From contig CAWFXL010000001.1 in the NCBI GenBank assembly GCA_963819815.1, positions 96,001-160,000 on the forward strand: DNA of 64,000 bases, in the 5' to 3' direction. The translations under genes and the position numbers were made by a program. Source of the DNA: an uncultured bacterium. Its GTDB lineage: Bacteria > Babelota > Babeliae > Babelales > Babelaceae. The notes under the pieces are model-generated. The model saw nothing but the letters and a program-made list of their open reading frames with translations. It ran no database searches and was not told where the DNA came from. Every line of letters starts with the position of its first letter. Position 1 is the first letter of the stretch. This document shows positions 1 through 64,000 of the stretch, piece after piece.

Positions 1-29
1 TTTGTTCCTATGGATGGGTATTTTGGGAG

Positions 30-240
30 TTTTTAAATTTTGGTCGGAGAAAAAGTGTCGATTAGGAAGGGGCTTTCGGCAAAAATAACCAAACGCAACC
101 CCTCTTTCTTTTGGTTGGAATTGAGAAAGTTTTTATAATGGTTGACTCGATCAATTGATCGCAGTTTGGCCGAATTTTTTGTTGGAGGTTTTAATTGTTG
201 ACGTTCCGACCAAAAGAAAATATACTTTCATTTGGTCGGA
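30..240. repeat. Copy 1 of ~210-bp diverged direct repeat carrying ACCAAA-N16-TTTGGT inverted sites
   Basis: Aligns by eye with 1425-1637 (shared blocks TTTTTAAATTTTGGTCGGAG, AAAATAACCAAACGCAACCCCTCTTTC, CGACCAAAAGAAA). Confidence 0.85.
198..240 (+). promoter_or_regulatory. sigma70 promoter overlapped by a 10-bp inverted repeat (putative operator)
   Basis: TTGACG(198-203)-17 nt-TATACT(221-226); TCCGACCAAA(205-214)-N16-TTTGGTCGGA(231-240). Confidence 0.75.
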
Positions 241-260
241 GGTGTGTGGAGGGATATGGT

Positions 261-1403
261 ATGATTCTAAGACAAATTTGGCTGGATAAAATATATGCAG
301 CATGGAAAAAACGCTCAATCGTGTGGTTAGCTGGTGTGCGGCGATCTGGCAAAACGACACTCTGTAAGAGCATTGATAATATCGCATATTTTGATTGTGA
401 TCTTCCTGAAGTGCGCAAAGACCTTTCTAATCCTACAGCCTTTCTTAGTTCGGTTAAATCCAACATTTTGGCTTTTGATGAAGTTCATAGACTTAAAGAT
501 CCCTCACAATTTTTAAAGATTGCAGCAGACCATTATCCTGAGAAAAGAATCATTGCCACAGGATCTTCGACGTTGCACGCTATTAAGAAATTTAGTGATA
601 CCTTAACAGGGCGAAAGATTGAGGTTCATTTGACGCCTTTGTTAGTGGAAGAGGGGGCTCTTTTTGGTATGGTTGATCTCGATCATAGGTTTCTTTTTGG
701 AGGGTTGCCGCCTTTCTTTCTCAGTAAAGAATTACCTGATTATGAGTACCAAGAATGGATGACGTCATTTTGGGCAAAGGATATTCAAACGCTTTTTAGG
801 GTCGCAAATAGGGATTCATTTCTAAAGTTTACAGAACTATTGCTCGCTCAAAGTGGCAGTTCATTCGAGGCTTCAAGATTTACAGATGTATGTGAGGTCA
901 GCAGGCCCACTATAGTGAATTATCTTAAGATCTTAGAAACGTCTTATATTGCTCGAGTACTTCGGCCCTTTACGGGACGTAATACGGCTGGAGAAATAAA
1001 ATCTGCTCCTAAAGTATATGGCTTTGATACAGGATTTATTTGTCATATGAGGCATTGGAAGAGTTTGAAGGGATCTGATTATGGGCCGTTTTGGGAACAT
1101 CTTGTCTTAAATGAGCTTATTGGGCAATTGCAGTACGCAAAAATTTGCTACTGGAGAACAAAGTATGGTCATGAAATCGATTTTGTTATTCTAAAAGATC
1201 GAGACGAAGCTCCTATAGCAATAGAATGCAAATGGACATTCCGATCATTTAGTCCAGAAAATTTTAAAGCCTTTCGAAAGCTCTATCCCAAAGGCATGAA
1301 CTACGTCGTTGTTTCAGACATAGACGGTATTCTTGAAAGAAAGTATGATGATATAACTGTTCAATTCATGCCCATTGCAGATCTTGCAAAGACTTTAGCC
1401 TGA
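261..1403 (+). CDS. AAA_14 family ATPase with C-terminal DUF4143 / PD-(D/E)XK-like domain
   Basis: Walker A GVRRSGKTT, Walker B FDEVH, TGSS motif, C-terminal EIDFV..AIECKW. ATG at 261 after GGAGGG preferred over TTG at 195. Confidence 0.85.
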   Translation: MILRQIWLDKIYAAWKKRSIVWLAGVRRSGKTTLCKSIDNIAYFDCDLPEVRKDLSNPTAFLSSVKSNILAFDEVHRLKDPSQFLKIAADHYPEKRIIATGSSTLHAIKKFSDTLTGRKIEVHLTPLLVEEGALFGMVDLDHRFLFGGLPPFFLSKELPDYEYQEWMTSFWAKDIQTLFRVANRDSFLKFTELLLAQSGSSFEASRFTDVCEVSRPTIVNYLKILETSYIARVLRPFTGRNTAGEIKSAPKVYGFDTGFICHMRHWKSLKGSDYGPFWEHLVLNELIGQLQYAKICYWRTKYGHEIDFVILKDRDEAPIAIECKWTFRSFSPENFKAFRKLYPKGMNYVVVSDIDGILERKYDDITVQFMPIADLAKTLA

Positions 1404-1424
1404 TTTTTTAGGGTGTTTAAAGAT

Positions 1425-1637
1425 TTTTTAAATTTTGGTCGGAGGAAAGGTTGTGATCAAGAGGGCGCTTTCAGCGAAAATAACCAAACGCAACCCCTCT
1501 TTCCTTTGGTCGGATTTTGGAAGTTTTTCATAATAATTGACTTAATCAACTGATTCGCAACTTGCCCGAGTTTTTCATGGGAGTCTTAATTATAGGATGC
1601 TGCGACCAAAAGAAAGCATGTTTACGCTTGGTCGGTT
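1425..1637. repeat. Copy 2 of the ~210-bp direct repeat (promoter boxes decayed)
   Basis: Similar to 30-240; inverted sites at 1482-1510 and 1603-1634 retained. Confidence 0.85.
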
Positions 1638-1690
1638 ATTTAGGCGGTCCTAAAGAAATCTCAGATAATCTCAATAACATGAATATTATC

Positions 1691-1927
1691 TCAGATTAGA
1701 GAATCTTCAGCGAGCGGTTTAATTAACTTAAAACGGGGCACTGCTTGACCATTCATCTCTACAGTCTCACTAAACATCTTAGCTGGACGTACCCAAAGAC
1801 TATAATCACCATAAAGAGTCTGATATACAACCATTTCTTCTAAGGTTTCCGAATGTCGGGCGAGTCCGATGACTCTGTAAACGTCTCCACGATAATGTTG
1901 ATAAAGGCCTAAAGAGAATTTTGTCAT
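1691..1927 (-). CDS. DUF1653 family protein
   Basis: GLYQHYRG..Y.V...ARHSETLEEMVVYQ.LYG....WVRP..MF...RF signature. Confidence 0.85.
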   Translation of the reverse strand: MTKFSLGLYQHYRGDVYRVIGLARHSETLEEMVVYQTLYGDYSLWVRPAKMFSETVEMNGQAVPRFKLIKPLAEDSLI

Positions 1928-2556
1928 TGTTTTTTATCATCCCTTGCGAGTGTTTCTAAGGAATTAAACTTGAGAGGAACGATGATCTTACCGGTCTTAT
2001 CAATCTTTCCCCATTTGCCACCAACTAACGAAAAAAACATCTCTTCCCGAGATTGATGGAAAGAACTGGAGCTTAATGGTAGGAAAGTTGGCTTTTGAGG
2101 ATACTCTGCATGGCATCCGATACTGACATTGGAAGTACCATTTTTAAATGGGCTGGCAAAATCAAACTCAGGTTTAATAACCACATGTCCCCGATGATCA
2201 TGAAAGCCAATCTTGCCCGTTTTGGGATCGATAAACCGAGTCAGACCTTCTTCATAATAATCTGGGCCGTTATCAAAAAAGACGCTTTCAAATTTAATTT
2301 TGCCATCTTGGGAAATCCTATAGGTAGTCCAATTTTTTAAAACACCCACGAGATATTCAGTCTCTTTGTTTTTAGGACTGAAGACCTCTTCAGTGGTGGC
2401 ATAGACAGCAGCAAATTGTGGCTTAATAACCACAATTCCCTGAGCATCTTTGAAACCCCACAGTTCTGTGGTTTCGTCATGATAGGCAACAAGTCCTGCT
2501 TCTGCTACAACCGGAGAAAGAAAGAGTAGTAAGAGGGCGATGGATGTTTTAAGCAT
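1924..2556 (-). CDS. Secreted WG-repeat (KWG Leptospira-type) protein
   Basis: Signal peptide; repeats WGFKD..G.VVIKPQF, IGFHD..G.VVIKPEFDFASPF, KWGKIDKTGKIIVP; FDNGPDY motif. Confidence 0.8.
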   Translation of the reverse strand: MLKTSIALLLLFLSPVVAEAGLVAYHDETTELWGFKDAQGIVVIKPQFAAVYATTEEVFSPKNKETEYLVGVLKNWTTYRISQDGKIKFESVFFDNGPDYYEEGLTRFIDPKTGKIGFHDHRGHVVIKPEFDFASPFKNGTSNVSIGCHAEYPQKPTFLPLSSSSFHQSREEMFFSLVGGKWGKIDKTGKIIVPLKFNSLETLARDDKKQ

Positions 2557-3101
2557 GTGAAACCTCTGCTAGTATTGTTATAAGCATATTTGATTAGAGT
2601 AGCATAGTTTTCTATCAGTATCTGTAAGTGTCCTCGAATGGTGCATTATAGCTAATATTATGTTAGTTTTCATGGTTAGTGATATTTTGTGCTTATATCA
2701 CGAACAAGCATAGCAAACTTACTTCCTTTGGGATAGTAGTATCGGACTAATCAATTGGCATTCTCCGCGGAACTGAAAGTGTCTTTATTGGAGATGGACG
2801 CATAATTAGGGGAGTCTTAGGGGCTCTTCGGAACAAAGTGCTTCTAAATCGATATTCTGGTTTGGACCGGATAAAATTCGCACTCTGTGATAAAAAGAAG
2901 TATACTGAGTTCCAAGGTTAAAACTCTTTTAGGTATGATGGAGCCAGGAGAAGAGCATTATGACGTGACAGGTTCTTTTTAGCGCGAAAGCGTTGCTTAA
3001 TGCATGATGTGGTCGTGCGCATATGCTTGATACGTAATAAACTTGTCAAGTAAAGGTGCTCTGACATAGGTATATATCATTAATCTAAAGGATCTTAGTA
3101 T

Positions 3102-4619
3102 ATGTTTGAATCTCTCTATCAATTATTAGAATTACCCATTAAATATTTGGGCCTTGCGGGAACGATCACGCTAGGCTTTGGTGTCATCTTTATAATCTTG
3201 AGTTTGATTTTCGGAGCTCGAAATGTTTTAAAGCCCATGTTTGGTGACTTTGAAACTGAAGAACTCAAAAAATTCATCCTTCTTGGTTTAATTTTTGGTC
3301 TCATTATTGGTATTTACTGGACCTTACGTCCTTTGAAAGATGCACTCTTTCAAGAAATCGTTGGCGGTGAATGGCAGCCTCGTGCTAAATGGCTCTCTTT
3401 AGTAGCTATTTTGCCTCTCGTTGTTATCTATAGCAAACTTGTTGAGATGTTGTCCCGTCAAAATCTTTTCTATGTCATGTCTGCTGCCTATGGTATAGCA
3501 ACTTTGATTTTGGCATGGTTCTTCTTCCATCCGACCTACGGGCTTGAAAATCTGCATGCAGATCCATCACGTCTTCTTGGGTGGGTGTGGTATGTGTTTG
3601 TTGAAAGCTTTGGCTCCTTGCTTGTAGCGCTCTTTTGGGCTTTCGCTACGGACATCACAAAAGCAGAATCGGCGAAGAAAGGATTTTTCTTGGTTGCAAT
3701 GTTTGGGCAGATCGGGGGCATATTTGGACCTCTGATGACCAAAATTCCAAAGATATATAATGTAAGCAATGCCTATCCGGTGGTTGCCTGTGGATTCTTA
3801 ATTTTGCTTATTATACCGCTTGTTTGGTTCTTTATGAGAACTGTTCCAGCGTCCCAGATGAAAGGGTTTGAGGGAACTGAGCCTAAAGACACTAAGCATG
3901 AGGCTGAGCCCGGGTTCTTCGAAGGCTTGAAGTTGATGGTCTCAAAACCTTACTTGTTAGGGATTTTTGGTATCATCTCCTTCTATGAAATTATTGTCAC
4001 CGTTTTTGACTATTACTTTAAACTCATGGCACAGGCCAACATTCTTGATAAAGCTGAAAAGCTTCACTTCTTGGGTGAATATGCACAGTTTGCAAACCTT
4101 GCCACCTTCGTGTGCTTGATATTTGGTATCAGCAACATTCAGCGCTACTTGGGTCTTACAGCATCTTTGGTGTTGATGCCTATGTTAGTTACCTGTGCTG
4201 TTGCGGTATTCAGGTTCTATCCAGCATTAACGCCTCTATTCTGGCTCATGGTTGCATCAAAAGCAGTAAACTATGCCTTAAATAGTCCTTCTATGAAACA
4301 GCTGTATATTCCTACAACTGAAGATGTTCGTTACAAGTCCCAGGCTTGGATTGAAACCTTTGGATCACGAGGATCTAAAGCAGGGGGATCAGCTATCACT
4401 GATCAGCATCAAAATGTAGTTATTGCAAATGGGCCTCAGTGGGCCGATAAGGCATTCAGAAAAGAGCATATGTTCCAACCAGAGGATCTTGGCTCATTCT
4501 GGTACATGGCAATTAGTTGCTATTTCTTCCTCGGTGTCCTTGCTGTGTGGGTATTTGTAGCCCTATACCTTGGTAGAACGTATCAAAAAGCTGTTGATAG
4601 TAACAAGGTTGTTTGCTAG
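3102..4619 (+). CDS. ATP/ADP translocase (NTT/TLC family) nucleotide transporter
   Basis: ~12 TM; motifs LRPLKD, FWAFA, NYALN.P..QLYIPT..D.RYK..AWIETFGSR..KAGGS. Confidence 0.85.
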   Translation: MFESLYQLLELPIKYLGLAGTITLGFGVIFIILSLIFGARNVLKPMFGDFETEELKKFILLGLIFGLIIGIYWTLRPLKDALFQEIVGGEWQPRAKWLSLVAILPLVVIYSKLVEMLSRQNLFYVMSAAYGIATLILAWFFFHPTYGLENLHADPSRLLGWVWYVFVESFGSLLVALFWAFATDITKAESAKKGFFLVAMFGQIGGIFGPLMTKIPKIYNVSNAYPVVACGFLILLIIPLVWFFMRTVPASQMKGFEGTEPKDTKHEAEPGFFEGLKLMVSKPYLLGIFGIISFYEIIVTVFDYYFKLMAQANILDKAEKLHFLGEYAQFANLATFVCLIFGISNIQRYLGLTASLVLMPMLVTCAVAVFRFYPALTPLFWLMVASKAVNYALNSPSMKQLYIPTTEDVRYKSQAWIETFGSRGSKAGGSAITDQHQNVVIANGPQWADKAFRKEHMFQPEDLGSFWYMAISCYFFLGVLAVWVFVALYLGRTYQKAVDSNKVVC

Positions 4620-4637
4620 AGAGCTTAATGTGAATTT

Positions 4638-4714
4638 AAAAGACCTTTCTTCTTTGGCATTGTACGTAAGACAAGCGATGTGTGCGTTATCTGCCACGTG
4701 AAGAAAGGTCTTTT
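4638..4714 (+). terminator. Long stem-loop / terminator between the two NTT genes
   Basis: AAAAGACCTTTCTTC ... GAAGAAAGGTCTTTT 15-bp arms followed by T run. Confidence 0.6.
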
Positions 4715-4755
4715 TTGTAGTAGACTGTATCTAAGATGGATGTTGACTGGGGGGA

Positions 4756-6303
4756 TTGTCGATGACAGCAAGGCTAAAGCGAAGTTTTAAGCGGTTGCTT
4801 AATGTTGATTCGCAGGAAGTGCAAAAAGTACTTCTATTGACTATTACGTTCTTCTTATTGATTGGTGCTTATACGGTAACAAGAGAGCTTAAGGATGTAG
4901 TGTTTGCAACCATTGTGGGAACAGACAAATACCTATTCGCTCTTGCTAAGATTTTCTCGATGCTTGTGCTTATTCCAGCTATATTTTTCCATTCGCGCTT
5001 AGTCGACCTTGTACGACGACATAATTTACTCTATTTCTATTCTATATTATTCACGATATTAGGGTTTGTGTTTGTGTATTATCTAGGGGACCCCGTTATT
5101 GGGCTTCCCAACGTTATCAGCGCGCCGAACCGTCTTTTTGGGTGGTTCTTCTATTTCTTTATTGAAGGATATTCACCCTTGGTTGTGAGCGTATTTTGGG
5201 CTTTTGCTAACTCAATTACCAAGCCTCAGGCTGCGAAAAACAACTATCCAGTAATGATAGCTGGCTCTAAGCTGGGAGGTATCATCTGCGCAACTATTGG
5301 TTGGTCGATACTGATTTCAGGCTCATGGTCAGATACAGTTAATCTACAGCTCTTGCTTGGCTATTCCACGATTATTTTAGGGCTTGTTCCTTTTGCGATC
5401 TATTACTTGGTCAATAAAGTTCCTAAATCAGAAATGCACGGTTATGAGGCTGGATACCAGCTTCGCCAAGAGGCCCGCAAACGGCATATCGTTGAGCAAC
5501 GGTCTGCTTTTCAGAGCATGTTCTCAGGCTTTTCGTTACTTTTTCAATATCCCTACGTCATGGGCATTTTTGGCATGACGTTCTTCTTTGAGATGGTTAT
5601 CCAGGCCCTCAAGGTAGAGAACATTATTTTTGTGAAAACGGTCTCAGCAAACAATCTATCCTTGTTTGCTTCGGTCTTATTGTGGCAGGCCATCTTAGTA
5701 CACGTCGTTGCTTTCGTAGTTGTGCTCTTCGGGACTCGAGCGATTATTACGGCTCTTGGTGAGCGGCGCTCATTAATGGTTATTCCCGCTGTTACAGGAC
5801 TCTCGGTGCTTGTGTTCCTCATAAGCCCTTCATATGCTACGGCAATCTTTGCTTTCGTGGTGACCCGTTCAATTAACTATGCGTTTGCAGCTCCGTTACG
5901 TGAAAGCCTGTACATTCCAACCATAAAAGAGATCCAGTTTAAATCAAAATCTTGGATCGATGGATTTGGAAGTAAGTTTGCAAAAACGTGCGCACAATCA
6001 TTTAACTGGTACACCAATGATCTATTTGGATCAGTACTGCTTATGGCGCAGACGAGCTATTTTGGTGTGGTAGTGTTTTTCTGGTTCCTTGCATCCTATG
6101 CTCTTGGATATCGCTTTGAAACAGCGGTTGCTAATAATGAAGTTATTGGGGCTGCAGAGCTTGAACCTGAACTTGAGGCTGCTCAAGGGGGTGAGCAACC
6201 ACTGCCAACCGATCTGGTACCAGTAAAAGAAGATTCAAAAGTCCCAAAGGACCCGAAGAACTTTAAGGATTCTTCCCATTCTTCATCTAATCGAATGCTT
6301 TAA
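4756..6303 (+). CDS. Second NTT/TLC family nucleotide transporter
   Basis: Multi-TM; TRELKD, FWAFANSI, NYAF..P.RESLYIPT....FKSKSWID.FGSKFAK; start uncertain (TTG 4756 or ATG 4762). Confidence 0.85.
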   Translation: MSMTARLKRSFKRLLNVDSQEVQKVLLLTITFFLLIGAYTVTRELKDVVFATIVGTDKYLFALAKIFSMLVLIPAIFFHSRLVDLVRRHNLLYFYSILFTILGFVFVYYLGDPVIGLPNVISAPNRLFGWFFYFFIEGYSPLVVSVFWAFANSITKPQAAKNNYPVMIAGSKLGGIICATIGWSILISGSWSDTVNLQLLLGYSTIILGLVPFAIYYLVNKVPKSEMHGYEAGYQLRQEARKRHIVEQRSAFQSMFSGFSLLFQYPYVMGIFGMTFFFEMVIQALKVENIIFVKTVSANNLSLFASVLLWQAILVHVVAFVVVLFGTRAIITALGERRSLMVIPAVTGLSVLVFLISPSYATAIFAFVVTRSINYAFAAPLRESLYIPTIKEIQFKSKSWIDGFGSKFAKTCAQSFNWYTNDLFGSVLLMAQTSYFGVVVFFWFLASYALGYRFETAVANNEVIGAAELEPELEAAQGGEQPLPTDLVPVKEDSKVPKDPKNFKDSSHSSSNRML

Positions 6304-6319
6304 TCAGTACGCAAATCAG

Positions 6320-6353
6320 AGCCCCTTCACAGAGAAATTCTGCGAAGGGGCTT
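6320..6353 (+). terminator. Intrinsic terminator
   Basis: AGCCCCTTC...GAAGGGGCT hairpin after stop. Confidence 0.65.
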
Positions 6354-6852
6354 TATTCCTTTTGGTGGCTGATTGCAGGTGAGGATCACTGTACGTAGCG
6401 ATTCCTCACCGAATCAGTTGTAGTGGTAGTGGCTAAAGAAGAGAAGTTAGCCTATGACAGATGAGAATCTTCATTACTCTCAAAGCACATCATAGAATGG
6501 TGTCGCTTTCCCTTTGGCCATTATTACCATACTACAGGTGAGTTTCAAAAATCAAGGATTCTTGCGTTTTTGGTACTAATCGGCATCTTAGCCGCACTTT
6601 TTGAGTATACCAGGCTTACTCATGTACTTCGGCGAGGGTCTCTGGCGATAGGGGTGGTGGAGAGTTCTATGGCAGGAGTACTGGGCTGGCATTGTCGGTT
6701 TTGATATTTTCCAAGATTTTGGTACAATTGGGGTATGTGTAAATGCACGAAATGTGCGTATCTTATCACTTATTTTCCCAAATCAGGGTGGTTGAGGGCT
6801 TTTTCAAGTCAAGCCGGAAAATAATTGGAACATAACCCTGTGGAGTATCTAC

Positions 6853-7956
6853 ATGATCGATTTACGTTTATTAATCACGAATGGTGTCCAATTTGGTCAT
6901 CAAACATCTCGTTGGTGTCCTAAAATGGCTCCCTATATCTGGGGCTATAAAAACGGTATCCATCTTATTGATGTGAGTAAGACAGCTCAGCAATTAGAGA
7001 TAGCTTCAAAGTTCCTTGAGGGGATAGCTGCTCAGGGGCGGACTATTTTATTTGTGGGAACAAAGAAAGCTGCTCAGGAGAGCGTTAAAAAAGTTGCACA
7101 AGAATTAAAGCTGCCATTTGTGGTTCACCGATGGGTAGGAGGTACTTTTACTAACTATCGTCAGGTACGTAAAGCTATTGCGAATATGATCGATTCTGAA
7201 GAAGTATTGAAAAAATCAGATACGCTTAACTACACAAAAAAAGAGTTGAATCTTCTTAAAAAACGTACCTCTCGTCTTGAAAATATCGTTGGTGGTATTC
7301 GTCAGCTCAGCTGGCCAGTAGGCGCTGTAGTTGTGGTTGATGTCAAAAAAGAAAGTGTGGCAATAAGCGAAGCTAAAGCTTCAGGAATTCCTGTGGTAGC
7401 TCTTGTAGATACCAATTGTGATCCATCGTTTATTGATTATGTAATTCCCGCAAATGATGATGCCCCACGTTCCATCGCAGTGCTTCTTGATTATATTGAA
7501 CAAGCTGTTGCTCGTGGTCAAAAAGCATGTGCTGAAAGACCTAAGAGTGAAACTGCATTTGAAGAGACACTTCTAGAAACTCTGTATGTTGATGAAGATG
7601 AAGATGCCCTTCTACCTAAAAAAGCTCTTAAGCCGAAACCTAAAAAGATTGAGGTAGCAGCTGAGCTTGAAGTAGAAGAAAAGAGCATTAAAGGTCCTAA
7701 GGGGGTGGAAGAGCTTGTTGTAGCTCAACCAATGGCCCCTAAAAAACCGGTAATCGCTGAGAACCTAAATCAGGCTCCAGAACCCACGTCAGAAAAAGTT
7801 GCGAAGCCTCATAAGGCAGACGAAGAGGCCAAAGAAGCAGTCGCTGCTGCAGCAAAACCAAAAAAAGCTGCTACGCCGGATACTACTGAAAAAGCAAAGG
7901 CGACAAAAGCTAAGGCTACCAAGCCAGCTGCTAAGAAAGAGAAAGCGACCGAGTAA
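6853..7956 (+). CDS. rpsB: 30S ribosomal protein S2 with long K/A/E/P-rich C-terminal tail
   Basis: GVQFGH...W.PKM.PYI, FVGTK, RWVGGTFTN, VDTNCDP..IDYVIPANDD. Confidence 0.97.
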   Translation: MIDLRLLITNGVQFGHQTSRWCPKMAPYIWGYKNGIHLIDVSKTAQQLEIASKFLEGIAAQGRTILFVGTKKAAQESVKKVAQELKLPFVVHRWVGGTFTNYRQVRKAIANMIDSEEVLKKSDTLNYTKKELNLLKKRTSRLENIVGGIRQLSWPVGAVVVVDVKKESVAISEAKASGIPVVALVDTNCDPSFIDYVIPANDDAPRSIAVLLDYIEQAVARGQKACAERPKSETAFEETLLETLYVDEDEDALLPKKALKPKPKKIEVAAELEVEEKSIKGPKGVEELVVAQPMAPKKPVIAENLNQAPEPTSEKVAKPHKADEEAKEAVAAAAKPKKAATPDTTEKAKATKAKATKPAAKKEKATE

Positions 7957-7966
7957 AACGGTCTAT

Positions 7967-8059
7967 GGAGAGGTGTCTGAGTGGCTGAAGGAGCGTGATT
8001 GGAAATCGCGTATACTCTCAAAAAGGGTATCGAGGGTTCGAATCCCTCTCTCTCCACCA
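7967..8059 (+). tRNA. tRNA-Ser(GGA)
   Basis: GGAGAGG acceptor, anticodon loop TTGGAAA, long variable arm, GGTTCGAATCC T-loop, encoded CCA. Confidence 0.95.
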
Positions 8060-8072
8060 AGTATTTAAAAAT

Positions 8073-8156
8073 TGGAAGTTTATAAGGAATGTTTATATTT
8101 AATCTGTCAGGACCGAAAGGTAGCAGCAGGAGTATAAGCTTCTTGTATAAACTTCC
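8073..8156 (+). ncRNA. ffs: SRP RNA (4.5S, small bacterial type)
   Basis: Domain IV motif TCAGGACCGAAAGGTAGCAGC inside a long hairpin closed by GGAAGTTTATA / TATAAACTTCC. Confidence 0.85.
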
Positions 8157-8436
8157 ATTTTTCACATCTAGCCTCTGATGGCTCAATAATGCTTTTGGGA
8201 AGAGATAGCCAAACTGCCTACCTTGCGTCTAACTACTCATCTTATCTTATTCCAATGGATTGTCTTATCAAGACTTAGAGCCATTGCATGATTTGTTACT
8301 GGGCCTTTGCTCGGTTATAAAATAGGATAATTTTGATGCTCAATGAAGTTGGACCCCCTGCATATCCCAGTGAGTAGGTGGATCATGCTGGTGTGCACTG
8401 GGCGGTTATACATGGTATAAGAGTGTAGCAAAACTG

Positions 8437-8496
8437 AACTTCCGGCGATTGTTCTATTGAGCTGAATGCAGTTTTCAATAGAGACCGCCGGAAGTT
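8437..8496. terminator. Long hairpin, probable terminator downstream of the minus-strand 561-aa gene
   Basis: AACTTCCGGCG/CGCCGGAAGTT outer arms and TCTATTGA/TCAATAGA inner arms. Confidence 0.55.
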
Positions 8497-8516
8497 TTTG
8501 TGGAAAGCTTAATTGG

Positions 8517-10202
8517 TTAGAGGGCTATATAATGTTCTTTACGAAGGTATTTTGCTTCTGAGGCCTGAGCATCAGCATTATAGGCCTGTTGGTTGTATTC
8601 GCTACGGGCAATGACTTTGACTGCGCCTCGCGTAATAAGGTCCATATCGTCGGCAATAATGTAAGCGAAGCCATTATCAATGAGCGCTAACTCGATCATA
8701 TCACGATAGAGTATTACGGGGCTTGATTGATATGCTAGGTAAACGTTGGGAAACTTGGCTTGTAATTGTGTTTTAATGGTGATTGGATCGCTAATCCTTC
8801 GAATGATTTCTGAAGCCGCCTCAATAAAAGCCATATTGTGCTCAATCTCGAGTGAGATAGGTTGCACGTGGATTCGTGGATGCGCTCTGTTGGTACATGA
8901 GATTATGATGTCTGCAGGAGGATGCACTTGGTTTTCTTCTTCAGAGATTTCTTCTAGGGGCGCGCCAGTAAGATACACTTCCACAAGGCTAACCTCTTCA
9001 GGGTTATCCGCATAGCTGAGTTCATGGGGATCAATCATCGTCATTATGGTGCTCTTAAGGGCAGGGTTCTCAAGGCATGCTCCACAATAATGGTAGGTAT
9101 TGCTAAATACGTTAATGCACCCAGGGAGAGCCTTCTTTGACTGGTCAAATAGGTTTATATGCAAGCCTGTTTGCCTCGCAAATTCTTTAAGAGCAGCTAA
9201 CAACGCTGTATGTTTCTTATATTTAGGATGAGCTGTTGCCTCAATCACATTAACGGTAATATTCTTGAAACCGTCTGTTTGCAGTTCGCGGATAGCCCAG
9301 AAGTCTTGGATAAGTAGCCCAGATCCGAAGGAGGTATACACAATGGGAGTCTGCTTATCCTGACCTTGCATGCGCTGTTTCATATCAAGAAGAAGCTCAA
9401 TACGCTTTTTGAGAGGGGCATCATCGCAGAAGCATCGTTGCAAAGGAAAGTCTTCACTATAGTAGATCTGAAGATCTTCGTACAGTAGCGTTGTTACGCG
9501 TTCTTTTTGTTGAGCGGATCCTTCTTTATAGTAGGTATCTACAATTTTTTTAATCGCTTGTTTTGTTGAAAGTCCGATTTCTGTACTTGCAGCATCTTCA
9601 ATTATTGTGACATATGCGGCAAATAGTTCATCAGGTAGGGTTGTTGTGACTCGCGCCTTTGCGATTCCTGCTTGAGGCTTAGCAAAAGAAAGAGCAATTG
9701 CATGTTGGAGATCTGTAGCTTCTTGCTCGATGGTTTGCGCTGATTTCTGCAGTCTGCCTTCTGTGTTGGGAATCCGCGCATCTTGACTGCTAGAGCTACT
9801 GCTAGTTGCAGGCACTTGGGGGCTAGGTCTTACTGCGGGTGTTGGATTAGCTTGATTTGTGCTACCTCTAGGTGACAGTGCGTGTGGGCTAGGCCTTCCG
9901 GATGGTGTAAACGATGCCTGCGTACTAGGACTACTGCTCACAACACAAGCATGGAGGCTAGGTCTTACTCCTGGCGTAGGAGTTACCTGACTATTAGTGC
10001 TATTTTTAGGTACTCGTGCGTGCGGGTTAGGTCTTGCTGATGGAGTTCGAGGAGCTTGGCTGCTGTTACTGCTTCTAATTACTGGTGCATGTGGGCTAAG
10101 CCTTACTGCTGGTGCCGATTGGGGAGATTTTTGGTCCATTGAATTAACTTGAGAGCTGATCAATGGGGCAAATAGGAGTATAGAAACTGTAATTTTATTC
10201 AT
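8517..10202 (-). CDS. Secreted hypothetical protein with five ~23-aa P/S-rich repeats, a UIM-like motif and a possible SAM-binding-like C-terminal domain
   Basis: Signal peptide; repeats of RPSPHA type; QEATDLQHAIALSF; VYTSFGSG loop. Confidence 0.75.
   Translation of the reverse strand: MNKITVSILLFAPLISSQVNSMDQKSPQSAPAVRLSPHAPVIRSSNSSQAPRTPSARPNPHARVPKNSTNSQVTPTPGVRPSLHACVVSSSPSTQASFTPSGRPSPHALSPRGSTNQANPTPAVRPSPQVPATSSSSSSQDARIPNTEGRLQKSAQTIEQEATDLQHAIALSFAKPQAGIAKARVTTTLPDELFAAYVTIIEDAASTEIGLSTKQAIKKIVDTYYKEGSAQQKERVTTLLYEDLQIYYSEDFPLQRCFCDDAPLKKRIELLLDMKQRMQGQDKQTPIVYTSFGSGLLIQDFWAIRELQTDGFKNITVNVIEATAHPKYKKHTALLAALKEFARQTGLHINLFDQSKKALPGCINVFSNTYHYCGACLENPALKSTIMTMIDPHELSYADNPEEVSLVEVYLTGAPLEEISEEENQVHPPADIIISCTNRAHPRIHVQPISLEIEHNMAFIEAASEIIRRISDPITIKTQLQAKFPNVYLAYQSSPVILYRDMIELALIDNGFAYIIADDMDLITRGAVKVIARSEYNQQAYNADAQASEAKYLRKEHYIAL
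9780..10115. repeat. Intragenic tandem repeat, ~69-bp period, 5 copies
   Basis: GGGCTAGGTCTTAC-like cores near 9820, 9886, 9955, 10024, 10093. Confidence 0.8.
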
Positions 10203-10669
10203 AATGAGTCTCGTTAGTTTTTTCTATAATAATTATTCTCTATTTAAGATATTATAATGGTGGCCACCTGTCAAGGCGGGGGGAAATGTGAGGCAGGTAA
10301 TAGTTCTGTGACTCTGAGCTTGCAAGGGCATTATAAGAAGATAGGCATGGAGCAAATATTATATGAAGTGCCTTACAATTGGATTACTGATGTAGGAACT
10401 CGTTCATAATAGTGATGTTTAAAAAGCGTCGAGAATGTGTGGCTTTAATAAATCGCTACGTAATGGCTATAGGAAGCATTATAGATAGGCGATGATCGGT
10501 ATAACTAATGATTAATCATCAGAATCATGAAAATGAGATTAAGAGAAAGGGCAAGTTTAAGACTATGCAGTAAGGTAACATCCAAGGACTCTCGAAACTT
10601 TTTCCCGTAGGATTGAGAATTTGTGGTATGATGAGAAGATATAAGAAGGTAGTCAAAGGTGGGTAACAT

Positions 10670-12580
10670 ATGAATCTTAATTTAGCGCGAAAATGGCGAT
10701 CAAAACAATTTGATGAAATTGTGGGCCAGCCCCTTGCAATGCGTCTTCTTAAAAATAGTCTTTATCGGAATCTGATATTTCCGGTCTACCTATTATCAGG
10801 GACTCGAGGTACGGGAAAGACGAGCACAGCTCGTATATTCGCAGCAGCTTTAAATTGTAAGAAGCTACCTGAGTTCCAGAAAGATCCTCAACAACAGCCG
10901 CTTCCCTGTCTTTCTTGTGACTCATGCAAAGCTATGCAGCAGATGAATCATCCCGATGTTATAGAGATTGATGCAGCATCGAATACTGGGGTTGATAATG
11001 TCCGTCAGATTATTGAAGCGGCCTCTTTCATACCTGTCTTAGGTGGTAAGAAGATTTATCTGATTGATGAAGCTCATATGCTCAGTAAGGCAGCATTTAA
11101 TGCCTTTTTAAAGATCCTTGAAGAGCCGCCACAAACGGTTGTTTTTATGTTAGTTACTACAGATCCTCATAAGATCATTCCTACGGTCCTTTCTCGCTGT
11201 TTTCAGGTATTTTTTGATCCTATTAAGCCTGCTGAGGTTGTACGCCACCTTACGTTTATTGGTGAGCAAGAGGGCATTGCAGCTGAGCCTGAAGCACTCT
11301 TGTTGATTGCTCAAGAAACAGAAGGGTGCATGCGTGATGCCCTAAATCTTCTTGAACGATTGCGGGCACTGCCAGAGCTTACTGGTACTGGTTCCTCATC
11401 GTTTATAACTAAAGAGATGGTGCTTACGGTTCTTGGAAGCATTGATGATGATCGTATTGGACAACTGTTACTTTCTATTGTAGCAGGAAACCATTCTCAG
11501 GTTCTTGACACCTGGCAACGTCTTGAAATGAATCGCTTTAATCCAGGTAGCGTCTGGGAAAAACTTGTTGCAACACTTCGGCGTAGCCTATGGCTTAAAC
11601 AGGCGGTTGCTCCTGATGAGATGCCCATACCCCAAGTGCTTCAGAACGTTGTGGATACTGCTTCCTATGAGCATCTCATACGTATGCTCGAAATCTGTTA
11701 TACTCATGAGTTAGCATTTGCAAAAACTTCAGCGCCGGGGACCCTTCTAGAACTGCTCATCTTGAAAATGGTTACCCCAGAGAAAGAGGGCGCTGCTCCC
11801 AAACGAGAAAGTTCTACGCCACATATCGTGGTACCTGCACAGTCTAAGAAACAGGTAGTACCGCCATCCTTTACGAGGGAACCAAGTACTCCAGTTGAGC
11901 CAGTGAAGGGTGCATTAGGTACGAGTGAGGTTGCTGCTCAACAGATTAATCCTCAAGATGACCAGAAAGCTTCGCTTGAAAAAAAAGATGCGCAACCTGA
12001 AGTATTACAAGATACGAGTGCTGAAGCTGTAGGATCATGGAGTGCGTGTTTACAAGAGCTTGAACTGATGCAAGATCCTCTTGTAGTTTCTATATTTAAG
12101 CAATGCGCAGCTCACGTGCATAATGAGCAGGAAAAAACGCTTGAACTTACTTTTTCACAGGATCTTATATTTTTTAAAGATTGGTTGAAAAACACGGAGA
12201 AAGTGTGGAAACCGATCATTGAAAAATTCTTTGGTGTAGGCACTGAGCTCCGACCAAAATTTGATGGTGTATCAACGAAGCAGCGACCAGTCATTGCAGT
12301 ACCTATCAGGCCTGCAAAACCTGTCGTACAAACAGCTACTCATGTACAGAATACCGTTACTCAGAAAGTGGCTCCAGCACAAGCGGTACCAAGACCTTCG
12401 GCTCAAACAAATGCTCCGGTTAAGAAAAGTAGTTTTGAGCAGCGCTCTCCTCAGAAAACTCCTTCGCAGGAACCTGTAGGAAAAGCAGTTTCTCCCAATG
12501 GACTAAAAATTGGCTCGATGGTAACTGAAGCCTTTCCAGGGCGGCTCCTTGTGTTAGATACTTCTAAGGAGAGTTTATGA
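10670..12580 (+). CDS. dnaX: DNA polymerase III subunit gamma/tau
   Basis: LARKWR, GTRGTGKTS, zinc Cys cluster, EIDAASNTGVD, IDEAHMLS..AFNA.LK.LEEPP, SRC. Confidence 0.95.
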   Translation: MNLNLARKWRSKQFDEIVGQPLAMRLLKNSLYRNLIFPVYLLSGTRGTGKTSTARIFAAALNCKKLPEFQKDPQQQPLPCLSCDSCKAMQQMNHPDVIEIDAASNTGVDNVRQIIEAASFIPVLGGKKIYLIDEAHMLSKAAFNAFLKILEEPPQTVVFMLVTTDPHKIIPTVLSRCFQVFFDPIKPAEVVRHLTFIGEQEGIAAEPEALLLIAQETEGCMRDALNLLERLRALPELTGTGSSSFITKEMVLTVLGSIDDDRIGQLLLSIVAGNHSQVLDTWQRLEMNRFNPGSVWEKLVATLRRSLWLKQAVAPDEMPIPQVLQNVVDTASYEHLIRMLEICYTHELAFAKTSAPGTLLELLILKMVTPEKEGAAPKRESSTPHIVVPAQSKKQVVPPSFTREPSTPVEPVKGALGTSEVAAQQINPQDDQKASLEKKDAQPEVLQDTSAEAVGSWSACLQELELMQDPLVVSIFKQCAAHVHNEQEKTLELTFSQDLIFFKDWLKNTEKVWKPIIEKFFGVGTELRPKFDGVSTKQRPVIAVPIRPAKPVVQTATHVQNTVTQKVAPAQAVPRPSAQTNAPVKKSSFEQRSPQKTPSQEPVGKAVSPNGLKIGSMVTEAFPGRLLVLDTSKESL

Positions 12581-13911
12581 GTACTATAGCTCAAGTGGTA
12601 ATTGTCGGGCGTGTAAATGTAGGTAAATCAACCTTGTTCAATCGCTTATCTCAAAGAGTTAAAAGTATAACCCTTGATTTTGAAGGGGTAACGCGAGATT
12701 ATCTTAAGGAAGAGGTTGCGTGGCGCGACTCCCGGTTCGACTTGATTGATAGCGGGGGTATCCATTTACGCAAATCTCAAGATCCTCTTTTTGAGAGAAT
12801 ACGTACGCAGGTGCTCCAGCTTGTGCAAGATGCCGATGTTATTATGTTTATGGTTGATGGCACGGTAGGGGTATTGCAAGAGGATCATGAGCTTTCGCGA
12901 TATATCCATAAACTGAATAAGCCTTCAGTGCTCGTGATTAATAAAATGGATAGTAAGCGAGCTCAGGAACAGGAGTTTGAGTTTGATCGTTTAGGATTTG
13001 AGCATCAAATGGGGATATCTGCAGAGCATGGCAAGAATATTCCGGATCTTTTAGATCTGCTCGTTACGCTCATACCAAAAAAGGTAACGCATAAACCTCA
13101 AAAAAAATCTGATTTTCGAGTTATGTTTCTTGGAAAACCGAATGTTGGGAAGTCTTCCTTAATGAATGCTCTCCTTGAAGAGGAGCGTGCGCTGGTATCA
13201 GACGTTCCTGGAACGACACGAGAGGCATTTTCAGAACAGATAACCTTCTATAAGGAAGTAATTGGGATAACCGATACTCCCGGGATTCGTAGGCAAAGTT
13301 CGGTAAAGGGTGAACTCGAGCCATTAATGGTGAAAAGTGCATTCCAGGCTTTGAGGTCTTCTCATATCGTTATGTTACTCATTGACGGATCATCAGATAC
13401 GCTGGTGGATCAGGAGTTGAAGCTCGCTTTTTATGTGTACCAGGAGAAGTTTAAGTCGTTAATTTTGTTGATTAACAAGGATGATTTGGTAACTGAGCAG
13501 AGTAAAGTAAGCCTAGAAAGAAGTATGGAATATTATAAACATCTTATTGATAAAATTCCGGTACTCCATATATCCTGTAAAACAGGAAAGAATATTGGAC
13601 GTGTATTACCTCTCGTTCAGAAAGTCTGGGAGCACACCAGCCAAAAATTTGATCCAGCTGCCTTGCAGCGTACATGCATTGAAGGACTGATGAAAAAGCC
13701 CCTCTATGCTAAGCAAAAACCATTGATCTTATACAAAGTGCGTCAGGTGCATGTAGCGCCGATTACGATAGAGTTTGTAGTTAATGAATCTCGCTGGTTT
13801 GGTCCCTCACAGCTAAGTTTTTTTGATAATCTCTTGAGATCAGAGTATGATATGGTTGGTGTACCGATTAAGTTTATTGTTAAGAAGAGGAAAGAGGTAT
13901 TAAACGCATGA
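12577..13911 (+). CDS. der: Ribosome biogenesis GTPase Der (EngA)
   Basis: Two tandem G domains (GRVNVGKSTLFN; GKPNVGKSSLMN) plus C-terminal KH-like domain. Confidence 0.95.
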   Translation: MSTIAQVVIVGRVNVGKSTLFNRLSQRVKSITLDFEGVTRDYLKEEVAWRDSRFDLIDSGGIHLRKSQDPLFERIRTQVLQLVQDADVIMFMVDGTVGVLQEDHELSRYIHKLNKPSVLVINKMDSKRAQEQEFEFDRLGFEHQMGISAEHGKNIPDLLDLLVTLIPKKVTHKPQKKSDFRVMFLGKPNVGKSSLMNALLEEERALVSDVPGTTREAFSEQITFYKEVIGITDTPGIRRQSSVKGELEPLMVKSAFQALRSSHIVMLLIDGSSDTLVDQELKLAFYVYQEKFKSLILLINKDDLVTEQSKVSLERSMEYYKHLIDKIPVLHISCKTGKNIGRVLPLVQKVWEHTSQKFDPAALQRTCIEGLMKKPLYAKQKPLILYKVRQVHVAPITIEFVVNESRWFGPSQLSFFDNLLRSEYDMVGVPIKFIVKKRKEVLNA

Positions 13912-14240
13912 ATAAACGAATCACCTATAGAGGAATAGATAGCACGCCGGTTCTTGAAGAGTTTATTAACAGCCATCTTGATAAGGTAGTTAAGCTTCTT
14001 GAGCATGAGCCTACTCCTATTATGATAGATTTTGTTCTTGAAGCCTCAGCGGTACATGCTCACGATAAGGTAGAGCTTCGCGTTAAAACTCCCCATTATG
14101 ATTTAATTGCTCATCATGAAGGTCCAGAGATGTACCAGGAAATTGATAAAGTGGTTGATAAGATGGTCAGAGAGATTAGACGTGCTAAAGAAAAGCGTCT
14201 TGATGAAGAGAAGAGTCAAGATTCTTTTAAAAGTGCGTGA
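13908..14240 (+). CDS. hpf: Ribosome hibernation promoting factor / RaiA family
   Basis: 110 aa; IT.RGID.TP.L..., MY..ID.VVDKM.R.IRR.KEK. Confidence 0.85.
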   Translation: MNKRITYRGIDSTPVLEEFINSHLDKVVKLLEHEPTPIMIDFVLEASAVHAHDKVELRVKTPHYDLIAHHEGPEMYQEIDKVVDKMVREIRRAKEKRLDEEKSQDSFKSA

Positions 14241-14270
14241 GATCACCTAAGTTTAGTTACACATGATGAG

Positions 14271-14298
14271 AAGCCTCGGATTACCCGGGGCTTTTTTT
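14271..14298 (+). terminator. Intrinsic terminator
   Basis: AAGCCTCGG-ATTA-CCCGGGGCTTTTTTT. Confidence 0.75.
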
Positions 14299-14369
14299 GT
14301 TGCCTAGGGACTGAAGCAAAAGTCCTTTTCAAAAGTCTGATGACGAGACAATGCAGTCCTCCCTTTTTC

Positions 14370-14522
14370 TATAATAACAACTAAAAGTACTAAAAATTCG
14401 TACCTTTAGTTGTTAAGTGATAAAAATTATTCTTTTAGAGCCGGAGGAATCTTGACTGTGGAGACCTCTATAAGATATAATAACAACTAAAAGTACTAAA
14501 AATTCGTACCTTTGGTTGTTAA
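14370..14522 (+). promoter_or_regulatory. Two copies of a 47-bp element, each an inverted repeat; putative AbiEi operators around the promoter
   Basis: TATAATAACAACTAAAAGTAC-TAAAAATTC-GTACCTTT(A/G)GTTGTTAA at 14370-14416 and 14476-14522; TTGACT(14452)-18 nt-TATAAT(14476). Confidence 0.8.
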
Positions 14523-15119
14523 ATGAAGTTAAATATTCTTAAAGAGCTTTTACGAACAAAGCAGACGATCTTTTCCTTCAAAGAACTGTTAATGATTATG
14601 GGCAGTTCAGATGTAGTGAGTCTTCGAAAGAAGCTGATCTATTATGTGCGAACGGGAGAGTTGTACCATATCCGTAGAGGCTTGTATGCAAAAGATGAGA
14701 AGTATGATCGATATGAGTTGGCTACAAAGATTCTTACGCCCTCGTACATAAGCTTTGAAACAGTACTCTTGAGAGCTGGCATCGTTTTTCAATTTACAAG
14801 CCAAATTTTTGTTGCATCCTATACGTCTAGAACTCTTATACTGGATGGCCAAGAATATATTTTTCGCACTATTAAGGCACCTATTCTTACGAATACCCTT
14901 GGCGTTGAGATTCGGGAAACATATAGTATTGCAACTCCCGAGCGGGCATTTCTTGATATGCTGTATATCCATAAAGATTATTATTTTGATAATGAGGCCT
15001 CACTCGATTGGAAAAAAGTTTTTGAAATTTTGCCAATTTATAACAATAAGCGTATGACGAAAATTGTTAATGAGCACTTTAAAGAAGTTACTTCAGAAAG
15101 GACAGTTCATGGCACTTGA
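14523..15119 (+). CDS. Type IV TA antitoxin, AbiEi-like
   Basis: N-terminal wHTH with IRRGLY, PSYISFET.L...G, ATPERAFLD.LY; upstream of a nucleotidyltransferase. Confidence 0.85.
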   Translation: MKLNILKELLRTKQTIFSFKELLMIMGSSDVVSLRKKLIYYVRTGELYHIRRGLYAKDEKYDRYELATKILTPSYISFETVLLRAGIVFQFTSQIFVASYTSRTLILDGQEYIFRTIKAPILTNTLGVEIRETYSIATPERAFLDMLYIHKDYYFDNEASLDWKKVFEILPIYNNKRMTKIVNEHFKEVTSERTVHGT

Positions 15120-15837
15120 TCAAGCAACCCATAAAAGTATTTTGATGAGCGTGCTGCGTGACATCTTTAGTGATTTTGAAATAGCGCCCTATCTTGGATT
15201 TAAAGGGGGTACTGCTGCTATGTTGTTTTATGATTTACCAAGGTTTTCTGTTGACCTGGATTTTGATCTTTTGCACGAAGGCCGGTCTGATGAAGTTTTT
15301 GAGCATTTGAAGCACATTCTTGCAAACTACGGAGTTGTGAAAGAAGCTCGAAGAAAACGGTTTGGGTTTCTTTTTTTGCTTTCATATCACAACAAACAGG
15401 AAGGCGCCCATAATGTCAAAGTTGAAGTTAATATCAAAAACTTTGGTTCGCGCTATGAGATAAAGAGATACTTGGGTATAGCCATGAATGTTATGGTTGA
15501 GCAGGACATGGTAGCGCATAAAATGGTGGCTCTGTATGAAAGAATGGGCAAAGCCAATAGGGATGTCTTTGATGTTTGGTATTTCCTTAAGAATCATGCA
15601 TCAATCAATATCAAGATTATTGAACAAAGAACCGGCATGTCGTATTCCGATTTTCTCAAGGCATGCATCAAGGGATTAGAGGGCCTTGATAAGAAGCAGA
15701 GCCTTTCTGGACTGGGGCAGCTACTTACTGAACAACAGAAAGTATGGTGCAAAGTACACCTTATACCTGATATAGTGTTCCTTTTACGTTTAGCCCTCAA
15801 TAGTGAAGAAAGTATCTCCAATCGTAGTCGCACCTAG
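15109..15837 (+). CDS. Type IV TA toxin, AbiEii-like nucleotidyltransferase
   Basis: FKGGTA....Y.LPRFSVDLDF, K..AL.ER...RD.FD; start at MALDQ overlapping the antitoxin stop. Confidence 0.9.
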   Translation: MALDQATHKSILMSVLRDIFSDFEIAPYLGFKGGTAAMLFYDLPRFSVDLDFDLLHEGRSDEVFEHLKHILANYGVVKEARRKRFGFLFLLSYHNKQEGAHNVKVEVNIKNFGSRYEIKRYLGIAMNVMVEQDMVAHKMVALYERMGKANRDVFDVWYFLKNHASINIKIIEQRTGMSYSDFLKACIKGLEGLDKKQSLSGLGQLLTEQQKVWCKVHLIPDIVFLLRLALNSEESISNRSRT

Positions 15838-15853
15838 TACCAGTTGTCTTGTG

Positions 15854-17737
15854 CTAGGCAGATCTCGTCTCAGGCGAAAGTGAATGAGCATGCTCCCGTA
15901 TAACCTTTTCAAATGACTCGGCTACTCCTTCGAGACTTAACTCATCGATTTCAACACTCCATTTTTTAAGGACAATCTCTTTTTGTGGATCTACGAGTAA
16001 ATAGGTAGGAAAGCCGATAATCTCATGACCATAGAGCTTTTTAATCTGCTCATAGCTTTCTACTTGTATGTCTGAATCGATCTTTAAGAGAGTCATGCGA
16101 GAAAGCGTAGGCTGTAATGACGGTTGCTTAAATATGCGTGTATCAAATGCTTTACATGCTGCACAATAAGTTGCTCCAATATCAATAAAGAGGAGCTTGC
16201 TATCGGTACGAGCCTGATCCCGAGCTCCGGCATAGTCATGGTGCCAAACAGCCATTGTTGTTTCTGTACGCGTCTCCTCCGGAAAGAGATGCTCAAGTAG
16301 GGCTTTTTGGCCTTGTGCACCTATAATGCATGCAATCACGATTAGCAGAGTTCCCATGAAGTTCTTATAGCGACGAAGCCAGAGTGAGTCATACGGTTTA
16401 ATCGTTACGAAGTAATAGATACCAAGTACGAGGAAGGTAAGGACTGATAGCCAGACAAAGAGATACCAGGGGAATAACCTTTCGAGGTGTGAAAGATGAT
16501 AGAGTGCCATACTGATAAGCATGATGCCCACGATCTTTTTCACTTCGATCATCCAAGCTCCAGCTTTTGGTAACATGGAGAGTGATCCTGAAAAAGTTCC
16601 TATGATAAGCAGTGGTAAGCTTGAACCTACCCCAAAGATAAAGAGAAGAATAAAACCTTCGAAGTACCCGGTGATCGATACGGCAGCAAGATGTGCCACA
16701 TAGTTCAAAATAAGAATAAGCCCTGGAGATAAGCAGGGTGAAGCCACCGTACCGCTAAGAACTCCAAAGATAAAGGCCGAACGCTTAGAGCCGCCTTTTA
16801 CTTTGGAGTTTCTTGATTGGAGCCATGCGGGAATTGGCATCTGAAGAATATCAAACATAATGAGACCAAAATAAACGAGTAGCGCAGAAAGTGGCAGAAT
16901 GATATAGGGACTGCCCTGTAACTCACCAAAGATACAACTTCCAAGTGCGGCAATTAAACCGAGCATGGCAAACGTAAGTGATATACCCAAAGTATAAAAC
17001 AGGGCAAGTAAAAAATTGTGAAATGCTGAAACTGAGCCACTTGCCTGAAGTACCCCGATCGTGATAGGAATCATAGGATAGATACAGGGCGTGAGACTAA
17101 GCATTATACCAAGAAGAAGCGCTGCAAGTATACGTACGGTGCGAGAGCCTGTTTGGGTAAAGAGTGAGGTCAGAGTTGCCTGTGCATGTGAAATGGTAAT
17201 ACTCAGATAATTAAGTACTTTTCTAAAGAGATTACCTACGATCGATGGCTGGGTAGGTTCACATTCGAGCGGAGTCGCAAGGGGAGCCTTTTTTTGTTGA
17301 GTTTGCGTTGCTTCAGCAGCTGGAACAGCTTTTTGAGGAAGCGAAAAGAACAGAGAGACCGTTTTTTCTTGAGGCTGCTTATCGCTACTCACCATAAAAT
17401 GGGTATGCACGAGCGCTTCTGGATGTTGAGCGTTAGGTTTAATAGTAGCGATCGTTTTAAAGGTCACCTTATCCTTATAACCGTCCTTATGCTTTTTATA
17501 GGTCTCATCAAAAAATGATACCGGCTCAGAGGTTGTTATTAAAGGTGATAGGGTAACCACTGGAGTATTCACACTGGGAATAAGGCTTTCTTTATAGAGA
17601 TATTCCTGTGGTTGTAGGGTAAAGGTAAGCGCAATCTCTTGAGTAGTGGGAGACAATTCTTTGAGTGTTTCCTTTACCTCATAAGCCTGTAGTATGCTAT
17701 AGGTACTTATGAGAGTTATATACATAAGTTTTTTCAT
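15854..17737 (-). CDS. dsbD: Thiol:disulfide interchange protein DsbD-like
   Basis: SLTPCIYPMIPI, ASPCLSP, LPKAGAWM, C-terminal thioredoxin CAAC. Confidence 0.9.
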   Translation of the reverse strand: MKKLMYITLISTYSILQAYEVKETLKELSPTTQEIALTFTLQPQEYLYKESLIPSVNTPVVTLSPLITTSEPVSFFDETYKKHKDGYKDKVTFKTIATIKPNAQHPEALVHTHFMVSSDKQPQEKTVSLFFSLPQKAVPAAEATQTQQKKAPLATPLECEPTQPSIVGNLFRKVLNYLSITISHAQATLTSLFTQTGSRTVRILAALLLGIMLSLTPCIYPMIPITIGVLQASGSVSAFHNFLLALFYTLGISLTFAMLGLIAALGSCIFGELQGSPYIILPLSALLVYFGLIMFDILQMPIPAWLQSRNSKVKGGSKRSAFIFGVLSGTVASPCLSPGLILILNYVAHLAAVSITGYFEGFILLFIFGVGSSLPLLIIGTFSGSLSMLPKAGAWMIEVKKIVGIMLISMALYHLSHLERLFPWYLFVWLSVLTFLVLGIYYFVTIKPYDSLWLRRYKNFMGTLLIVIACIIGAQGQKALLEHLFPEETRTETTMAVWHHDYAGARDQARTDSKLLFIDIGATYCAACKAFDTRIFKQPSLQPTLSRMTLLKIDSDIQVESYEQIKKLYGHEIIGFPTYLLVDPQKEIVLKKWSVEIDELSLEGVAESFEKVIREHAHSLSPETRSA

Positions 17738-17829
17738 TGTAAGATCCTTTATCCGGTAATCCTGGTGCTCATGATGTAGTATGAAGGACTTGCCATTTTT
17801 GTTGCTCTGCATAGACTTAGTATGACCGT

Positions 17830-17905
17830 GGGGTTGTAGCTCATCTGGTAGAGCGCATGGATGGCATTCATGAGGTAATGGGTTCGACTCCCATCAACTC
17901 CACCA
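17830..17905 (+). tRNA. tRNA-Ala(GGC)
   Basis: 76-nt cloverleaf, G3:U70 pair, anticodon GGC, GGTTCGACTCC, CCA end. Confidence 0.95.
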
Positions 17906-17906
17906 T

Positions 17907-18722
17907 TTATAATTCTTTAATAGCGATATTTCCTCGTGTTGCCCCAAGAGTTATCGGTGCAACGTTTTCCATGGTTAGCTCTGTTTCTGTTTTGGCACCT
18001 AAGATGCCGTTTACTTCTTTTCTCAGACGATCAATCCAGTTCTTATCAAGTTTTGTGGTGATTGTCATAGAAACAGGATGATCAGATGTTATTGTTCCAT
18101 GTTGTACTGTTGCTTGTAGGGACGCACGAGTTTCAGGTGGCAAGGAAAGGGTGATATTTCCTTTGTCTGAAGATTGTAAAAAGATACTCTGCGTATCTAG
18201 GAGCTTTGACTGGCTGACCGAGATCGATCCAGTACCAGTTTTTGCAATGACCGATTTTTTAGAGCCTCGTATATCGATGGCCCCATCTTCTACAGAGACA
18301 TCGATATCACCTTCAACACCTTGTATGGTTACCGGACCATTGGTCTGAGTTATCTTCAGAGAAACATCTTCAGGAACCCGCAGGGTATACTCAACCTGTG
18401 CAGTACTTTTTTCATCTTTAGGATGGGTTCGTATTAATACTTCAGATCCGGTTACTTTGTTCGTAACCGTGGTTCCCTCAACAAGTTCCAAGGTTCCTGT
18501 TTTTTGGATATCAAGTGCAATCTTTTGTTGACCCCATGGCTTAACCGTAATAGAGCCATCAGTATTATAAAGCTCTACATGGGCATTCTTAGGTACAGGG
18601 ATCGATTGTTCGATTTTCTGCACTTCCTTTTTTTTCATAAAGTTTAGATTAAAATTGATTGCTCCTAGCTGAATGTGGTATACCTGAGTAGACAGAAGTA
18701 GGAAAAGAAGTAGTTTATTCAT
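17907..18722 (-). CDS. Secreted DUF4097 / adhesin-like beta-strand repeat protein
   Basis: Signal peptide at MNKLLL; repeated G.I.V/I motifs (NTDGSITV, TNGPVTI, EDGAIDI, GTGSISV). Confidence 0.75.
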   Translation of the reverse strand: MNKLLLFLLLSTQVYHIQLGAINFNLNFMKKKEVQKIEQSIPVPKNAHVELYNTDGSITVKPWGQQKIALDIQKTGTLELVEGTTVTNKVTGSEVLIRTHPKDEKSTAQVEYTLRVPEDVSLKITQTNGPVTIQGVEGDIDVSVEDGAIDIRGSKKSVIAKTGTGSISVSQSKLLDTQSIFLQSSDKGNITLSLPPETRASLQATVQHGTITSDHPVSMTITTKLDKNWIDRLRKEVNGILGAKTETELTMENVAPITLGATRGNIAIKEL

Positions 18723-18759
18723 AAGATCTGTTCCTTTATGTAGGGCGTCGGAAATCACT

Positions 18760-20196
18760 ATGCAGTCTACACAAAATTTAGCTTTTAGAGAACCGGAACT
18801 TACTCGGCTTCTCAATGCGCATCCTTTTATACCCTATGTGGTTACAAGAATTGATGAAGCTTCTGGGGTAGCGTATCTTGTAGGGGGTGCAGTTCGTGAT
18901 CTTGTTCTTGGGCTTGAGGTGTATGATATGGACATAGAAGTCCATGGCCTTTCCCTTGATCAGTTAAGTGACATTCTTTCCCAGGAAGGTCCTGTGAGCT
19001 ACGTAGGCAAATCGTTTGGCGTTCTTAAGCTGCATGGTACGCTTACCGATTGGTCCTTGCCACGGTCTGATACGTCAGGGCGCAAGCCTCAGGTAATTAT
19101 TAATCCTGATTTAGATATCGTTGAAGCTCTTCGAAGGCGTGATCTTACGATGAATGCCATGGCCATAAATCTTGTTACCAAGGAGTTTGTAGATCCATTT
19201 CATGGCCTTGATGACCTGAGAAAAAAACTGTTACGATCTCCTGATATCGATTTCTTTTGTGAAGATCCTCTGAGATTTTATCGAGTGATGCAGTTCATTG
19301 GCCGCTTCGATATGTATCCCGATGAAATTCTTACCGAACAATGCAAGCGGATGGATATTGAAGATGTATCGGTCGAACGTATTGAATGTGAGGTTGAGAA
19401 ACTTCTTCTTAAAAGCAGGAGACCTTCCCTAGGATTTCGGTGGCTTCATACCATTGGCAGGCTCCGTGAAATTCTTCCTGAGCTTGCTCAAACTGAAGAT
19501 ATTGCGCAAGATCCAAAATGGCATCCAGAAGGCAATGTTTTTGAGCATCTCATGCAAACTCTTGATGCTGCAGCTCAGATTGATAAAGGGACCACAGCAT
19601 TAAATCTTATTTTGCGCTACGCAGCCTTGTGCCATGATCTTGGTAAAGTTTCAACATCTCAAGTTATTGATGGTCGCATTAGAAGTCCTGGTCATGCTGA
19701 AGCAGGAGTTCCTTATGCCCATGCTCTCTTAAAACGAATTACTCGCAATGTAAAACTTATTGCTACCGTTAAAGCTCTTGTAAAGGCACATATGCTCCCG
19801 AGTCAGTTTGTTAAGCAGCATTCTTCACTTGCAGCTTATAGAAGGTTAGCTTTGAGACTTGCTCCCTTGACTAATGCAGATATGCTCATCAGTCTTTCAT
19901 TGGCCGACCGAAGGGGCAGAAATCCACAAGGTCATGAGCCGCTTACTCTCACACCTCCTTATGTAAAAACTTTCATAGAGCAAGCTCAAGAAGCACAAGC
20001 ATTACATGAGCCAGAAAAACCTATCTTACAAGGTCATGATATTAGGGATCTCGTTGAACCAGGACCTGAGATGGGCAAGCTTTTAAAGTATGCTTTTAAT
20101 CTGCAGATTGAACAATCTATTAAGAGCAAGGAGCTCTTGAAAAAGATGGTAGTAGAAGAGTTGCGTTTGCAAAAAGAAAAACTGAGGTCTTACTAA
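18760..20196 (+). CDS. cca: CCA-adding tRNA nucleotidyltransferase with HD domain
   Basis: LVGGAVRD..D.DIE, RRRDLTMNAMA, EDPLR..R, WHPEG, LCHDLGK. Confidence 0.93.
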   Translation: MQSTQNLAFREPELTRLLNAHPFIPYVVTRIDEASGVAYLVGGAVRDLVLGLEVYDMDIEVHGLSLDQLSDILSQEGPVSYVGKSFGVLKLHGTLTDWSLPRSDTSGRKPQVIINPDLDIVEALRRRDLTMNAMAINLVTKEFVDPFHGLDDLRKKLLRSPDIDFFCEDPLRFYRVMQFIGRFDMYPDEILTEQCKRMDIEDVSVERIECEVEKLLLKSRRPSLGFRWLHTIGRLREILPELAQTEDIAQDPKWHPEGNVFEHLMQTLDAAAQIDKGTTALNLILRYAALCHDLGKVSTSQVIDGRIRSPGHAEAGVPYAHALLKRITRNVKLIATVKALVKAHMLPSQFVKQHSSLAAYRRLALRLAPLTNADMLISLSLADRRGRNPQGHEPLTLTPPYVKTFIEQAQEAQALHEPEKPILQGHDIRDLVEPGPEMGKLLKYAFNLQIEQSIKSKELLKKMVVEELRLQKEKLRSY

Positions 20197-20361
20197 TAAT
20201 AAGATTGACCTTTTGCTACGACTATGAGTGGTAATGCATGATGCAAGGTAAAAAGTGCCGGCAACTATTGCATATATGCAAACCACTTTGGTACTCTTTC
20301 GATGGATGTGAAGAATGACGTCAAGAGAAATTTTAAAATCTTTTACCCAAGTGGAAGTTGA

Positions 20362-21105
20362 ATGAAAAAACTTATCATACCATTACTAGTCATCTCTGCA
20401 TCTATGAATGCCCAGGTAGGTTCTCAGCCGTTATATGTCAAAAATATAACGATTGCTCCTACGCCCGGGTTATGTGGCCAACCTGCAACAGAACCCCTAA
20501 CTGCAACAATATCGATAACCGCTGCAGGTGGCAACCCAGCAGCAGATGGTTCCTATACGTATCTAATAAGTCCCTTGAATATTACCATTAATGCAGTTAC
20601 TGCTACATTTGAGTTTTCTAGTATTGACGATAGTTTCGCCATTCAGATAAGCGATTCATCACAGAATACGCTATTTATTGATGAGCCATTTAAGTTTTTT
20701 GGGGGAGCTTCTACAGCTACAGCTGTTAGTGTTGATGTTGTTTCATTACCGCTTGGTATGGGAGCTGGATGCTTTACCCTTACAGTTATGGGAGGCAATG
20801 TAACAGGTCCCATTTCTTTTGAATTTAACCCCTTTGAGGGTCCCAATATCTTTTTTATTCCGGTAGAAGTAGGAGGTTCGGAAATAGTTTCAAAGGCACC
20901 TTTTACAGTGACCTTTTCCGCTGCGCCCAGTCCTTTCATTAATGCTTTAATTACCATTGATAATGATTGCTCTGGAACAACAACGTCCAAGTTCAAATTC
21001 TTTTTTCCCTTTCCTCAAGGAATAAGCAATGCTTTGAAAGCCTATATATTTAATAAATATTGCAGCTGTCCTCTGAGTAGTACCGCAACGGCTACTCATA
21101 TATAA
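20362..21105 (+). CDS. Secreted hypothetical protein, paralog family A (copy 1)
   Basis: Signal peptide; shares G.QPL, ADGSYTY, SLPLG.G.GC, FPFPQG..NALK.YIFNKYC.C with 25910-26590 and 60100-60810. Confidence 0.85.
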   Translation: MKKLIIPLLVISASMNAQVGSQPLYVKNITIAPTPGLCGQPATEPLTATISITAAGGNPAADGSYTYLISPLNITINAVTATFEFSSIDDSFAIQISDSSQNTLFIDEPFKFFGGASTATAVSVDVVSLPLGMGAGCFTLTVMGGNVTGPISFEFNPFEGPNIFFIPVEVGGSEIVSKAPFTVTFSAAPSPFINALITIDNDCSGTTTSKFKFFFPFPQGISNALKAYIFNKYCSCPLSSTATATHI

Positions 21106-21122
21106 TCTTCACATACGTTTTG

Positions 21123-21164
21123 ATAGTGTTCCAAGGAGCAGTTAAAGTCTCCTTGGAACATTAT
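21123..21164. terminator. Bidirectional terminator hairpin
   Basis: ATAGTGTTCCAAGGAG ... CTCCTTGGAACATTAT between convergent genes. Confidence 0.7.
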
Positions 21165-21288
21165 CTATGTCTTCTCAGGATCTGCTGGCCGACTGAATCC
21201 GAACCTAGCTGGCAAACGTGAGCTCTTGCAAGCTGCTTTAAAGCCGCTGTCGTTGACGATAGGAGAGGCATGGTATCGTCTTAAATTC

Positions 21289-21990
21289 CTAGACGATACT
21301 GCATGGTCCTGAAGCTGCTGTTGAACTTGTTTGGGAAGGCGCACTCGTTACATCATGGAATTCTTTTTCCAGTTCATCAGTTGTACTTGAAGTTTCTTTT
21401 TCAGAATCAGCATGAAATTCCTTACGCCCCGCTTTCATCGATTCGATAAGAGTGATAAATTTAATCAGTTCTTGATAGACTTTCTCAAAACGACAAATGA
21501 GCTCTTCAATGTCCTTAGTTTTTGCCTGGGGTGCCTGAGCAACCATGGCATCAAGAGTTTGTTGATCGAGCGAGCTTAACACAGAGAGTTTTGCAAGAAC
21601 TTCCTCGGGTTGAAGAAGAGTAATAGGAGCAAGCAAATTAACATCTGCAGAGTAAAGACGTACTGCCCTGATTAAGCGAGCTCCATAGGCTGTACGTAAG
21701 CTTTTTGCGGTTTTAAGCCTTTCGATAATAGCACTTGAGCTTTTGGCGACTGCTCGAGAAGCGAGAAGAAGGTCATCTGTTTCTTGCATGCTGGATTTTT
21801 TTGCAAGTTGTATAAGTGCTTGCTGTTGTTTTTCAGATAACTGACTGAGCTCCTGAAATTGGATCCAGGTCTCTTTGTGATCCCAGGTTGTCTGTTGGAC
21901 TTCACTTATCGGCTTGGTTTCATTCATTCCACTACACAGAGGTACTAGAGAGAGTATTCCTACAAGATATACTACGATTCTTTTTTTCAT
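21289..21990 (-). CDS. Secreted helical hypothetical protein ending in a CaaX motif (CSIV)
   Basis: Signal peptide MKKRIVVYLVGILSLVPLCSG; C-terminus GPCSIV*. Confidence 0.75.
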   Translation of the reverse strand: MKKRIVVYLVGILSLVPLCSGMNETKPISEVQQTTWDHKETWIQFQELSQLSEKQQQALIQLAKKSSMQETDDLLLASRAVAKSSSAIIERLKTAKSLRTAYGARLIRAVRLYSADVNLLAPITLLQPEEVLAKLSVLSSLDQQTLDAMVAQAPQAKTKDIEELICRFEKVYQELIKFITLIESMKAGRKEFHADSEKETSSTTDELEKEFHDVTSAPSQTSSTAASGPCSIV

Positions 21991-22294
21991 GAGATTCTCC
22001 TTTTTTTGTGGCATAGCATTAGGCTTAAAGTAGAGGGACTATAGGGGCTTGTCAACGAAAATCCTTTCTCTGAGTGCGCTCTGTTTGTTAGCACAATGGA
22101 TTCTGAGGTGAATTTTCAATCTCAGTCTGAGCTTCATTTTCTAAAGTGGCATGCATAAACTATCAAATACTCATGGAGTGATTGTGCGTCCTCCTGTGTG
22201 AACAGTGAACAAGGTCTTTTTGTTCTTTTCAAAAAAACCCTTTCAGAGTATCCTTATCCTATATGAGACAATATCAAACCAAGAAGGTGCTTTC

Positions 22295-23023
22295 ATGAAT
22301 GTCGGACTATGGGCTATTATTTCTTCAACTGATCTCATGAGTAAGGGAATACTGCTTTTGCTTCTTGCTGTATCGATTGCCTGTTGGGCCTTAGCTTTCT
22401 ATGTGCACTCTGCTTTCAAAGAAAAACATGCATCCTTAAAACGAGCCAAAGAGTTGCTCATTAATGTAAAAGGAATGGACGATTTTCTTGCTCGCTTGTC
22501 CGTGATGCAGTCAACCTATGCAGGTGAGCTTATTGCGTCATTTTTAGGTGACTTTAAAAAACTACTGAGAGCCAATGACTCGAACCATATGGTGGATGAT
22601 AGAGATTGGTATCTTCTTCAATCTTCCATGAACCAGCATATTGATCAAGCAGTTGCCCATGAAGAGTCGTATCTTGGGTTATTATCTACCAGTGCTGCAG
22701 CTGCTCCTCTTGTAGGGTTATTTGGTACGGTATGGGGACTCATTCATGCCTTTATGGGGATAGCAGAAAAACATAGCGCAGATATTTCTGCAGTGGCACC
22801 GGGAATCTCTGAAGCATTACTTACTACCTTAGCTGGCTTAGTTGTCGCTATTCCATCGCTTTGCATGTATGCCTTTTTACAAGCAAGAATTCGTAGAATA
22901 GAACAAGAAATTGTTGACTTGGCTGATGAGTGCTTATGGATTATGCGGGGAGTCTTGACTTCGCCATCACGTAAGACAGCTTCTATACAACGGAGTCCCG
23001 TGCACGTTGAGGAGTCTCTATGA
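22295..23023 (+). CDS. tolQ: TolQ/ExbB proton channel
   Basis: APLVGLFGTVWG, VAPGISEAL.TT.AGL.VAIP. Confidence 0.9.
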   Translation: MNVGLWAIISSTDLMSKGILLLLLAVSIACWALAFYVHSAFKEKHASLKRAKELLINVKGMDDFLARLSVMQSTYAGELIASFLGDFKKLLRANDSNHMVDDRDWYLLQSSMNQHIDQAVAHEESYLGLLSTSAAAAPLVGLFGTVWGLIHAFMGIAEKHSADISAVAPGISEALLTTLAGLVVAIPSLCMYAFLQARIRRIEQEIVDLADECLWIMRGVLTSPSRKTASIQRSPVHVEESL

Positions 23024-23436
23024 TACTTGGTCGACGCAAAAGAAAAGAGAACCGACTTCCTGAGATAACATTAACGCCATTAATTGATACTGCTCTGGTA
23101 TTGTTGGTGATTTTCATGGTGGCGACACCTATTATGCATAACTCTTTAGAAATCAATTTACCTTCGGGGCAGATGAAAGAGGGTGCACAGTCTACTGCAT
23201 CTTCATTGGTTGTTTTTATCTCAGGTGAGGAAAAAATGCAGCTCAACGGCACCTCCTATAAGCTTGATAGCTTGCTTGCTGAGTTAGCAAAAAAGGTTGC
23301 AAAAACAAAAGATACTCGCGTGTATGTCAATTGTGATCGTAAGGTATCATCCGGAACGCTCGTAAAAGTAATAGACTCAATAAAATATGTAGCGGGGGTT
23401 GAGCATGTTATTCTCTCCACCGAACGAGTTCGGTAA
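23020..23436 (+). CDS. tolR: TolR/ExbD
   Basis: EITLTPLID..LVLLVIFMVATP, INLP. Confidence 0.9.
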   Translation: MILGRRKRKENRLPEITLTPLIDTALVLLVIFMVATPIMHNSLEINLPSGQMKEGAQSTASSLVVFISGEEKMQLNGTSYKLDSLLAELAKKVAKTKDTRVYVNCDRKVSSGTLVKVIDSIKYVAGVEHVILSTERVR

Positions 23437-24439
23437 GCACACATTCTATAAGCTGATAGGGTTTTCTTGTGCAGTACATAGCCTGCTTCTGCTGCTTATC
23501 TTTGGCACTGAAGTATGGTTGAGTATGCGTCCTCAGACGGTTTTACTGAGAAAACCGGGCCGGGTAAGTCTATCAAGGCGTGGCAAAAAGCCCCAAGGTG
23601 CTTTGCAGGGTACTCCAAAGAACTTAGGTTTATCGGGCGGCCAAGAAAAGTCTCAACCTGTAGAACCTCAGCAGTCACCTAAAACTGCTGACAGTGCAGA
23701 GCCTCAGAAATTAGTGGCTAATGACGTTGAGAAAACTACTCCTACAAAAAAAGAGAGTGAGAAAAAAGCACAACCGGCTTTAAAGACAAAAGATCTTCCT
23801 GCAAAGCCGAGGGTTGAGAAAAGCGTAGAGAAAAAAATTCCTGCGGAAAAAAAAGCAGCTACAAAAAAAGAGTCTCTCAAACCTGAAAGTAAAAAAGAAT
23901 TAAAGCCAGCTGAAAAAGAAGTGGCTCCACCTGCAGAAAAAGCCCAAAAAAAAGAACTGGCACAAAAAGAGATAGCTCAAGAGAAAGAACCGGGGAAAGC
24001 ACACAAAGAACCTGAAAAAGCTTTGAAAGTGGTTGAAAAAAAGGATACTCAGAATACAAACGATGTGTCTTCAAAACCTGAAAAATCGAGCAATGTACAT
24101 ACTGGAACTCAGGCCGTAGCAGTTCAAAGTTTGCTAAGTGCCCAACAGGAAGAACAGGGTGATGCTACGGGTGAAGAGTATGAGGAGGTACATGCTGCGG
24201 AAGCTGCCTATTCTGAAGATAGTATTCAGCAAGAGTTTGGACGAAACTTTACCATTCCGGAAGGTTTTGATGAGTATGATTCGTTTACGATATCCTTTGA
24301 TATTAAAGATGGCAAGGTGATGAATGTGAGCCCCCACACCAAGGGTGCTTTAGTGGTCTACACTGCGGTGAAAGATGCCTTGCTTAAGTCTACTATGCCA
24401 AAACGAAATAGAAAAAATATAGTCTGGGTTATAACCTAA
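23399..24439 (+). CDS. tolA: TolA/TonB-like protein
   Basis: N-terminal TM with S...H motif, long K/E/A-rich linker, position between tolR and tolB. Confidence 0.75.
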   Translation: MSMLFSPPNEFGKHTFYKLIGFSCAVHSLLLLLIFGTEVWLSMRPQTVLLRKPGRVSLSRRGKKPQGALQGTPKNLGLSGGQEKSQPVEPQQSPKTADSAEPQKLVANDVEKTTPTKKESEKKAQPALKTKDLPAKPRVEKSVEKKIPAEKKAATKKESLKPESKKELKPAEKEVAPPAEKAQKKELAQKEIAQEKEPGKAHKEPEKALKVVEKKDTQNTNDVSSKPEKSSNVHTGTQAVAVQSLLSAQQEEQGDATGEEYEEVHAAEAAYSEDSIQQEFGRNFTIPEGFDEYDSFTISFDIKDGKVMNVSPHTKGALVVYTAVKDALLKSTMPKRNRKNIVWVIT

Positions 24440-24450
24440 ATGGAATATGT

Positions 24451-25773
24451 ATGAAAGCGCAGTACCTTGTTGGTTTCTTCTGTATGCTCGTGAACATAAG
24501 CTATGCTTCTGAAATAAAGCAAAGTCTCTATGAGCATGCAACACTCAAGGCGATGCCGTTACTGGTGGTGGTCAGTCCTGAAAATGATACCGAGCTTATG
24601 AGCATAGCACAGATCCTTGCAAAAAATCTTGAGCGAAGTGGTCAGTTTACGGTAACGCTTAAGGCAACTCGGGAGCCTTCAAAGAAGTCTGAATTAGAGG
24701 GGCTCTTTGAGAAGGGCTATCCGTTACAGATATTTTTACAGCACGATGATGGTAGGAAATCAATTGGATGGCGGCTCTATGATGTAGCTGATCAGCGCTT
24801 AGTTAAAGGTAAAAAATGTACCAAGCGTGGTGCTCTTGCACATGGGTATGCAGATAACCTTGCAGATGATATATGGCCGGTGCTTACCAATCAGCCAAGC
24901 TCATTTTCATCGAAGCTTGCCTATGTAAAGAAAAAGAATGTTCCTGGGCAAAAAGATCGGCAGCGCTCTCAAGTGTGCGTAGCAAATAGTGATGGTTCTC
25001 ATGAGCAGCTTATTATTCCGCAAATGGGGACGTATGTCAGTCTTTACTGGCATCATGACAAGAATAATCCCTGTATCTTCTGCTCAGAGTTCACCCGATA
25101 CAATGTTCGTTTTGTATCAGCAAACTTCCATGGACAAAAAAGGACAGTCCTCGATCTTAAAGGTACCTGTGTCGGCATATCTCTCTCAAATGAAACGAAT
25201 AAGGCTGTCTATTGTAGGTCGGGAACTATTTGGGAATATGTCTATGATCCCGTACAGATGCAGGCAGCACACCGTGTTCTTATTGCTAATGATGGTAATA
25301 ATGTGTCTCCCACACTGCTACCTTCGGGCGACGTTGTTTTTTGTTCTGATGCACCTTCGTTATTGCACAGTGCTAAATCCAAAGGGCCCAAGATCATTAA
25401 ATACTCTGCACGTGATAAATCTACGACACTTTTAACGAAGGACGGTTATTGTGTGGGGCCAAGTTATTCTAAAGCTACCGGCAAGATTGCCTATTCTAAG
25501 AAACTAAATGGTGAGATGCAGCTCTTTGTCTGTGATCCTGCAAATCATACTGATGTACAAATTACCTTCGACCATGGCAATAAGATAGACTGCTGCTGGT
25601 CACCCTGTGGTAAGTACTTAGTATTTTGTTACCGCAATGGTCGAATTAGTAGGATTGCCGTTATGCATGTAGGCTTAAAGAAAAGATACTATATTACTCC
25701 AGCTCATGAATATTGCACATCACCTGCCTGGTCGCCTGTGTATGATGAAGTACCTAGCATAATCACACGGTGA
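24451..25773 (+). CDS. tolB: TolB-like beta-propeller protein (Cys-rich)
   Basis: Signal peptide, N-domain RLYDV, F.SKLAYV, PD40-like repeats (WSPCGK, SPAWSP). Confidence 0.8.
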   Translation: MKAQYLVGFFCMLVNISYASEIKQSLYEHATLKAMPLLVVVSPENDTELMSIAQILAKNLERSGQFTVTLKATREPSKKSELEGLFEKGYPLQIFLQHDDGRKSIGWRLYDVADQRLVKGKKCTKRGALAHGYADNLADDIWPVLTNQPSSFSSKLAYVKKKNVPGQKDRQRSQVCVANSDGSHEQLIIPQMGTYVSLYWHHDKNNPCIFCSEFTRYNVRFVSANFHGQKRTVLDLKGTCVGISLSNETNKAVYCRSGTIWEYVYDPVQMQAAHRVLIANDGNNVSPTLLPSGDVVFCSDAPSLLHSAKSKGPKIIKYSARDKSTTLLTKDGYCVGPSYSKATGKIAYSKKLNGEMQLFVCDPANHTDVQITFDHGNKIDCCWSPCGKYLVFCYRNGRISRIAVMHVGLKKRYYITPAHEYCTSPAWSPVYDEVPSIITR

Positions 25774-25909
25774 GCGAATTAAAGGGGCAGGCTAAACGAC
25801 TTTTGTGCCGATAAGACCTTATCTAGCAAAACGTCTATCCTTCTCCGTTTCTGCCTTAAGGCAAAAATGTGAGAGAGCTTCAGCGATTTTTTCGCACAAA
25901 AAAGTGATA

Positions 25910-26590
25910 TCAGGTAGCTGTCGCTGCCGGTACCGTCGTGCTACTGAGGGCGCAGTTACAATACTTATTAAAAATATAGGCTTTCAGCGCATTGCTCATG
26001 CCTTGAGGAAAGGGAAATTGAATTGTGAATGTAACATTGGATTGATTTATCCTTGCAAAAAGTCCTGGCACTATATTTGGAAAGGCAGAGAAAGTCTGTG
26101 AAAATGGTGCTTTTGATTTTGTAATTTCAACAACATCTTCTTCAAATCCGACAGCAAAATTAATAGGAAAAGAAGGATTTACGGCACTTAAGGTTATGCA
26201 TCCTGAGCCATTACCTAAGGGTAATGAATCGATCGAAAAAATTAGTGGTATAAAAGGAGCACTGTTATTGGTAAGAACGTATGTGACCGTGTTATTTGCG
26301 GTGTCTGTTATCACTAAATTAATTCCATGCGCTAATTGAGAAATGAGGACGTTATTAAATTGTGCTACTTGTGTTGTCTCAGGATTGAAACCGTCTATTT
26401 GTAAATCATAGGTATATGATCCGTCAGCTGTAGGCTGGCCTCCCGATCCAGTTATTGTAAGATTTACTCCATCAGCAGCTATTGGGCTATTCGGAGTGAT
26501 TGTAATGTTGGAGATAAATAATGGTTGCGGGCCTACCTCAGCAGCGAGGATAATTGACCAGGAGAGCAGCGTGAGCAAAAGTTTCTTCAT
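25910..26590 (-). CDS. Secreted hypothetical protein, paralog family A (copy 2)
   Basis: GPQPLFISNIT, GGQPTADGSYTY, FPFPQGMSNALKAYIFNKYCNC. Confidence 0.85.
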   Translation of the reverse strand: MKKLLLTLLSWSIILAAEVGPQPLFISNITITPNSPIAADGVNLTITGSGGQPTADGSYTYDLQIDGFNPETTQVAQFNNVLISQLAHGINLVITDTANNTVTYVLTNNSAPFIPLIFSIDSLPLGNGSGCITLSAVNPSFPINFAVGFEEDVVEITKSKAPFSQTFSAFPNIVPGLFARINQSNVTFTIQFPFPQGMSNALKAYIFNKYCNCALSSTTVPAATAT

Positions 26591-27037
26591 AGTAGTTCCT
26601 TTTTCTTTGAAGAGCATTAATCGACGCATATGGTAATGCATATCACATGCGTTTTAACTACAATACCATAGTTATTTTTATGAATGCAATGATTTTATCT
26701 TCTTCTAATACCACTAGTAACTGCAAGGTTATCGTCTAACATACTGATAAAAATTTAGTTGTACGTGCTGTAAAATAGTGGTTGTGAATGACCACTTACG
26801 ACGTCACCCAAAATGCTGTTGCTTAAAAAGTCTCATGGTATGCAAAAAGGCACCAAACTGTTGGCTTCTGCTTATAAATATGATAGGTTCAACTGAAACT
26901 CTGCAATGATGTGCGCAGGAGCTTGAAAAAGAAGAATCTCAATAAGCTGATTGTACCGCATTGGACAATATAAAGGGACTATGGTATACTGGGCTTCAAA
27001 AGGCTATTAACTTATTTAAGGATGACATAGGGTTCTC

Positions 27038-28864
27038 ATGAAAAAAATCAATATTAAACATTTTCGAGGTGGGCCAGGCAACGTGCTTCTGGTAATCGTA
27101 TTCCTTGCGTTGACGCTGCTCGCCGTATTAAAGCTTGCTGACTTTAGTCAACGGACAGAGCATATAAGCTATACAACCTTTATGAAGAAGCTTGAGAGCA
27201 ATCAAGTGTCAAAGGTAGAGGTGACCGGTTCTGAAGTGCGTGGAGTATATCGAGATGGACGAACTCATTTTGAAACAGTGGTGCCAAATACCCCTAAACT
27301 ATGGGAAATGCTCAAAGAATATAATGTAGAGACAAATATTGCAGGGAGTGTAGGGGCATTTGGCTTCTGGCAGCTCCTGTATTTATTGCCTTTACTCTTA
27401 ACTCTTGGTGCTGTTTGGTATTTCTTCCGCCAGTCGCGCAATAATAGCGGCAGTGGTGGTGGGAATATCTTTAGCATGAGTAAAAGTAAGGCAAAGATGT
27501 TTATGCCTTCCCAAATAAAGGTAAACTTCGATTCGGTCGCAGGTGCCGTGGAGGCTAAGGAAGAACTGGTTGATATAATCGACTTCTTGCGTAACCCCGA
27601 TAAGTTTAAGCGACTAGGAGCTAAGTTAACGCGTGGAGTTCTTCTTGTAGGAGAACCAGGTAACGGGAAAACGTTACTTGCAAAAGCGGTAGCTGGAGAA
27701 GCAAGTTGTCCTTTCTTTAGTGTGAGTGGTTCTGACTTTATTGAAGTATTTGTAGGTGTGGGCGCAGCTCGTGTGCGCGACCTATTTGCACAGGCACGTC
27801 GCCATGCACCGAGTATCGTCTTCATTGACGAGATTGACGCAGTCGGGCGCCAAAGGGGCGCAGGGCTTGGCGGAGGTCATGATGAACGTGAACAGACCTT
27901 GAACCAGCTTCTCATCGAGATGGATGGCTTTGAGTCAGGCAATTCACCAGTAGTTGTTATGGCTGCGACCAATAGGCCGGATGTGCTTGATAAAGCACTT
28001 TTACGTGCTGGGCGTATCGATAGGCGTGTGCATGTGCCATTTCCAGATATTAAAAGCCGTGAGGCTATATTGAAGGTTCATGCTGAGCATGTACCGATGG
28101 ATGGACTGGTGAACTTAGGCAAGATAGCTCGAGGAACTCCTGGGTTTACGGGAGCTGATCTTGCGAATCTTATCAATGAGGCAGCAATTAATGCATCGAA
28201 ACTTAATAAAAACTCAGTAACGGTAGATGATTTTGAAGAGGCGCGTGATAAGATTATTCTTGGTAAAGAGATGAAAACTATGGTTCTTACTGATGAAGAG
28301 CGCGAAGTGACAGCATATCACGAAGCGGGACATGCATTGGTGACGCTTTTAACGCCACAAGAGACTGATCCTCTTCATAAAGTAACGATTATGCCTCGAG
28401 CCAAAGCGTTGGGTGTGACCTGGTCATTGCCTGAACGTGATAAGCATACGATCAGTAAGGATGAGATGACAGCGCGTATTATGGTTGCCCTCGGAGGCCG
28501 TGCAGCTGAAGAGCTTGTCTTTAATAGGCTTGAGTCAGGAGCTCATAGTGACTTTGCGACAGCTACGCAGGTAGCTCGAGCGATGGTATGTTCGTATGGT
28601 ATGTCTCAAAAGCTTGGGCCACTCGTGTATGAACAGAATAGCCTTGGTGAAAACAACTACTCTGAAGAAACTGCACGAACAATTGACGAAGAGATGAGAT
28701 CGATACTGGATACTTGTTATAAGCATGTGTATAAGCTGCTTTCAGATAACCGAGATAAGCTTGAAAAGCTTGCTAAGGCATTAATAGACAATGAAACCAT
28801 GTATGCAGGTGAAATCTATGAGCTTCTGGGGATAACATCCCGTGAAGAGCATCTATTTCATTAA
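27038..28864 (+). CDS. ftsH: ATP-dependent zinc metalloprotease FtsH
   Basis: 2 [38 protein letters not shown]. Confidence 0.97.
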
Positions 28865-28930
28865 TAAGATTGAAAAAAGACGAGCTTCTTGTACACTAGG
28901 GGATAGAGAAGCTTTTAAGAAAGGTATAAT

Positions 28931-29134
28931 ATGGCACGCATATGTGGGATATGTGGTAAGAAACCACAGGTAGCAAATATCGTTAGTCACGCAAATAATA
29001 GAACGAAGAAATGGGTATATCCCAACGTCCAGAAGCTCCGCTATACGGTAGTAGGCTGTTCTGATGGCAAAGTGCATGCTGGAAAAGTATGTACCAAATG
29101 TATGAAAGCACAAAAGATCGTAAAAGTTATTTAA
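28931..29134 (+). CDS. rpmB: 50S ribosomal protein L28
   Basis: MARICGICGK..N.VSHANNRTK...PN.Q...VCTKC. Confidence 0.95.
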   Translation: MARICGICGKKPQVANIVSHANNRTKKWVYPNVQKLRYTVVGCSDGKVHAGKVCTKCMKAQKIVKVI

Positions 29135-29152
29135 CGTAGGTGAGACTCAGGT

Positions 29153-29431
29153 ATGGCAAATACTTCGTCTGCAAAAAAAGCAGCTCGGCAAAATGAGAAA
29201 CGTCGTTTTAAAAATATGGCTCGTAAATCAGCCATTAAAACGGCAATAAAAAAGGTTCAGGTACTGGTTGAAGCATCCTCATTTGATGCGGAAGCTGCAG
29301 ACCTTTTAGTTCGTGATGTAGCTGCAAAGCTCGGCCGCGCAAAAGGGAAGCATGTATTTCATGCAAATACCGCATCTCGTAAGTTGAGTAGACTTGCCAA
29401 GAAGGTACACAAACGCGCTCAAGCAGCGTAA
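29153..29431 (+). CDS. rpsT: 30S ribosomal protein S20
   Basis: MANTSSAKK..RQ.EKRR..N..RKS..KT; H.NTASRK.SRL. Confidence 0.95.
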   Translation: MANTSSAKKAARQNEKRRFKNMARKSAIKTAIKKVQVLVEASSFDAEAADLLVRDVAAKLGRAKGKHVFHANTASRKLSRLAKKVHKRAQAA

Positions 29432-29449
29432 TTCCTACGTAGATGATTA

Positions 29450-29480
29450 AAAAGCTCCATGTTAAGTGGGGCTTTTTTTT
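29450..29480 (+). terminator. Intrinsic terminator
   Basis: AAAGCTCCAT..GTGGGGCTTTTTTTT. Confidence 0.7.
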
Positions 29481-29673
29481 AGTGCCTTGCGATGCGAATT
29501 TAGCTACCTCAGCCATGAGAGGGATAGAGAGATTTTTTAATTAGAATGGCCCTATGTTTGCCGAGCAGTCCTTGTTATATACCTCAGTGTTTACAAAGCC
29601 TAGCCGTAACGTATAATAAAAGATCCCCGAGCACGCTCAGGGATCTTAGTTTCGTGTTTAGGTAGAAGTCTTT

Positions 29674-31035
29674 TTAGCCACTATGGCCTACCAGCATTGC
29701 ATTGGCGGCTATGCCTGCACCAATACCAGCTGCCCAACAAAGAGCCTGTTTCAGTTCAAATGACCTTTCTGGATTTGCTTTCTTGACCAGAGTATATGCC
29801 CCTAGGCCAGCTGCGCTATATACGAGCCATGTAGACTTAGGAGTAAAACGATCAGGTTTATTATAATCTCGACCTACTAAAAGTCCTACACAAAGACCTC
29901 CAAGAAAATCACCAGTAGACCCTTTAAGAAATTCAGGAGCTGTCTCTTCTTCAGTGGTTTCATGAAAGTGAGGGACCTTAGAGTTAGAATGACGGCTTGG
30001 AAGACGGTGAGCCCGTTTCATACAGGCGAGCTCTTCTCGTTTGCCCGTATTAATGACCACTACCTGCCAATCTCGTGGATCAAGATGTTTTGGTAGCAGC
30101 TTATTTAGTTGTGCATCCTCTTTGGTGAGATCCTTGATAGGGTACAAGTCTGGTAGCACACGCAGATTGCCTTGCTTTAAACCAAACTTTTTACGGAATT
30201 CATCAGGGGTCATGCCATCGATGGTGTCATCCTCATCATCAGGTATATCAAAAGTTACATTCTTTTTTGGCTTAGAAGCGACTTTTGCAGTGGCTGGCAC
30301 TCTAAGGTCTACCGGAATATGTTCTTGAAGCAGGTCTGCTGCAGAGCGTATTTTTTGAAGACTCGTGGATTCTTTTTTAGTAGGGGCTCTCTGTAAGTAT
30401 TTCAGTATAACCTGATCGTTTCCATCCTTTTGGAGGGGATCTATAATCTTCATCGGTTTTCTACAGGTAGGGCATTGATGCTTGCTTCGGGCTGCTTTTA
30501 GAGCTTCTTCCAGAGACAGGTTATGCCCGCACCCTAACTCAATAATAATATGACCTTTATCTACCTCTTGTTGAGACGCAGAACATTTTCGAAGTACCGT
30601 ATCAGGAGCTGGCTTAGTTGAAGGCGTATGTCTCATTAAATACGCGTGTAGCTTGTTTTGTTCTTGAGCGTTGAGCGGCTTTTGACGATGGTGTACATAC
30701 GCATAGCTATTTTTAGTGATCCGAGGATCATGTACCTTATAGGTGCTACGGCAGGTTGGACATGCCCTATCCATTGGATTCGCACGATCCATTGCGATTA
30801 AACAATCTAAGCAATAATGATGGTTAACTTTTTGCTGGCAATCGAACTGAATAACGATACTGTCAGGTGTATAAGCGGTCATGCAAATGGGACAGCCTGT
30901 TCCCTCATCCTCTTCTTCTACTTCATGAGTATGAGCTCTCGGTCCTGTGGCCCAGAGACTTGGGGTAATACTGCCAAAAAGCACTGCTACACCGAGCAGG
31001 GTAATAAGTAATTTCTTCATAGTAAACTTCCACAT
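29674..31035 (-). CDS. Secreted RING-finger protein (one intact and one degenerate RING) with C-terminal hydrophobic helices
   Basis: CPIC..C..HHYCLDC..CPTCR and LGCGH..CPTCR; signal peptide; start may be MKKLL at 31020. Confidence 0.8.
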   Translation of the reverse strand: MWKFTMKKLLITLLGVAVLFGSITPSLWATGPRAHTHEVEEEDEGTGCPICMTAYTPDSIVIQFDCQQKVNHHYCLDCLIAMDRANPMDRACPTCRSTYKVHDPRITKNSYAYVHHRQKPLNAQEQNKLHAYLMRHTPSTKPAPDTVLRKCSASQQEVDKGHIIIELGCGHNLSLEEALKAARSKHQCPTCRKPMKIIDPLQKDGNDQVILKYLQRAPTKKESTSLQKIRSAADLLQEHIPVDLRVPATAKVASKPKKNVTFDIPDDEDDTIDGMTPDEFRKKFGLKQGNLRVLPDLYPIKDLTKEDAQLNKLLPKHLDPRDWQVVVINTGKREELACMKRAHRLPSRHSNSKVPHFHETTEEETAPEFLKGSTGDFLGGLCVGLLVGRDYNKPDRFTPKSTWLVYSAAGLGAYTLVKKANPERSFELKQALCWAAGIGAGIAANAMLVGHSG

Positions 31036-31109
31036 TTTAGATTTTCTTATATGTTTATATAAGTAGTATAGCCTAAAATGAATAAAACCTTAAGTGGGTA
31101 GAAAAAAGC

Positions 31110-32828
31110 TTATTCTGAAGCTGTTTTGGACTGCTTATCTACGGCTTGGGCGTATCTTACAAGGAACTGGTAGGCAACACGAATCGCGTGACTAGATGAG
31201 CCTGCATGCTCTATAAGGATAATGAGGACACGGGGCTTTTCATGCTTGTACTGTACATGCGCTGCAAAATATCCATGTGGCATATCTTGCTTTCGTATTG
31301 GCTGAGCATGACGTGCTCTAACCTGGGCAGTGCCTGACTTTCCCTTGAGCTTAAAGCCTTTTAGAGAGCCAAGCATAGAACCGGTACCTTGAGTAATTAC
31401 TCCCTGTAGGCACTCTTGAATGTAGGAAAGTGTAGAAGGTCTTATGGATACGAGTTCATGAACAATGGGCTCATCGGTGAGTATCCGGGGTCTTACTCGA
31501 TAGCCGGTGCATACTGCCGACAGTAGACAGGCTATCTGTAAAGGGGTTACAAGAAGGGAGCTCTGTCCAATGGCAGCTGAAAGGGTTTCTCCAGGCCACC
31601 ACGGCTCATTTTTTACTCTTCTTTTCCATTGGGAGGTTGGAATGAGCCCCTGCTGTTCTGGGAATAATATTCCTGTCTTGTTTCCGAGTCCAAGATCTTG
31701 TGCGTACCAGGCAAGAGTGTCTATTGAAAGACGTTTTCCTATCTCATAAAAGGGTTGATTGCAGGAAAAAGCGAAGGCCTGTTTGGTTGTAAGGGCACCA
31801 TGTACGGCATCATTGTTGCAATGGTAGTGTCTTCCTTTGAAATCAGTATAGCCCCGACAGTTCCAATGAGTATGAGGGGTGACAACGCCTGTTTCAAGCC
31901 CAGCCGCGAGGCTTACCAGCTTAAAAAGGGACGCAGGAGGGTAACATGCGCTGAAGGCCCGATTCATGAAGCCTTTTTTCTCCTGCAGAAGGCTCCACTG
32001 GGAGTGGGTAATAGGTTTAAGAAAGATATTTGGATCAAATGAAGGTCGTGAGAGAACTACTTCAAGGGCCCCGTCCTCGTCCATAAAGATGATGCTCCCT
32101 TCAAGACCCTGAGGAAATACCTCTTCAGCAAACTGCTGAAACGATAGGTTTAAGGTCGTTTGAAGTGTTTTCCCGGCAAGGGCGTGCGAGATGGTATGGG
32201 CATGTAAGGGGTTGCCTATGGCATTGGTAACCTTAAGTATTTGTCCTGCTTGGCCCTGGAGATCTTCTTCATACAACCTCTCAAGGCCCATTTTTCCTTG
32301 GAGTGATTCTTTAACGCTTAGGTATCCTATAATATGGCAGGCAGTGGTGCTGTAGGGATAGCATCGCTCATAGCTCTGCTTTATAGTAAGATTCCTGGAG
32401 GTAGGTACAGTTTCAAGAACTGCGCTGAGCTGCTCATAGGAAATATCAGGTACGAGCTTAAGTTTCGAAGAACGTCTCTCAGCTATCTCTATATCATGCA
32501 TGACTTCTTGGTCGAGATTGCATAGAAGGAGAGCTTGTTGCGCACTCTGCCGTTGTCCTGCTGAAAGCATTACTTTACCGCTACCTTCCCACAGTAAGGA
32601 ATAGACCGGTCTGTTTGTGACAAGCAGCGTACCCTGTTGGTCGGTAATGTTTCCTCGAGGTGAGGCAACCTTTTCCGTTCTGAGATAGTTACGCTTACTC
32701 AGGCTCTTAAACTGATGCATCTGACTAATTTGTAGATGGAATAAATAAAGTACGATCGTTGAAAGCGCGAAGAATATCAGGAAAAGTATATGCCTCATGC
32801 GTGCTGAAAGAATGTGGGGAATATACAT
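31110..32828 (-). CDS. mrdA: Class B penicillin-binding protein 2
   Basis: PRG.I.D, R.YP, G..GLE..Y, ASLFK (SxxK), SCN, KSGTAQ; W.PGET...AIGQ. Confidence 0.9.
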   Translation of the reverse strand: MYIPHILSARMRHILFLIFFALSTIVLYLFHLQISQMHQFKSLSKRNYLRTEKVASPRGNITDQQGTLLVTNRPVYSLLWEGSGKVMLSAGQRQSAQQALLLCNLDQEVMHDIEIAERRSSKLKLVPDISYEQLSAVLETVPTSRNLTIKQSYERCYPYSTTACHIIGYLSVKESLQGKMGLERLYEEDLQGQAGQILKVTNAIGNPLHAHTISHALAGKTLQTTLNLSFQQFAEEVFPQGLEGSIIFMDEDGALEVVLSRPSFDPNIFLKPITHSQWSLLQEKKGFMNRAFSACYPPASLFKLVSLAAGLETGVVTPHTHWNCRGYTDFKGRHYHCNNDAVHGALTTKQAFAFSCNQPFYEIGKRLSIDTLAWYAQDLGLGNKTGILFPEQQGLIPTSQWKRRVKNEPWWPGETLSAAIGQSSLLVTPLQIACLLSAVCTGYRVRPRILTDEPIVHELVSIRPSTLSYIQECLQGVITQGTGSMLGSLKGFKLKGKSGTAQVRARHAQPIRKQDMPHGYFAAHVQYKHEKPRVLIILIEHAGSSSHAIRVAYQFLVRYAQAVDKQSKTASE

Positions 32829-32837
32829 AATACTCCC

Positions 32838-35552
32838 TTATTTAAGGTTGTATTCTTGACAGCGTCTGTTAACCGATGAGCGGTTAACCCCTAAGAGGGT
32901 AGCAATTTTGCTTTGACTTTTGAACTTATGCCAGAGGATAGACATAACATGAGGATCCTTGAGAGCCTTTTTGCCTAGCCGCACTGCATGAGCAATATCT
33001 GGATCTGAAACGTTATAAGCGGGATCAAATTTAGTAACTTCAGAAATATTATGCTTACTCGATTTTTGGACAAGGAGTTGATGTACTCGATCTTTAAAGG
33101 CACGTAAGCTTAATGGCCGTTCATCATAGAGTTTTGAGGTATCTTTATCAGTTAATGAGAGCAAGTTTTTATAGGTATCTTCAGTAACAATTTGATCGGC
33201 AAATCCTTGAGCTAAAGCAGTGACCTCAGGTTCTGAAAGCTCATGCATTGGAGGCATAACCAATGAGGTTTGTTCAAGCTCATCATAGAGCTCCTGACAG
33301 AAGGCGCCTTCATGGACAAGCTGCAGAAGATTTTTGTTGGTTGAACAGATAATGCGAACGTTACTAAATACTTTATGGTCGCTCTTAAATTTATGAAAAT
33401 AACCAAGTGAAATGAACTCTGCTAAATAATTTTGAGTCTCTGTTCCTAAATATTCAACATTCTGGATAAAGAGGGTTCCGATATTATCTAGTTTTTCAAG
33501 CAGGGGCTGAATGCCATCTTTTTTTATGAGCGGATTATGGCCAAAGAGTTTTACAGCAACATCGTCCTGTTTCTCAGGAGAAGTAAGTTTTATGGTATGG
33601 AGTGATTGTCGGAGGCTTATGTTATGGAGTACTTCAACGGTTGGTATAAGATCTTCCTCAGGCAGATCAAGGAGCGTAGCTTTTTTACCTAATGCCGTTG
33701 AAAGCAGGTTAATTTTAAAGGAAAGGAGCTTTTCGCTATTTCCTGGTATAAGTCTGTTTATTAATTGGCCTGATTGTGTCGTTTCTAAATAGAGAACGTA
33801 GTCCCACATGGAAGGATCTTTGAGCTCGTCAAAGTGAGTTTTGATGATATCTGAAACTTCGGGATAATGAATCAAGACAATCGTTGCCCGCTCTTCAAGG
33901 CTTGGGATACCATTTATAATAATTTTTTGTCCTTTTGCGTCATGTGCAAAGGTAGTTTGCGAGGTCTTAAATTCTTGCACACGACGAGCAAGTGTTCGGA
34001 TTGCCTGAGTAAGAGGGTGGCCTTCATTCGCATTTAAATCTATCCCGACAAGCTCTTGAGCGGCCTCATTTGCTAGGGTGAACTTACGATACTTATAAAA
34101 GAGGATACCGACTTTACGCTCTTTATTTGAGCGTAAGAAGGAGCGTATACTTTCCTTATATTGATTAATTTCCTGGTGCTTGTAATACAGCTCTTCGCTA
34201 ATCACTTTATGTCTCTGATGAAGTGCTTCTAAATTACTATATTTGAGAATGTTAATAATATTGCTCACATAGGTGGTAAACACGAGCATTTCATCTCGAT
34301 CTTTATTAGTGTACAGTTTGCCCGGTCGTGCATCACGCTCTACAATGATATAGGCGGAGATACCAGATCTCTCAAAGATTGGGAGGAACACGTCGGCATT
34401 AATTTCGTTGAGGAATTGAAGAATTTCCTGATTTTGAGCATCATCTTCATAAAAGGCGGAAAAATGAATGTCGTCTCGTATAAATATTTTTAGTTTATGT
34501 AATGCCTGGGTAACCACTTCTTGCTTGTCGATATACTGCTCGACCTTTGCTGTTGTCTGCGCAATATCATAGTAGTTGTGATCATCCTGCTCTGAATCTG
34601 CTTTACGAATATAAAGTCTTACACGACCTAGAGGGATGCTAAAAGCAGTCTGAAAAAAACTCTGAGTGAGCTGGGCAAGCTCCTTGAGTGCACTTGCATA
34701 GCTTAGCTGCTCCAAAATATCTTTAAATTGTGTGATGAAGTTAAATTTCTGTTTTGATTCGACGGTCTTTCTGATATTAAGGAACCTCAGGCCTAACATT
34801 TTTTGAATAATGAGATAAATGGCGGCACTACTTAAGAGACTCGTAAGCGAGAGAAGATTAATTCTATGATACCAGGCTGTCGGAATGATCCAGGCGAGTG
34901 TTTGACCGGAGTTATTAAGAAGGTCAAAGCCTATAAAGGGAATAAGGAAACTGGTAAATACACGAATATGTTGCCGTAAAATAGTAGGAAGTTCTCGGTT
35001 ACTATCACGCAGTACCCTATAAAATAGGGGAATGAGAAGGAAAAAGAGCAAGTAAAAATGAATCGCTTGGATAAGGTCCATCTCAAAATTGACTGTTCTT
35101 GGATTGAGCGGAGGAATTCCATAATTAATGAACGCGTGATAGAGATACGTGCAACTGATGGCAATATTAACTAGTATATGAAGGGTAGTCGTGAGGGGAT
35201 GCCAGGTGATTCGTTTGTGGAGCAAAAATTCAAAGAAAAGTGCAATCGTTTGAATTTGCGTTATGTAAATTGACCAACATATACGACAATAAAGAGTGAA
35301 GACAGGAATATCCCCCACAATGTGATTAATACCTCTAATCCAATATTGCAAGATAAAGGTAAGATCATTTGCAAGTAATCCACCAAGGAAAAACAAAAGA
35401 CAGACCAAGAGCATTCGGCGGCTTTTTGCTGAGAAATAGTAGAATATACAGCCAAAGAAGATGATCGCTTTAAAAAGCCATGCACCAATCATAATGCCAA
35501 GCGTGACATACTGATTACTCAATAGTGTATAGATGGAACTCAGATATTGCAT
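32838..35552 (-). CDS. Membrane-anchored one-component regulator: ~7TM + GAF + PAS + degenerate sigma54-activator AAA+ + Fis-type HTH (receptor 1)
   Basis: ~7 hydrophobic segments in aa 1-255; GAF-like VFLPI..AYIIVE...LYT..D; PAS-like ANEAA.ELVG; GTLFI..VRIICSTNKNL..V.EG.F; QSKIA.LLGVNRSSV.RR. Confidence 0.85.
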   Translation of the reverse strand: MQYLSSIYTLLSNQYVTLGIMIGAWLFKAIIFFGCIFYYFSAKSRRMLLVCLLFFLGGLLANDLTFILQYWIRGINHIVGDIPVFTLYCRICWSIYITQIQTIALFFEFLLHKRITWHPLTTTLHILVNIAISCTYLYHAFINYGIPPLNPRTVNFEMDLIQAIHFYLLFFLLIPLFYRVLRDSNRELPTILRQHIRVFTSFLIPFIGFDLLNNSGQTLAWIIPTAWYHRINLLSLTSLLSSAAIYLIIQKMLGLRFLNIRKTVESKQKFNFITQFKDILEQLSYASALKELAQLTQSFFQTAFSIPLGRVRLYIRKADSEQDDHNYYDIAQTTAKVEQYIDKQEVVTQALHKLKIFIRDDIHFSAFYEDDAQNQEILQFLNEINADVFLPIFERSGISAYIIVERDARPGKLYTNKDRDEMLVFTTYVSNIINILKYSNLEALHQRHKVISEELYYKHQEINQYKESIRSFLRSNKERKVGILFYKYRKFTLANEAAQELVGIDLNANEGHPLTQAIRTLARRVQEFKTSQTTFAHDAKGQKIIINGIPSLEERATIVLIHYPEVSDIIKTHFDELKDPSMWDYVLYLETTQSGQLINRLIPGNSEKLLSFKINLLSTALGKKATLLDLPEEDLIPTVEVLHNISLRQSLHTIKLTSPEKQDDVAVKLFGHNPLIKKDGIQPLLEKLDNIGTLFIQNVEYLGTETQNYLAEFISLGYFHKFKSDHKVFSNVRIICSTNKNLLQLVHEGAFCQELYDELEQTSLVMPPMHELSEPEVTALAQGFADQIVTEDTYKNLLSLTDKDTSKLYDERPLSLRAFKDRVHQLLVQKSSKHNISEVTKFDPAYNVSDPDIAHAVRLGKKALKDPHVMSILWHKFKSQSKIATLLGVNRSSVNRRCQEYNLK

Positions 35553-35568
35553 AGTTCTAAACTTTTTG

Positions 35569-35596
35569 TTGACTTTTGAAAAAACTGTTATAGAAT
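35569..35596 (+). promoter_or_regulatory. sigma70 promoter, peptide unit 1
   Basis: TTGACT-N16-TAGAAT, conserved in all three units. Confidence 0.75.
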
Positions 35597-35730
35597 CACT
35601 TTACAGAAAATCTAATCAAAAAGAGTTTAACTCCGTAGCAGCTAATGTCAAATTGTGCGCAATGGTTGCTACTTGAAGCTAAGGAATTGTAGCTGGTGGT
35701 TTTTTAATATATTTTCAAAAAGGAGTAACG

Positions 35731-35853
35731 ATGGCTAAACTAATTGTTAGCGCATTGTTCGCTATACTAATGACTGGTGCAGTAGCTGAAGTTTCTGCAC
35801 AGACTCGGTCCGAGGTTGCTAAAACTTATGCAATCTGCCCGTTTCCGTTCTAA
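35731..35853 (+). CDS. Small secreted peptide precursor 1 (40 aa) MAKLIVSALFAILMTGAVAEVSAQTRSEVAKTYAICPFPF
   Basis: Manually translated; AGGAG 5 nt before ATG; Sec-like signal ending VSA|Q; two paralogs downstream; followed by terminator. Confidence 0.9.
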   Translation: MAKLIVSALFAILMTGAVAEVSAQTRSEVAKTYAICPFPF

Positions 35854-35858
35854 AGTAT

Positions 35859-35910
35859 TAACTATAAAGAAAGCACCCCTCGAATTCGAGGGGTGCTTTC
35901 TTTATAGTTA
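35859..35910. terminator. Perfect 52-bp palindrome after peptide gene 1
   Basis: TAACTATAAAGAAAGCACCCCTCGAA|TTCGAGGGGTGCTTTCTTTATAGTTA. Confidence 0.85.
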
Positions 35911-36000
35911 GGTCTTGCAGCTACTATTGAGGGGAATGTACCCCAAATCTACGTTTTAAAAGTTTATTGTTCTCCCTAAGAATTTCTTATTTATTTTTGG

Positions 36001-36028
36001 TTGACTTTTGAAGAAACCGTTATACAAT
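36001..36028 (+). promoter_or_regulatory. sigma70 promoter, peptide unit 2
   Basis: TTGACT-N16-TACAAT. Confidence 0.75.
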
Positions 36029-36161
36029 AATTTAGAAGAACTGCACGTAACATAAAAATAATATAACTTCGAGCAGCAGCGTATAGTAATTACTTGGCGG
36101 CTGTTTAGGTTCTGAGAATTGTAGTGGGTTGGTTTTTATTATTATTCAAATAGGAGTGATG

Positions 36162-36284
36162 ATGACAAAGCTTATTTTTAGTGCTTTGCTTGCTATGGTA
36201 ATGATTGGTTCAGTAGCAGAACTTTCTGCACAGACTCGGTCAGAAGCTGCCAAAACTTATGCAGTCTGCCCATTTCCGTTCTAA
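36162..36284 (+). CDS. Small secreted peptide precursor 2 (40 aa) MTKLIFSALLAMVMIGSVAELSAQTRSEAAKTYAVCPFPF
   Basis: Manually translated; AGGAG RBS; frame-preserving, mostly conservative or synonymous differences from copy 1. Confidence 0.9.
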   Translation: MTKLIFSALLAMVMIGSVAELSAQTRSEAAKTYAVCPFPF

Positions 36285-36299
36285 CTTATTCTAACTTTA

Positions 36300-36340
36300 A
36301 AATTAAGAACCCCCTCGAATCTCGAGGGGGTTCTTAATTT
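36300..36340. terminator. 19-bp-arm hairpin after peptide gene 2
   Basis: AAATTAAGAACCCCCTCGA-ATC-TCGAGGGGGTTCTTAATTT. Confidence 0.85.
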
Positions 36341-36430
36341 ATGGCTAAGGTATCCGAGGCTATCACTGAGGGGAAAGTGCCCCAATCTATATTTTTATAT
36401 TAGACCCAAGACGTTCCTGTTCACTTTTGG

Positions 36431-36458
36431 TTGACTTTCGAGAGAACTGTTATAGAAT
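36431..36458 (+). promoter_or_regulatory. sigma70 promoter, peptide unit 3
   Basis: TTGACT-N16-TAGAAT. Confidence 0.75.
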
Positions 36459-36571
36459 CCTCTATAAGAACTGTACAAAAAAATAATATACCTGCGGGTA
36501 GCAGCTTATAGTAGGCGGCTATATGAGTTTTGAATTGTAGTGGTTGTTTTATATATCCAATAGGAGTGACG

Positions 36572-36697
36572 ATGACAAAGCTGATTCTTAGCGTATTTCT
36601 CGCTATATTAATGACAGGAGCAGTAGTTGAAGTATCTGCGCAAGCAAAGCGTTCAACGGTTTCTACAACTTGCCCCGAAGCGCGGTTTCCGTTCTAA
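36572..36697 (+). CDS. Small secreted peptide precursor 3 (41 aa) MTKLILSVFLAILMTGAVVEVSAQAKRSTVSTTCPEARFPF
   Basis: Manually translated; AGGAG RBS; same signal peptide, divergent mature part, conserved Cys-Pro and FPF end. Confidence 0.9.
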   Translation: MTKLILSVFLAILMTGAVVEVSAQAKRSTVSTTCPEARFPF

Positions 36698-36707
36698 GCT
36701 AAAGTTA

Positions 36708-36746
36708 CAAGAAAGAGCCCCTCGAATTTCGAGGGGCTCTTTCTTG
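36708..36746. terminator. 19-bp-arm hairpin, bidirectional between peptide 3 and receptor 2
   Basis: CAAGAAAGAGCCCCTCGAA-T-TTCGAGGGGCTCTTTCTTG. Confidence 0.85.
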
Positions 36747-36759
36747 GTGCTAACAGTTT

Positions 36760-39552
36760 TCAAGTTGGTGGCTGGTTGCTTCCCAAATTAAGCTCTCTGC
36801 ATCTACGGTTCACCGAAGATCTATTCACCCCAAGAAGATGAGCAATTTTGCTTTGATTTTTGAAGGTGTACCAAAGCTGAGCCATTATGTGTGGATCGCG
36901 GAGTGCTTTTTTACCCAGTCTTACAGCTTGAGCAATGACCGGATCGGTACTACTATTAACCGGATCGATTTTTTCAATGTCTGTGATGTTGTGTGATCGG
37001 GACTTTTCAAGAAGCAGCTCTTGAATTCGCTCTTTAAGTTCTTGCAAGCTGAGAGGACATTCCTTGATAAGCTGTGAGGTTTCCTTTGGTGTGATACTCA
37101 AGAGGTCTTTAAACGTATCAGTAGTGATTAGTTGATCAGCATATCCTTGTGCAAGCAAGGTTATATCTTCATGAGCAAGGTCAGTTAATGAAGGGAGACT
37201 AATGGTAGTTGCTTGTAGCTGCTCAAAGAGCTCTTGAGAAAAGACTCCTTCACTTACTAATACTGAAAGATCTTTTGACGTTGAACAGATGATGCGGGCA
37301 GAGCTCATTATTTTTTGGTCGCTTTTCACTTTATAAAAGTATCCCATGCGGATGTACTGGGCCAAGCCCTCTTGTGAGGTGAGACTTAACAGTTCTAGAT
37401 TTTGAATAAAGAGGGTGCCTGATTCATCGAGCTTGCTAAGCAGACTTTCAGATTGACTACCGCCCAGGAGGTCATTGATCCCAAAGAGCTGTGTGGCGAT
37501 TTCATCATGCTGCTCGCGTCGGGTAAGCTTGAGGGTGTACAAGTTTCTCCTTAGGCTTATCGAATGGAGTGATGTTACCGCTGCAAGCAGATCTTCCTCA
37601 GGCAACGAAAGAAGGACAGCTTTTCTGGTTAATGCAGCAGAAAGGAGTCCGATTTTAAAGGACAAAAGTGCCTCAGAGGTGCCAGGAATAAGTTCATTAA
37701 TAAGCCGCCCCGATTGGGTCGTTTCTAAATAGAGAACATAGTCCCAACAGGAGGGATCTTTCAGATACCCAGCATGGGGTTTTAACAGATCTGAAATTTC
37801 TGGATAGTAGAGTAGGAGTATACTTGAGGTCGTATCTGCATTTGGAATACCTGAGATCACCAGCTTAGTGCCACGTGTATCCTTACCATAGGCTATCTGT
37901 GCGGTTTTATATTGTTCAACCCTTTGTGCTACGGTCGTGCATATCTTGGTGAGTGGATGTCCCGAGAGCTTATTTAGATCAAAGCCCACGAGGTCATGAG
38001 CGGCCTCATTGGCATATGAAAACGTGCGATTTTTATAGGAGATGATACCGATTTTTCGCTCATGAGAGGTGCGCATGAATGAGCGTATGAGCTCCTTGTA
38101 CTGATTAATTTCTTGATGCTTATGATAAAGTTCTTCAGTAAGCTGTTTCTTTTGTACATGTAAAGCCTCCATACTAGTCTGTTGAAGTGCGGAAATGACA
38201 TTACTTATATACGAGGTAAATACGAGCATTTCATCCCGTTCTTTATTTGTGTAGAGCTTATCAGGTCGTGCATCGCGTTCTACCATAATATAGGCAACAA
38301 TCTTTGATTGTTCGTAAATCGGTACAAAGAGATCAGCATGGAGCATATCAAGGAAAGCAAGAATTTTTCTGTTGAGATCTGAAGCCTCATAGAAAAAAGA
38401 AAATTCTACGGCTTCCCGAATAAATATTTTATCGCGGGCTAAAGCAGCACGTAACGGTTCGTCATCCTTCAGAAATTGTTCAATTTTTAGCGCTGCTCCT
38501 ATGGCTTCTGGCGAAGTGACTGGGGCATCTTTAATGAAGAGTCGGGTAAAACTGAGTCGTATACCGAAGGCTGTGTGGAAAAAGGTTTGGGTGATATGAC
38601 ACAGTTCATTGACTGCTGAGGCATACCTCACCTGCTCCAAGATGTCTTTAAAATTAGTAAGAAAGTTAAAAGGTACCTTTGAGGTGACATCTGAATGTAA
38701 ATTAAGCAATCTCAAGCCGAGCATTTTTTTACTCAAAGTTATCAGGAGAAAGGCGCTGCAGAGGGCACCAATAGTGGCCCAGGAGTATTGACCTAAGGGG
38801 AAAGGAATATGTGCCGCACTAAAAATGGTGTACCATCCATCACCAAACAGAAGCAAGGAAAAAGGAAAGAGGTATAGGAGGCATGACTGTACCTGGACAG
38901 CCAAAATTTTAGGAAGTGTTCTGGTGCGCAGTTTTCGTATAAGGAATATAAAAAGGCCCAAATACAAGATAAATACATAACAATAGCTCGCAGAAATTAC
39001 GTTATGCTCAAGGAGATATTCGCTGCTCGATGTAACTACCGGAATTCCATAATAGGCTCCAGCTTCATATAAGAAAAAACTGGTGAACAGGAGATTGCAT
39101 AGAAGGTTTAAACTATGAAGGAAGGTGCACTTAATTCTTTGGGTTAAGAGGTATTCAAAAAAGAGGGCTAATGCCTGATGTGCACTGATAAAAAGACTCA
39201 GAGAAATTCGGCAATAGAGAGTAAAAAGGGGGATATCGCCCTGTATTTCAAGAATCCTTCGTAAAACGATCGATCCAATATAGGTAGCATCATCAAGGAG
39301 CGTTCCGAAAAGAAATATGAGTAATAGAAAAAGAGGTGCCCTGAGCTGTGGTTTATTATACCAAAACTTCACAATAAACCGGCCAATAACGAGCTTGGCA
39401 AGGCTCACAAGGATGAGCGCGCCACACGTTATATACGGATTAACAAGAAAAGAGGTGAGTGCTTCCAATAAGTGGTTCATCCCTAATATCTCTAGTTCCC
39501 TCTCATGAGGGTGTATATACATGAGTACTGCTTGTACTATTAATTTAAACAA
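36760..39552 (-). CDS. Paralogous membrane-anchored 7TM-GAF-PAS-degenerate AAA+-Fis HTH regulator (receptor 2)
   Basis: Shares long near-identical blocks with 32838-35552 (VERDARP.KLYTNK.RDEMLVFT, WDYVLYLETTQSG, LLGVNRSSVNRRC); start may be ATG at 39480. Confidence 0.85.
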   Translation of the reverse strand: MFKLIVQAVLMYIHPHERELEILGMNHLLEALTSFLVNPYITCGALILVSLAKLVIGRFIVKFWYNKPQLRAPLFLLLIFLFGTLLDDATYIGSIVLRRILEIQGDIPLFTLYCRISLSLFISAHQALALFFEYLLTQRIKCTFLHSLNLLCNLLFTSFFLYEAGAYYGIPVVTSSSEYLLEHNVISASYCYVFILYLGLFIFLIRKLRTRTLPKILAVQVQSCLLYLFPFSLLLFGDGWYTIFSAAHIPFPLGQYSWATIGALCSAFLLITLSKKMLGLRLLNLHSDVTSKVPFNFLTNFKDILEQVRYASAVNELCHITQTFFHTAFGIRLSFTRLFIKDAPVTSPEAIGAALKIEQFLKDDEPLRAALARDKIFIREAVEFSFFYEASDLNRKILAFLDMLHADLFVPIYEQSKIVAYIMVERDARPDKLYTNKERDEMLVFTSYISNVISALQQTSMEALHVQKKQLTEELYHKHQEINQYKELIRSFMRTSHERKIGIISYKNRTFSYANEAAHDLVGFDLNKLSGHPLTKICTTVAQRVEQYKTAQIAYGKDTRGTKLVISGIPNADTTSSILLLYYPEISDLLKPHAGYLKDPSCWDYVLYLETTQSGRLINELIPGTSEALLSFKIGLLSAALTRKAVLLSLPEEDLLAAVTSLHSISLRRNLYTLKLTRREQHDEIATQLFGINDLLGGSQSESLLSKLDESGTLFIQNLELLSLTSQEGLAQYIRMGYFYKVKSDQKIMSSARIICSTSKDLSVLVSEGVFSQELFEQLQATTISLPSLTDLAHEDITLLAQGYADQLITTDTFKDLLSITPKETSQLIKECPLSLQELKERIQELLLEKSRSHNITDIEKIDPVNSSTDPVIAQAVRLGKKALRDPHIMAQLWYTFKNQSKIAHLLGVNRSSVNRRCRELNLGSNQPPT

Positions 39553-39643
39553 ACTAATCTATTGGTCAAATGGTTGGCGGGTCTCCTTTGTTGTCTAATG
39601 GGCAGTAAAAAGGTAAAGTAGCCCATAGGTAGCAAGGAGTGTC

Positions 39644-40306
39644 ATGCAGCTTCAGGAAAAAATAGTACGCATTATACAGCTTTTAAAAGAGGCAACAAAA
39701 GATATGCCTCCGACCTTAACGACGTCCCTCATAAAAGACTATGGGCGGGACCCGTTTATTATCCTTATTTCGTGTCTTTTGAGCCTCCGTGCAAAAGATA
39801 CAGCCACCTATCCGGTGAGTAAAAAGCTCTTTGAGCGAGTGCGTACGCCTGAGGAGCTGCTTAAGATGCCTGTTAAAGAGCTCGAGGAACTTCTTTATCC
39901 GCTTGGGTTTTATCGTAAGAAGACCGAAACTGTCCGATCGGTTTGCCAAGAGCTTATTAGGAGGTTTAAGGGAAATGTACCGCATACCGAGGAGGAGCTC
40001 CTCTCCTTAAAGGGAGTTGGGCGGAAAACAGCCCAGCTCGTACTTGGTAGTGCCTTCAAAATACCCACTATTTGCGTTGATACCCATGTACATAGGATTG
40101 CCAATAGGCTTGGCTGGATCCAGACGACCCATCCTGATGAAACGGAAAGGGAATTAAAACGGCTCATTCCACAAGAATATTGGCTGGATATTAATACCTA
40201 TCTCGTTATGTGGGGCCAGAATATCTGTGTACCCATCTCACCCAAATGTTCCCAATGTGTTTTGAGTCCCTTATGCCCTAAAATTGGCGTAGGGAAAAGA
40301 AGGTAA
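39644..40306 (+). CDS. nth: Endonuclease III
   Basis: HhH L.GVGRKTA, VDTHVHR, C-x6-C-x2-C-x5-C FeS motif. Confidence 0.95.
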   Translation: MQLQEKIVRIIQLLKEATKDMPPTLTTSLIKDYGRDPFIILISCLLSLRAKDTATYPVSKKLFERVRTPEELLKMPVKELEELLYPLGFYRKKTETVRSVCQELIRRFKGNVPHTEEELLSLKGVGRKTAQLVLGSAFKIPTICVDTHVHRIANRLGWIQTTHPDETERELKRLIPQEYWLDINTYLVMWGQNICVPISPKCSQCVLSPLCPKIGVGKRR

Positions 40307-40561
40307 TGGTGCGCCATTGTTGTATCCAATACGAACGTGTGGCTGATGGGATCAGGTCATTTTAATGGGGCAGGATCTTAGGGGGTACTGAGCTCGTTCT
40401 TGACGTTCTTGAGTTACTCGTGTATCTTAAGTAATAGCTTTTACTGGAAATCCTTTTGTTGTTTGATCCAATTCTGACGTAGTCTAGTTGCACTCACAAG
40501 TAGGTAGTACCTAAAAGTATTTTGATACATTTTTCTAACATCTATTTTGTGAGGTTCTTGA

Positions 40562-40909
40562 ATGAAACTATACGTAGGAAACCTTTCCCGCTCTACAACG
40601 GATGATACGGTTCGACAAGCATTTGAACAATTTGGCGAAGTATCGTCAGTTCGAATTCTCTTCGATCGTGAAACCCGCCAATCTCGTGGTTTCGGCTTTG
40701 TCGAAATGCCACAAGATGAGCAAGCGAAAGAAGCTATGGATAAGCTTAATGAAACTGAAATTGAAGGTCGTCGCATTCGTGTAAACGAAGCGCGCGAACC
40801 AGAACGCACCGGCGGAAGCAGTGGTGGTGGCCGTTCGGGTGGTGGTTTCCGCGGTGATCGCGGCGGTGACCGTGGTCCACGTGATGGCGGTTTTAGAAAT
40901 CGTTTCTAA
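40562..40909 (+). CDS. RRM RNA-binding protein with Gly/Arg-rich tail
   Basis: KLYVGNL (RNP2), RGFGFVEM (RNP1), RVNEAR, RGG tail. Confidence 0.93.
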   Translation: MKLYVGNLSRSTTDDTVRQAFEQFGEVSSVRILFDRETRQSRGFGFVEMPQDEQAKEAMDKLNETEIEGRRIRVNEAREPERTGGSSGGGRSGGGFRGDRGGDRGPRDGGFRNRF

Positions 40910-40920
40910 GTTTTGAAACA

Positions 40921-40957
40921 AACAAAAGGGTGGGCCTTAAAACCCACTCTTTTTTGT
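40921..40957 (+). terminator. Intrinsic terminator
   Basis: AAAAGGGTGGG...CCCACTCTTTTT. Confidence 0.7.
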
Positions 40958-41051
40958 TGTCTATCTTGTTAGGCTACCCCCCCGTAATCAGTACATTGTA
41001 TCATAAGCCCAGGCAGGAATACCTCTCATGAGCTCGATGAGTTATAGAAAC

Positions 41052-41090
41052 TTGCCTTATAACTCATAAAATGATAAAATATGAGTTATA
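41052..41090 (+). promoter_or_regulatory. fic promoter with 11-bp inverted repeat (putative operator)
   Basis: TTGCCT-17 nt-TAAAAT; TATAACTCATA-N11-TATGAGTTATA. Confidence 0.7.
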
Positions 41091-41101
41091 GAGGATGACC
41101 T

Positions 41102-42199
41102 ATGCAGTGGAACTGGCAGCTGGCTACATGGCCGAATTTTACCTATAACCCTGATAGCATAACTGAGCTTGAAAGAACATTTCTTTTAAGAGCAGGCAGC
41201 AGCTATGCTTTGTTATGCACTACAGGTGAGAAGGATAGAACTCAATTTATAATTGAGATGCTCACTCAAGAAGGATTAGAAAGTTCAAAAATTGAGGGAG
41301 AGCTTCTCGACCGGGAAAGTTTAGTATCATCAATTAAAAAGCACTTTGGGTTGCATGATGATAGTAAGAATCAATCTAATAAAGAGGCGGGGATGGCTGA
41401 GCTTCTCTGTAACGTATATGAGACCTACGATGCACCGCTTAGCCACGAAATGCTTTGGCAATGGCATGGGATGCTCTTTAAAAAAAATTGGTCCAGTCTT
41501 GAAGAATGCGGACAGTATCGGACACATAAAGAGCCGATGCAGATTGTTTCTGGTCATGGTGATGGACGCATCTACTTCGAAGCGCCCCCTTCAAAGAATG
41601 TATACAAAGAAATGACGAGATTTATCGAATGGTATAATGCTTCAGGCACTTCAGAGACTCTTTTAGGACGAGCTGCTCTTGCACATGTGTACTTTGAAAG
41701 TATTCATCCCTTTGAAGATGGAAATGGAAGGATAGGCAGAGTTCTTGTGGAAAAAGTTCTCTCCCAAGGAGCTCAACAACCTCTTTTGATTGCAGTTTCA
41801 AAGTGCATTGAAAAACGCAAAAAGGCCTATTATACAGAACTTGAAAGATGTAATAGGACGGTTGAGGTACAGCACGGGGTTGAGTTTTTTGCCCACATAA
41901 TCCTGCAAGCTCAGCAAGATTCGATGAGGCTTCTCAACTTTTTGATGCAGAAGTCTAAAATGCTTACGGCGCTATCAGGAAAAATCAATCAACGACAAGA
42001 AAAGGTTTTGTTGAGGATGTTTGCAGAAGGGCCCGATGGCTTTCAGGGAGGTTTAAGTGCTGAAAAATATATCTCTATTACAAAAACACCTCGTGCTACG
42101 GCTACTCGCGATTTAGTTGACCTGGTTAGTAGGGGAGCCTTGCTAAAAACTGGTGAATTGCGGTATACCCGCTACTGGCTAAATCTGGCCTATGTATGA
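41102..42199 (+). CDS. Fic family protein (DUF4172 N-terminus, C-terminal wHTH)
   Basis: MQWNWQ...WP.F; HPFEDGNGRIGR; ATATRDL.DLV. Confidence 0.93.
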   Translation: MQWNWQLATWPNFTYNPDSITELERTFLLRAGSSYALLCTTGEKDRTQFIIEMLTQEGLESSKIEGELLDRESLVSSIKKHFGLHDDSKNQSNKEAGMAELLCNVYETYDAPLSHEMLWQWHGMLFKKNWSSLEECGQYRTHKEPMQIVSGHGDGRIYFEAPPSKNVYKEMTRFIEWYNASGTSETLLGRAALAHVYFESIHPFEDGNGRIGRVLVEKVLSQGAQQPLLIAVSKCIEKRKKAYYTELERCNRTVEVQHGVEFFAHIILQAQQDSMRLLNFLMQKSKMLTALSGKINQRQEKVLLRMFAEGPDGFQGGLSAEKYISITKTPRATATRDLVDLVSRGALLKTGELRYTRYWLNLAYV

Positions 42200-42242
42200 G
42201 GGCCGACTTCTCACTAAATCTGTCTGAAAGAAATAAGTGGGC

Positions 42243-44138
42243 TTAATGATCTTCGATTGAAATGGCGCCTTGCATGAGTCTTTGATAGTAGGGTGATTTC
42301 TTTTCAAGAACTGCTCGTGGATAGAAGACAATATCTTTTTCTTTGTCGATCAATGAAAAGTCGAGGATACCCACAGCTTCCTCAATAGTTTTTAAGCGAT
42401 GTGCAATAACGATAGTAAGCGCACTTTGCGCAAGCTCGCTAATCATCTTAGTGATAGCCATTTCACTGACTTCATCAAGACTACTTGTAGGTTCGTCAAT
42501 AAGAATAAGAGCCGGGTTATAATACTTTGCGCGCATATAGAGACTGGCAAAGTTTAAGCGTTGTCGTTGCCCACCTGAGAGGGTAAGTCCTGCTTCACCA
42601 ATGGGGGTTTCAAGTCCCTGCTTTTTCTTAAAGACATCCCAGATTCCTACCTGGGTAAGTATTTCTACGATCTCTTCATGAGTGTAGATAACCTTGTCAT
42701 GAGGTAGTCCTAAGAGCAAGTTTCGGTAGACCGTTCCACTCAAGCTACTTGCAATCTGACCTTGCATACAAATAAGGCTTCGCCGTATTTCGTCATTTAC
42801 GTTATAGACGGGTACTCCATTAACAAGAACATGACCTTTATCAGGTTTTAATTGACCGCCAAGGAGAGAGAGAAAAGTTGTTTTACCTATTCCCGAGGGC
42901 CCGATAATACCATAGAGTTTCTTCGGCTGACTGCGCGGAACCTCTATGAAAAAGGTATGATCATCAAAGATTTTTGCTTGAGGATTATAGTAAAAATGAA
43001 TGTCCTTAGCAGATACCGTAATTATATCCGTTTTTGCAGGTATAACAGGCATAGCCTCTGGAGCTGCAAGTACCGGATAGGTTTGTTTGCCAAACATTTG
43101 GATAAATAGGTAAAGATCATCTATGCGTGTGGTTGCTCGAAGAACTTTTCTAATACGCCTTCCAATCTCTATCACTTCATATGTTCCGTTAATGTAGGTA
43201 TAGAGAACAGCCACCCCTTGCATGACCGTTAATGAGCCATCCTTGATTAATGAGAACACTAACCAGCCAAGTATAAAAATGCTTCCTAAATAAAAAAGTC
43301 GTGAAATGGTCACCGATGCTGCAAAAGCGAGCCATGCCGTTCCTTCGATATCCATGAGATCTTTTGCCTTTTGTTTAGTGAGATCTGCAATTTCATGGGT
43401 AGCAAATGAGGAACGTATAAGCTGTACTTGTGTCAGACTTTCTACAGCAACTGCTTTTAATGAGTCATCCGCATCGATCATATTATTCTCAAAGGAAGCG
43501 CTGGTAAATAAGTTAAGGATTATATTAATGACCGCGATGAACGCTAACAAAATTAAGCAGGTTAATCCAAGCGTACGATCAAGAAAGAAAAAGGTGATGG
43601 TAACACTGAGCACACTTATAATAACCGGTAAGATATCCCATAACATCATATCGATGAAATTTTCATAGGCACGAGCACATCGTTCTACTTTGACAAAGAG
43701 TTTTCCGGTGGATTTTAGGGTATGGTAAAGTGGATCAACCGTAAGGAAATGTTCAATGGCATTGTACAGTATACTGTTCACGCACTGTACTTCTAAAAAT
43801 GCAGCAAAATAAACTGACACGAACTCAAGAACTATAATAAAAAGCCAGAATGCGATCAGATACAGAAAGAGCGTAAAGCTTTCAAGGTGGATGATTTTTT
43901 CAAGCAGCATCGGATAAATTGCATAGAAGCACTGGATCAGTGCAATGCAAAGAACCGAAATAGTGAGAGGCACTTTTTTTTTGCCAATAACACGCAGCCA
44001 GTGCTCACTAAAATCGATGGGAAAGACGCTAGCTTTTTTTCCAAAGTTAGCTAACCTTAGCCAAAAATGATAATAGCTCTCTACTAAATGTTTATACTGA
44101 TTAAACATGGTATTCTCAATAACTGTCACGGTATCCAA
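42243..44138 (-). CDS. Fused ABC exporter (TMD + NBD)
   Basis: ~6 TM, GPSGIGKTT, LSGGQRQR, IDEPTSSLD, IAHRL. Confidence 0.9.
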   Translation of the reverse strand: MDTVTVIENTMFNQYKHLVESYYHFWLRLANFGKKASVFPIDFSEHWLRVIGKKKVPLTISVLCIALIQCFYAIYPMLLEKIIHLESFTLFLYLIAFWLFIIVLEFVSVYFAAFLEVQCVNSILYNAIEHFLTVDPLYHTLKSTGKLFVKVERCARAYENFIDMMLWDILPVIISVLSVTITFFFLDRTLGLTCLILLAFIAVINIILNLFTSASFENNMIDADDSLKAVAVESLTQVQLIRSSFATHEIADLTKQKAKDLMDIEGTAWLAFAASVTISRLFYLGSIFILGWLVFSLIKDGSLTVMQGVAVLYTYINGTYEVIEIGRRIRKVLRATTRIDDLYLFIQMFGKQTYPVLAAPEAMPVIPAKTDIITVSAKDIHFYYNPQAKIFDDHTFFIEVPRSQPKKLYGIIGPSGIGKTTFLSLLGGQLKPDKGHVLVNGVPVYNVNDEIRRSLICMQGQIASSLSGTVYRNLLLGLPHDKVIYTHEEIVEILTQVGIWDVFKKKQGLETPIGEAGLTLSGGQRQRLNFASLYMRAKYYNPALILIDEPTSSLDEVSEMAITKMISELAQSALTIVIAHRLKTIEEAVGILDFSLIDKEKDIVFYPRAVLEKKSPYYQRLMQGAISIEDH

Positions 44139-44200
44139 TATTAGCTATAGTAGTATATAGTTGATAAATATACAAGAGATGATGCAAGAAAGTACAGAAG

Positions 44201-44983
44201 ATGTGGAAGATTGAATCTTATAAAGCCTCATGGAGAGAGTCTCTTGAAATCTTTAGGAAAGACATAGGACTTCTCCTCTTAGTTTCATTGCGCACTCTTA
44301 TGTCTGTATACCGATCTTTACTCCATGCATGGTTCTTACCTATAACCCTCTTAGTGGGACTTGTGCTTTCTCTACCCCTGTTACTCGGATCATTTTATGC
44401 GGTGCTTATTGCTCGTGCAGCACGTCCTTCTATGGAACCGAAAAATAGTACCTATTGGCAGCGGCTCATTTTTGTAGATTGGTACCTCTTTTTTGGGGTG
44501 CTCATTCTTGAGAGTAAGTCATCTTATCTTGCTGCACAAGCACAGAATTCTTTGGGTTTTAAAATACTCTGGTATGTGTATGACGGTCTATCGCGACTTT
44601 TTTTTGTATCAGGAAAATTCTGGTTACCGGGCACCGAGGCGTTGGGGACTATGCTTATGTTTCTTTCACCTTTTATTATCCTTGTAGTCCTCTTTATGCT
44701 TGATTCGGAGAAAACTATTACGGCTTCATTGCAAGCGGTAGGGAGGGCGTTCCTTATGCTTGCCTATAATTATCCATTTTTCTTGTTACTCTATGCTTTT
44801 TTCAGGCTAATACTCTCGGCTGGATATCTTGTATCTATGCTACTTGATCCTTATATTCCCCAGTGCGGCCTATTTGGTTGGTTCTTCTTTCTCTTAGTAC
44901 TCTATCCTTATTGGGTTTGTGTGATAACAAACTTTTATGTAAAGCGTCTTCATGAGCAACTCTCTTGGTACTACTGGCGCTAA
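44201..44983 (+). CDS. Hypothetical integral membrane protein
   Basis: 260-aa ORF with multiple hydrophobic segments. Confidence 0.7.
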   Translation: MWKIESYKASWRESLEIFRKDIGLLLLVSLRTLMSVYRSLLHAWFLPITLLVGLVLSLPLLLGSFYAVLIARAARPSMEPKNSTYWQRLIFVDWYLFFGVLILESKSSYLAAQAQNSLGFKILWYVYDGLSRLFFVSGKFWLPGTEALGTMLMFLSPFIILVVLFMLDSEKTITASLQAVGRAFLMLAYNYPFFLLLYAFFRLILSAGYLVSMLLDPYIPQCGLFGWFFFLLVLYPYWVCVITNFYVKRLHEQLSWYYWR

Positions 44984-45087
44984 CGCACTGCCTTGTGATT
45001 TGCTATTATTCGGTTTCTTTGGTACATCTAAGAACATAGCTCAAATCATACCATGGCGTACATGATGCCATCTACGAGGTACCAATA

Positions 45088-47031
45088 ATGCAGGTTCTTG
45101 TTTCCCGTAAAGTTTTTTTCTTTGCACCCTTGGTGACTATCCTTTTTCTTGTCCCAAGCAGATTACTGTATGCACAAGAGAGTATTCCAACTATTATTCC
45201 GGCAGTCATCCAAGGAGGCTGCAGTGTCTGCGGAACTACTTCTTGTATTAATTGTCCCAAATTCTCAGGAGTAACCCGTGCTGTAAGTGACCAGGTATCA
45301 GTAGGCTGTGGTGCCTGTAAGGACAATGGAGAATTTTGCAATGACACAGCTTGTGCCTGTTTTATTGATCCCAGAGCGTCACGGGGTGTGTGCCGTGGTC
45401 GGACTGATTGTAGTATGAGAGAGCTACCCCCTTATTCAGCATTTATTCCTCGATCACAAGGTACCAACACTGCGCGAGAATTAGCAGGCTGGGAAGAGTT
45501 TATTCATCAGTTTGATGTAGGAGAGTATTACCTTACGACCGGCCACGTTCTTGGCTATTATCATTCGTTTAGACCTGAGAGGATTGCACGAGAGCTTTTT
45601 GGAGAGACTGTGCTTCGGTTTGCCGGAAGTCAGGTTCCTAACAGAGGTTGCTGTGAGTTGCTTGCTGATAATTTTGGGTTGTCAGATACTTTGCGTGGTG
45701 TCGTGACCATCGAGCCTACTATTGAAAATATCGTCTTTGATAACCAATTCTTCATAGGACTTGATCCCCTTGTGTGTGGGTTGTATGCCCGTGTACATCT
45801 GCCGATAGTGCATACTCGCTGGAATCTTAATCTCTGTCAAAAAATAGAAAGTGCGCAGCCTTGTCCTGACTTCCCTGCATGCTATATGGCAGACGAAGCG
45901 GTACCTGCTCAGTGTGATATTATTAAGGCACTGAGTGGACAGCATACCTTTGGCGACATGCAAACTCCCTGGGCGTATGGACGCATAAAAAATGGCCCTC
46001 AAACAAAGACCGGACTTGCTGATATAGATCTTATTGTTGGGTATGACTTTAGGCAAACTGATACTTCCCATTTAGGATTCTATGCGCAAGCAGTACTGCC
46101 TACCGGGACAAAGTTTACGGCACGAGAACTTTTTCAGCCTCTTGTGGGTAATGCCCATCATTTTGAGTTGGGAGTTGGGGTGAGCAGCCATTGGATTCTT
46201 TTAGAGAGCGACGCTCACAGTAACCTTGCCCTGTACCTCGAGGGTAATGTCGTTCATATGTTTAAAAATACTCAGATGCGCACCTTTGATTTTTGTAATA
46301 ATGGCCCTCTAAGTCGATATATGTTGCTTAAAGAGCTTACTGAAGAAGATGGTCAATTTACCTATGCAGGCTCGCTTATTAATGCCGTTAACTTTGCTAC
46401 TCGCCCAGCATCAGTAAGCATAGCAGCGAAGGGTGATGTAAGTGCTAAGCTTGCTGTTCGGACTCCCCATATTATTGTTGATATCGGCTATAACTTTTAT
46501 GGACGTACGAAAGAAAATGTGCATATTAATTCGTGCTCAGATGAACGTATCTATGCTATAAAAGGTACGGAGGGCGTATGTGGCCTTGAATATATGACAG
46601 ATGGTATGCAGTTTGGTTCCTTTGTGGGGGATGTCCCTCTTAACTCATCGCAAAGCCATGCAACGATTAGACGTGGAGCCCACACTGATAATGCTCAACC
46701 TGCACCTCAGGTGAGTCCGTCAGATATTGTGGTTACCGCTTTTAGTCGGCAAGAAGGCTCAATTGAAGGGCCTGACGTCAAGAAAGCATTTATTTCAGCC
46801 CCTCCAAAACTAGTGACTGTGCATGACCTTCATAAGGCAAGCGGAACTTCTCCATCGCAAGCAACCCATAAGGTATTTGGGTACCTCGGGTACAATTTCT
46901 ATGATTGTGACTGGTGTGCAACCCCGTATCTTGGTATTGGTGGTGAAGTTGAGTTTGATGCGCTCTTTCGTGAGGATCGTTCTTCTTTAAACCAATGGTC
47001 AGTCTGGGTTAAGGGTGGGTTTGAATTCTAA
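45088..47031 (+). CDS. Cys-rich secreted protein, probable outer-membrane beta-barrel (family B, copy 1)
   Basis: Signal peptide, Cys-rich N-terminus, PRSQG, NGPLSRY, C-terminal VKGGFEF beta-signal-like; paralog of 57113-58594. Confidence 0.7.
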   Translation: MQVLVSRKVFFFAPLVTILFLVPSRLLYAQESIPTIIPAVIQGGCSVCGTTSCINCPKFSGVTRAVSDQVSVGCGACKDNGEFCNDTACACFIDPRASRGVCRGRTDCSMRELPPYSAFIPRSQGTNTARELAGWEEFIHQFDVGEYYLTTGHVLGYYHSFRPERIARELFGETVLRFAGSQVPNRGCCELLADNFGLSDTLRGVVTIEPTIENIVFDNQFFIGLDPLVCGLYARVHLPIVHTRWNLNLCQKIESAQPCPDFPACYMADEAVPAQCDIIKALSGQHTFGDMQTPWAYGRIKNGPQTKTGLADIDLIVGYDFRQTDTSHLGFYAQAVLPTGTKFTARELFQPLVGNAHHFELGVGVSSHWILLESDAHSNLALYLEGNVVHMFKNTQMRTFDFCNNGPLSRYMLLKELTEEDGQFTYAGSLINAVNFATRPASVSIAAKGDVSAKLAVRTPHIIVDIGYNFYGRTKENVHINSCSDERIYAIKGTEGVCGLEYMTDGMQFGSFVGDVPLNSSQSHATIRRGAHTDNAQPAPQVSPSDIVVTAFSRQEGSIEGPDVKKAFISAPPKLVTVHDLHKASGTSPSQATHKVFGYLGYNFYDCDWCATPYLGIGGEVEFDALFREDRSSLNQWSVWVKGGFEF

Positions 47032-47807
47032 ACTATCCTGTAACCAGCAAAATATTCTTTGAAGTAGGTTCGAAAGTCCCACTTTTGAGGTTTATGCTGA
47101 TGAAGATAGTTTCCTGCTTCTTCTAAAGTACGTTGTACCTTTGCAGGATCGCGTTCTTGATCTAAAAGACGCTTCATCTCTTTAAAGAGAAGCTTTAAGG
47201 CGCCTTCAGTAAAGTCGGTTGCTGGGTTATGTCCATAGCCAAGAAGTCGTAAATATCCTTTAACTTCAAGATCGGCATCATAGTTCGATTCTGTATCGAT
47301 GATACAGAGCTTACCATCTTTTACGTGCAAGTAGTTGTCATGGGTTAGACTAATGTATTTAGTTTCTCGAATGAGTATAATAAGCTGGCGCATCTGCTCT
47401 TCAGTGACTTGATGAGAACCTTGGGGATGTACCTTTTTTACGACGACACAATAGTTTACGTTATTGACCAGGCGTGGGCGTCCTTTGAGATGATAGATGC
47501 GCTTGTCAGGTAGGGTGATAAGATCGAGATGATTGATATCGATAACCTGCTGCATAAGTTCCATGCCCCAGATTCTACTGAGTCCAAACTTTACAAAGTA
47601 ATCTGGAAGGTCATCAAACGTCCAGACCCCATGTTGACCGCCATGCTTATCGACGTTCTTTAGCTTGGTAAATAGGGAGCTACTATGCCGATCAAGAATC
47701 TTAGCAACCTGCTGATCAACCAGGTACTGCTCTATATGATCAAGGACAGTGTAGGCTTGAGCGATCTGAGATGAAATGAGTAGTAGGCTCAGGGCACAGC
47801 ATTTCAT
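47028..47807 (-). CDS. Secreted kinase-like protein (array member 5, subtype A)
   Basis: HGVW.F..LP.Y.VK; N-x..DGKLCIIDTE. Confidence 0.75.
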   Translation of the reverse strand: MKCCALSLLLISSQIAQAYTVLDHIEQYLVDQQVAKILDRHSSSLFTKLKNVDKHGGQHGVWTFDDLPDYFVKFGLSRIWGMELMQQVIDINHLDLITLPDKRIYHLKGRPRLVNNVNYCVVVKKVHPQGSHQVTEEQMRQLIILIRETKYISLTHDNYLHVKDGKLCIIDTESNYDADLEVKGYLRLLGYGHNPATDFTEGALKLLFKEMKRLLDQERDPAKVQRTLEEAGNYLHQHKPQKWDFRTYFKEYFAGYRIV

Positions 47808-48652
47808 TTGGTTCCTTTATCTCTTTTTTTAAGATAGTACCGCGTATATTCTGCAAGCTCTTTGATTATCTTTTCCCGAACCTTAGCATTTTGGCGCCTT
47901 ACGTAGAGGTCAAGATCAGAGAGGCATTTGTCTCGTCGCTTATCATCGGTCTCTAGTACAAGCTGCTCAGCAATTTTATCAAGAATATAGGCAAGAGCTT
48001 CTGCCGTGTAGTAGTGCGAAAGGTTGCGATCTAACAATCTTACAAAGCCGGTATTAGGCTTATCGCGATTGAAGCTACCATCAGTGTCTATAAAGGAGAT
48101 TCTTCGGTCTGATAATCTGAGAAAATTAGGCTCGAAGGTGCTTAAATGGCCCGTTTTTTCGATAAGCATAATAAATTGTTGTACCTGCTCAAGGTCCATG
48201 GGAATAAGATACTCATCTTTAGAATCATGTACCTTTTTACAAACAACCACGTAGTTGAGGCTCGTAAATTCAGTAGGTCTTTCCTTAAGGTGATACAGAT
48301 ATTTTTCTGGAGTATGGAGAAGATGCAGATTTTCCTCTTGAATGCATAGGGAGATTCGCTCACGCTTTACCATCCTCGAGACGTTATACTTAACATAATA
48401 ACCGGGTAACCATTTGAAAGTCCAAACCCCATGCTTTTGACGCTCCGTAGCATGGACCGCATCGACAAGACGTGCTAATTCCTTGCTATGTTGATCAAGT
48501 ATTGCTGCAAGTTTTTCACTTACCCTATGCTGTTCAATAAATGTTTCATCAACTTCGAGCGAGCCAACTAAGCCTCCATGTAGTAGTGCTGCATGAACGA
48601 CTAATGACCCGCAGAATAAGCTCCTGCGGAGCTTTTGCTTCATCGAATTCAT
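47804..48652 (-). CDS. Secreted kinase-like protein (array member 4, subtype B)
   Basis: HGVWTFKWLPGYYVK; KTGHLSTFEPNF.RLSD.RISFIDTDG. Confidence 0.75.
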   Translation of the reverse strand: MNSMKQKLRRSLFCGSLVVHAALLHGGLVGSLEVDETFIEQHRVSEKLAAILDQHSKELARLVDAVHATERQKHGVWTFKWLPGYYVKYNVSRMVKRERISLCIQEENLHLLHTPEKYLYHLKERPTEFTSLNYVVVCKKVHDSKDEYLIPMDLEQVQQFIMLIEKTGHLSTFEPNFLRLSDRRISFIDTDGSFNRDKPNTGFVRLLDRNLSHYYTAEALAYILDKIAEQLVLETDDKRRDKCLSDLDLYVRRQNAKVREKIIKELAEYTRYYLKKRDKGTK

Positions 48653-48759
48653 GTCCCCCTCTTTCGATGTTCTGGTCTTAACCCTTATTATTATAGCAAT
48701 TTAGCTTTTAGTTTTTCAATATTATTATAAAAATGCACATTTGAATTTTAATATTCGGA

Positions 48760-49569
48760 TTATCGTACCTTGGCACGACCCATAAGGTCCCTAAAGTACT
48801 GTGCAAAATAGGTCCTATAGTCCCACGAGGGTGGAGTCTCTTTCTCATCTATGTACTGTTGGATCTCCTCAAGCGTAGCTCTGATCTCTGAAGGGTTCTG
48901 TTCAAGCAACTGCCTCACCTCCAAAAAGACGATCTGCAAGGCTTCCTTGGAAAGATCTTTGGTAAAGTCATGCGTTCTTATTAAGCGTAGGAACCCCTTC
49001 AGAAGATGGTCAGACTCATAGCGGGATTCGGTATCGATAAAACAGAACTTTCCATCTTTTGTACGTATATAATTAGGGCCTTTTCGATTGCGAGGTCCTG
49101 CCATACTTATATAGCCGGTTTCATGCATAAGCCTGCACAGCTGTTTCATCTCTTTTCCCGTTATGGGCGGTAGTTTGCGTGCAGCATGAACTTTTTGGAT
49201 CACAATGGCATAGTTCCGGTTAGAAAGGGTGGTAGGGGTACCCTTTACGTGGTATACCCGCTTATCGGCAACGGTCAGGGACCTCAAATGGCAGCGCTCC
49301 ATTGCCTCTTTCATTTTTTCCATACCAACTATTCTCGCAATACCATACTTAATGTAATAGTCCGGGAGCCAGTCGAATTGCCATACGCCATGTTTCTTTG
49401 AACCGGAATCTACCTCCAAGAGTTTTTGAGCGACGATGTCGCTGTGTTCATCAAGGACTTCTGCGATTTTTTGATCTACGAGATACCGTTCGACTTGAAT
49501 TTTTTGTGCACAAAGAGGTAAGCAGAGGGCGCTCGCCGCCAGAAAAAGCTGTATTCGTATACCTATCAT
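48760..49569 (-). CDS. Secreted kinase-like protein (array member 3, subtype A)
   Basis: HGVWQFDWLPDYYIK; NYI..KDGKFCFIDTE. Confidence 0.75.
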   Translation of the reverse strand: MIGIRIQLFLAASALCLPLCAQKIQVERYLVDQKIAEVLDEHSDIVAQKLLEVDSGSKKHGVWQFDWLPDYYIKYGIARIVGMEKMKEAMERCHLRSLTVADKRVYHVKGTPTTLSNRNYAIVIQKVHAARKLPPITGKEMKQLCRLMHETGYISMAGPRNRKGPNYIRTKDGKFCFIDTESRYESDHLLKGFLRLIRTHDFTKDLSKEALQIVFLEVRQLLEQNPSEIRATLEEIQQYIDEKETPPSWDYRTYFAQYFRDLMGRAKVR

Positions 49570-50405
49570 GGGCGCTCCTTTATGGTAGGCTTACGTACTT
49601 TAAGTACCTTGAGAGTTTTCTTGTGTGCCTTACGCCGCTCCTTAAGTAAGGTAGAGAGTTTTCGAGCAAGGGACTTTTCTTGATCTTCAAGCATGGTGGC
49701 AATCCGATTGAGTGCCGTCTGGAGATCTTGTCCGTGGAGAAGCACCAGATGCGCTGCAAGGCGATCTACGATATATAAGAGTGCTTTTGAAGAATAATAT
49801 GATGAGAGGTCGCGATTGAGAAGATCGATAATTCCTCGGATCGGATTTGCTTTATTAAACGTACCATCAGTATCAATAAAAGAGATTCTTCCATCACTAA
49901 GTCTCAGATAATTATGAGCAAACGTGCTGCAATGACCGGTTTTCTCAATAAGAGTAATAAACTGCTTAACCTGCTCAAGACTCATGGGCTCGGTATCTGC
50001 AGCAGGATCTGCAGTGAGCTCTTCAACGATGATGACATAATTAAGATTAGTTAGATTATAGGGCCGTCCTTCAATATGATGGAGATACTTTTGCGGGACA
50101 TGTAACAGATTAAGACCATAGTCTTTGATGCACTTTGCAAGGACCTCCCTCATAAGAAGGCGCTTCGTATTGTACTTTACATAATAGTTGGGGAGCCAAT
50201 CAAATTGCCATACGCCATGTTTTTGATAGGGTGTACGATTAGTCTTTTGTGTAAGAGCTTCAAGGAGCTCGCTATGCTCATCGAGTATGACGCTTATCCT
50301 ATCATCCACAAGGTGAGTTTGAATAAACAGCTCCTCTTTTCTTGCTAACAGAAGAGTACAGGAAAAAAGGGCCGAGCTAACCAGGATGGCATCTCTTAGT
50401 ATCAT
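49566..50405 (-). CDS. Secreted kinase-like protein (array member 2, subtype B)
   Basis: HGVWQFDWLPNYYVK; KTGHCSTFAHNY.RLSDGRISFIDTDG. Confidence 0.75.
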   Translation of the reverse strand: MILRDAILVSSALFSCTLLLARKEELFIQTHLVDDRISVILDEHSELLEALTQKTNRTPYQKHGVWQFDWLPNYYVKYNTKRLLMREVLAKCIKDYGLNLLHVPQKYLHHIEGRPYNLTNLNYVIIVEELTADPAADTEPMSLEQVKQFITLIEKTGHCSTFAHNYLRLSDGRISFIDTDGTFNKANPIRGIIDLLNRDLSSYYSSKALLYIVDRLAAHLVLLHGQDLQTALNRIATMLEDQEKSLARKLSTLLKERRKAHKKTLKVLKVRKPTIKERP

Positions 50406-51172
50406 CGGAGTCCCCCCAGGTCATCAAAATATTCATGAGCGTAGGAAAGGTAGTTCCACGCATGGGGTTGCGGCTGTGCTTCTAATTGCTCTCTTAGATA
50501 GGGTAGAGCGAATGAGATATTTTCAGGATGTTTACGGAGCTCTTCTTTTATTTCCCAAAATATATGCTTCAAAGCATCTTTGGTATAATTTTTATTAAGA
50601 TCGTGCCGAGTTCCGATCATTCTTAAAAACCCTTTAATGCGCTTACTTGCATTAAAGATTCCTTCAGTGTCTATTAAGCAGAGCTTACCGTCAGCCATTT
50701 GGATATAATTAGTACTGGTCATATCTACATAATCTGCTTTGTGAATGATAGTGCAAAGCTGCTCTACCTGCTCAAGGGTAAGTGGTCGTTGTTTTCCTGC
50801 CGGTTCAATAGCTTTTACCACCACCGCATAGTTGAGATTATCTTGTGTGTAAGGCCTACCCTTAATGTGGTATACGCGTTTATCAGGCGTTGTGAGACAA
50901 TCAAGATCGTAGGTTTCTATGCATCGCCTTATTCGTTCGACCCCTTTGATGCGCTCAAGGCCATATTTTATATAGTAGCCTGGAAGCCAATCAAATTGCC
51001 AGACACCATGCCATTGGATGGTGCTATCAATCTTTTTGATCTTTTTATAAATTTCATGGCTGTGGGCATCTAAAATAGCTTCGATGTCGGAATCGACCGC
51101 ATATCTTTCAAGAGCACCCCAGCAACTACTTGCATATACGCTCAAAATGAGCACGCATGCTAGCCATTTCAT
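50402..51172 (-). CDS. Secreted kinase-like protein (array member 1, subtype A, intact DxxxxN)
   Basis: HGVWQFDWLPGYYIK; YVDMTSTNYI..DGKLCLIDTEG. Confidence 0.75.
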   Translation of the reverse strand: MKWLACVLILSVYASSCWGALERYAVDSDIEAILDAHSHEIYKKIKKIDSTIQWHGVWQFDWLPGYYIKYGLERIKGVERIRRCIETYDLDCLTTPDKRVYHIKGRPYTQDNLNYAVVVKAIEPAGKQRPLTLEQVEQLCTIIHKADYVDMTSTNYIQMADGKLCLIDTEGIFNASKRIKGFLRMIGTRHDLNKNYTKDALKHIFWEIKEELRKHPENISFALPYLREQLEAQPQPHAWNYLSYAHEYFDDLGGLR

Positions 51173-51373
51173 ACCTTCCCCCTTTGTATGCTAATATGAG
51201 CTATAATCACCATGGGTACATTTTGAGTATACTTAATTAAATTTCTAAAAGTAAATAGAAACTAAAATGATGGATCGTCAATTTTATAATTAGATTAATT
51301 TGGCGAGCTTGCCTCTCATGTGATTCAGCGTTAGAATAAAAGGATTCGATATTATACCTAAAGGAGTTCCCCT

Positions 51374-52942
51374 ATGTGGTTCAGCTTTGCTACAAGTTAC
51401 CGTAACCATACTGATGGGAACTGGAAGATGCTGGGTCTAGTCCTGGTATTCTTCGTAAGTGCCCTTGCAGCTGACTCAAGAGCCCTTAAGGAGCTGCAGA
51501 CGAGCATCTCTTCATTGATCGATCAGCCTAAGTTTGTCTCAATGCGTTGGGGCATGTTAATTATGACAGCCGAGGGGCAGGTCCTTTTTGAACGGGATGC
51601 TGATAAAGCTTTTTTACCAGCATCAACGATGAAGCTTGTTACTGGGGCAGTGGCTCTGCATGTACTGGGCCCTGACTCTACGATGAGGACGTCGGTGTAT
51701 ACAACACAACCTATGCAGGCTGGGGTCGTGCATGGAGATCTCATTCTCTTTGGACGGGGTGATCCTACCCTATCTGGCCGATTTGAGCTTGAGAATCCCT
51801 ACAGTCTAGATTCATTAGCGTATCAAAAAACTAATTCAGGAATTGAAAGCCTAGCAGACCAGATCAAAGCACAAGGTATTAAGCGCATTACCGGTTCTCT
51901 TATTGGAGATGAGAGCTTTTTCCTCTCGAGGAAGCTCGGTCCAGGATGGGAATGTGATGATATACAAGCCTATTATGCTGCTGAAATTAGCGCACTAACT
52001 GTTAACGATAATTGCCTATCGCTTACCGTGGCGCCGAGCTTGATAGGAAGAGCTCCTACTATTACCGTGTTGCCTCAAACAAAGTACGTAAAAATACTTA
52101 ATACTGCCCGAACATCCGAGTCAGGGCAGACCTGTATTGGTATACATCGGCCGCTCAATAGCAATACTATCGAAATTTTTGGAACGATTCCTCGAGGAGC
52201 TAAGGAGTTCAAGTCGCTTATTGCAATTCATGATCCTGCACTCTTTGCGGCGACACTTTTAAAAGAGGCCTTAGCACGTCGAGGTATTAAAGTCATGCAA
52301 GGAGTACGTCGTATGGATACTCTTACTCGAATGGTTCAGCCCTGTACGGTATCAAAGTTATTCGAAGTGGCACATGTTACTTCCCAGTCGATGAGTGTTA
52401 TAGTCAAACTTATGAACAAGGTGAGCCAAAATCTCTACGCTGAACTTTTGCTGAGGCACATAGGCAATGCTCAAGGGTTGGTCCGGGTAGATCAATATGG
52501 ACTTCCACAACCTGCTGAAGCAAGAGGCAATGAGATGAGACGCTCTTTTCTTGAGATAGCTGGTATCGATCTGCAATCGCTGAAATTACACGATGGCTCT
52601 GGACTTGCGCGTCATAATTTACTGACTCCGCGAGCTACAGTATACTTGCTTCAGTACATGCTTACGCATCGAGATAGTGCAAGTTTTCTAGATTCATTAC
52701 CTCTAGCTGGAGTTGATGGGACTCTTGAGCATAGGATGATAGGTACCTCAGCAGCGAATAATGTACGAGCTAAGACAGGGATGCTGGGAGCGGTAAATGC
52801 TCTATCTGGATATGTTACCACTAAGAATGGGCGGTTGGTTATCTTTAGTTGCATGGCTAATAATTATATCGTGCCAACACTCGAGATTATGAAAATCTAT
52901 GACCAAATCGGAGTACTTCTTGCAGACTATGTTGGTATGTGA
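51374..52942 (+). CDS. dacB: D-Ala-D-Ala carboxypeptidase/endopeptidase PBP4 (peptidase S13)
   Basis: PASTMK (SxxK), G.GDP, SQN, DGSGL, KTG; start may be ATG 51428. Confidence 0.93.
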   Translation: MWFSFATSYRNHTDGNWKMLGLVLVFFVSALAADSRALKELQTSISSLIDQPKFVSMRWGMLIMTAEGQVLFERDADKAFLPASTMKLVTGAVALHVLGPDSTMRTSVYTTQPMQAGVVHGDLILFGRGDPTLSGRFELENPYSLDSLAYQKTNSGIESLADQIKAQGIKRITGSLIGDESFFLSRKLGPGWECDDIQAYYAAEISALTVNDNCLSLTVAPSLIGRAPTITVLPQTKYVKILNTARTSESGQTCIGIHRPLNSNTIEIFGTIPRGAKEFKSLIAIHDPALFAATLLKEALARRGIKVMQGVRRMDTLTRMVQPCTVSKLFEVAHVTSQSMSVIVKLMNKVSQNLYAELLLRHIGNAQGLVRVDQYGLPQPAEARGNEMRRSFLEIAGIDLQSLKLHDGSGLARHNLLTPRATVYLLQYMLTHRDSASFLDSLPLAGVDGTLEHRMIGTSAANNVRAKTGMLGAVNALSGYVTTKNGRLVIFSCMANNYIVPTLEIMKIYDQIGVLLADYVGM

Positions 52943-52958
52943 ACCTGAGCCTAGGCTT

Positions 52959-53897
52959 TCAATCGAAAAACCACCCATTTTTTGGTTTGCAGGCAAGTAG
53001 TATTGAGCATGCAATAAGCATTGCGCCACTTACTTGCCAAATTGAGGTTACCTCGCCAAGTACTTGTTGCGCAAGTACTGCCGTAAAGAGAGGTAGCGAA
53101 GAAAAGGCGATTAAGTTTACACGTGAGATTCCTTCATGCTTTAAGGCAGATGCATATAAGAAGATACTTGCGATACTTCCAAGAAGGCTGATACCTATAA
53201 AAAGTCCCCACTGCATTAAGGAGAGATGACTGACTAGGCTTACCAACTCTCGAGGTGCAACGTAGGGAACTACAAAAAAAATGCCCGAAACTGCTGTTGC
53301 AAAGGTTACAAAAAGAGTTGAGTAGTTCATGCTTACTTTTCTCAGCGCTTGGGAGTAAAGAGCTTGGCAGAGTACTGCCCCAAAAGCGAGAAGCTCCCCC
53401 ATATGCGTGCTACTTTGATAGGAGAGGATTTTGCCTTGAGTTACTACGAGGGTACTACCTGCAAAGCAAAGAGTTATTGCTGTTAGTTGTAGTCGAGTAA
53501 GTACTATCTGTCCAAGAAGTGCAGCGAGTACGAGGATCCATAGGGGGCTTGTGGCACTTATGAGACTAACTGAGATAGCTGTGGTATACGATAGTGCGGT
53601 AAAGAAAAAACTCGTATATATAAGTACTAAGAAGAGGCCCAGCATAAACATTCCAGGGATATCACGAGTTTTTATGTTCCGATATTCTTTCTGAGCGATA
53701 AAAAAGGGTATTAGTGCAACGGTTACCAGGCTGTAGCGAATACAGGCAAAGGCTACTGCCGACATGGAGGGGGTGAGGAGTTTCGAGGCTACCGTTACTC
53801 CTGCTCCTATGAAAGCACAGAGAAGTGCTGCGAAAATATAGAGCATATATTCCTTACTAGTTTTGAGACGATCGGTTGTAGGGTATCGTACTCCCAT
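52959..53897 (-). CDS. DMT/EamA family transporter
   Basis: ~10 TM in two repeats, typical EamA pattern. Confidence 0.85.
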   Translation of the reverse strand: MGVRYPTTDRLKTSKEYMLYIFAALLCAFIGAGVTVASKLLTPSMSAVAFACIRYSLVTVALIPFFIAQKEYRNIKTRDIPGMFMLGLFLVLIYTSFFFTALSYTTAISVSLISATSPLWILVLAALLGQIVLTRLQLTAITLCFAGSTLVVTQGKILSYQSSTHMGELLAFGAVLCQALYSQALRKVSMNYSTLFVTFATAVSGIFFVVPYVAPRELVSLVSHLSLMQWGLFIGISLLGSIASIFLYASALKHEGISRVNLIAFSSLPLFTAVLAQQVLGEVTSIWQVSGAMLIACSILLACKPKNGWFFD

Positions 53898-53973
53898 GCC
53901 GACCTAGAATAAACAAAAAAAAATGATAAAGTAATACATAGTTTTTTTTTAAAAAAAAGGGAGGGACTCTACA

Positions 53974-55371
53974 TTGATAGAGGCAGTACTCGGAGCGCAC
54001 GCATTTGAAAAATCTGAAATAACCGTTATTGGAGCAGGGCCTGCAGGGCTTTTAACAGCCTATCGTTTAAAGAAAGCTGCTCTCAACGTTAAGGTTTTTG
54101 AAGCTCGATCTCGTAGTGGGGGAAGGCTTTTATCAGTACCTTCTATTCAAGCTGAGTTTGGCGCATGGTCCTTGGCAAATGGGGGAAAGCCAGAAATGTT
54201 TCAAGCTCTGGCCGAAGAGCTCGGACTTGAAATAGACTATTGGCAAGCGCCTTTTAAGCGGTTAGGGATAGTGAATAATCAGCTTAGTGATATAACCTAC
54301 CGTTTCATTCAATCGTATGATAATGATCCTCGGAAAGCCCGCAGCATTCTTGAATCAATTATACTGGTATCTAAGTCAGGCCAAGAGGTATTAGATAATT
54401 TTTATCCAGATGAACCTTTTCTTAAAGACTTCACAGAAAGGCTTTTGTGGGGCTATTTTGGTTCACGGGCAGCAGAACTCTCTGCTAAATTATATAAAGA
54501 ATCGATTATTCAGCTTTGCCTTGGTGGAATGTCAGATGTCTACAAGCAAGGTCCGCAACAAGCTCCGCTTAATCGAGTCAAAGGGGGCAATGATCTGTTT
54601 ACAAAAAAACTTGCAGAGTTTCTACACAATGATATTACGCTTAACAAGCCATTGACGGCTATTGCAAGAGGTACAGGTAATCGCCTGCGGCTTCTTTTTG
54701 AAGATGGCACGGCAAGTGAAACAGATCTTCTTGTGCTAGCACTTCCGGTTTCAGCATATAAAAAGTTAGCTATTGAAGAGGGTCTGATTCCTCGGGATCG
54801 TTTAGAAAGCATTCGCAGTGTATGTCCAGGCAGTATAACAAAGATACTCATACCTGCCTTGGGAACTGCACGCCCACCTGGTTATATCTCGACAAATGAG
54901 TATGGTGCTGCAATGAGTGAGCATGAAAAGTTTCTGACGCTCTATTGGCGTACTCCTTTTTCTCTTGACGCTTGTAAGGCCCAGGTTGCTAGTATAACAC
55001 AGGCGCTCAAATGGGATCTTCCGACTAAGTATATTCATGTAGAGACAGATGATTTGCACAAGGGTTATCCACAGGATGCAGTGTATATAATTGATTGGGT
55101 TCATGCTCCCTATATTAATGGCTCATTTTGTGCTTTTTCTCCAGCAAATGACCCGTTTGTACGGACTGAAAAAATCGAAGGGATTGTGACAAGCTCTCTT
55201 TTTAAGCCATCAGGGAACATTTATTTTGTAGGCGAAGCTGCAGGAACGAGTACACCACCGGGAAGTCTTGCTGCAGCATTTGAGTCTGCAGAACATATGG
55301 CGAGTCTTATTAAACAAAGATTATTATTTCTTTATAGTAATTCGCACCAGGATATTCAGTTTCGACTATAA
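53974..55371 (+). CDS. Flavin-containing amine oxidase family protein
   Basis: VIGAGPAGL.A..L, EAR.R.GGR, W...PYI.GS, IYFVGE. Confidence 0.85.
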   Translation: MIEAVLGAHAFEKSEITVIGAGPAGLLTAYRLKKAALNVKVFEARSRSGGRLLSVPSIQAEFGAWSLANGGKPEMFQALAEELGLEIDYWQAPFKRLGIVNNQLSDITYRFIQSYDNDPRKARSILESIILVSKSGQEVLDNFYPDEPFLKDFTERLLWGYFGSRAAELSAKLYKESIIQLCLGGMSDVYKQGPQQAPLNRVKGGNDLFTKKLAEFLHNDITLNKPLTAIARGTGNRLRLLFEDGTASETDLLVLALPVSAYKKLAIEEGLIPRDRLESIRSVCPGSITKILIPALGTARPPGYISTNEYGAAMSEHEKFLTLYWRTPFSLDACKAQVASITQALKWDLPTKYIHVETDDLHKGYPQDAVYIIDWVHAPYINGSFCAFSPANDPFVRTEKIEGIVTSSLFKPSGNIYFVGEAAGTSTPPGSLAAAFESAEHMASLIKQRLLFLYSNSHQDIQFRL

Positions 55372-55588
55372 TGCTAAGAATAAGCTTTTTCCCTTTCGAT
55401 GCCGTTAGTAATATGTTAGACCATTTGCTTTTAAAGCATACTTCGTTACAATGATTCTATATAATCAACCAATCTGGTTACCAAGCAATAAGTTAGTGCT
55501 TGCTGGTGGGGATTAGTGATAGCTGCTGGTGTATGTTGGTAGTACCGATGAGGCAGGCAAAAGAAAAAGATAGAGATAATGGGTTACT

Positions 55589-56998
55589 TTGTACCCTGAT
55601 GGAGGATTTATGACAGTGGGTACTAATAAACGAGAAACAATAAAGGTTATTCTCATCACGTTCTTACTCTGTTGCCTTGGGAATACAGTGCTTGCCCTCA
55701 ACACGCATAAGGCCTTGACCTCGGCGCTTATTAGAGGATTAGATGGCCAAGATACTGAGGATGATAGAAAATTGTTTGATGAGTATGATATTGATGCTGA
55801 GAAAGCTTTAGGAAAGGCATTACAAGGTATTATAAATGCTCGGCTAGAGAAGGCTTTCGATGATAGAGACCATGAAAGTATAGACAAAGTTCTACGAATT
55901 GCGAAGTATGTTCAGCGTAATCGCTCAAATACTCATCAGATGATACGGGTTCTCTATAAGTACTGTGAAACATCAATAAATCAGAAGCAACCGTTTGATG
56001 CCTTCAAAACCTGGTATACAGATCATCAAGTGGATGTGGATGATGTCACCCTACATGAAAATAGTAAAGAAACTATTGGTGACGACATCACAAGAAGGTT
56101 CCTGTTAATTAAAGGTAGGGAAACTATGGCAATGAATATTGCCGAGCTTGTTCATGAAAGGCGGAGCAAGAAAGGCATAGTACTCCGAGATCTTTTCAAA
56201 CATTATGAAGATAATAGTTTTGAAACAGGATATTGGGCTCGCGTAAGGCAGTGGCAGGACAGGCATCATGAGGATGTGGATAAGATAGAGTATGATACCA
56301 AGACCCTTGGGCACTATATTACCTCGCTTGCTCTGCGAGGAAGCCAGGAACGGCAAGACCTAATATATAGTACTTTTTTTATGAAAGGTCGTTCTGACCA
56401 TGTTTCCACATTTCTCTCACTTGTTGGGCTCCTGAGCCATGGCAAAATTACTGACCAAGGCAAAGACTTTTCTTTTAGTTCCCTAGAAAAATGGTTTAAA
56501 GAACATCCCATCGATGTAGATCTCATAGACTATCCAACGACGAAAGGAAAGTTAGGAGATGCTATTACTGAGGCATTTGTAAAGGATGAACACATTAGTG
56601 GCCTTGCAAGCCTTGTTCAGGAACATCGCAGTAAAAAGAATGCGGTGGTTTGTCGTCTTCTTGAGTGCTTACAAGTGAACAGCAATGCAGCTCTATTAAC
56701 AAAATTAGAGTCTTGGCTTGCGCTATACCCTATTGACGGTAGCAAGGTGCATTATACTGCTTCTCAGACTGTTGCTGACCGTATTGCAGAGATACGCAAT
56801 CCAGCATTAACGGCCTTATTTAAAAGAACGCAGGATAAACAGAAATCAAAGTCTGATCAGAAGTGGTCGACTCGACAAAAGATAGGATTTATTGGAGGGT
56901 TACTGCTCGCGGCAGGGGCTTGTTGGTATTATTTTGTTCACTCGAAGCACAAGAATGATAAGAAGGCTGATCATAGACCAGAACCAATATCAAACTGA
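55589..56998 (+). CDS. Membrane-anchored hypothetical protein with four internal repeats
   Basis: N-terminal signal, W...H..DVD.I.Y..G..IT repeats, C-terminal TM; start likely ATG 55610. Confidence 0.75.
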   Translation: MYPDGGFMTVGTNKRETIKVILITFLLCCLGNTVLALNTHKALTSALIRGLDGQDTEDDRKLFDEYDIDAEKALGKALQGIINARLEKAFDDRDHESIDKVLRIAKYVQRNRSNTHQMIRVLYKYCETSINQKQPFDAFKTWYTDHQVDVDDVTLHENSKETIGDDITRRFLLIKGRETMAMNIAELVHERRSKKGIVLRDLFKHYEDNSFETGYWARVRQWQDRHHEDVDKIEYDTKTLGHYITSLALRGSQERQDLIYSTFFMKGRSDHVSTFLSLVGLLSHGKITDQGKDFSFSSLEKWFKEHPIDVDLIDYPTTKGKLGDAITEAFVKDEHISGLASLVQEHRSKKNAVVCRLLECLQVNSNAALLTKLESWLALYPIDGSKVHYTASQTVADRIAEIRNPALTALFKRTQDKQKSKSDQKWSTRQKIGFIGGLLLAAGACWYYFVHSKHKNDKKADHRPEPISN

Positions 56999-57112
56999 TA
57001 GAGTAGAATCGCTCGAAGGGCAGCATGCCCTAGGAAATCTGAAGCAGCTAATGTGCCCCCTTCAAACCATCTTCCTGCTTAATCTGACTCATCAAGGAAT
57101 GGGGATGCGTAT

Positions 57113-58594
57113 CTAACAGCTCACAACGATTTTTCCAAAGACGCCCCAATTTTCAAGTGCTGAAGCATGATGCTTAGATGCTAATTCATATCGTGCTCCA
57201 AAGGCAAGGTTTAGCGGATAGTCACACCAGTTGGTGGCATAGGTAATGGTGCCTGAGAAGGTGCTCGATAATGCTTTTTGTGAAATAGCAGAATTCCTGT
57301 TGACAGCACTTCCGGTGAGCTTTACAAACTGAGCATCGGGAGTGCCCTGCCCAAACGTATCTGAGATTTTTGCGGTACTGTGAGAAGTAAGATCTGTGCA
57401 GCGCGTCAAATCATAGATCCCAAAGTTCTCAAAATCAAATGCTGAATCTTTGATAGTAAGTTTTTCAGCAGAGCGGTACCACAGGTTATAGCCACCTTCA
57501 AAGCCCCAACAGCACCAGGTATAATGAAAACTGATCCACCACTCGAGAGTATGCTGTGGCTCTAGGTGAGCACACGCTCTTAATAAGTTGATGCCTCCTT
57601 GAAGAGGAGTATCGACATTGTCTTCAGCTGCGATGAGAAGAAATCGAGATAGCGGACCATTCTTAAGATCAAATTGGCGTCGTTGCTTGTCACCAAAGCT
57701 GTAGAGATATTTAAGCTCAGCCATGAGGAGGCATTCGGTACCTTCAAGTTCAGAGAGCCATAGGTTTCCATCGAACATGATACCTGCTCCAACACCCCCG
57801 CGTCGCGAGCCTACATAGGGTTGGAACCAGCGAGTATCATCAAACCTTTTCCCCGTAGGAATATTTCCAAGAAGGTACATGCTGAACATATCATCTTCAC
57901 AGTAGCCCATAACATATCCAAGACGGACCTGGATGTCGTCGACCCCCGTATGATGGCGAGAAAGGGGAAAGACCTCAAGGGTATCGAGCGCTTCACGTAC
58001 TGAGGATGGCTCATTAGTTAGATCTCCAAAGGTTGTGCGTTGTTCAAAGAGGCAAACCTGGTGTTTCACTCTGGTGACGGCAAAGGCACAATCAGCCCAG
58101 GTTCCTGGACAAAAACAATCTAAATTAAAAATAAACTGAGGTAGCCAGGCAAAGACTGCGCGTTTAGGACTCAGGCGTACCATCGAGCTAAATCCTTCAG
58201 GTTGTTTGGAGCCAAGACCGAGATTCAATGAATTAAAGGGTGCTGACTGTTCGGCAAACAAAAGAGGATTTTCGCCAAAGAAGCCTCGTCCAAGGTGCGC
58301 ACTTTTTCTATTTTGCTGGTAAAGGAAGGTTGAATCGAGCGTAAAGAAGGCACAGCTCACTTCACCACGAAATCGTTCAAAGAATGTACTGCTATTTCGA
58401 TAGGTTAAATCATTGGTGATCGAGCGGGGGTTCAGATAGGTACTGATGGCAGTAGGGCAGTCGTTACTTATTTCGTCACAATCACCAGAAATAGAGGCAT
58501 CACAATCGATTGAAGGATGGCAACAGTCATCAGGGTACAAAAATCCACCCGTTCCTATCGTGAGTGCTAAGAAGAGTATACGATATCTCTGCAT
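57113..58594 (-). CDS. Cys-rich secreted protein, family B (copy 2)
   Basis: PRSITN, DDIQVRLGY, PTG, Q.RQFDL.NGPLSR, GYN.WYR..E shared with 45088-47031. Confidence 0.7.
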   Translation of the reverse strand: MQRYRILFLALTIGTGGFLYPDDCCHPSIDCDASISGDCDEISNDCPTAISTYLNPRSITNDLTYRNSSTFFERFRGEVSCAFFTLDSTFLYQQNRKSAHLGRGFFGENPLLFAEQSAPFNSLNLGLGSKQPEGFSSMVRLSPKRAVFAWLPQFIFNLDCFCPGTWADCAFAVTRVKHQVCLFEQRTTFGDLTNEPSSVREALDTLEVFPLSRHHTGVDDIQVRLGYVMGYCEDDMFSMYLLGNIPTGKRFDDTRWFQPYVGSRRGGVGAGIMFDGNLWLSELEGTECLLMAELKYLYSFGDKQRRQFDLKNGPLSRFLLIAAEDNVDTPLQGGINLLRACAHLEPQHTLEWWISFHYTWCCWGFEGGYNLWYRSAEKLTIKDSAFDFENFGIYDLTRCTDLTSHSTAKISDTFGQGTPDAQFVKLTGSAVNRNSAISQKALSSTFSGTITYATNWCDYPLNLAFGARYELASKHHASALENWGVFGKIVVSC

Positions 58595-58812
58595 AGGTTC
58601 TCCTTTTTAAGTTTTTAATATCGTTAGTATGATAAATTCAAATGCTCTTTGCAACACCAAAAAATAGCCTCCCTTTCAGCAGGACTTTCTGGACTCATTT
58701 TTTGAAACTGTGGGCATGTTTCCTTAATTGCTTAATCTAAGGAGTGATCTCTCATCTTATAAAAGAGTGAGCAGGTCTGGAAGGCTGGTTGTAGCGAGCT
58801 AACCATGGAATA

Positions 58813-59916
58813 TTAGACATTAAATTTTATGACGACGACGTCGCCATCTTTTACGAGGTAATCCTGTCCTTCGGTTCTTATTTTTCCGATCTCTTTGAGT
58901 TTTGCTTCAGTTTTATACTCAAAGAGATCTTTGGCATTAAAGACCTCTGCACAAATAAAACCTCGTTGGAGGTCAGAATGTATTTCTCCCGCAGCTTCAC
59001 GGATGGTGGTTCCTTTTTCAATGGGCCAGGCGTGGATCTCTTTAGGACCGCAGGTAAAGAACGTAATCAGATTAAGCTCACGATAAGTATGTTTAATAAT
59101 CTCAGCTAGATTGTCCGTAGTAACCTGCATCATCTCTCTCATTTCAGCTGCTTCTTCTTCCGTTAAAAGAGTGAGCTCATATTCCAATTTGGCAGAGACG
59201 GGAATAACTCGCTCTTTTCCAAAGCGCTCAACTAATTTAATGAACATAGGATTTTTAAGGTAGGTATCGCCGGCAAGTTCAGCTTCAGTGACGTTTGCAA
59301 TAATCAAAAAGTTTTTTGCACAGAGCAGGGGAATCGTTTGGACCTTTGATTCCTTAAGGAGACTTTGTACTTTCTCAAGCTGTGCATCATTAAGAGCTAA
59401 TGATAGCTGTTTTAGGAGTTCGATTTCAGTTTCGAGTTCCTTGAGTTGTTTGGGATCATTTTTTGCTGCCTTAAGAAGATTGGCAGCTTTGGCGAGTCGT
59501 TTATCTACAGAATCAAGATCTTTGAGCATCAGCTCGGTAACGATGATGTCATAGTCAACTGACGGATCGCGGTCTAATTCCTCGATGAGGCCCGAGAAGC
59601 ATCTCAGAACATGTAAAATAAGGTCAACTTCCCGTATGTGACTGAGGAACTGATTACCAAGTCCTTCACCAGAGGCAGCACCTTTTACGAGCCCGGCAAT
59701 ATCAACAAATTGTACAGTAGATGCGAGAATTTTTTGAGAGTTATAAATTGCTTTAAGTTTTTCAAGGCGATCATCCGGCACATGGGTACAGGCAAGGTGC
59801 GGATCGATGGTGCAAAAGGGATAATCTTCTGCTGGTACCGATGAGCGAGTTAATGCATTAAAAAGAGTTGATTTACCAACATTGGGAAGGCCGACGAGCC
59901 CTGCGCTAATTGCCAT
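58813..59916 (-). CDS. ychF: Ribosome-binding ATPase YchF
   Basis: GLVGLPNVGKSTLFNALT, YPFCTIDP, DIAGLVKGA..GEGLGNQFL, C-terminal TGS domain. Confidence 0.97.
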   Translation of the reverse strand: MAISAGLVGLPNVGKSTLFNALTRSSVPAEDYPFCTIDPHLACTHVPDDRLEKLKAIYNSQKILASTVQFVDIAGLVKGAASGEGLGNQFLSHIREVDLILHVLRCFSGLIEELDRDPSVDYDIIVTELMLKDLDSVDKRLAKAANLLKAAKNDPKQLKELETEIELLKQLSLALNDAQLEKVQSLLKESKVQTIPLLCAKNFLIIANVTEAELAGDTYLKNPMFIKLVERFGKERVIPVSAKLEYELTLLTEEEAAEMREMMQVTTDNLAEIIKHTYRELNLITFFTCGPKEIHAWPIEKGTTIREAAGEIHSDLQRGFICAEVFNAKDLFEYKTEAKLKEIGKIRTEGQDYLVKDGDVVVIKFNV

Positions 59917-60099
59917 AGTGTTCCTTTATCTGAAAGTCTTGTAGATAAAGAGTACCATAAAAAGTATAAGGCTGCGAGGATGCAGAGACTTGTGAGCAAA
60001 AAACCCTTGTTTTCATGGAATAGTATATGCTACGTTCTACCTTAGATGCGTTACTACGTATCAAAAAACTCACAATTTCTATACAAAGGGAAGCACTTT

Positions 60100-60810
60100 A
60101 TGAAGCAGTTATTTACCTTATTCACGGTTTGGTCTCTAAGTCTTATTGCACAGACTGGTCCTCAGCCCTTGTTTATCTCCAACATAACTTTCCTCCCGAA
60201 AGGATGTGGCGAAGCGACCACAAATATACAGGTGATTGCTTCAGGTGGTCAGCCCGCTGCAGATGGTTCATATACCTATAGTTTACAGGGTCAACCTTCC
60301 ATAACTAAGCCAACCGCATTATTTCAGAATGTCCCAATTACACTAGGAATTGAGAGCACTTTAGATTTACTAATTACGGATTCTGCAAACAATACGGTAT
60401 CCTCACAAGTTACCTTTACTGAATCTCAAACTGAATCGGTAAGCATGTCGATTGATTCATTACCTCTTGGAACAGGTCAAGGTTGCATTTCTTTAACTGT
60501 TACTAAATCAGCTGGCCAACCTGATGGCCTAGTTTCTCTTTTTATTGAGTCAGATGAAGTGTCCTCAGACATACAAACGAATGAAGTGGATAATGATCAG
60601 CCTTTTAAACTGACATTTTCTGCCCTTCCAAGTCCTTCGCTTAAGGCCGTCATGGAGCTGGCGAATGATTGCAAGAGTGGGGGTTCATCATTTTTTTCTG
60701 TTACATTTCCTTTTCCGCAGGGAATGGGGAATGCTCTCAAGGTCTATATATTTAACAAATATTGTAGCTGTGTATTGCAAAAGGGAACAATACCTGTTGT
60801 TCCTTTTTGA
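60100..60810 (+). CDS. Secreted hypothetical protein, paralog family A (copy 3)
   Basis: GPQPLFISNIT, GGQPAADGSYTY, FPFPQGMGNALKVYIFNKYCSC. Confidence 0.85.
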   Translation: MKQLFTLFTVWSLSLIAQTGPQPLFISNITFLPKGCGEATTNIQVIASGGQPAADGSYTYSLQGQPSITKPTALFQNVPITLGIESTLDLLITDSANNTVSSQVTFTESQTESVSMSIDSLPLGTGQGCISLTVTKSAGQPDGLVSLFIESDEVSSDIQTNEVDNDQPFKLTFSALPSPSLKAVMELANDCKSGGSSFFSVTFPFPQGMGNALKVYIFNKYCSCVLQKGTIPVVPF

Positions 60811-60857
60811 TCGGCTAGGTCGGTGTATATCCGGTTCGTACAGATTGGATAAAGATG

Positions 60858-60887
60858 AAGGGGCTGATCAAAAAAGATCAGCCCCTT
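60858..60887. terminator. Bidirectional terminator hairpin
   Basis: AAGGGGCTGATC-A run-GATCAGCCCCTT. Confidence 0.75.
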
Positions 60888-60895
60888 TAGAATTG

Positions 60896-62795
60896 TTATT
60901 TTGTTTGATCATCCGGTTCGATATCGATCGGTTCATCATTCTTAGTATCAGATTCTTTTCGTTGAGTTGTGCTTTCATCAGCTTTTTCACCAGCTTGCTT
61001 ATAGAGAAACTCAGCAATCTTGTGAGATGCTTGAAGAAGTGCATCCGTAGCTTTTTGAAGCTCTTCTGCATTCTGAGCATGTTCCGTAAGCGCAGCTTTT
61101 GCAGCAACGAGTGCTTGTTCAGTTTTTTCAATGTCAGACGCTTCAAGTTTGCCTTTATTCTCGTTGAGCGTTTTTTCTATTTCTAGAATGAGCCCGTCAA
61201 GACGATTTTTCTTTTCAACTGCTTCTCGAGCTTTTTTATCTTCAGCTTCATGCTCTGCAGCTTCGCGAACCATACGTTCAACTTCAGATTTATCAAGACC
61301 ACCTGTACTTGTGATCGTAACTTTCTGCTCTTTGCCCGTTGCACGATCTTTTGCAGATACATGTACGATACCATTGGCATCGATATCGAAGGTTACCTCT
61401 ACTTGTGGTACGCCACGAGGTGCTGCAGGAATACCTTCAAGTCTGAATTGCCCGAGGAGTTTATTGTCCTTTGCAAACTCTCGTTCACCTTGAACTACTC
61501 GAATATCGACTGCCGTTTGATTGTCTTCAGCGGTACTAAATACTCTGTGATTTGCGCGTAGGTATTGTAGTATTACGCTCGATAAGTTTAGTTGCAACGC
61601 CACCCATGGTTTCAATACCAAGAGAAAGGGGAGTGACATCAAGCAGTAACACATCGGTGACATGGCCACCTAGAATTGCACCTTGTACAGCGGCACCAAT
61701 AGCTACGACTTCATCAGGGTTAACCGATTTATTTGGTTCTTTGCCAAAAAAATCTTTAACGAGTTGTTGTACTTTTGGCATACGGGTAGAGCCACCAACG
61801 AGAAGTACTTCGTCAATCTTATCTTTAGAAATATCAGCATCTTTTATTGCTTTTTTGCACGGAACAAGCAAGCGCTCAAAAATATCGCTACAGAGGGCTT
61901 CTAGTTTCGAGCGAGAAAGCTTCATCGTAAGATGTTTAGGGCCTGAGGCATCGGCCGTTATATAAGGAAGGTTAATTTCAGTTTCATGCATCGATGAAAG
62001 TTCAATTTTTGCTTTCTCTGCAGCTTCCCGTAATCGTTGAAGAGCCATACGATCATTTTTCAGATCGATGCCACTTTCCTTCTTGAACTCATCAATTAAG
62101 TAAGCCATGATTTTTTGGTCAATGTCATCACCACCAAGGTGGGTATCACCATTGGTTGATTTCACTTCAATTACGCCATCTTGAATTTCTAAAATAGAGA
62201 TATCAAAGGTACCACCACCAAAGTCAAATACGGCAATCGTACCATTTTTCTTTTTATCAAGACCATAGGCAAGGGCAGCTGCTGTGGGCTCATTGATGAT
62301 ACGCATAACTTCAAGTCCGGCAATCTTGCCAGCATCCTTCGTAGCTTGCCGCTGTGAATCATTAAAATAGGCAGGTACCGTAATAACTGCCTTGGTTACC
62401 GTTTGTCCTAGGTACTGCTCTGCCGATTGTTTTAATTTACTTAAGACCGCCGCAGCTATTTCTTGTGGGGTATATTCTTTCCCTTGAGCGGTAATAAAGA
62501 CCTCACCATTGGGACCCTTTTTAAGATGATAAGGTACTTGTTTAGCCTCCCCAGCAACTTCATCAAACGTATGTCCAATAAATCGCTTGGCTGAGAATAT
62601 CGTATTTTCAGGGTTTGTTACGGCTTGTCTTTTTGCTAAGATACCAACAAGACGTTTACCATCTTTCGTAAAAGCTACTACTGAGGGGGTAGTATTTTGG
62701 CCTTCTTCATTGGGAATTACTTTGGGAGTACTTCCTTCCATTACAGCTACAACAGAGTTAGTTGTTCCTAAGTCGATACCTATTATTTTGCTCAT
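60896..62795 (-). CDS. dnaK: Chaperone DnaK, split by a single extra base at ~61544
   Basis: [26 protein letters not shown]. The canonical [16 protein letters not shown] junction is split between two frames. Confidence 0.95.
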
Positions 62796-62853
62796 CGTGT
62801 TCCTTTCTTAGGTGCGTGTCAATTGTGTCAGCTTAGATGATCTTTCATACCAA

Positions 62854-62882
62854 TATATACTGGTAATTTTCAATTATGTCAA
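62854..62882 (-). promoter_or_regulatory. sigma70-type promoter of dnaK
   Basis: Minus strand TTGACA-17 nt-TATATA. Confidence 0.65.
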
Positions 62883-63174
62883 GAATTTTGCTCAAGAAAT
62901 CTTAGTCTGAGAGACTCATATTCATAGGCATAGACCACGATTTGGTTATCGCCTAACAATCTACACAAATAATTATTGTTGTTCTGAAAGGTTTATTCCG
63001 CAGGTAGATTGCAATTGATAATCACCCAAAATCCTTTTTGGTAAGTAAAAACGAGTTGTTGGACTCGCCTATAATGAGGGGTTGGTTTGATTGTTCCTGA
63101 GTGCTCGGGTGAAGGCAGCTAATTGTAGTTTTTCTCAGATGCAAGGACTAGTGAATTGAGCACTGCTTTTAGGA

Positions 63175-63939
63175 TCACTTTAAAGGAAAATAGCGCAAGA
63201 GCCATGTCTTAACCAACTCTCCAGCTTTGTTCGAAGAATTTAAGAAATCATGGGTTGCACCATCTACAATTTTCAATTCAGAGCTCTTTGGTAACCACTG
63301 CATGGCTTTTTTGGATTCTACATAGAGATCTAGCTCATCTTGATCAGCATTTCCATGTATAATGAGTACAGGACACGTAACCTTACTCAAAAGTGCTTTT
63401 TGATCAACAGCCTTAATGTCATTTAAAAGATTGCCATCAACCTTAAGTTTGTCACGCAAGCCGTCATTAACTTCTACGGTAATATAACCCATTGTTTGCA
63501 TCTCATCGAATTGCTCTTTCGTTAACCTAGTATCCCATTGCCATTGCACTGGTCCTGTAAGTGCGCTGATTAAAATCATAGTGCTAATCTCAGGAGTACA
63601 TGCCTCCAAGCAAGTTAGTGCTCCTAGGCTATGACCAATTAAAGCAATCTTTTGATATCCTCTTTCTTTACCAAAAGCTATTGCTGATGCCAAATCATCT
63701 ACCGATTTTTTTATAGTAAGTACATTACCTTCACTTGTACCATGCCCGGAAAAATCAAATGATAGCACGTTGTAATTTTCTTTTTGAAGGGCTTCGGCAA
63801 TTTGAGGAAACAATCCCTGAGCAAATCTATTATTTGCCGAACCGTGAGCCATGATAATAAGAGCTTTGGAAGGAGCTTCCCACAAAGTTCCCGTTAACGT
63901 TAGATTTCTTGAATTTTTAAACGATATATCTTTAATCAC
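63175..63939 (-). CDS. Alpha/beta hydrolase
   Basis: MAHG, FDFSGHG.SEG, GHSLG nucleophile elbow, IIHG..D, GATH. Confidence 0.9.
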   Translation of the reverse strand: MIKDISFKNSRNLTLTGTLWEAPSKALIIMAHGSANNRFAQGLFPQIAEALQKENYNVLSFDFSGHGTSEGNVLTIKKSVDDLASAIAFGKERGYQKIALIGHSLGALTCLEACTPEISTMILISALTGPVQWQWDTRLTKEQFDEMQTMGYITVEVNDGLRDKLKVDGNLLNDIKAVDQKALLSKVTCPVLIIHGNADQDELDLYVESKKAMQWLPKSSELKIVDGATHDFLNSSNKAGELVKTWLLRYFPLK

Positions 63940-64000
63940 AGGTATCCTTTTCTTGCAATATCAAAGATACTACAGAAAATAACTTTATTGCGCGAGAGAG

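Follow-up and report, generated by a model that had tools for sequence, protein, structure and literature searches.

Genes and features of the locus

The window, that is, the whole stretch of 64,000 nt analysed here, belongs to a Dependentiae (TM6) bacterium (genome G000) and contains two large paralogous genes, referred to as receptors 1 and 2, separated by an interval that is free of listed open reading frames. Receptor/regulator 1 (32838..35552, minus strand) encodes 904 aa, and receptor/regulator 2 (36760..39552, minus strand) encodes 930 aa when read from a TTG codon, although the ATG at 39480 (906 aa) is the more probable start. Both products are 49% identical, in an alignment beginning at residue 29 of receptor 2. 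The divergent gene that comes next, nth (endonuclease III, 39644..40306, plus strand; TIGR01083, E 6.7e-57), lies outside the module and is given as context: where a genome has a single copy of the receptor, nth is usually its divergent neighbour. Receptor 2, the nth-proximal copy, has no upstream small open reading frame (sORF) of its own in the 92–163 nt leading to nth. Among the 25 ORFs scanned between 20.3 and 52.9 kb, no histidine kinase (HisKA, HATPase), Response_reg, AgrB or TPR domain was detected, and no conserved dedicated exporter was found adjoining the locus.

The interval itself holds three paralogous sORFs, all on the plus strand. sORF 1 (35731..35853, 40 aa) starts with the n-region MAK and a 15-aa h-region, followed by a V-S-A|Q site and a tail of 17 aa that closes with CPFPF; sORF 2 (36162..36284, 40 aa) has the same layout and the same CPFPF end, and sORF 3 (36572..36697, 41 aa) combines the same signal region with a different 18-aa tail ending in ARFPF. 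An additional ATG in front of sORF 2, at 36159, is missing in a sister genome (G001), which supports the start at 36162. Each sORF sits in a unit of about 400 nt (mean column identity of 80% in the alignment of the three units), with an AGGAGT ribosome-binding site 6–7 nt 5' of the ATG, and preceded by a sigma-70-type promoter-like site on the plus strand (TTGACT-16-TA(G/C)AAT, 10/12 matches each; 35569–35596, 36001–36028 and 36431–36458 for units 1, 2 and 3). These sites occupy equivalent positions and are conserved from unit to unit as well as in the sister genome; in total, five promoter-like sites occur in the sORF region, against 3.1 +/- 2.1 in shuffled sequences. On the 3' side, terminator-like hairpins (plus strand; 35858–35911, 36300–36340 and 36708–36746; -42.4, -30.7 and -37.6 kcal/mol, respectively) have stems of 18–25 bp and z-scores of -11.9, -7.3 and -8.2, none of 200 shuffles folding equally well; a simple terminator scan flagged just one of the three, and the hairpin of sORF 1 shows one compensatory stem change relative to the sister genome. 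The leader of unit 1 (35604..35730, plus strand, about 127 nt) includes a conserved hairpin of small size as well as the word TTGTAG(C)TGG (35687), which recurs in unit 2 (36119) and unit 3 (36535). The earlier note on this DNA had described three peptide genes of 40–41 aa in the ORF-free gap, bracketed by two paralogous proteins of about 900 aa, at a locus lacking kinase, response regulator, AgrB and TPR genes, and all of this was borne out.

Two further promoter-like sites lie on the minus strand. One, upstream of receptor 1 (35624..35651; TTGACA-16-TAAACT, 10/12, a consensus match only), overlaps the start of the sORF 1 transcript, back to back. The other (36168–36141) overlaps the start of sORF 2 and is present in one of the three units.

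Peptide sequences and coding constraint

The three sORFs fit the layout of Sec-type signal peptides (M-A/T-K, a hydrophobic stretch L4–V18, and V/L/I21-S22-A23|Q24), as judged by eye against the usual rule of a basic n-region, an h-region of some 10–15 residues and small residues at -1/-3, and signal peptidase I is encoded in the genome. In the six peptides of the two genomes (three each), E20, S22, A23, Q24 and the F-P-F end are invariant (6/6). The Cys that had been taken as a defining residue does not hold that place, being replaced by Ala in peptide 1 of the sister genome. Across the genus of the window, the V/I/L-S-A|Q site is invariant and the tails measure 17–25 aa. When a profile of the three peptides was run against the 22,843 sORFs of the genome, sORFs 1–3 were the sole matches.

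Are these small frames genuine genes? Between the two genomes, indels affect none of the 372 sORF nucleotides, versus 28 columns among 902 non-coding nucleotides. Substitutions within the sORFs number 11, 3 and 12 at codon positions 1, 2 and 3, hence show no third-position concentration, and conservation is higher in leaders and promoters than in the ORF bodies. The last two observations would agree with chance ORFs in a repeated non-coding element whose function resides in the RNA (the leader hairpin and the GTAGTGG word), but this explanation is hardly credible, given the absence of indels, the enrichment of Pro-Pro tails documented below, and the fact that ORF, ribosome-binding site, hydrophobic start and C-terminal motif persist across receptors that are only 25–40% identical.

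Tandem toxin peptides of type I, with a long structured 5' leader, antisense RNA control and a function unrelated to the regulators, would have a similar appearance: the products are small with a hydrophobic start, the copies are in tandem with their own promoters and terminators behind leaders of about 127 nt, and a minus-strand promoter-like site runs across the start of sORF 2 (36168–36141). Type I toxin loci are patchily distributed, and the phylum-wide conservation of the receptor pairing (see below) thus counts against such a reading, as do the restriction of the antisense promoter-like site to one unit of three, the lack of any Rfam family at gathering score, and the conservation of the PP tail and of the A|Q site. 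Altogether, we regard it as very unlikely.

Between the two genomes, the peptides show 2, 7 and 5 residue differences, and the receptor is 98% identical. Ten of the 16 residue changes between the receptor orthologs fall inside the 7TM domain (binomial p 0.004), six of these ten within predicted periplasmic loops or bordering them.

Architecture of the two receptors

The AlphaFold (AF2) model of receptor 1 (pLDDT 83.7 over the whole protein) supports seven TM helices and suggests the following layout: a 7TM domain (aa 1–254), an alpha/beta region (272–438), a coiled coil (441–476), a PAS-like domain (482–562), a motif-dead AAA+ fold of the bacterial enhancer-binding protein (bEBP) type (about 580–790), and a Fis-type HTH (851–900). 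The 7TM sensor domain (34791..35552, minus strand) was also modelled alone (pLDDT 88.5, pTM 0.85). Lys and Arg residues cluster in loops 1–2, 3–4 and 5–6 and after TM7, which places the N-terminus in the periplasm and the C-terminus in the cytoplasm. This domain of receptor 1 has no Pfam match. In a wide VIA-align search, the best 50 rows were all GPCRs (Z 13.9–15.3, rmsd 3.9–5.3 A, 224–252 residues aligned at 5–11% identity); for helical bundles, a Z below about 13 may reflect no more than a common arrangement. Foldseek returned nothing at E <= 0.001 (best 1.6e-3). The resemblance to GPCRs is noted with no homology claimed. A feature lead from the ESM Atlas to HisKA_7TM (PF16927; 0.90, with the family on 59% of cluster members) has no counterpart in the Pfam listing (E up to 1).

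For the remainder of the N-terminal half, the GAF and PAS domains that had been proposed have no Pfam match: residues 482–562 are modelled in the strand and helix order of PAS domains, 272–438 show only three strands, and a profile of residues 268–572 built from 49 sequences gave, against the PDB, a best E of 0.008 to an unrelated enzyme. What supports the PAS assignment is the order of modelled strands and helices, and GAF finds no counterpart in Pfam or in the PDB profile search. The 7TM part and the AAA+ fold of the original description stand. The HTH is indicated by a weak HTH_8 hit in receptor 2 (E 0.17), by alignment to the end of TyrR, and by four modelled helices.

The two paralogs are 33% identical in their TM part and 56% in their cytoplasmic part, so that they do differ most in the sensor region, as had been noticed by eye; the cytoplasmic blocks, at 56%, are not the near-identical ones then described. 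Overall, no part of the receptor evolves faster than the TM domain.

An AAA+ module that has lost its catalytic motifs

The AAA+ fold is of the bEBP type, with Foldseek matches to PspF, NtrC1 and NtrX at E of about 1e-8, and also to LuxO, FleQ and VpsR; the match to PspF 1–265 (E 1.4e-8) reaches a TM-score of 0.69 on the target over 241 columns. The Pfam family Sigma54_activat is recognized in receptor 1 (E 4.8e-10) over residues 690–763 only, corresponding to profile positions 93–166 of 168, and in receptor 2 (E 5.7e-10). The functional motifs are lacking in all 49 family members: Walker A (GxxxxGK[ST]) was not found after residue 500 in any of them (0/49), nor was the GAFTGA loop (pattern G[AS][FYW]TGA, 0/49). 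The acidic pair of Walker B is also replaced, the NtrC1 segment 'GTLFLDEI' being aligned with 'GTLFIQNV' (QN in receptor 1) in a family column that reads [Q/E/K]-N (N in 40/49), and the aligned Arg residues are lost. In parallel, Sigma54_DBD (PF04552), the DNA-binding-domain family and the only sigma-54 family searched, was detected neither in the genome of the window, which is 88% complete, nor in any of 61 related genomes (46 of the 61 are at least 90% complete; the control was positive in 4–6 of 14 reference genomes). The best NCBIfam match is to TyrR (NF008085 equivalog, E 1.9e-19, residues 656–903), at 69.7 bits for a cut-off of 576, hence well short of equivalog assignment.

Since the catalytic and sigma-54-contact motifs are lost and no sigma-54 was found, the AAA+/HTH module of the receptor is, judging by sequence, a TyrR-like sigma-54-independent regulator rather than a sigma-54 activator. 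The idea of a sigma-54-activator-like AAA+ domain holds for the fold and is not supported for the role. TyrR of E. coli, NtrX and VpsR provide the nearest comparison, as they, like the Dependentiae receptors, place a Fis-type HTH at the C-terminus behind a bEBP-type AAA+ fold, and likewise have no GAFTGA loop. They differ in their N-terminus, which is a soluble ACT or receiver domain instead of a 7TM domain, and in the Dependentiae receptors Walker A, the acidic residues of Walker B and the aligned Arg residues are lost as well.

Pairing of receptors and micropeptides across Dependentiae

The receptor family was found in 82 of 101 sampled genomes, often in multiple copies, and all its records are from Dependentiae, save one hit labelled Candidatus Limnocylindria. 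In a first set, 44 of 48 receptor genes have a divergent hydrophobic sORF with an ATG start within 900 nt upstream (42/48 when only intergenic space is considered), compared to 162 of 1125 genes (14%) in a genome-wide control, or 156 of 697 among genes with at least 200 nt upstream. In 40 further genomes, picked before their DNA was seen, a divergent hydrophobic sORF accompanies 36 of 40 receptors, with a Pro-Pro tail in 33 of 40, and the four misses have candidates that are sub-threshold or lack an ATG start. Pro-Pro (PP) occurs in 38 of 71 receptor-adjacent sORFs (54%) and in 13 of 403 background sORFs (3%). A general lack of adjacent small ORFs beside receptor homologs, named in the earlier note as a refutation, was not observed, and the frequency of the pairing over the control, together with that of PP tails over background, indicates that the cassette is real and conserved, even though related genomes are not independent samples and these counts overstate the statistical support.

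Outside the genus of the window, the partner is usually a hydrophobic micropeptide of 18–38 aa ending in x-P-P-x(1-4), and many of these have no credible signal-peptidase site (-1/-3 rule, by eye), so that a released ligand does not appear to be general. The PP core is substituted in the window peptides (PFPF or RFPF), and other motifs are found in genomes G019 and G031. An own PP sORF is missing for receptor 2 here and for the nth-proximal receptors of G003, G005 and G006. Receptor copies that are not next to nth (in G011, G019, G031, G015 and G002) each have their own sORF, which is consequently linked to the receptor and not to nth. Receptor paralogs group by genome in the tree, implying duplication of cassettes as units, and such co-duplication was seen in several lineages. 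In many loci, an ORF of about 205–237 aa comes after the sORF.

In single-copy genomes, nth starts 10–140 nt 3' of the sORF. This order, and the gross anatomy of the peptides, call to mind ribosome-arrest (monitoring substrate) or proline-stalling leader peptides, in which an N-terminal signal together with a C-terminal Pro-Pro halts translation, with a cis effect on the gene that follows; RAPP-type arrest peptides are described as carrying a signal or TM segment at the N-terminus and PP at the C-terminus (PMC7897499, PMC10951233, PMC12992588). However, each sORF of the window ends at a strong hairpin and is followed by no co-directional gene, the next one being convergent; the neighbour is nth and not a Sec or YidC gene, and the downstream gene varies in multi-copy genomes. 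Moreover, the window peptides end in FPF (CPFPF or ARFPF) and not in R-A/G-P-P, and R-[AG]-P-P occurs in none of the 38 PP contexts listed for relatives. A peptide of 18–35 aa is also still within the ribosomal exit tunnel when PP is decoded, so that pulling by Sec could not act. Control by arrest is accordingly a most improbable account. The known Sec/YidC monitoring substrates (SecM, MifM, VemP and the RAPP class) differ from the window sORFs on both counts: the latter do not directly precede a protein-localization gene with which they could be co-transcribed, and they bear no RAPP/RGPP-like motif.

As the pairing recurs across Dependentiae, it probably represents an undescribed signalling module, and no description of a peptide-plus-7TM-regulator module was found in the literature searched. 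Do the receptors read the peptides, or do they only control them? The receptor could sense another cue, from the host or the envelope, and the divergent sORFs would then be its main target genes, encoding envelope, host-directed or antimicrobial peptides that the receptor does not read. Regulators and their targets are typically divergent, a regulator and its target promoter would likewise duplicate together, and some receptors have no sORF of their own. Specific covariation of peptide and sensor, which had been put forward as a check, was not found either: no covariation of peptides with periplasmic loops was left in a Mantel test once shared history had been taken into account (partial r 0.076, p 0.11). 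Nevertheless, the near-consensus peptide promoters appear activator-independent, peptide tails and the TM domain evolve fast while the cytoplasmic part is conserved, and the 1–4 residues after PP leave little room for an independent function, and we consider this output-only arrangement rather unlikely.

Possible mode of action and comparison with known systems

The explanation we favour, with moderate confidence, is that the locus is a Dependentiae-specific signalling cassette made of a membrane one-component regulator and its cognate exported micropeptides. The sORF product would be brought to the inner membrane via its hydrophobic N-terminus. In the genus of the window, signal peptidase I would cut after V-S-A, releasing into the periplasm, and perhaps further, a peptide of 17–18 aa with a Gln start and an FPF end; in most other Dependentiae, the partner would remain a tiny hydrophobic peptide exposing its x-P-P-x tail at the periplasmic face. 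There, the 7TM bundle may read the peptide tail and transmit the signal via the coiled coil and the PAS-like domain, so that the dead AAA+/HTH module would change its oligomeric state or its DNA binding. This module would work on sigma-70 promoters, needing neither ATP hydrolysis nor sigma-54. A simple autoinduction loop is weakened by the near-consensus sigma-70 promoters of the peptide genes, for which no activator should be needed.

A stricter version of this cassette would be a diffusible quorum or confinement signal, in which the cleaved peptides exit the cell, build up in the host compartment and report density, peptides 1 and 2 acting on one receptor and peptide 3 on the other. The canonical signal-peptide layout within the genus (invariant V/I/L-S-A|Q, tails of 17–25 aa), the three gene copies with strong promoters, and the co-occurrence of two peptide types and two receptors are consistent with it. 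It remains doubtful, as a 17-aa peptide has no evident route across the outer membrane, no conserved dedicated exporter adjoins the locus, and the rest of the phylum has the 18–38 aa hydrophobic form. From its sequence, this x-P-P-x partner resembles a peptide tethered to the membrane no less than it resembles a diffusible pheromone.

Small membrane partners of this kind are known: MgrB and SafA, both acting on PhoQ, are peptides of 20–50 aa that act on a membrane sensor and have one hydrophobic helix plus a short tail in the periplasm, an anatomy that fits the 18–38 aa form of most Dependentiae. Their targets are histidine kinases and they are not known to be encoded next to their sensor, whereas adjacency to the receptor is the rule for the Dependentiae partner, and the window peptides have a signal-peptidase-type site. 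ToxR (with ToxS), CadC and TcpP (with TcpH) also combine a DNA-binding domain and a membrane anchor in one polypeptide, and ToxR and TcpP act with a small membrane partner. They start, however, with an OmpR-type winged helix and have just one TM helix along with a sensor domain in the periplasm, in contrast to the seven N-terminal TM helices of the Dependentiae receptor and its Fis-type HTH at the far C-terminus, some 630 residues from the membrane.

Among peptide-signalling systems, Agr and Com (AgrC, ComD) resemble the locus in having a multi-helix membrane sensor encoded beside small precursor-peptide genes, and their lineage-specific diversification of sensor and peptide recalls the Dependentiae case. 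Unlike them, the Dependentiae locus has no kinase domain, response regulator, AgrB or ComAB-type processing exporter, its sensor and DNA-binding regulator form one fusion protein, and the window precursor has a Sec-type signal start in place of a leader cut by a dedicated protease. RRNPP systems (Rap/NprR/PlcR/PrgX with Phr/NprX/PapR) likewise unite receptor and regulator in one protein with a small exported peptide encoded alongside: the precursor, next to the receptor, is exported by Sec and its activity resides in the last few residues of its C-terminus, and their cassettes also expand through duplication. Their receptors are cytoplasmic TPR proteins that need re-import of the peptide, while the Dependentiae receptor is a 7TM protein of a diderm, for which Pfam (E up to 1) lists no TPR family. 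The proposal of a different peptide-signalling architecture is partly supported, by the conserved sORF pairing, the duplication of cassettes as units, the fast evolution of the TM domain and a locus free of kinase, AgrB and RRNPP genes; the sigma-54-activator identity is not supported, and no specific covariation of peptide and loops was found.

Dependentiae are obligate parasites of protists, with genomes of 1–2 Mb and very few regulators. A receptor family so widely kept among them, together with its partner micropeptide gene, is likely central to the timing of the life cycle. It is tentatively possible that it constitutes a third peptide-signalling architecture, besides the kinase-based (Agr/Com) and cytoplasmic RRNPP ones, in which a micropeptide, mostly tethered and released in the genus of the window, would be read periplasmically by a GPCR-like 7TM domain fused to an ATPase-dead EBP/HTH regulator, one of the very few kept, with duplicated cassettes (up to about nine per genome) serving as private channels that time the infection cycle in the host cell. 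If the peptide is indeed a ligand or co-receptor, the module would represent a new coupling of an exported peptide to transcription (7TM, dead AAA+ and HTH), 'sigma-54-interacting regulator', as databases label it, would misdescribe its function in a lineage where no sigma-54 was found, and cultured Babela, Vermiphilus and Chromulinavorax would offer a testable handle. More broadly, conserved pairing with a larger gene can recover sORFs of 18–40 aa. The partner micropeptide gene is missed by standard gene lists.

Three small peptide genes between two putative receptor genes

The gap between the two receptor genes (35552-36760, 1207 nt) holds three plus-strand ORFs, sORF 1 (35731-35853) and sORF 2 (36162-36284), each encoding 40 aa, and sORF 3 (36572-36697), encoding 41 aa, that align as three units of approximately 400 nt with a mean column identity of 80%. 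Each unit harbors a TTGACT-16-TA(G/C)AAT site that agrees with the consensus at 10 of 12 positions, a leader some 110-130 nt long, an AGGAGT located 6-7 nt before the ATG, and a perfect hairpin of 18-25 bp a few bases 3' of the stop codon, with free energies (-42.4, -30.7 and -37.6 kcal/mol) equalled by none of 200 shuffles. The three small ORFs of the earlier note, each with its own promoter-like site, RBS and hairpin, are thus recovered. Five promoter-like sites in total occur in the sORF region, vs 3.1 +/- 2.1 in shuffled sequences, and the closeness of the three peptide promoters to the consensus suggests that peptide production would be constitutive or repressed, rather than activator-dependent.

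The peptides begin with M-A/T-K, followed by a 15-residue hydrophobic stretch, a V/L/I-S-A|Q site and a polar tail of 17-18 residues, ending in CPFPF in peptides 1 and 2, and ARFPF in peptide 3. A signal peptidase I gene is present in the genome; a second signal peptidase I-like frame with one in-frame TAG lies outside the window (G000:C1:973980-974435), the intact copy being on contig 2. Three candidate identities were rejected: the h-region is not followed by the lipobox Cys of a lipoprotein, a DegS-type YxF C-terminal mimic would apply to the window species alone, and just a few relatives would match an EVH1-ligand-like FPPPP host mimic.

Searched with a profile built from these peptides, the 22,843 sORFs of the 1.64-Mb genome yield nothing beyond the three themselves, and a profile of the FPF peptides retrieves only four of 5.8 billion proteins, all from the window or its sister genome (G001). 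A metagenome scan for closer relatives yields four loci and no new upstream region bearing a peptide, and a read-set search lists no RNA run for the 1.2-kb stretch and places a small share of its words in one soil DNA run. Rfam gives 39 matches over 35000-37300 at E-values up to 10, most of them on the terminator hairpins and none near a gathering score. Between the window and the sister genome, no indel column falls in the 372 nt of the sORFs vs 28 in 902 non-coding nt, sORF substitutions number 11, 3 and 12 at the three codon positions, and one terminator stem carries a compensatory pair change. A reading of the units as non-coding repeats is given small weight. Peptides 1, 2 and 3 differ from their counterparts by 2, 7 and 5 residues, respectively. 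An Ala occupies the Cys position in the peptide 1 of the sister genome; this Cys is hence not essential and no longer belongs in the end motif that had been proposed for the peptides.

Conservation of the receptor-sORF pairing

The closest database proteins of the receptors are named Candidatus Dependentiae, Babeliales or Babela massiliensis, with some homologs 68-87% identical. The family occurs in 49 of 61 relatives and in every one of the 10 genomes that represent the genus. In a phylum-wide sample of 101 genomes, 82 have it, and four families lack it (0/6, 0/4, 0/2 and 0/1 genomes). Tandem receptor pairs are found in many genomes.

On the strand opposite to each receptor homolog, the surroundings were scanned for ORFs of 18-110 aa that start at ATG and have within their first 28 residues an 11-mer with a mean Kyte-Doolittle hydrophobicity of at least 2.0. 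At least one such sORF lies within 900 nt upstream of 44 of 48 full-length receptors (42 of 48 when restricted to intergenic space), vs 162 of 1125 for all genes of the window genome and 156 of 697 for genes whose upstream space is 200 nt or more; for two of the misses, candidates with a PP tail exist below the threshold. A Pro-Pro after residue 12 occurs in 38 of 71 receptor-adjacent sORFs vs 13 of 403 background sORFs, within a core x-P-P-(Y/W/P/T/S/G...) followed by a median of 5.5 residues. Because the pattern had been defined on these first loci, the phylum search was used to pick the best receptor match in each of another 40 genomes before its DNA was seen: an sORF is present in 36 and a PP in 33 of the 40, the distance to the estimated start of the receptor being 76-290 nt, and the four misses have sub-threshold or non-ATG candidates, two with PP. 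A small hydrophobic ORF is therefore adjacent to most receptors in both sets, in agreement with the expectation of the earlier note. Since related genomes are not independent, these counts describe conservation and not probability; as the peptide sequences are so diverged, the retained arrangement is itself informative. A reading as type I toxin-like peptides is given small weight beside this pairing.

In single-copy genomes, the sORF is located between the receptor gene and the co-directional endonuclease III gene (nth), and could hence have been a companion of nth. It is tied to the receptor rather than to nth, as remote receptor copies carry their own sORFs, paralogs cluster by genome, and sORF arrays recur. 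Receptor copies located elsewhere (in the related Dependentiae genomes G011 with four, G031 with three, G019 with six examined, G015 with two and G002 with a second copy) each have one or more divergent sORFs of their own, with varying downstream genes. These paralogs group by genome in the receptor tree, and sister receptors have similar peptides, with DYPP tails for two G011 copies and C...D..EF tails in G019. Tandem arrays of two to three sORFs, of several origins, are found in the window and in G009, G002, G006, G011 and G022. Within the window's genus, the nth-proximal receptor lacks a PP sORF (receptor 2 and its counterparts in G003, G005 and G006), and the other paralog has one to three sORFs.

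G019 has about nine receptor paralogs, and the six examined (loci L038-L043), each with its own sORF, share a peptide type that lacks PP and consists of a signal-like start, a Gly-rich spacer, a Cys and a D..EF(S/L)xx end. Broken receptor copies and remnants of receptor N/C-terminal fusions occur in G002 (L063), G004 (matches with TGA stops) and G005 (L060), together with exact duplicates of the neighbouring sORF, showing active recombination at this locus in the genus.

Peptide forms inside and outside the genus

Outside the genus, the peptides are typically 18-38 aa long, with a short N-terminus, 11-20 hydrophobic residues and an x-P-P-x(1-4) end before the stop codon. Judged by eye with the -1/-3 rule, a signal-peptidase site directly preceding an acidic residue and the PP core is plausible in some of them, and not so in many. 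Within the window's genus, sampled by 10 genomes only, they measure 40-51 aa, the h-region resembles that of a signal peptide, the site is of the A|Q type and the tail is longer, and they would probably be cleaved and free in the periplasm; in the window species, the PP core becomes PFPF or RFPF.

The reading of these sORFs as arrest peptides is also given small weight, as its defining features fail in the window: there is no co-directional Sec or YidC gene, each ORF ends before a hairpin, and no R-A/G-P-P is found. Moreover, given the length of the ribosome tunnel, most members are too short, the hydrophobic start still being in the ribosome when the PP is decoded.

Architecture of the receptors

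As the earlier note had described, the minus-strand genes flanking the gap encode two large paralogous proteins. They have 904 aa (receptor 1, 32838-35552) and 930 aa (receptor 2, 36760-39552) and are 49% identical. The longest ORF of receptor 2 starts from a TTG; the ATG at 39480, giving 906 aa, appears the more likely start, because the alignment to receptor 1 begins at residue 29, matching the paralog N-terminus. Identity is 33% over residues 1-270 and 56% over the remainder, so that the transmembrane region is indeed the most divergent, and the cytoplasmic blocks are far from the near-identity that had been noted by eye.

In both receptors, the Pfam match is limited to the latter half of the sigma-54-activator AAA+ domain, with an HTH_8 match below threshold added in receptor 2, and a GAF/PAS sequence profile search against the PDB finds nothing; the GAF domain of the earlier note is not confirmed. 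In an AlphaFold model of receptor 1 (49 homologs in the alignment, pLDDT 83.7), the seven predicted TM helices extend to residue ~254, and an alpha/beta domain occupies residues 272-438. A long coiled coil (441-476) then leads to a domain whose strands and helices come in PAS order (482-562), and the C-terminal part comprises a full AAA+ fold (~580-790) and an HTH of four helices (851-900). With Foldseek, the AAA+ part matches PspF, NtrC1, NtrX, LuxO, FleQ, DmpR and VpsR at E ~1e-8. The sigma54-activator-like assignment holds for the fold of this part and fails for the catalytic and GAFTGA motifs: neither a Walker A string nor a GAFTGA-like loop occurs in any of the 49 family members, 40 of which have Asn in the column of the Walker B glutamate, the NtrC1 'GTLFLDEI' lies opposite the receptor 'GTLFIQNV', and the positions aligned with the arginines of 'LYYRL' and 'PPLRER' are substituted. 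The catalytic apparatus of this module is, on these alignments, predicted to be lost. The sigma-54 DNA-binding domain family was not found in the window genome (88% complete) or in any of 61 related genomes, while control genomes matched, and the best curated family for the receptor is TyrR, at 69.7 bits vs a cut-off of 576.

Modelled alone, the 7TM domain reaches a pLDDT of 88.5 and a pTM of 0.85, and its Lys and Arg residues are concentrated in loops 1-2, 3-4 and 5-6 and after TM7, which places the receptor N-terminus in the periplasm. A structure search over 48,161 representative chains returns GPCRs in all of the best 50 rows (Z 13.9-15.3, 224-252 residues aligned, 5-11% identity), and Foldseek gives a best E-value of only 1.6e-3. 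We read this as a GPCR-like packing of seven predicted helices, and not as homology.

Sensor divergence and the proposed role of the peptide

The receptor of the sister genome is 98% identical to that of the window, with 84 of 105 substitutions at third codon positions. The 7TM domain, 28% of the length, contains 10 of the 16 residue changes (binomial p 0.004), six of its changes falling inside predicted periplasmic loops or at their borders. Among more distant receptors, peptide similarity follows receptor identity about equally in the periplasmic loops, the TM core and the cytoplasmic part (Spearman 0.19, 0.22 and 0.25). A Mantel test on 42 receptor-peptide pairs, at distances where loop and peptide alignments are poor, gives no significant relation for the loops given the cytoplasm (partial r 0.076, permutation p 0.11), so that the covariation anticipated in the earlier note is not seen in specific form. 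A predicted complex of the 7TM domain with a 40-aa precursor scores 0.02 against a mark of 0.32 and speaks neither way. That the peptides are regulated outputs only seems improbable, and we lean slightly towards the peptide being the cognate ligand or partner of the receptor. Within the ligand-or-partner reading, a truly diffusible density signal, as first proposed, is unlikely.

We take the locus to be a conserved module of two parts, a micropeptide that is exported and a one-component 7TM regulator whose enhancer-binding-protein core is dead. In the most likely mechanism, the short C-terminal tail of the peptide would be presented at the periplasmic face and read there by the 7TM bundle, and the signal would pass through the coiled coil and the PAS-like domain, altering how the TyrR-like module oligomerises or binds DNA at sigma-70 promoters.

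The literature search found no description of the receptor family or of the peptide pairing, nor any paper joining Dependentiae with sigma-54. The module is not among the matches listed for Dependentiae, Babela or TM6 with quorum sensing, signal peptides, small proteins or peptide signalling, and queries on enhancer-binding proteins in a transmembrane or TyrR context gave nothing relevant. On this point, the Babela genome paper gives no more than a count of 5 predicted transcription regulators. We class the module as a combination of known kinds, namely peptide-receptor cassettes, membrane one-component regulators and atypical enhancer-binding proteins; should ligand sensing be shown, a categorically new signalling architecture is possible.

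Leader sequences and neighbouring genes

A TTGTAG(C)TGG or GTAGTGG word is located 35-50 nt before the sORF ATG in the window (35687-35696, 36119-36127 and 36535-36543) and at receptor loci L004-L011 and L051. In G009, which has three tandem sORFs, it persists even inside the 70-nt spacers. The word is restricted to the window's genus (15 of 71 receptor-adjacent sORFs), and an RNA processing site or an operator are both possibilities. GTAGTGG was rejected as a regulon mark, with about 50 occurrences per strand in the genome; the extended word is found in the three sORF leaders and at a few unrelated intergenic sites, one of them upstream of a transposase-like ORF (from its N-terminal translation, judged by eye). 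A small leader hairpin (GUAGCAGC...GyyGCUAC) is kept in the three leaders (35640-35680, 36075-36115 and 36505-36530) and in the sister genome, with one pair showing a compensatory change and an overall weak consensus energy of -10.1 kcal/mol. The promoter-like site of receptor 1 (35624-35651, minus strand) is back to back with that of sORF 1 (35569-35596, plus strand), both being consensus matches only, so that the predicted transcripts would share ~14 nt, possibly allowing only one of the two to be expressed at a time.

The gene at 42243-44138 (minus strand), 2.7 kb from receptor 2, encodes an ABC exporter in which membrane and ATPase domains, and no peptidase domain, were detected. Just past nth lie genes for a 115-aa RRM-type RNA-binding protein with an Arg/Gly-rich tail (40562-40909, plus strand) and then a Fic/DUF4172 protein (41102-42199, plus strand). 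At 29674-31035 (minus strand), the start of a 453-aa protein resembles a signal peptide, its C-terminus is hydrophobic, and it contains a RING finger (zf-RING_2, E 4.2e-9); it appears to be ubiquitin-ligase-like and of eukaryote type, as expected in a protist parasite.

Follow-up and report, generated by a model that had tools for sequence, protein, structure and literature searches.

The locus described here raises the question of whether three short ORFs, repeated in tandem between two genes for large membrane-bound regulators of an uncultured Babelaceae bacterium, encode exported peptides and, if so, by what these peptides are read. The window referred to below is the whole stretch of DNA that was analysed (64,000 nucleotides). 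Dependentiae are obligate protist parasites with very few regulators. Quorum-sensing mechanisms are stated to be absent in the available part of one paper on a cultured Dependentiae genome (PMC6561590), and in the accessible part of the Chromulinavorax paper the regulators listed are other ones, the family considered here being left unmentioned. In the literature searched on Dependentiae, no paper is found on the pairing of such a regulator with a peptide, on sigma-54 or on membrane-bound enhancer-binding regulators, and the search for quorum sensing and peptides gives nothing relevant by title or abstract. The initial annotation of the array had proposed that the ORFs encode pheromones, possibly cyclised or otherwise modified.

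Results

Three small genes in direct-repeat units

The features of the array and of its flanking genes are as follows (positions are those of the window).

32838..35552, reverse strand: regulator 1 (904 residues), divergent from the array, with seven transmembrane helices (7TM), a GAF-like module, a coiled coil, a PAS-like module, an ATPase-dead sigma-54-activator module and a Fis-type HTH
35569..35596, forward strand: promoter-like site of unit 1 (TTGACT-16-TAGAAT), with such a site at the same place in units 2 and 3 and in the units of the related genome G001
35603..35730, forward strand: unit 1 leader (about 130 nt, provided that the promoter is correct), containing the GAATTGTAG motif at 35684-35702 and a GTAGCAGC...GGTTGCTAC hairpin
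35731..35853, forward strand: peptide gene 1 (40 residues: 23-residue signal and 17-residue tail, end CPFPF)
35859..35910, forward strand: terminator-like 26-bp perfect inverted repeat of unit 1, after gene 1
36001..36028, forward strand: promoter-like site of unit 2 (TTGACT-16-TACAAT)
36162..36284, forward strand: peptide gene 2 (40 residues, architecture as for gene 1, tail end CPFPF)
36300..36340, forward strand: terminator-like 19-bp inverted repeat of unit 2, after gene 2
36431..36458, forward strand: promoter-like site of unit 3 (TTGACT-16-TAGAAT)
36572..36697, forward strand: peptide gene 3 (41 residues, divergent 18-residue tail, end RFPF)
36708..36746, forward strand: terminator-like 19-bp inverted repeat of unit 3, after gene 3
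36760..39552, reverse strand: regulator 2, a paralogue about 50% identical to regulator 1, convergent with the array (ORF of 930 residues from a TTG)
39644..40306, forward strand: nth (endonuclease III family), a conserved neighbour of the regulator family, with no peptide gene in the 91-nt spacer

The peptide ORFs are in three direct-repeat units of about 430 bp (start-to-start distances of 431 and 410 nt), and every unit has a TTGACT-16-TA(G/C)AAT site, a conserved leader, an AGGAG ribosome-binding sequence and a 19- to 26-bp perfect inverted repeat past the stop codon. The three precursors start with M-(A/T)-K-L, have an uncharged run of 16 residues and carry E-(V/L)-S-A|Q at residues 20 to 24. 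Copies 1 and 2 have the cysteine at the fifth position from the end, and copy 3 has the residues EAR between CP and FPF. The three ORFs and their predicted mature ends are in agreement with the initial annotation, which had described the 23-residue signal and the (V/L)SA|Q site. An alternative ATG of gene 2 is present at 36159 and gives 41 residues.

The same three-copy array occurs in one other genome of the genus (G001). When the two arrays are compared, the substitutions at codon positions 1, 2 and 3 number 11, 3 and 12, showing that the second positions are spared; the codon differences are 9 synonymous and 14 non-synonymous, with replacements that keep the hydrophobic run. The C-terminal FPF, which had been called invariant, is indeed present in all six copies of these two genomes. 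A scan of the whole genome of the window for ORFs with a ribosome site, a hydrophobic N-terminus and a near-end [FP]P[FYW] yields four ORFs, three of which are those of the array. The pattern is thus more than chance, as judged from the repeat units, the array of G001, the codon-position bias and the genome-wide scan. The reading of the three ORFs as real small genes with Sec-type signal peptides is supported.

The TTGAC(A/T) boxes are retained in the orthologues of the genus, and the ORF is flanked by promoter boxes and intrinsic terminators in eight of the nine genus loci. The region is not enriched in predicted promoter-like sites over shuffled sequences (5 versus 4.4). The leader folds of the three units are not better than those of shuffled sequences (z-values of −0.66, −1.57 and +0.09, with unit 1 at −0.66), and alifold finds no consensus structure among 16 genus leaders. 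A by-eye search for a shared palindrome identifies no operator; the GTAGCAGC and GCTGCTAC arms have loops of about 9 to 22 nt across the three units, which argues against a fixed operator with two half-sites. At gathering thresholds the array is without a match in Rfam, the total for the window being two tRNAs and the SRP RNA. The long conserved leader contains the TGTAGTGGTT motif, and part of the unit 1 leader is similar to the 5' ends of sibling small RNAs that are known from other parts of the genome. These sibling RNAs were considered as regulators of the peptide starts and rejected, their duplex energies being not better when compared with 94 other start regions (fractions 0.05–0.34). 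The sequencing runs listed are two soil metagenome DNA runs with small word shares, and no RNA run is among them.

A peptide family linked to the regulator genes

When the relatives beyond the two genomes are searched with the peptides, only four weak matches are obtained (E-values of 0.24–0.55, within frames of 54 to 471 residues), which are taken as chance. A window peptide has one match among 5.8 billion protein clusters, and Pfam and NCBIfam have no family for the peptides and none for the 7TM domain. The peptide architecture is conserved across the order, although the DNA is not alignable. The family consists of predicted membrane-targeted peptides of 21 to 68 residues, in which a basic N-terminus and one hydrophobic helix precede a short tail with a proline motif. 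When a ribosome site, a hydrophobic window, PP in the tail, a length of 20 to 70 residues and a start within 450 nt are required, a divergent peptide ORF is found 64 to 427 nt from the gene of the regulator (about 900 residues) in 37 of 49 loci, compared with one of 49 on the opposite strand and with a background of 0.01 peptide ORF per equivalent window elsewhere in the same loci, the compared genomes being relatives and not independent. In the window, the array starts 178 nt from regulator 1.

Of the 12 misses, five carry a variant of the motif, which is P-G at three loci and FPF in the window and G001. In alignment A4, FPF is aligned on PP(Y/W) and the middle proline is invariant; FPF is a local form of a proline motif, PP followed by a hydrophobic or aromatic residue. 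In 32 of 37 members, PP is no more than five residues away from the C-terminus. The tail is the conserved part, whereas the hydrophobic segment keeps its character only and has no conserved positions. The motif is kept right after the helix in the short forms and 15 to 25 residues past A-x-A in this genus, which would fit a ligand end better than a helix-packing partner.

The peptide ORF tracks the regulator and not nth, being retained also when another regulator, or neither nth nor a regulator, comes next, and the nth loci of regulator-less genomes have it in none of 19 cases. At tandem regulator loci, 8 of the 19 second regulators have a peptide gene of their own. By a simple rule of our own, no terminator is found between the small ORF and nth in most lineages (24 of 30), and it is possible that the small ORF serves another purpose there. 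The best reading of the window genes is that they encode small peptides which would be exported by the Sec pathway and which are a lineage-specific, triplicated form of a Dependentiae-wide family of micro-proteins.

Predicted signal peptides and cleavage

The cleavage sites are predicted with our own (−3,−1) rule and not with SignalP. The Sec signal is defined by a basic n-region, an h-region of 10 to 16 residues, small residues at −3 and −1 and no proline at +1, and all three window peptides have such a signal by this rule (K3, a 16-residue uncharged run and V/L-S-A|Q). The genome encodes two signal peptidase I genes (Peptidase_S26). The ABC transporter at 42243-44138, considered as a dedicated exporter, has ABC_membrane and ABC_tran only, without a peptidase domain.

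A (−3,−1) site is found in 17 of 40 members, for the most part long forms of this family, and is absent in 23. Most members outside this bacterial family have tails of 3 to 8 residues and no such site, which makes the ancestral form appear to be a micro-protein that stays uncleaved in the membrane, and not a peptide that is released. An uncleaved membrane peptide had been named in advance as speaking against the pheromone proposal; it fits most of the wider family, whereas the window peptides have a predicted cleavage site.

Architecture of the seven-helix regulators

The regulator is present in 120 of 151 genomes. For regulator 2, the ATG at 39478-39480 (giving 906 residues) is a likelier start than the TTG, because the similarity to regulator 1 begins near 39468. 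The predicted model of the 7TM domain has a pLDDT of 90 and a pTM of 0.87, and the K+R values are 0.67–2.14 for the inside loops versus 0.24–0.48 for the outside loops. The membrane part is predicted to be an N-out/C-in bundle of seven helices with short outer loops, the other modules being cytoplasmic. In the numbering of the model, K27, R89, W92 and E156 are conserved.

The best 50 matches listed for this domain by VIA are all GPCRs (rmsd 4.0–5.4 over 214–249 residues, sequence identity 5–14%), with Z-scores of 13.9–15.9 when helical bundles without kinship reach about 14. The best Foldseek match has an E-value of 8e-4 and TM-scores of 0.45–0.59. An ESM-Atlas lead points to HisKA_7TM (PF16927; score 0.91, the family being on 21% of one cluster), and hmmscan finds no such match up to an E-value of 10. 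Among 1.84 billion proteins, the domain is seen in at least 399 cluster representatives; those listed as full-length have about 900 residues and thus probably share the architecture of the regulator. Divergence is faster in the sensor domain than over the protein as a whole (33% versus 51% mean column identity).

In Pfam the regulators match Sigma54_activat families only, over the second half of the domain, and in NCBIfam they match EBP models; no kinase domain is found. The best NCBIfam match of regulator 1 is TyrR, far below the cut-off, and the PDB profile matches include chains of NtrX and VpsR. The C-terminal Fis-type HTH is supported by the NCBIfam TyrR and NtrX alignments, which reach the last residues, by the helices of the model at residues 866–899 and by the C-terminal block of alignment A2, where conservation is highest. 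When the profile is compared with the NtrC-family chain 3dzd, GESGTGKE faces l-p-e-e-D-l-l-p and GTLFLDEV faces g-t-L-f-I-q-n-i, showing that Walker A and Walker B are replaced. The GAFTGA loop is also replaced, facing n-p-l-l in the family profile. No Sigma54_DBD is found in 41 genomes (this genome and 40 relatives). The complex prediction for the 7TM domain (A3) and the precursor (A4) has a score of 0.02 against a mark of 0.32, which weighs neither for nor against binding. The neighbours in the window are PBP, RING, FtsH, nth, Fic and ABC genes, and no modifying enzyme is among them.

Discussion

A possible peptide-regulator circuit

The reading that we tentatively prefer, at a little less than an even chance, is that the peptides are cleaved and exported and that their C-terminal end is read by the seven-helix regulator. 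That the peptides act as signals is plausible, since their genes go with a membrane regulator that resembles a receptor; in this respect, as for the small genes and their Sec-type signals, the pheromone proposal is supported, whereas its cyclisation via the cysteine is not. In such a circuit, each gene would be transcribed from its own sigma-70-type promoter into a monocistronic RNA of about 300 nt, and the precursor would be exported and cut by signal peptidase I after (V/L)-S-A, generating a periplasmic peptide of 17 to 18 residues. The membrane bundle of the adjacent regulator or regulators would recognise the proline/aromatic C-terminal end of this peptide, and the regulator would, without sigma-54 or ATP hydrolysis, alter transcription from the shared intergenic region. 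The outcome would be an autocrine or density-type feedback loop. A true cell-to-cell signal is made less plausible by the consideration that a peptide of 17 residues in a diderm periplasm would not obviously leave the cell.

A more far-reaching version, which is doubtful, is a native peptide signalling of new design in Dependentiae. Here a GPCR-like one-component receptor, fused to a transcription factor with a dead sigma-54-activator engine, would read the proline/aromatic C-terminus of an adjacent exported peptide, and in this genus the signal would be cleaved, soluble, triplicated, of two types and common to two paralogous receptors. If the circuit exists, the tiny peptide and the 7TM transcription factor would be the main candidate sensory circuit of Dependentiae, present in most of the phylum, and a new way of coupling a membrane receptor to DNA, by which the parasite could sense its own density or its confinement inside the host cell. 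Routine annotation misses genes as small as those of the peptides, and the pairing is therefore invisible in databases. With two peptide types (copies 1 and 2; copy 3) and two receptors, the window would be a natural specificity experiment.

Comparison with known systems

In ToxR/ToxS, CadC and TcpP/TcpH, a membrane-tethered DNA-binding domain has as its partner a small accessory protein, of the membrane or the periplasm, that is encoded next to it; these regulators are single-pass proteins with a winged helix and a periplasmic sensor, whereas the present regulators have a 7TM bundle, almost no loops in the periplasm and an output derived from EBPs. TyrR, NtrX and VpsR share with the present regulators the AAA+ sigma-54-activator fold, the C-terminal Fis-type HTH and the absence of the GAFTGA loop, but they are soluble and most of them keep nucleotide binding, whereas here Walker A and B are lost and an N-terminal 7TM domain is present. 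The AgrD/AgrC and ComC/ComD systems are alike in having an exported peptide and a polytopic membrane receptor at the same locus, with fast diversification of peptide and sensor. They differ in that AgrB, the membrane peptidase that removes the charged C-terminal tail of agr precursors and closes their ring, is not found here, nor are such a tail, a conserved cysteine, a histidine kinase and a response regulator, and the receptor is the DNA-binding protein itself.

In the SHP/Rgg quorum sensing of streptococci, which belongs to the RRNPP systems, the SHP genes adjoin, often divergently, the gene of their own transcription factor, and there are often several copies per genome. This is similar to the present family, where the precursor gene adjoins a divergent regulator gene (in 37 of 49 loci). 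SHP precursors, as described in the available parts of the reports, have 20 to 35 residues, a basic N-terminus followed by a hydrophobic stretch, and an active C-terminal end (PMC3679016, PMC5167397, PMC13361665). Rgg, however, is a soluble cytoplasmic TPR/HTH protein that needs re-import of the peptide, whereas the present regulator sits in the membrane with its 7TM domain and has a dead AAA+ core, in a diderm intracellular parasite, and the peptides have a PP/FPF motif and a canonical signal-peptidase site instead of Eep processing.

Alternative explanations

The main rival, unlikely on the present data but the strongest of the alternatives, is that an uncleaved small membrane protein tunes the 7TM bundle in the manner of MgrB, its helix being a permanent anchor and its proline tail touching the outer face of the regulator, without a released signal. 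According to the accessible parts of the sources, MgrB is a membrane peptide of 47 residues that inhibits PhoQ in a feedback loop (PMC2789325, 10.1101/438515), and the likeness extends to a single-pass peptide of fewer than 50 residues, a short extracytoplasmic tail and feedback on a membrane sensor (PMC2789325). The short forms (21 to 36 residues), having 3- to 8-residue tails and mostly no (−3,−1) site, dominate the family, and because the outer loops of the regulator are short, a partner must act at or in the membrane. This genus, however, has a 16-residue h-region followed by E-V-S-A|Q, a canonical end of a signal peptide that is kept among the orthologues, and the conserved positions are in the tail and none in the helix, the long forms keeping the motif 15 to 25 residues away from it. 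The MgrB-PhoQ pair itself differs from the present one: mgrB is not beside phoQ, and MgrB has conserved periplasmic cysteines and acts on a kinase that has a periplasmic domain, whereas here the linkage is strict and the conserved element is the proline motif.

It is quite improbable that the peptides are exported for a job unrelated to the regulator, as host-directed effectors, antimicrobials or envelope components, with the regulator controlling their expression or merely being a neighbour. The own promoter, the terminator and the triplication suggest high expression, and many ORFan proteins are exported by Dependentiae, as stated in the available part of one paper (PMC6561590). This is less easily reconciled with the order-wide one-to-one linkage, in which paralogous regulators have separate peptide genes and the peptide gene is lost together with the regulator.

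Still less probable is a proline-dependent ribosome-arrest leader peptide (of the SecM/MifM/VemP type or by EF-P-dependent stalling at PP) that controls a downstream gene, for example nth. PP is a few codons before the stop in most members, and nth is downstream in the same direction at most single-regulator loci, mostly without a detectable terminator; however, nth without the regulator has the ORF in none of 19 loci. In the window, a perfect hairpin comes after each ORF, and beyond it lies either another unit or a convergent gene, leaving nothing downstream to control, and this arrangement of a hairpin without a co-directional gene holds in eight of the nine genus loci. The window peptides also carry F-P-F and not PP, and peptides of 21 to 28 residues would still be in the ribosome tunnel when PP is decoded, so that an export force would not be sensed.

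The agr-type or otherwise cyclised or modified pheromone of the initial annotation, closed as a thiolactone via the cysteine five residues from the end or joined as a disulfide dimer, is hardly credible. The Cys-X4 geometry of copies 1 and 2 and the hydrophobic last residues are as this proposal expects, but the cysteine is replaced by alanine in copy 1 of G001 with the rest of the peptide kept, the spacing differs in copy 3, and only 10 of 37 family tails have any cysteine. There is no C-terminal recognition tail and no modifying enzyme among the neighbours, AgrB (PF04647) is without a match in the own genome (88% complete; the controls gave no positive over the cut-off), and the receptor is not a histidine kinase. 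Conservation of the cysteine and of FPF had been proposed as a joint test, and it separates the two, FPF being conserved and the cysteine not. The N-terminal glutamine, put forward as a shared feature, is not conserved among the orthologues either (alignment A4).

Equally hard to believe is that the units are small RNA genes with incidental ORFs, as the long leader with its TGTAGTGGTT motif and the similarity of the unit 1 leader to sibling small RNAs might suggest, when second codon positions are spared, AGGAG is at a fixed spacing, no consensus RNA fold is found and the peptide architecture persists across the order in DNA that is not alignable.

Peptide array

The three tandem peptide genes are located in a genome of 1.64 Mb (two contigs) and are flanked by two minus-strand genes, 904 and 930 codons long, that encode regulator 1, divergent from the array, and its paralogue regulator 2, convergent with it.

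32838 to 35552, minus strand, regulator 1 (904 aa)
35731 to 35853, plus strand, peptide ORF 1 (40 codons)
36162 to 36284, plus strand, peptide ORF 2 (40 codons; alternative ATG at 36159)
36572 to 36697, plus strand, peptide ORF 3 (41 codons)
36760 to 39552, minus strand, regulator 2
39644 to 40306, plus strand, nth (endonuclease III family), the usual neighbour of the regulator family

The peptide ORFs are part of direct-repeat units with spacings of 431 and 410 nt, and the mean column identity is 72% when the three units are aligned with the three of G001, another genome of the genus having the same array. The order of the conserved blocks is the same in each unit: TTGACT-16-TA(G/C)AAT, a leader of about 110 to 130 nt, AGGAG, the ORF, and an inverted repeat, which is perfect over 19 to 26 bp and immediately 3' of each peptide stop codon. 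The initial annotation of the peptides is right in all details, namely a 23-residue signal ending in (V/L)SA just before Gln, a cysteine at the fifth position from the C-terminus of copies 1 and 2, and an EAR insert in copy 3.

When comparing the three ORFs of the window's genome (G000) with those of G001, codon positions 1, 2, and 3 are changed 11, 3, and 12 times, respectively; of the codon differences, 9 are synonymous and 14 non-synonymous. Second positions are likewise spared between the paralogous copies, and the hydrophobic run survives the replacements. As judged from these substitutions, the pattern is a coding signature with moderate constraint; that the units, with their conserved leaders, produce a non-coding RNA is less likely.

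In a genome-wide scan of G000, four ORFs have a ribosome site together with a hydrophobic N-terminus and [FP]P[FYW] close to the C-terminus; three of them form the array. By sequence, the peptides are nearly orphans: among 41 genomes, copies are found in G000 and G001 (three in each genome), and a search of 5.8 billion clusters gives one protein, which is 95% identical.

Peptide family beside the regulator

Of 41 relatives, 35 have homologues of the 904-aa regulator, as do 120 of 151 genomes from across the phylum, frequently as tandem pairs. Nearly all of those in the returned loci have a small ORF beside them, on the opposite strand and starting 64 to 427 nt from the regulator start codon, with a ribosome site, one to three Lys/Arg residues (two members have none), a hydrophobic helix, and a short tail with Pro-Pro. 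Using criteria set in advance (ribosome site, 11-residue hydropathy of at least 1.9, PP in the tail, 20–70 aa, start at most 450 nt away), such an ORF is found in 37 of 49 regulator loci, compared with 1 of 49 for the other strand of the same regions and 0.01 qualifying ORFs per equivalent window in the remainder of the loci; the whole G000 genome has 19 in 3.29 million strand-bases. The 12 misses comprise motif variants (FPF for PP in the window and G001, P-G for PP in three loci), one 87-aa ORF, one broken regulator, one transmembrane ORF without PP, and four empty loci.

The median length of the family is 35 aa. PP is within five residues of the C-terminus in 32 of the 37 members, and D, E, or Q is found two residues before it in 19. 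When 16 members of this bacterial family are aligned, the F-P-F of the window falls on P-P-(Y/W/G/T), the middle proline being the sole invariant column, and FPF is therefore a local variant of the family motif. By these comparisons, the conserved part of the peptide family is the proline tail and not the helix. In the relative G002 (L107, G002:C2:761600-762800), an extra regulator-1-like gene is accompanied by two divergent peptide genes; the predicted products end in PIPP and PPPP, which shows the tail varying freely around the prolines.

In single-regulator loci, nth is mostly co-directional and downstream of the small ORF; in tandem loci, including the window, the next gene after it is another regulator gene, with its 3' end towards the small ORF. 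The small ORF is retained in both arrangements and also with neither gene nearby. A PP-type ORF is found upstream of none of the 19 nth genes in 19 regulator-less Dependentiae genomes (one has an unrelated transmembrane ORF). All genomes are relatives, and the linkage counts therefore overstate independence. Gene order thus indicates that the small ORF is the partner of the regulator and not of nth.

In 19 tandem loci fetched in full, several of which overlap the 49 loci, such that the counts are not independent, a PP ORF is present at the nth-proximal regulator in 13, with P-G variants in a further 2. In 8 of the 19, a separate PP ORF for the second regulator lies in the gap, and its tail is often of another type. 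At the nth-proximal paralogue, no peptide gene is found in the window (91-nt spacer, 39553–39643), G001, or the relatives G003, G005, and G006, which leaves the array between regulators 1 and 2 as the only one. Elsewhere in the order, the nth-proximal regulator usually has a peptide gene. Regulators 1 and 2 may be served by one shared array. With two peptide types (copies 1 and 2 versus copy 3) and two paralogous regulators, there may be a split in specificity. At locus L021 (G023:C54), a peptide gene and a 95-residue nth fragment lie between two tandem regulators; the arrangement looks like what is left of a duplication in which the regulator, the peptide gene, and the beginning of nth were copied as one piece.

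Putative sensor-regulator

The Pfam match of the regulator covers only the second half of the sigma-54-interaction domain, and the NCBIfam matches are to EBP models (TyrR, PspF, NtrX, and others), all far below the cut-offs. When the 42-member family profile is aligned to solved NtrC-family structures, unrelated residues occupy the Walker A, GAFTGA, and Walker B positions, and Sigma54_DBD is found neither in G000 nor in 40 relatives. These features make the family an ATPase-dead derivative that is independent of sigma-54. Among known proteins, the regulator comes closest to the sigma-54-independent relatives of EBPs, from which it differs in being membrane-embedded and in lacking all nucleotide motifs.

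Residues 1–262 are modelled with high confidence as seven long helices with loops of 5–8 residues (pLDDT 90.0, pTM 0.87). The K+R values across the alignment (0.67–2.14 for predicted inner loops versus 0.24–0.48 for outer loops) fit an N-out/C-in orientation with cytoplasmic output domains. In the full-length model (pLDDT 82.5), the 7TM domain is followed by an alpha/beta GAF-like domain, a 60-residue helix, a PAS-like domain (weak PAS_8 match, E 0.12), an AAA+ fold, and a terminal HTH. Foldseek finds only GPCRs with the 7TM model (best E 8e-4, TM 0.45–0.59). In a VIA comparison (48,161 chains), GPCRs are 50 of the 50 matches listed (214–249 residues aligned, rmsd 4.0–5.4), with Z values of 13.9–15.9, a range that, by the tool's own caution, helical bundles without kinship also reach; the modelled domain is therefore taken as having GPCR-like topology and not as a homologue. 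It is the fastest-evolving part of the regulator (33% versus 51% mean column identity) and is rare, with 399 cluster representatives among 1.84 billion proteins; the full-length proteins among the matches listed have lengths near 900 aa and, as judged by length, would fit one common architecture. Conserved polar residues inside the bundle are K27, R89, W92, E156, and Q194 (model numbering, true number minus one).

Predicted cleavable and anchored forms of the peptide

With a simple (-3,-1) rule, a signal-peptidase-type site is called where the hydrophobic run ends in 17 of 40 members. Most of these are peptides of this bacterial family with long tails, among them the three window peptides; the short peptides of other families, with 3–8-residue tails, mostly lack such a site. 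An intrinsic terminator directly 3' of the ORF is seen in 8 of 9 genus loci versus 6 of 30 elsewhere, TTGAC(A/T)-type promoter boxes upstream of the ORF are conserved in the genus, and the gene is duplicated (2–3 copies) in G006, G009, G000, and G001. From the terminators, promoter boxes, and (-3,-1) sites, the genus peptide gene is therefore an independent, duplicated unit for a cleavable peptide, and it is probably highly expressed. Ancestrally, the gene seems to have encoded a tail-anchored micro-protein.

The proline tail is kept both directly after the helix and beyond a predicted cleavage site, and the partner is a polar-lined helix bundle without a periplasmic domain; the favoured model is therefore that the exported C-terminal end of the peptide is a ligand of the 7TM sensor. 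The tail would be presented to the sensor in tethered form by the short peptides and in released form in this genus, and the regulator would act on shared intergenic promoters, with no need for sigma-54. Cleavage and binding, as well as the sign of the regulation, are inferences. The strongest alternative is an uncleaved, MgrB-like modulator. Less likely are a proline-stalling leader, an unrelated exported effector, and an agr-type cyclic pheromone. The secreted signal of the initial annotation is kept in the broader and different form of a 7TM-sensor ligand, and its thiolactone form is rejected; a cysteine occurs in only 10 of 37 family tails.

In logic, the system is nearest to the SHP/Rgg and Agr/Com peptide systems or to MgrB-PhoQ. 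It lacks the features that define each of them, such as the soluble receptor of SHP/Rgg and, for Agr, a kinase, a conserved Cys, and AgrB (no match in the 88%-complete genome). The system is classed as a peptide with a cognate membrane sensor-regulator, a known kind, whose components are outside any described family. In the literature, supplements aside, no paper was found on the regulator family or the peptides; a section of the Chromulinavorax genome paper describes quorum-sensing mechanisms as absent (PMC6561590).

Leader elements and neighbouring genes

The motif (T)TGTAGTGG(T)T is located about 35–45 nt 5' of the start codon in 16 of 16 aligned peptide units of the genus (further loci, L013–L020), for which no consensus RNA fold of the leaders was found. 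It also precedes the second and third ORFs of G009, both without a promoter of their own, and is therefore tied to the ORF start region and not to the promoter. A leader hairpin, GTAGCAGC...G(G/C)(T/G)GCTAC, has a loop of about 9 to 22 nt across the three window units, with partly compensatory changes, and may stabilise the mRNA 5' end or mark a processing site.

35632 to 35669, 36071 to 36105, and 36497 to 36521, leader hairpin
35684 to 35702, 36116 to 36134, and 36532 to 36550, (T)TGTAGTGG(T)T motif

The unit-1 leader (35674–35692) has AGCTAAG-GAATTGTAG in common with four further short units outside the window (G000 C1:1001119, 1157781, 1158337, and 1159086), where it lies at the 5' end. 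Three of these units are tandem, and their RNAs are predicted to pair with the peptide start regions no better than background.

Other genes of the window include the following.

7967 to 8162 and 17830 to 17902, two tRNA genes and a small SRP RNA, ordinary chromosomal context
29674 to 31035, minus strand, RING-finger protein, 453 aa (eukaryote-type zf-RING_2, E 4e-9)
41102 to 42199, plus strand, Fic/DOC protein with DUF4172, three genes from the array
42243 to 44138, minus strand, ABC exporter-type protein, 631 aa (ABC_membrane and ABC_tran, no peptidase domain), 5 kb from the array

The RING-finger protein is a candidate host-directed, ubiquitin-ligase-like effector of an intracellular bacterium.
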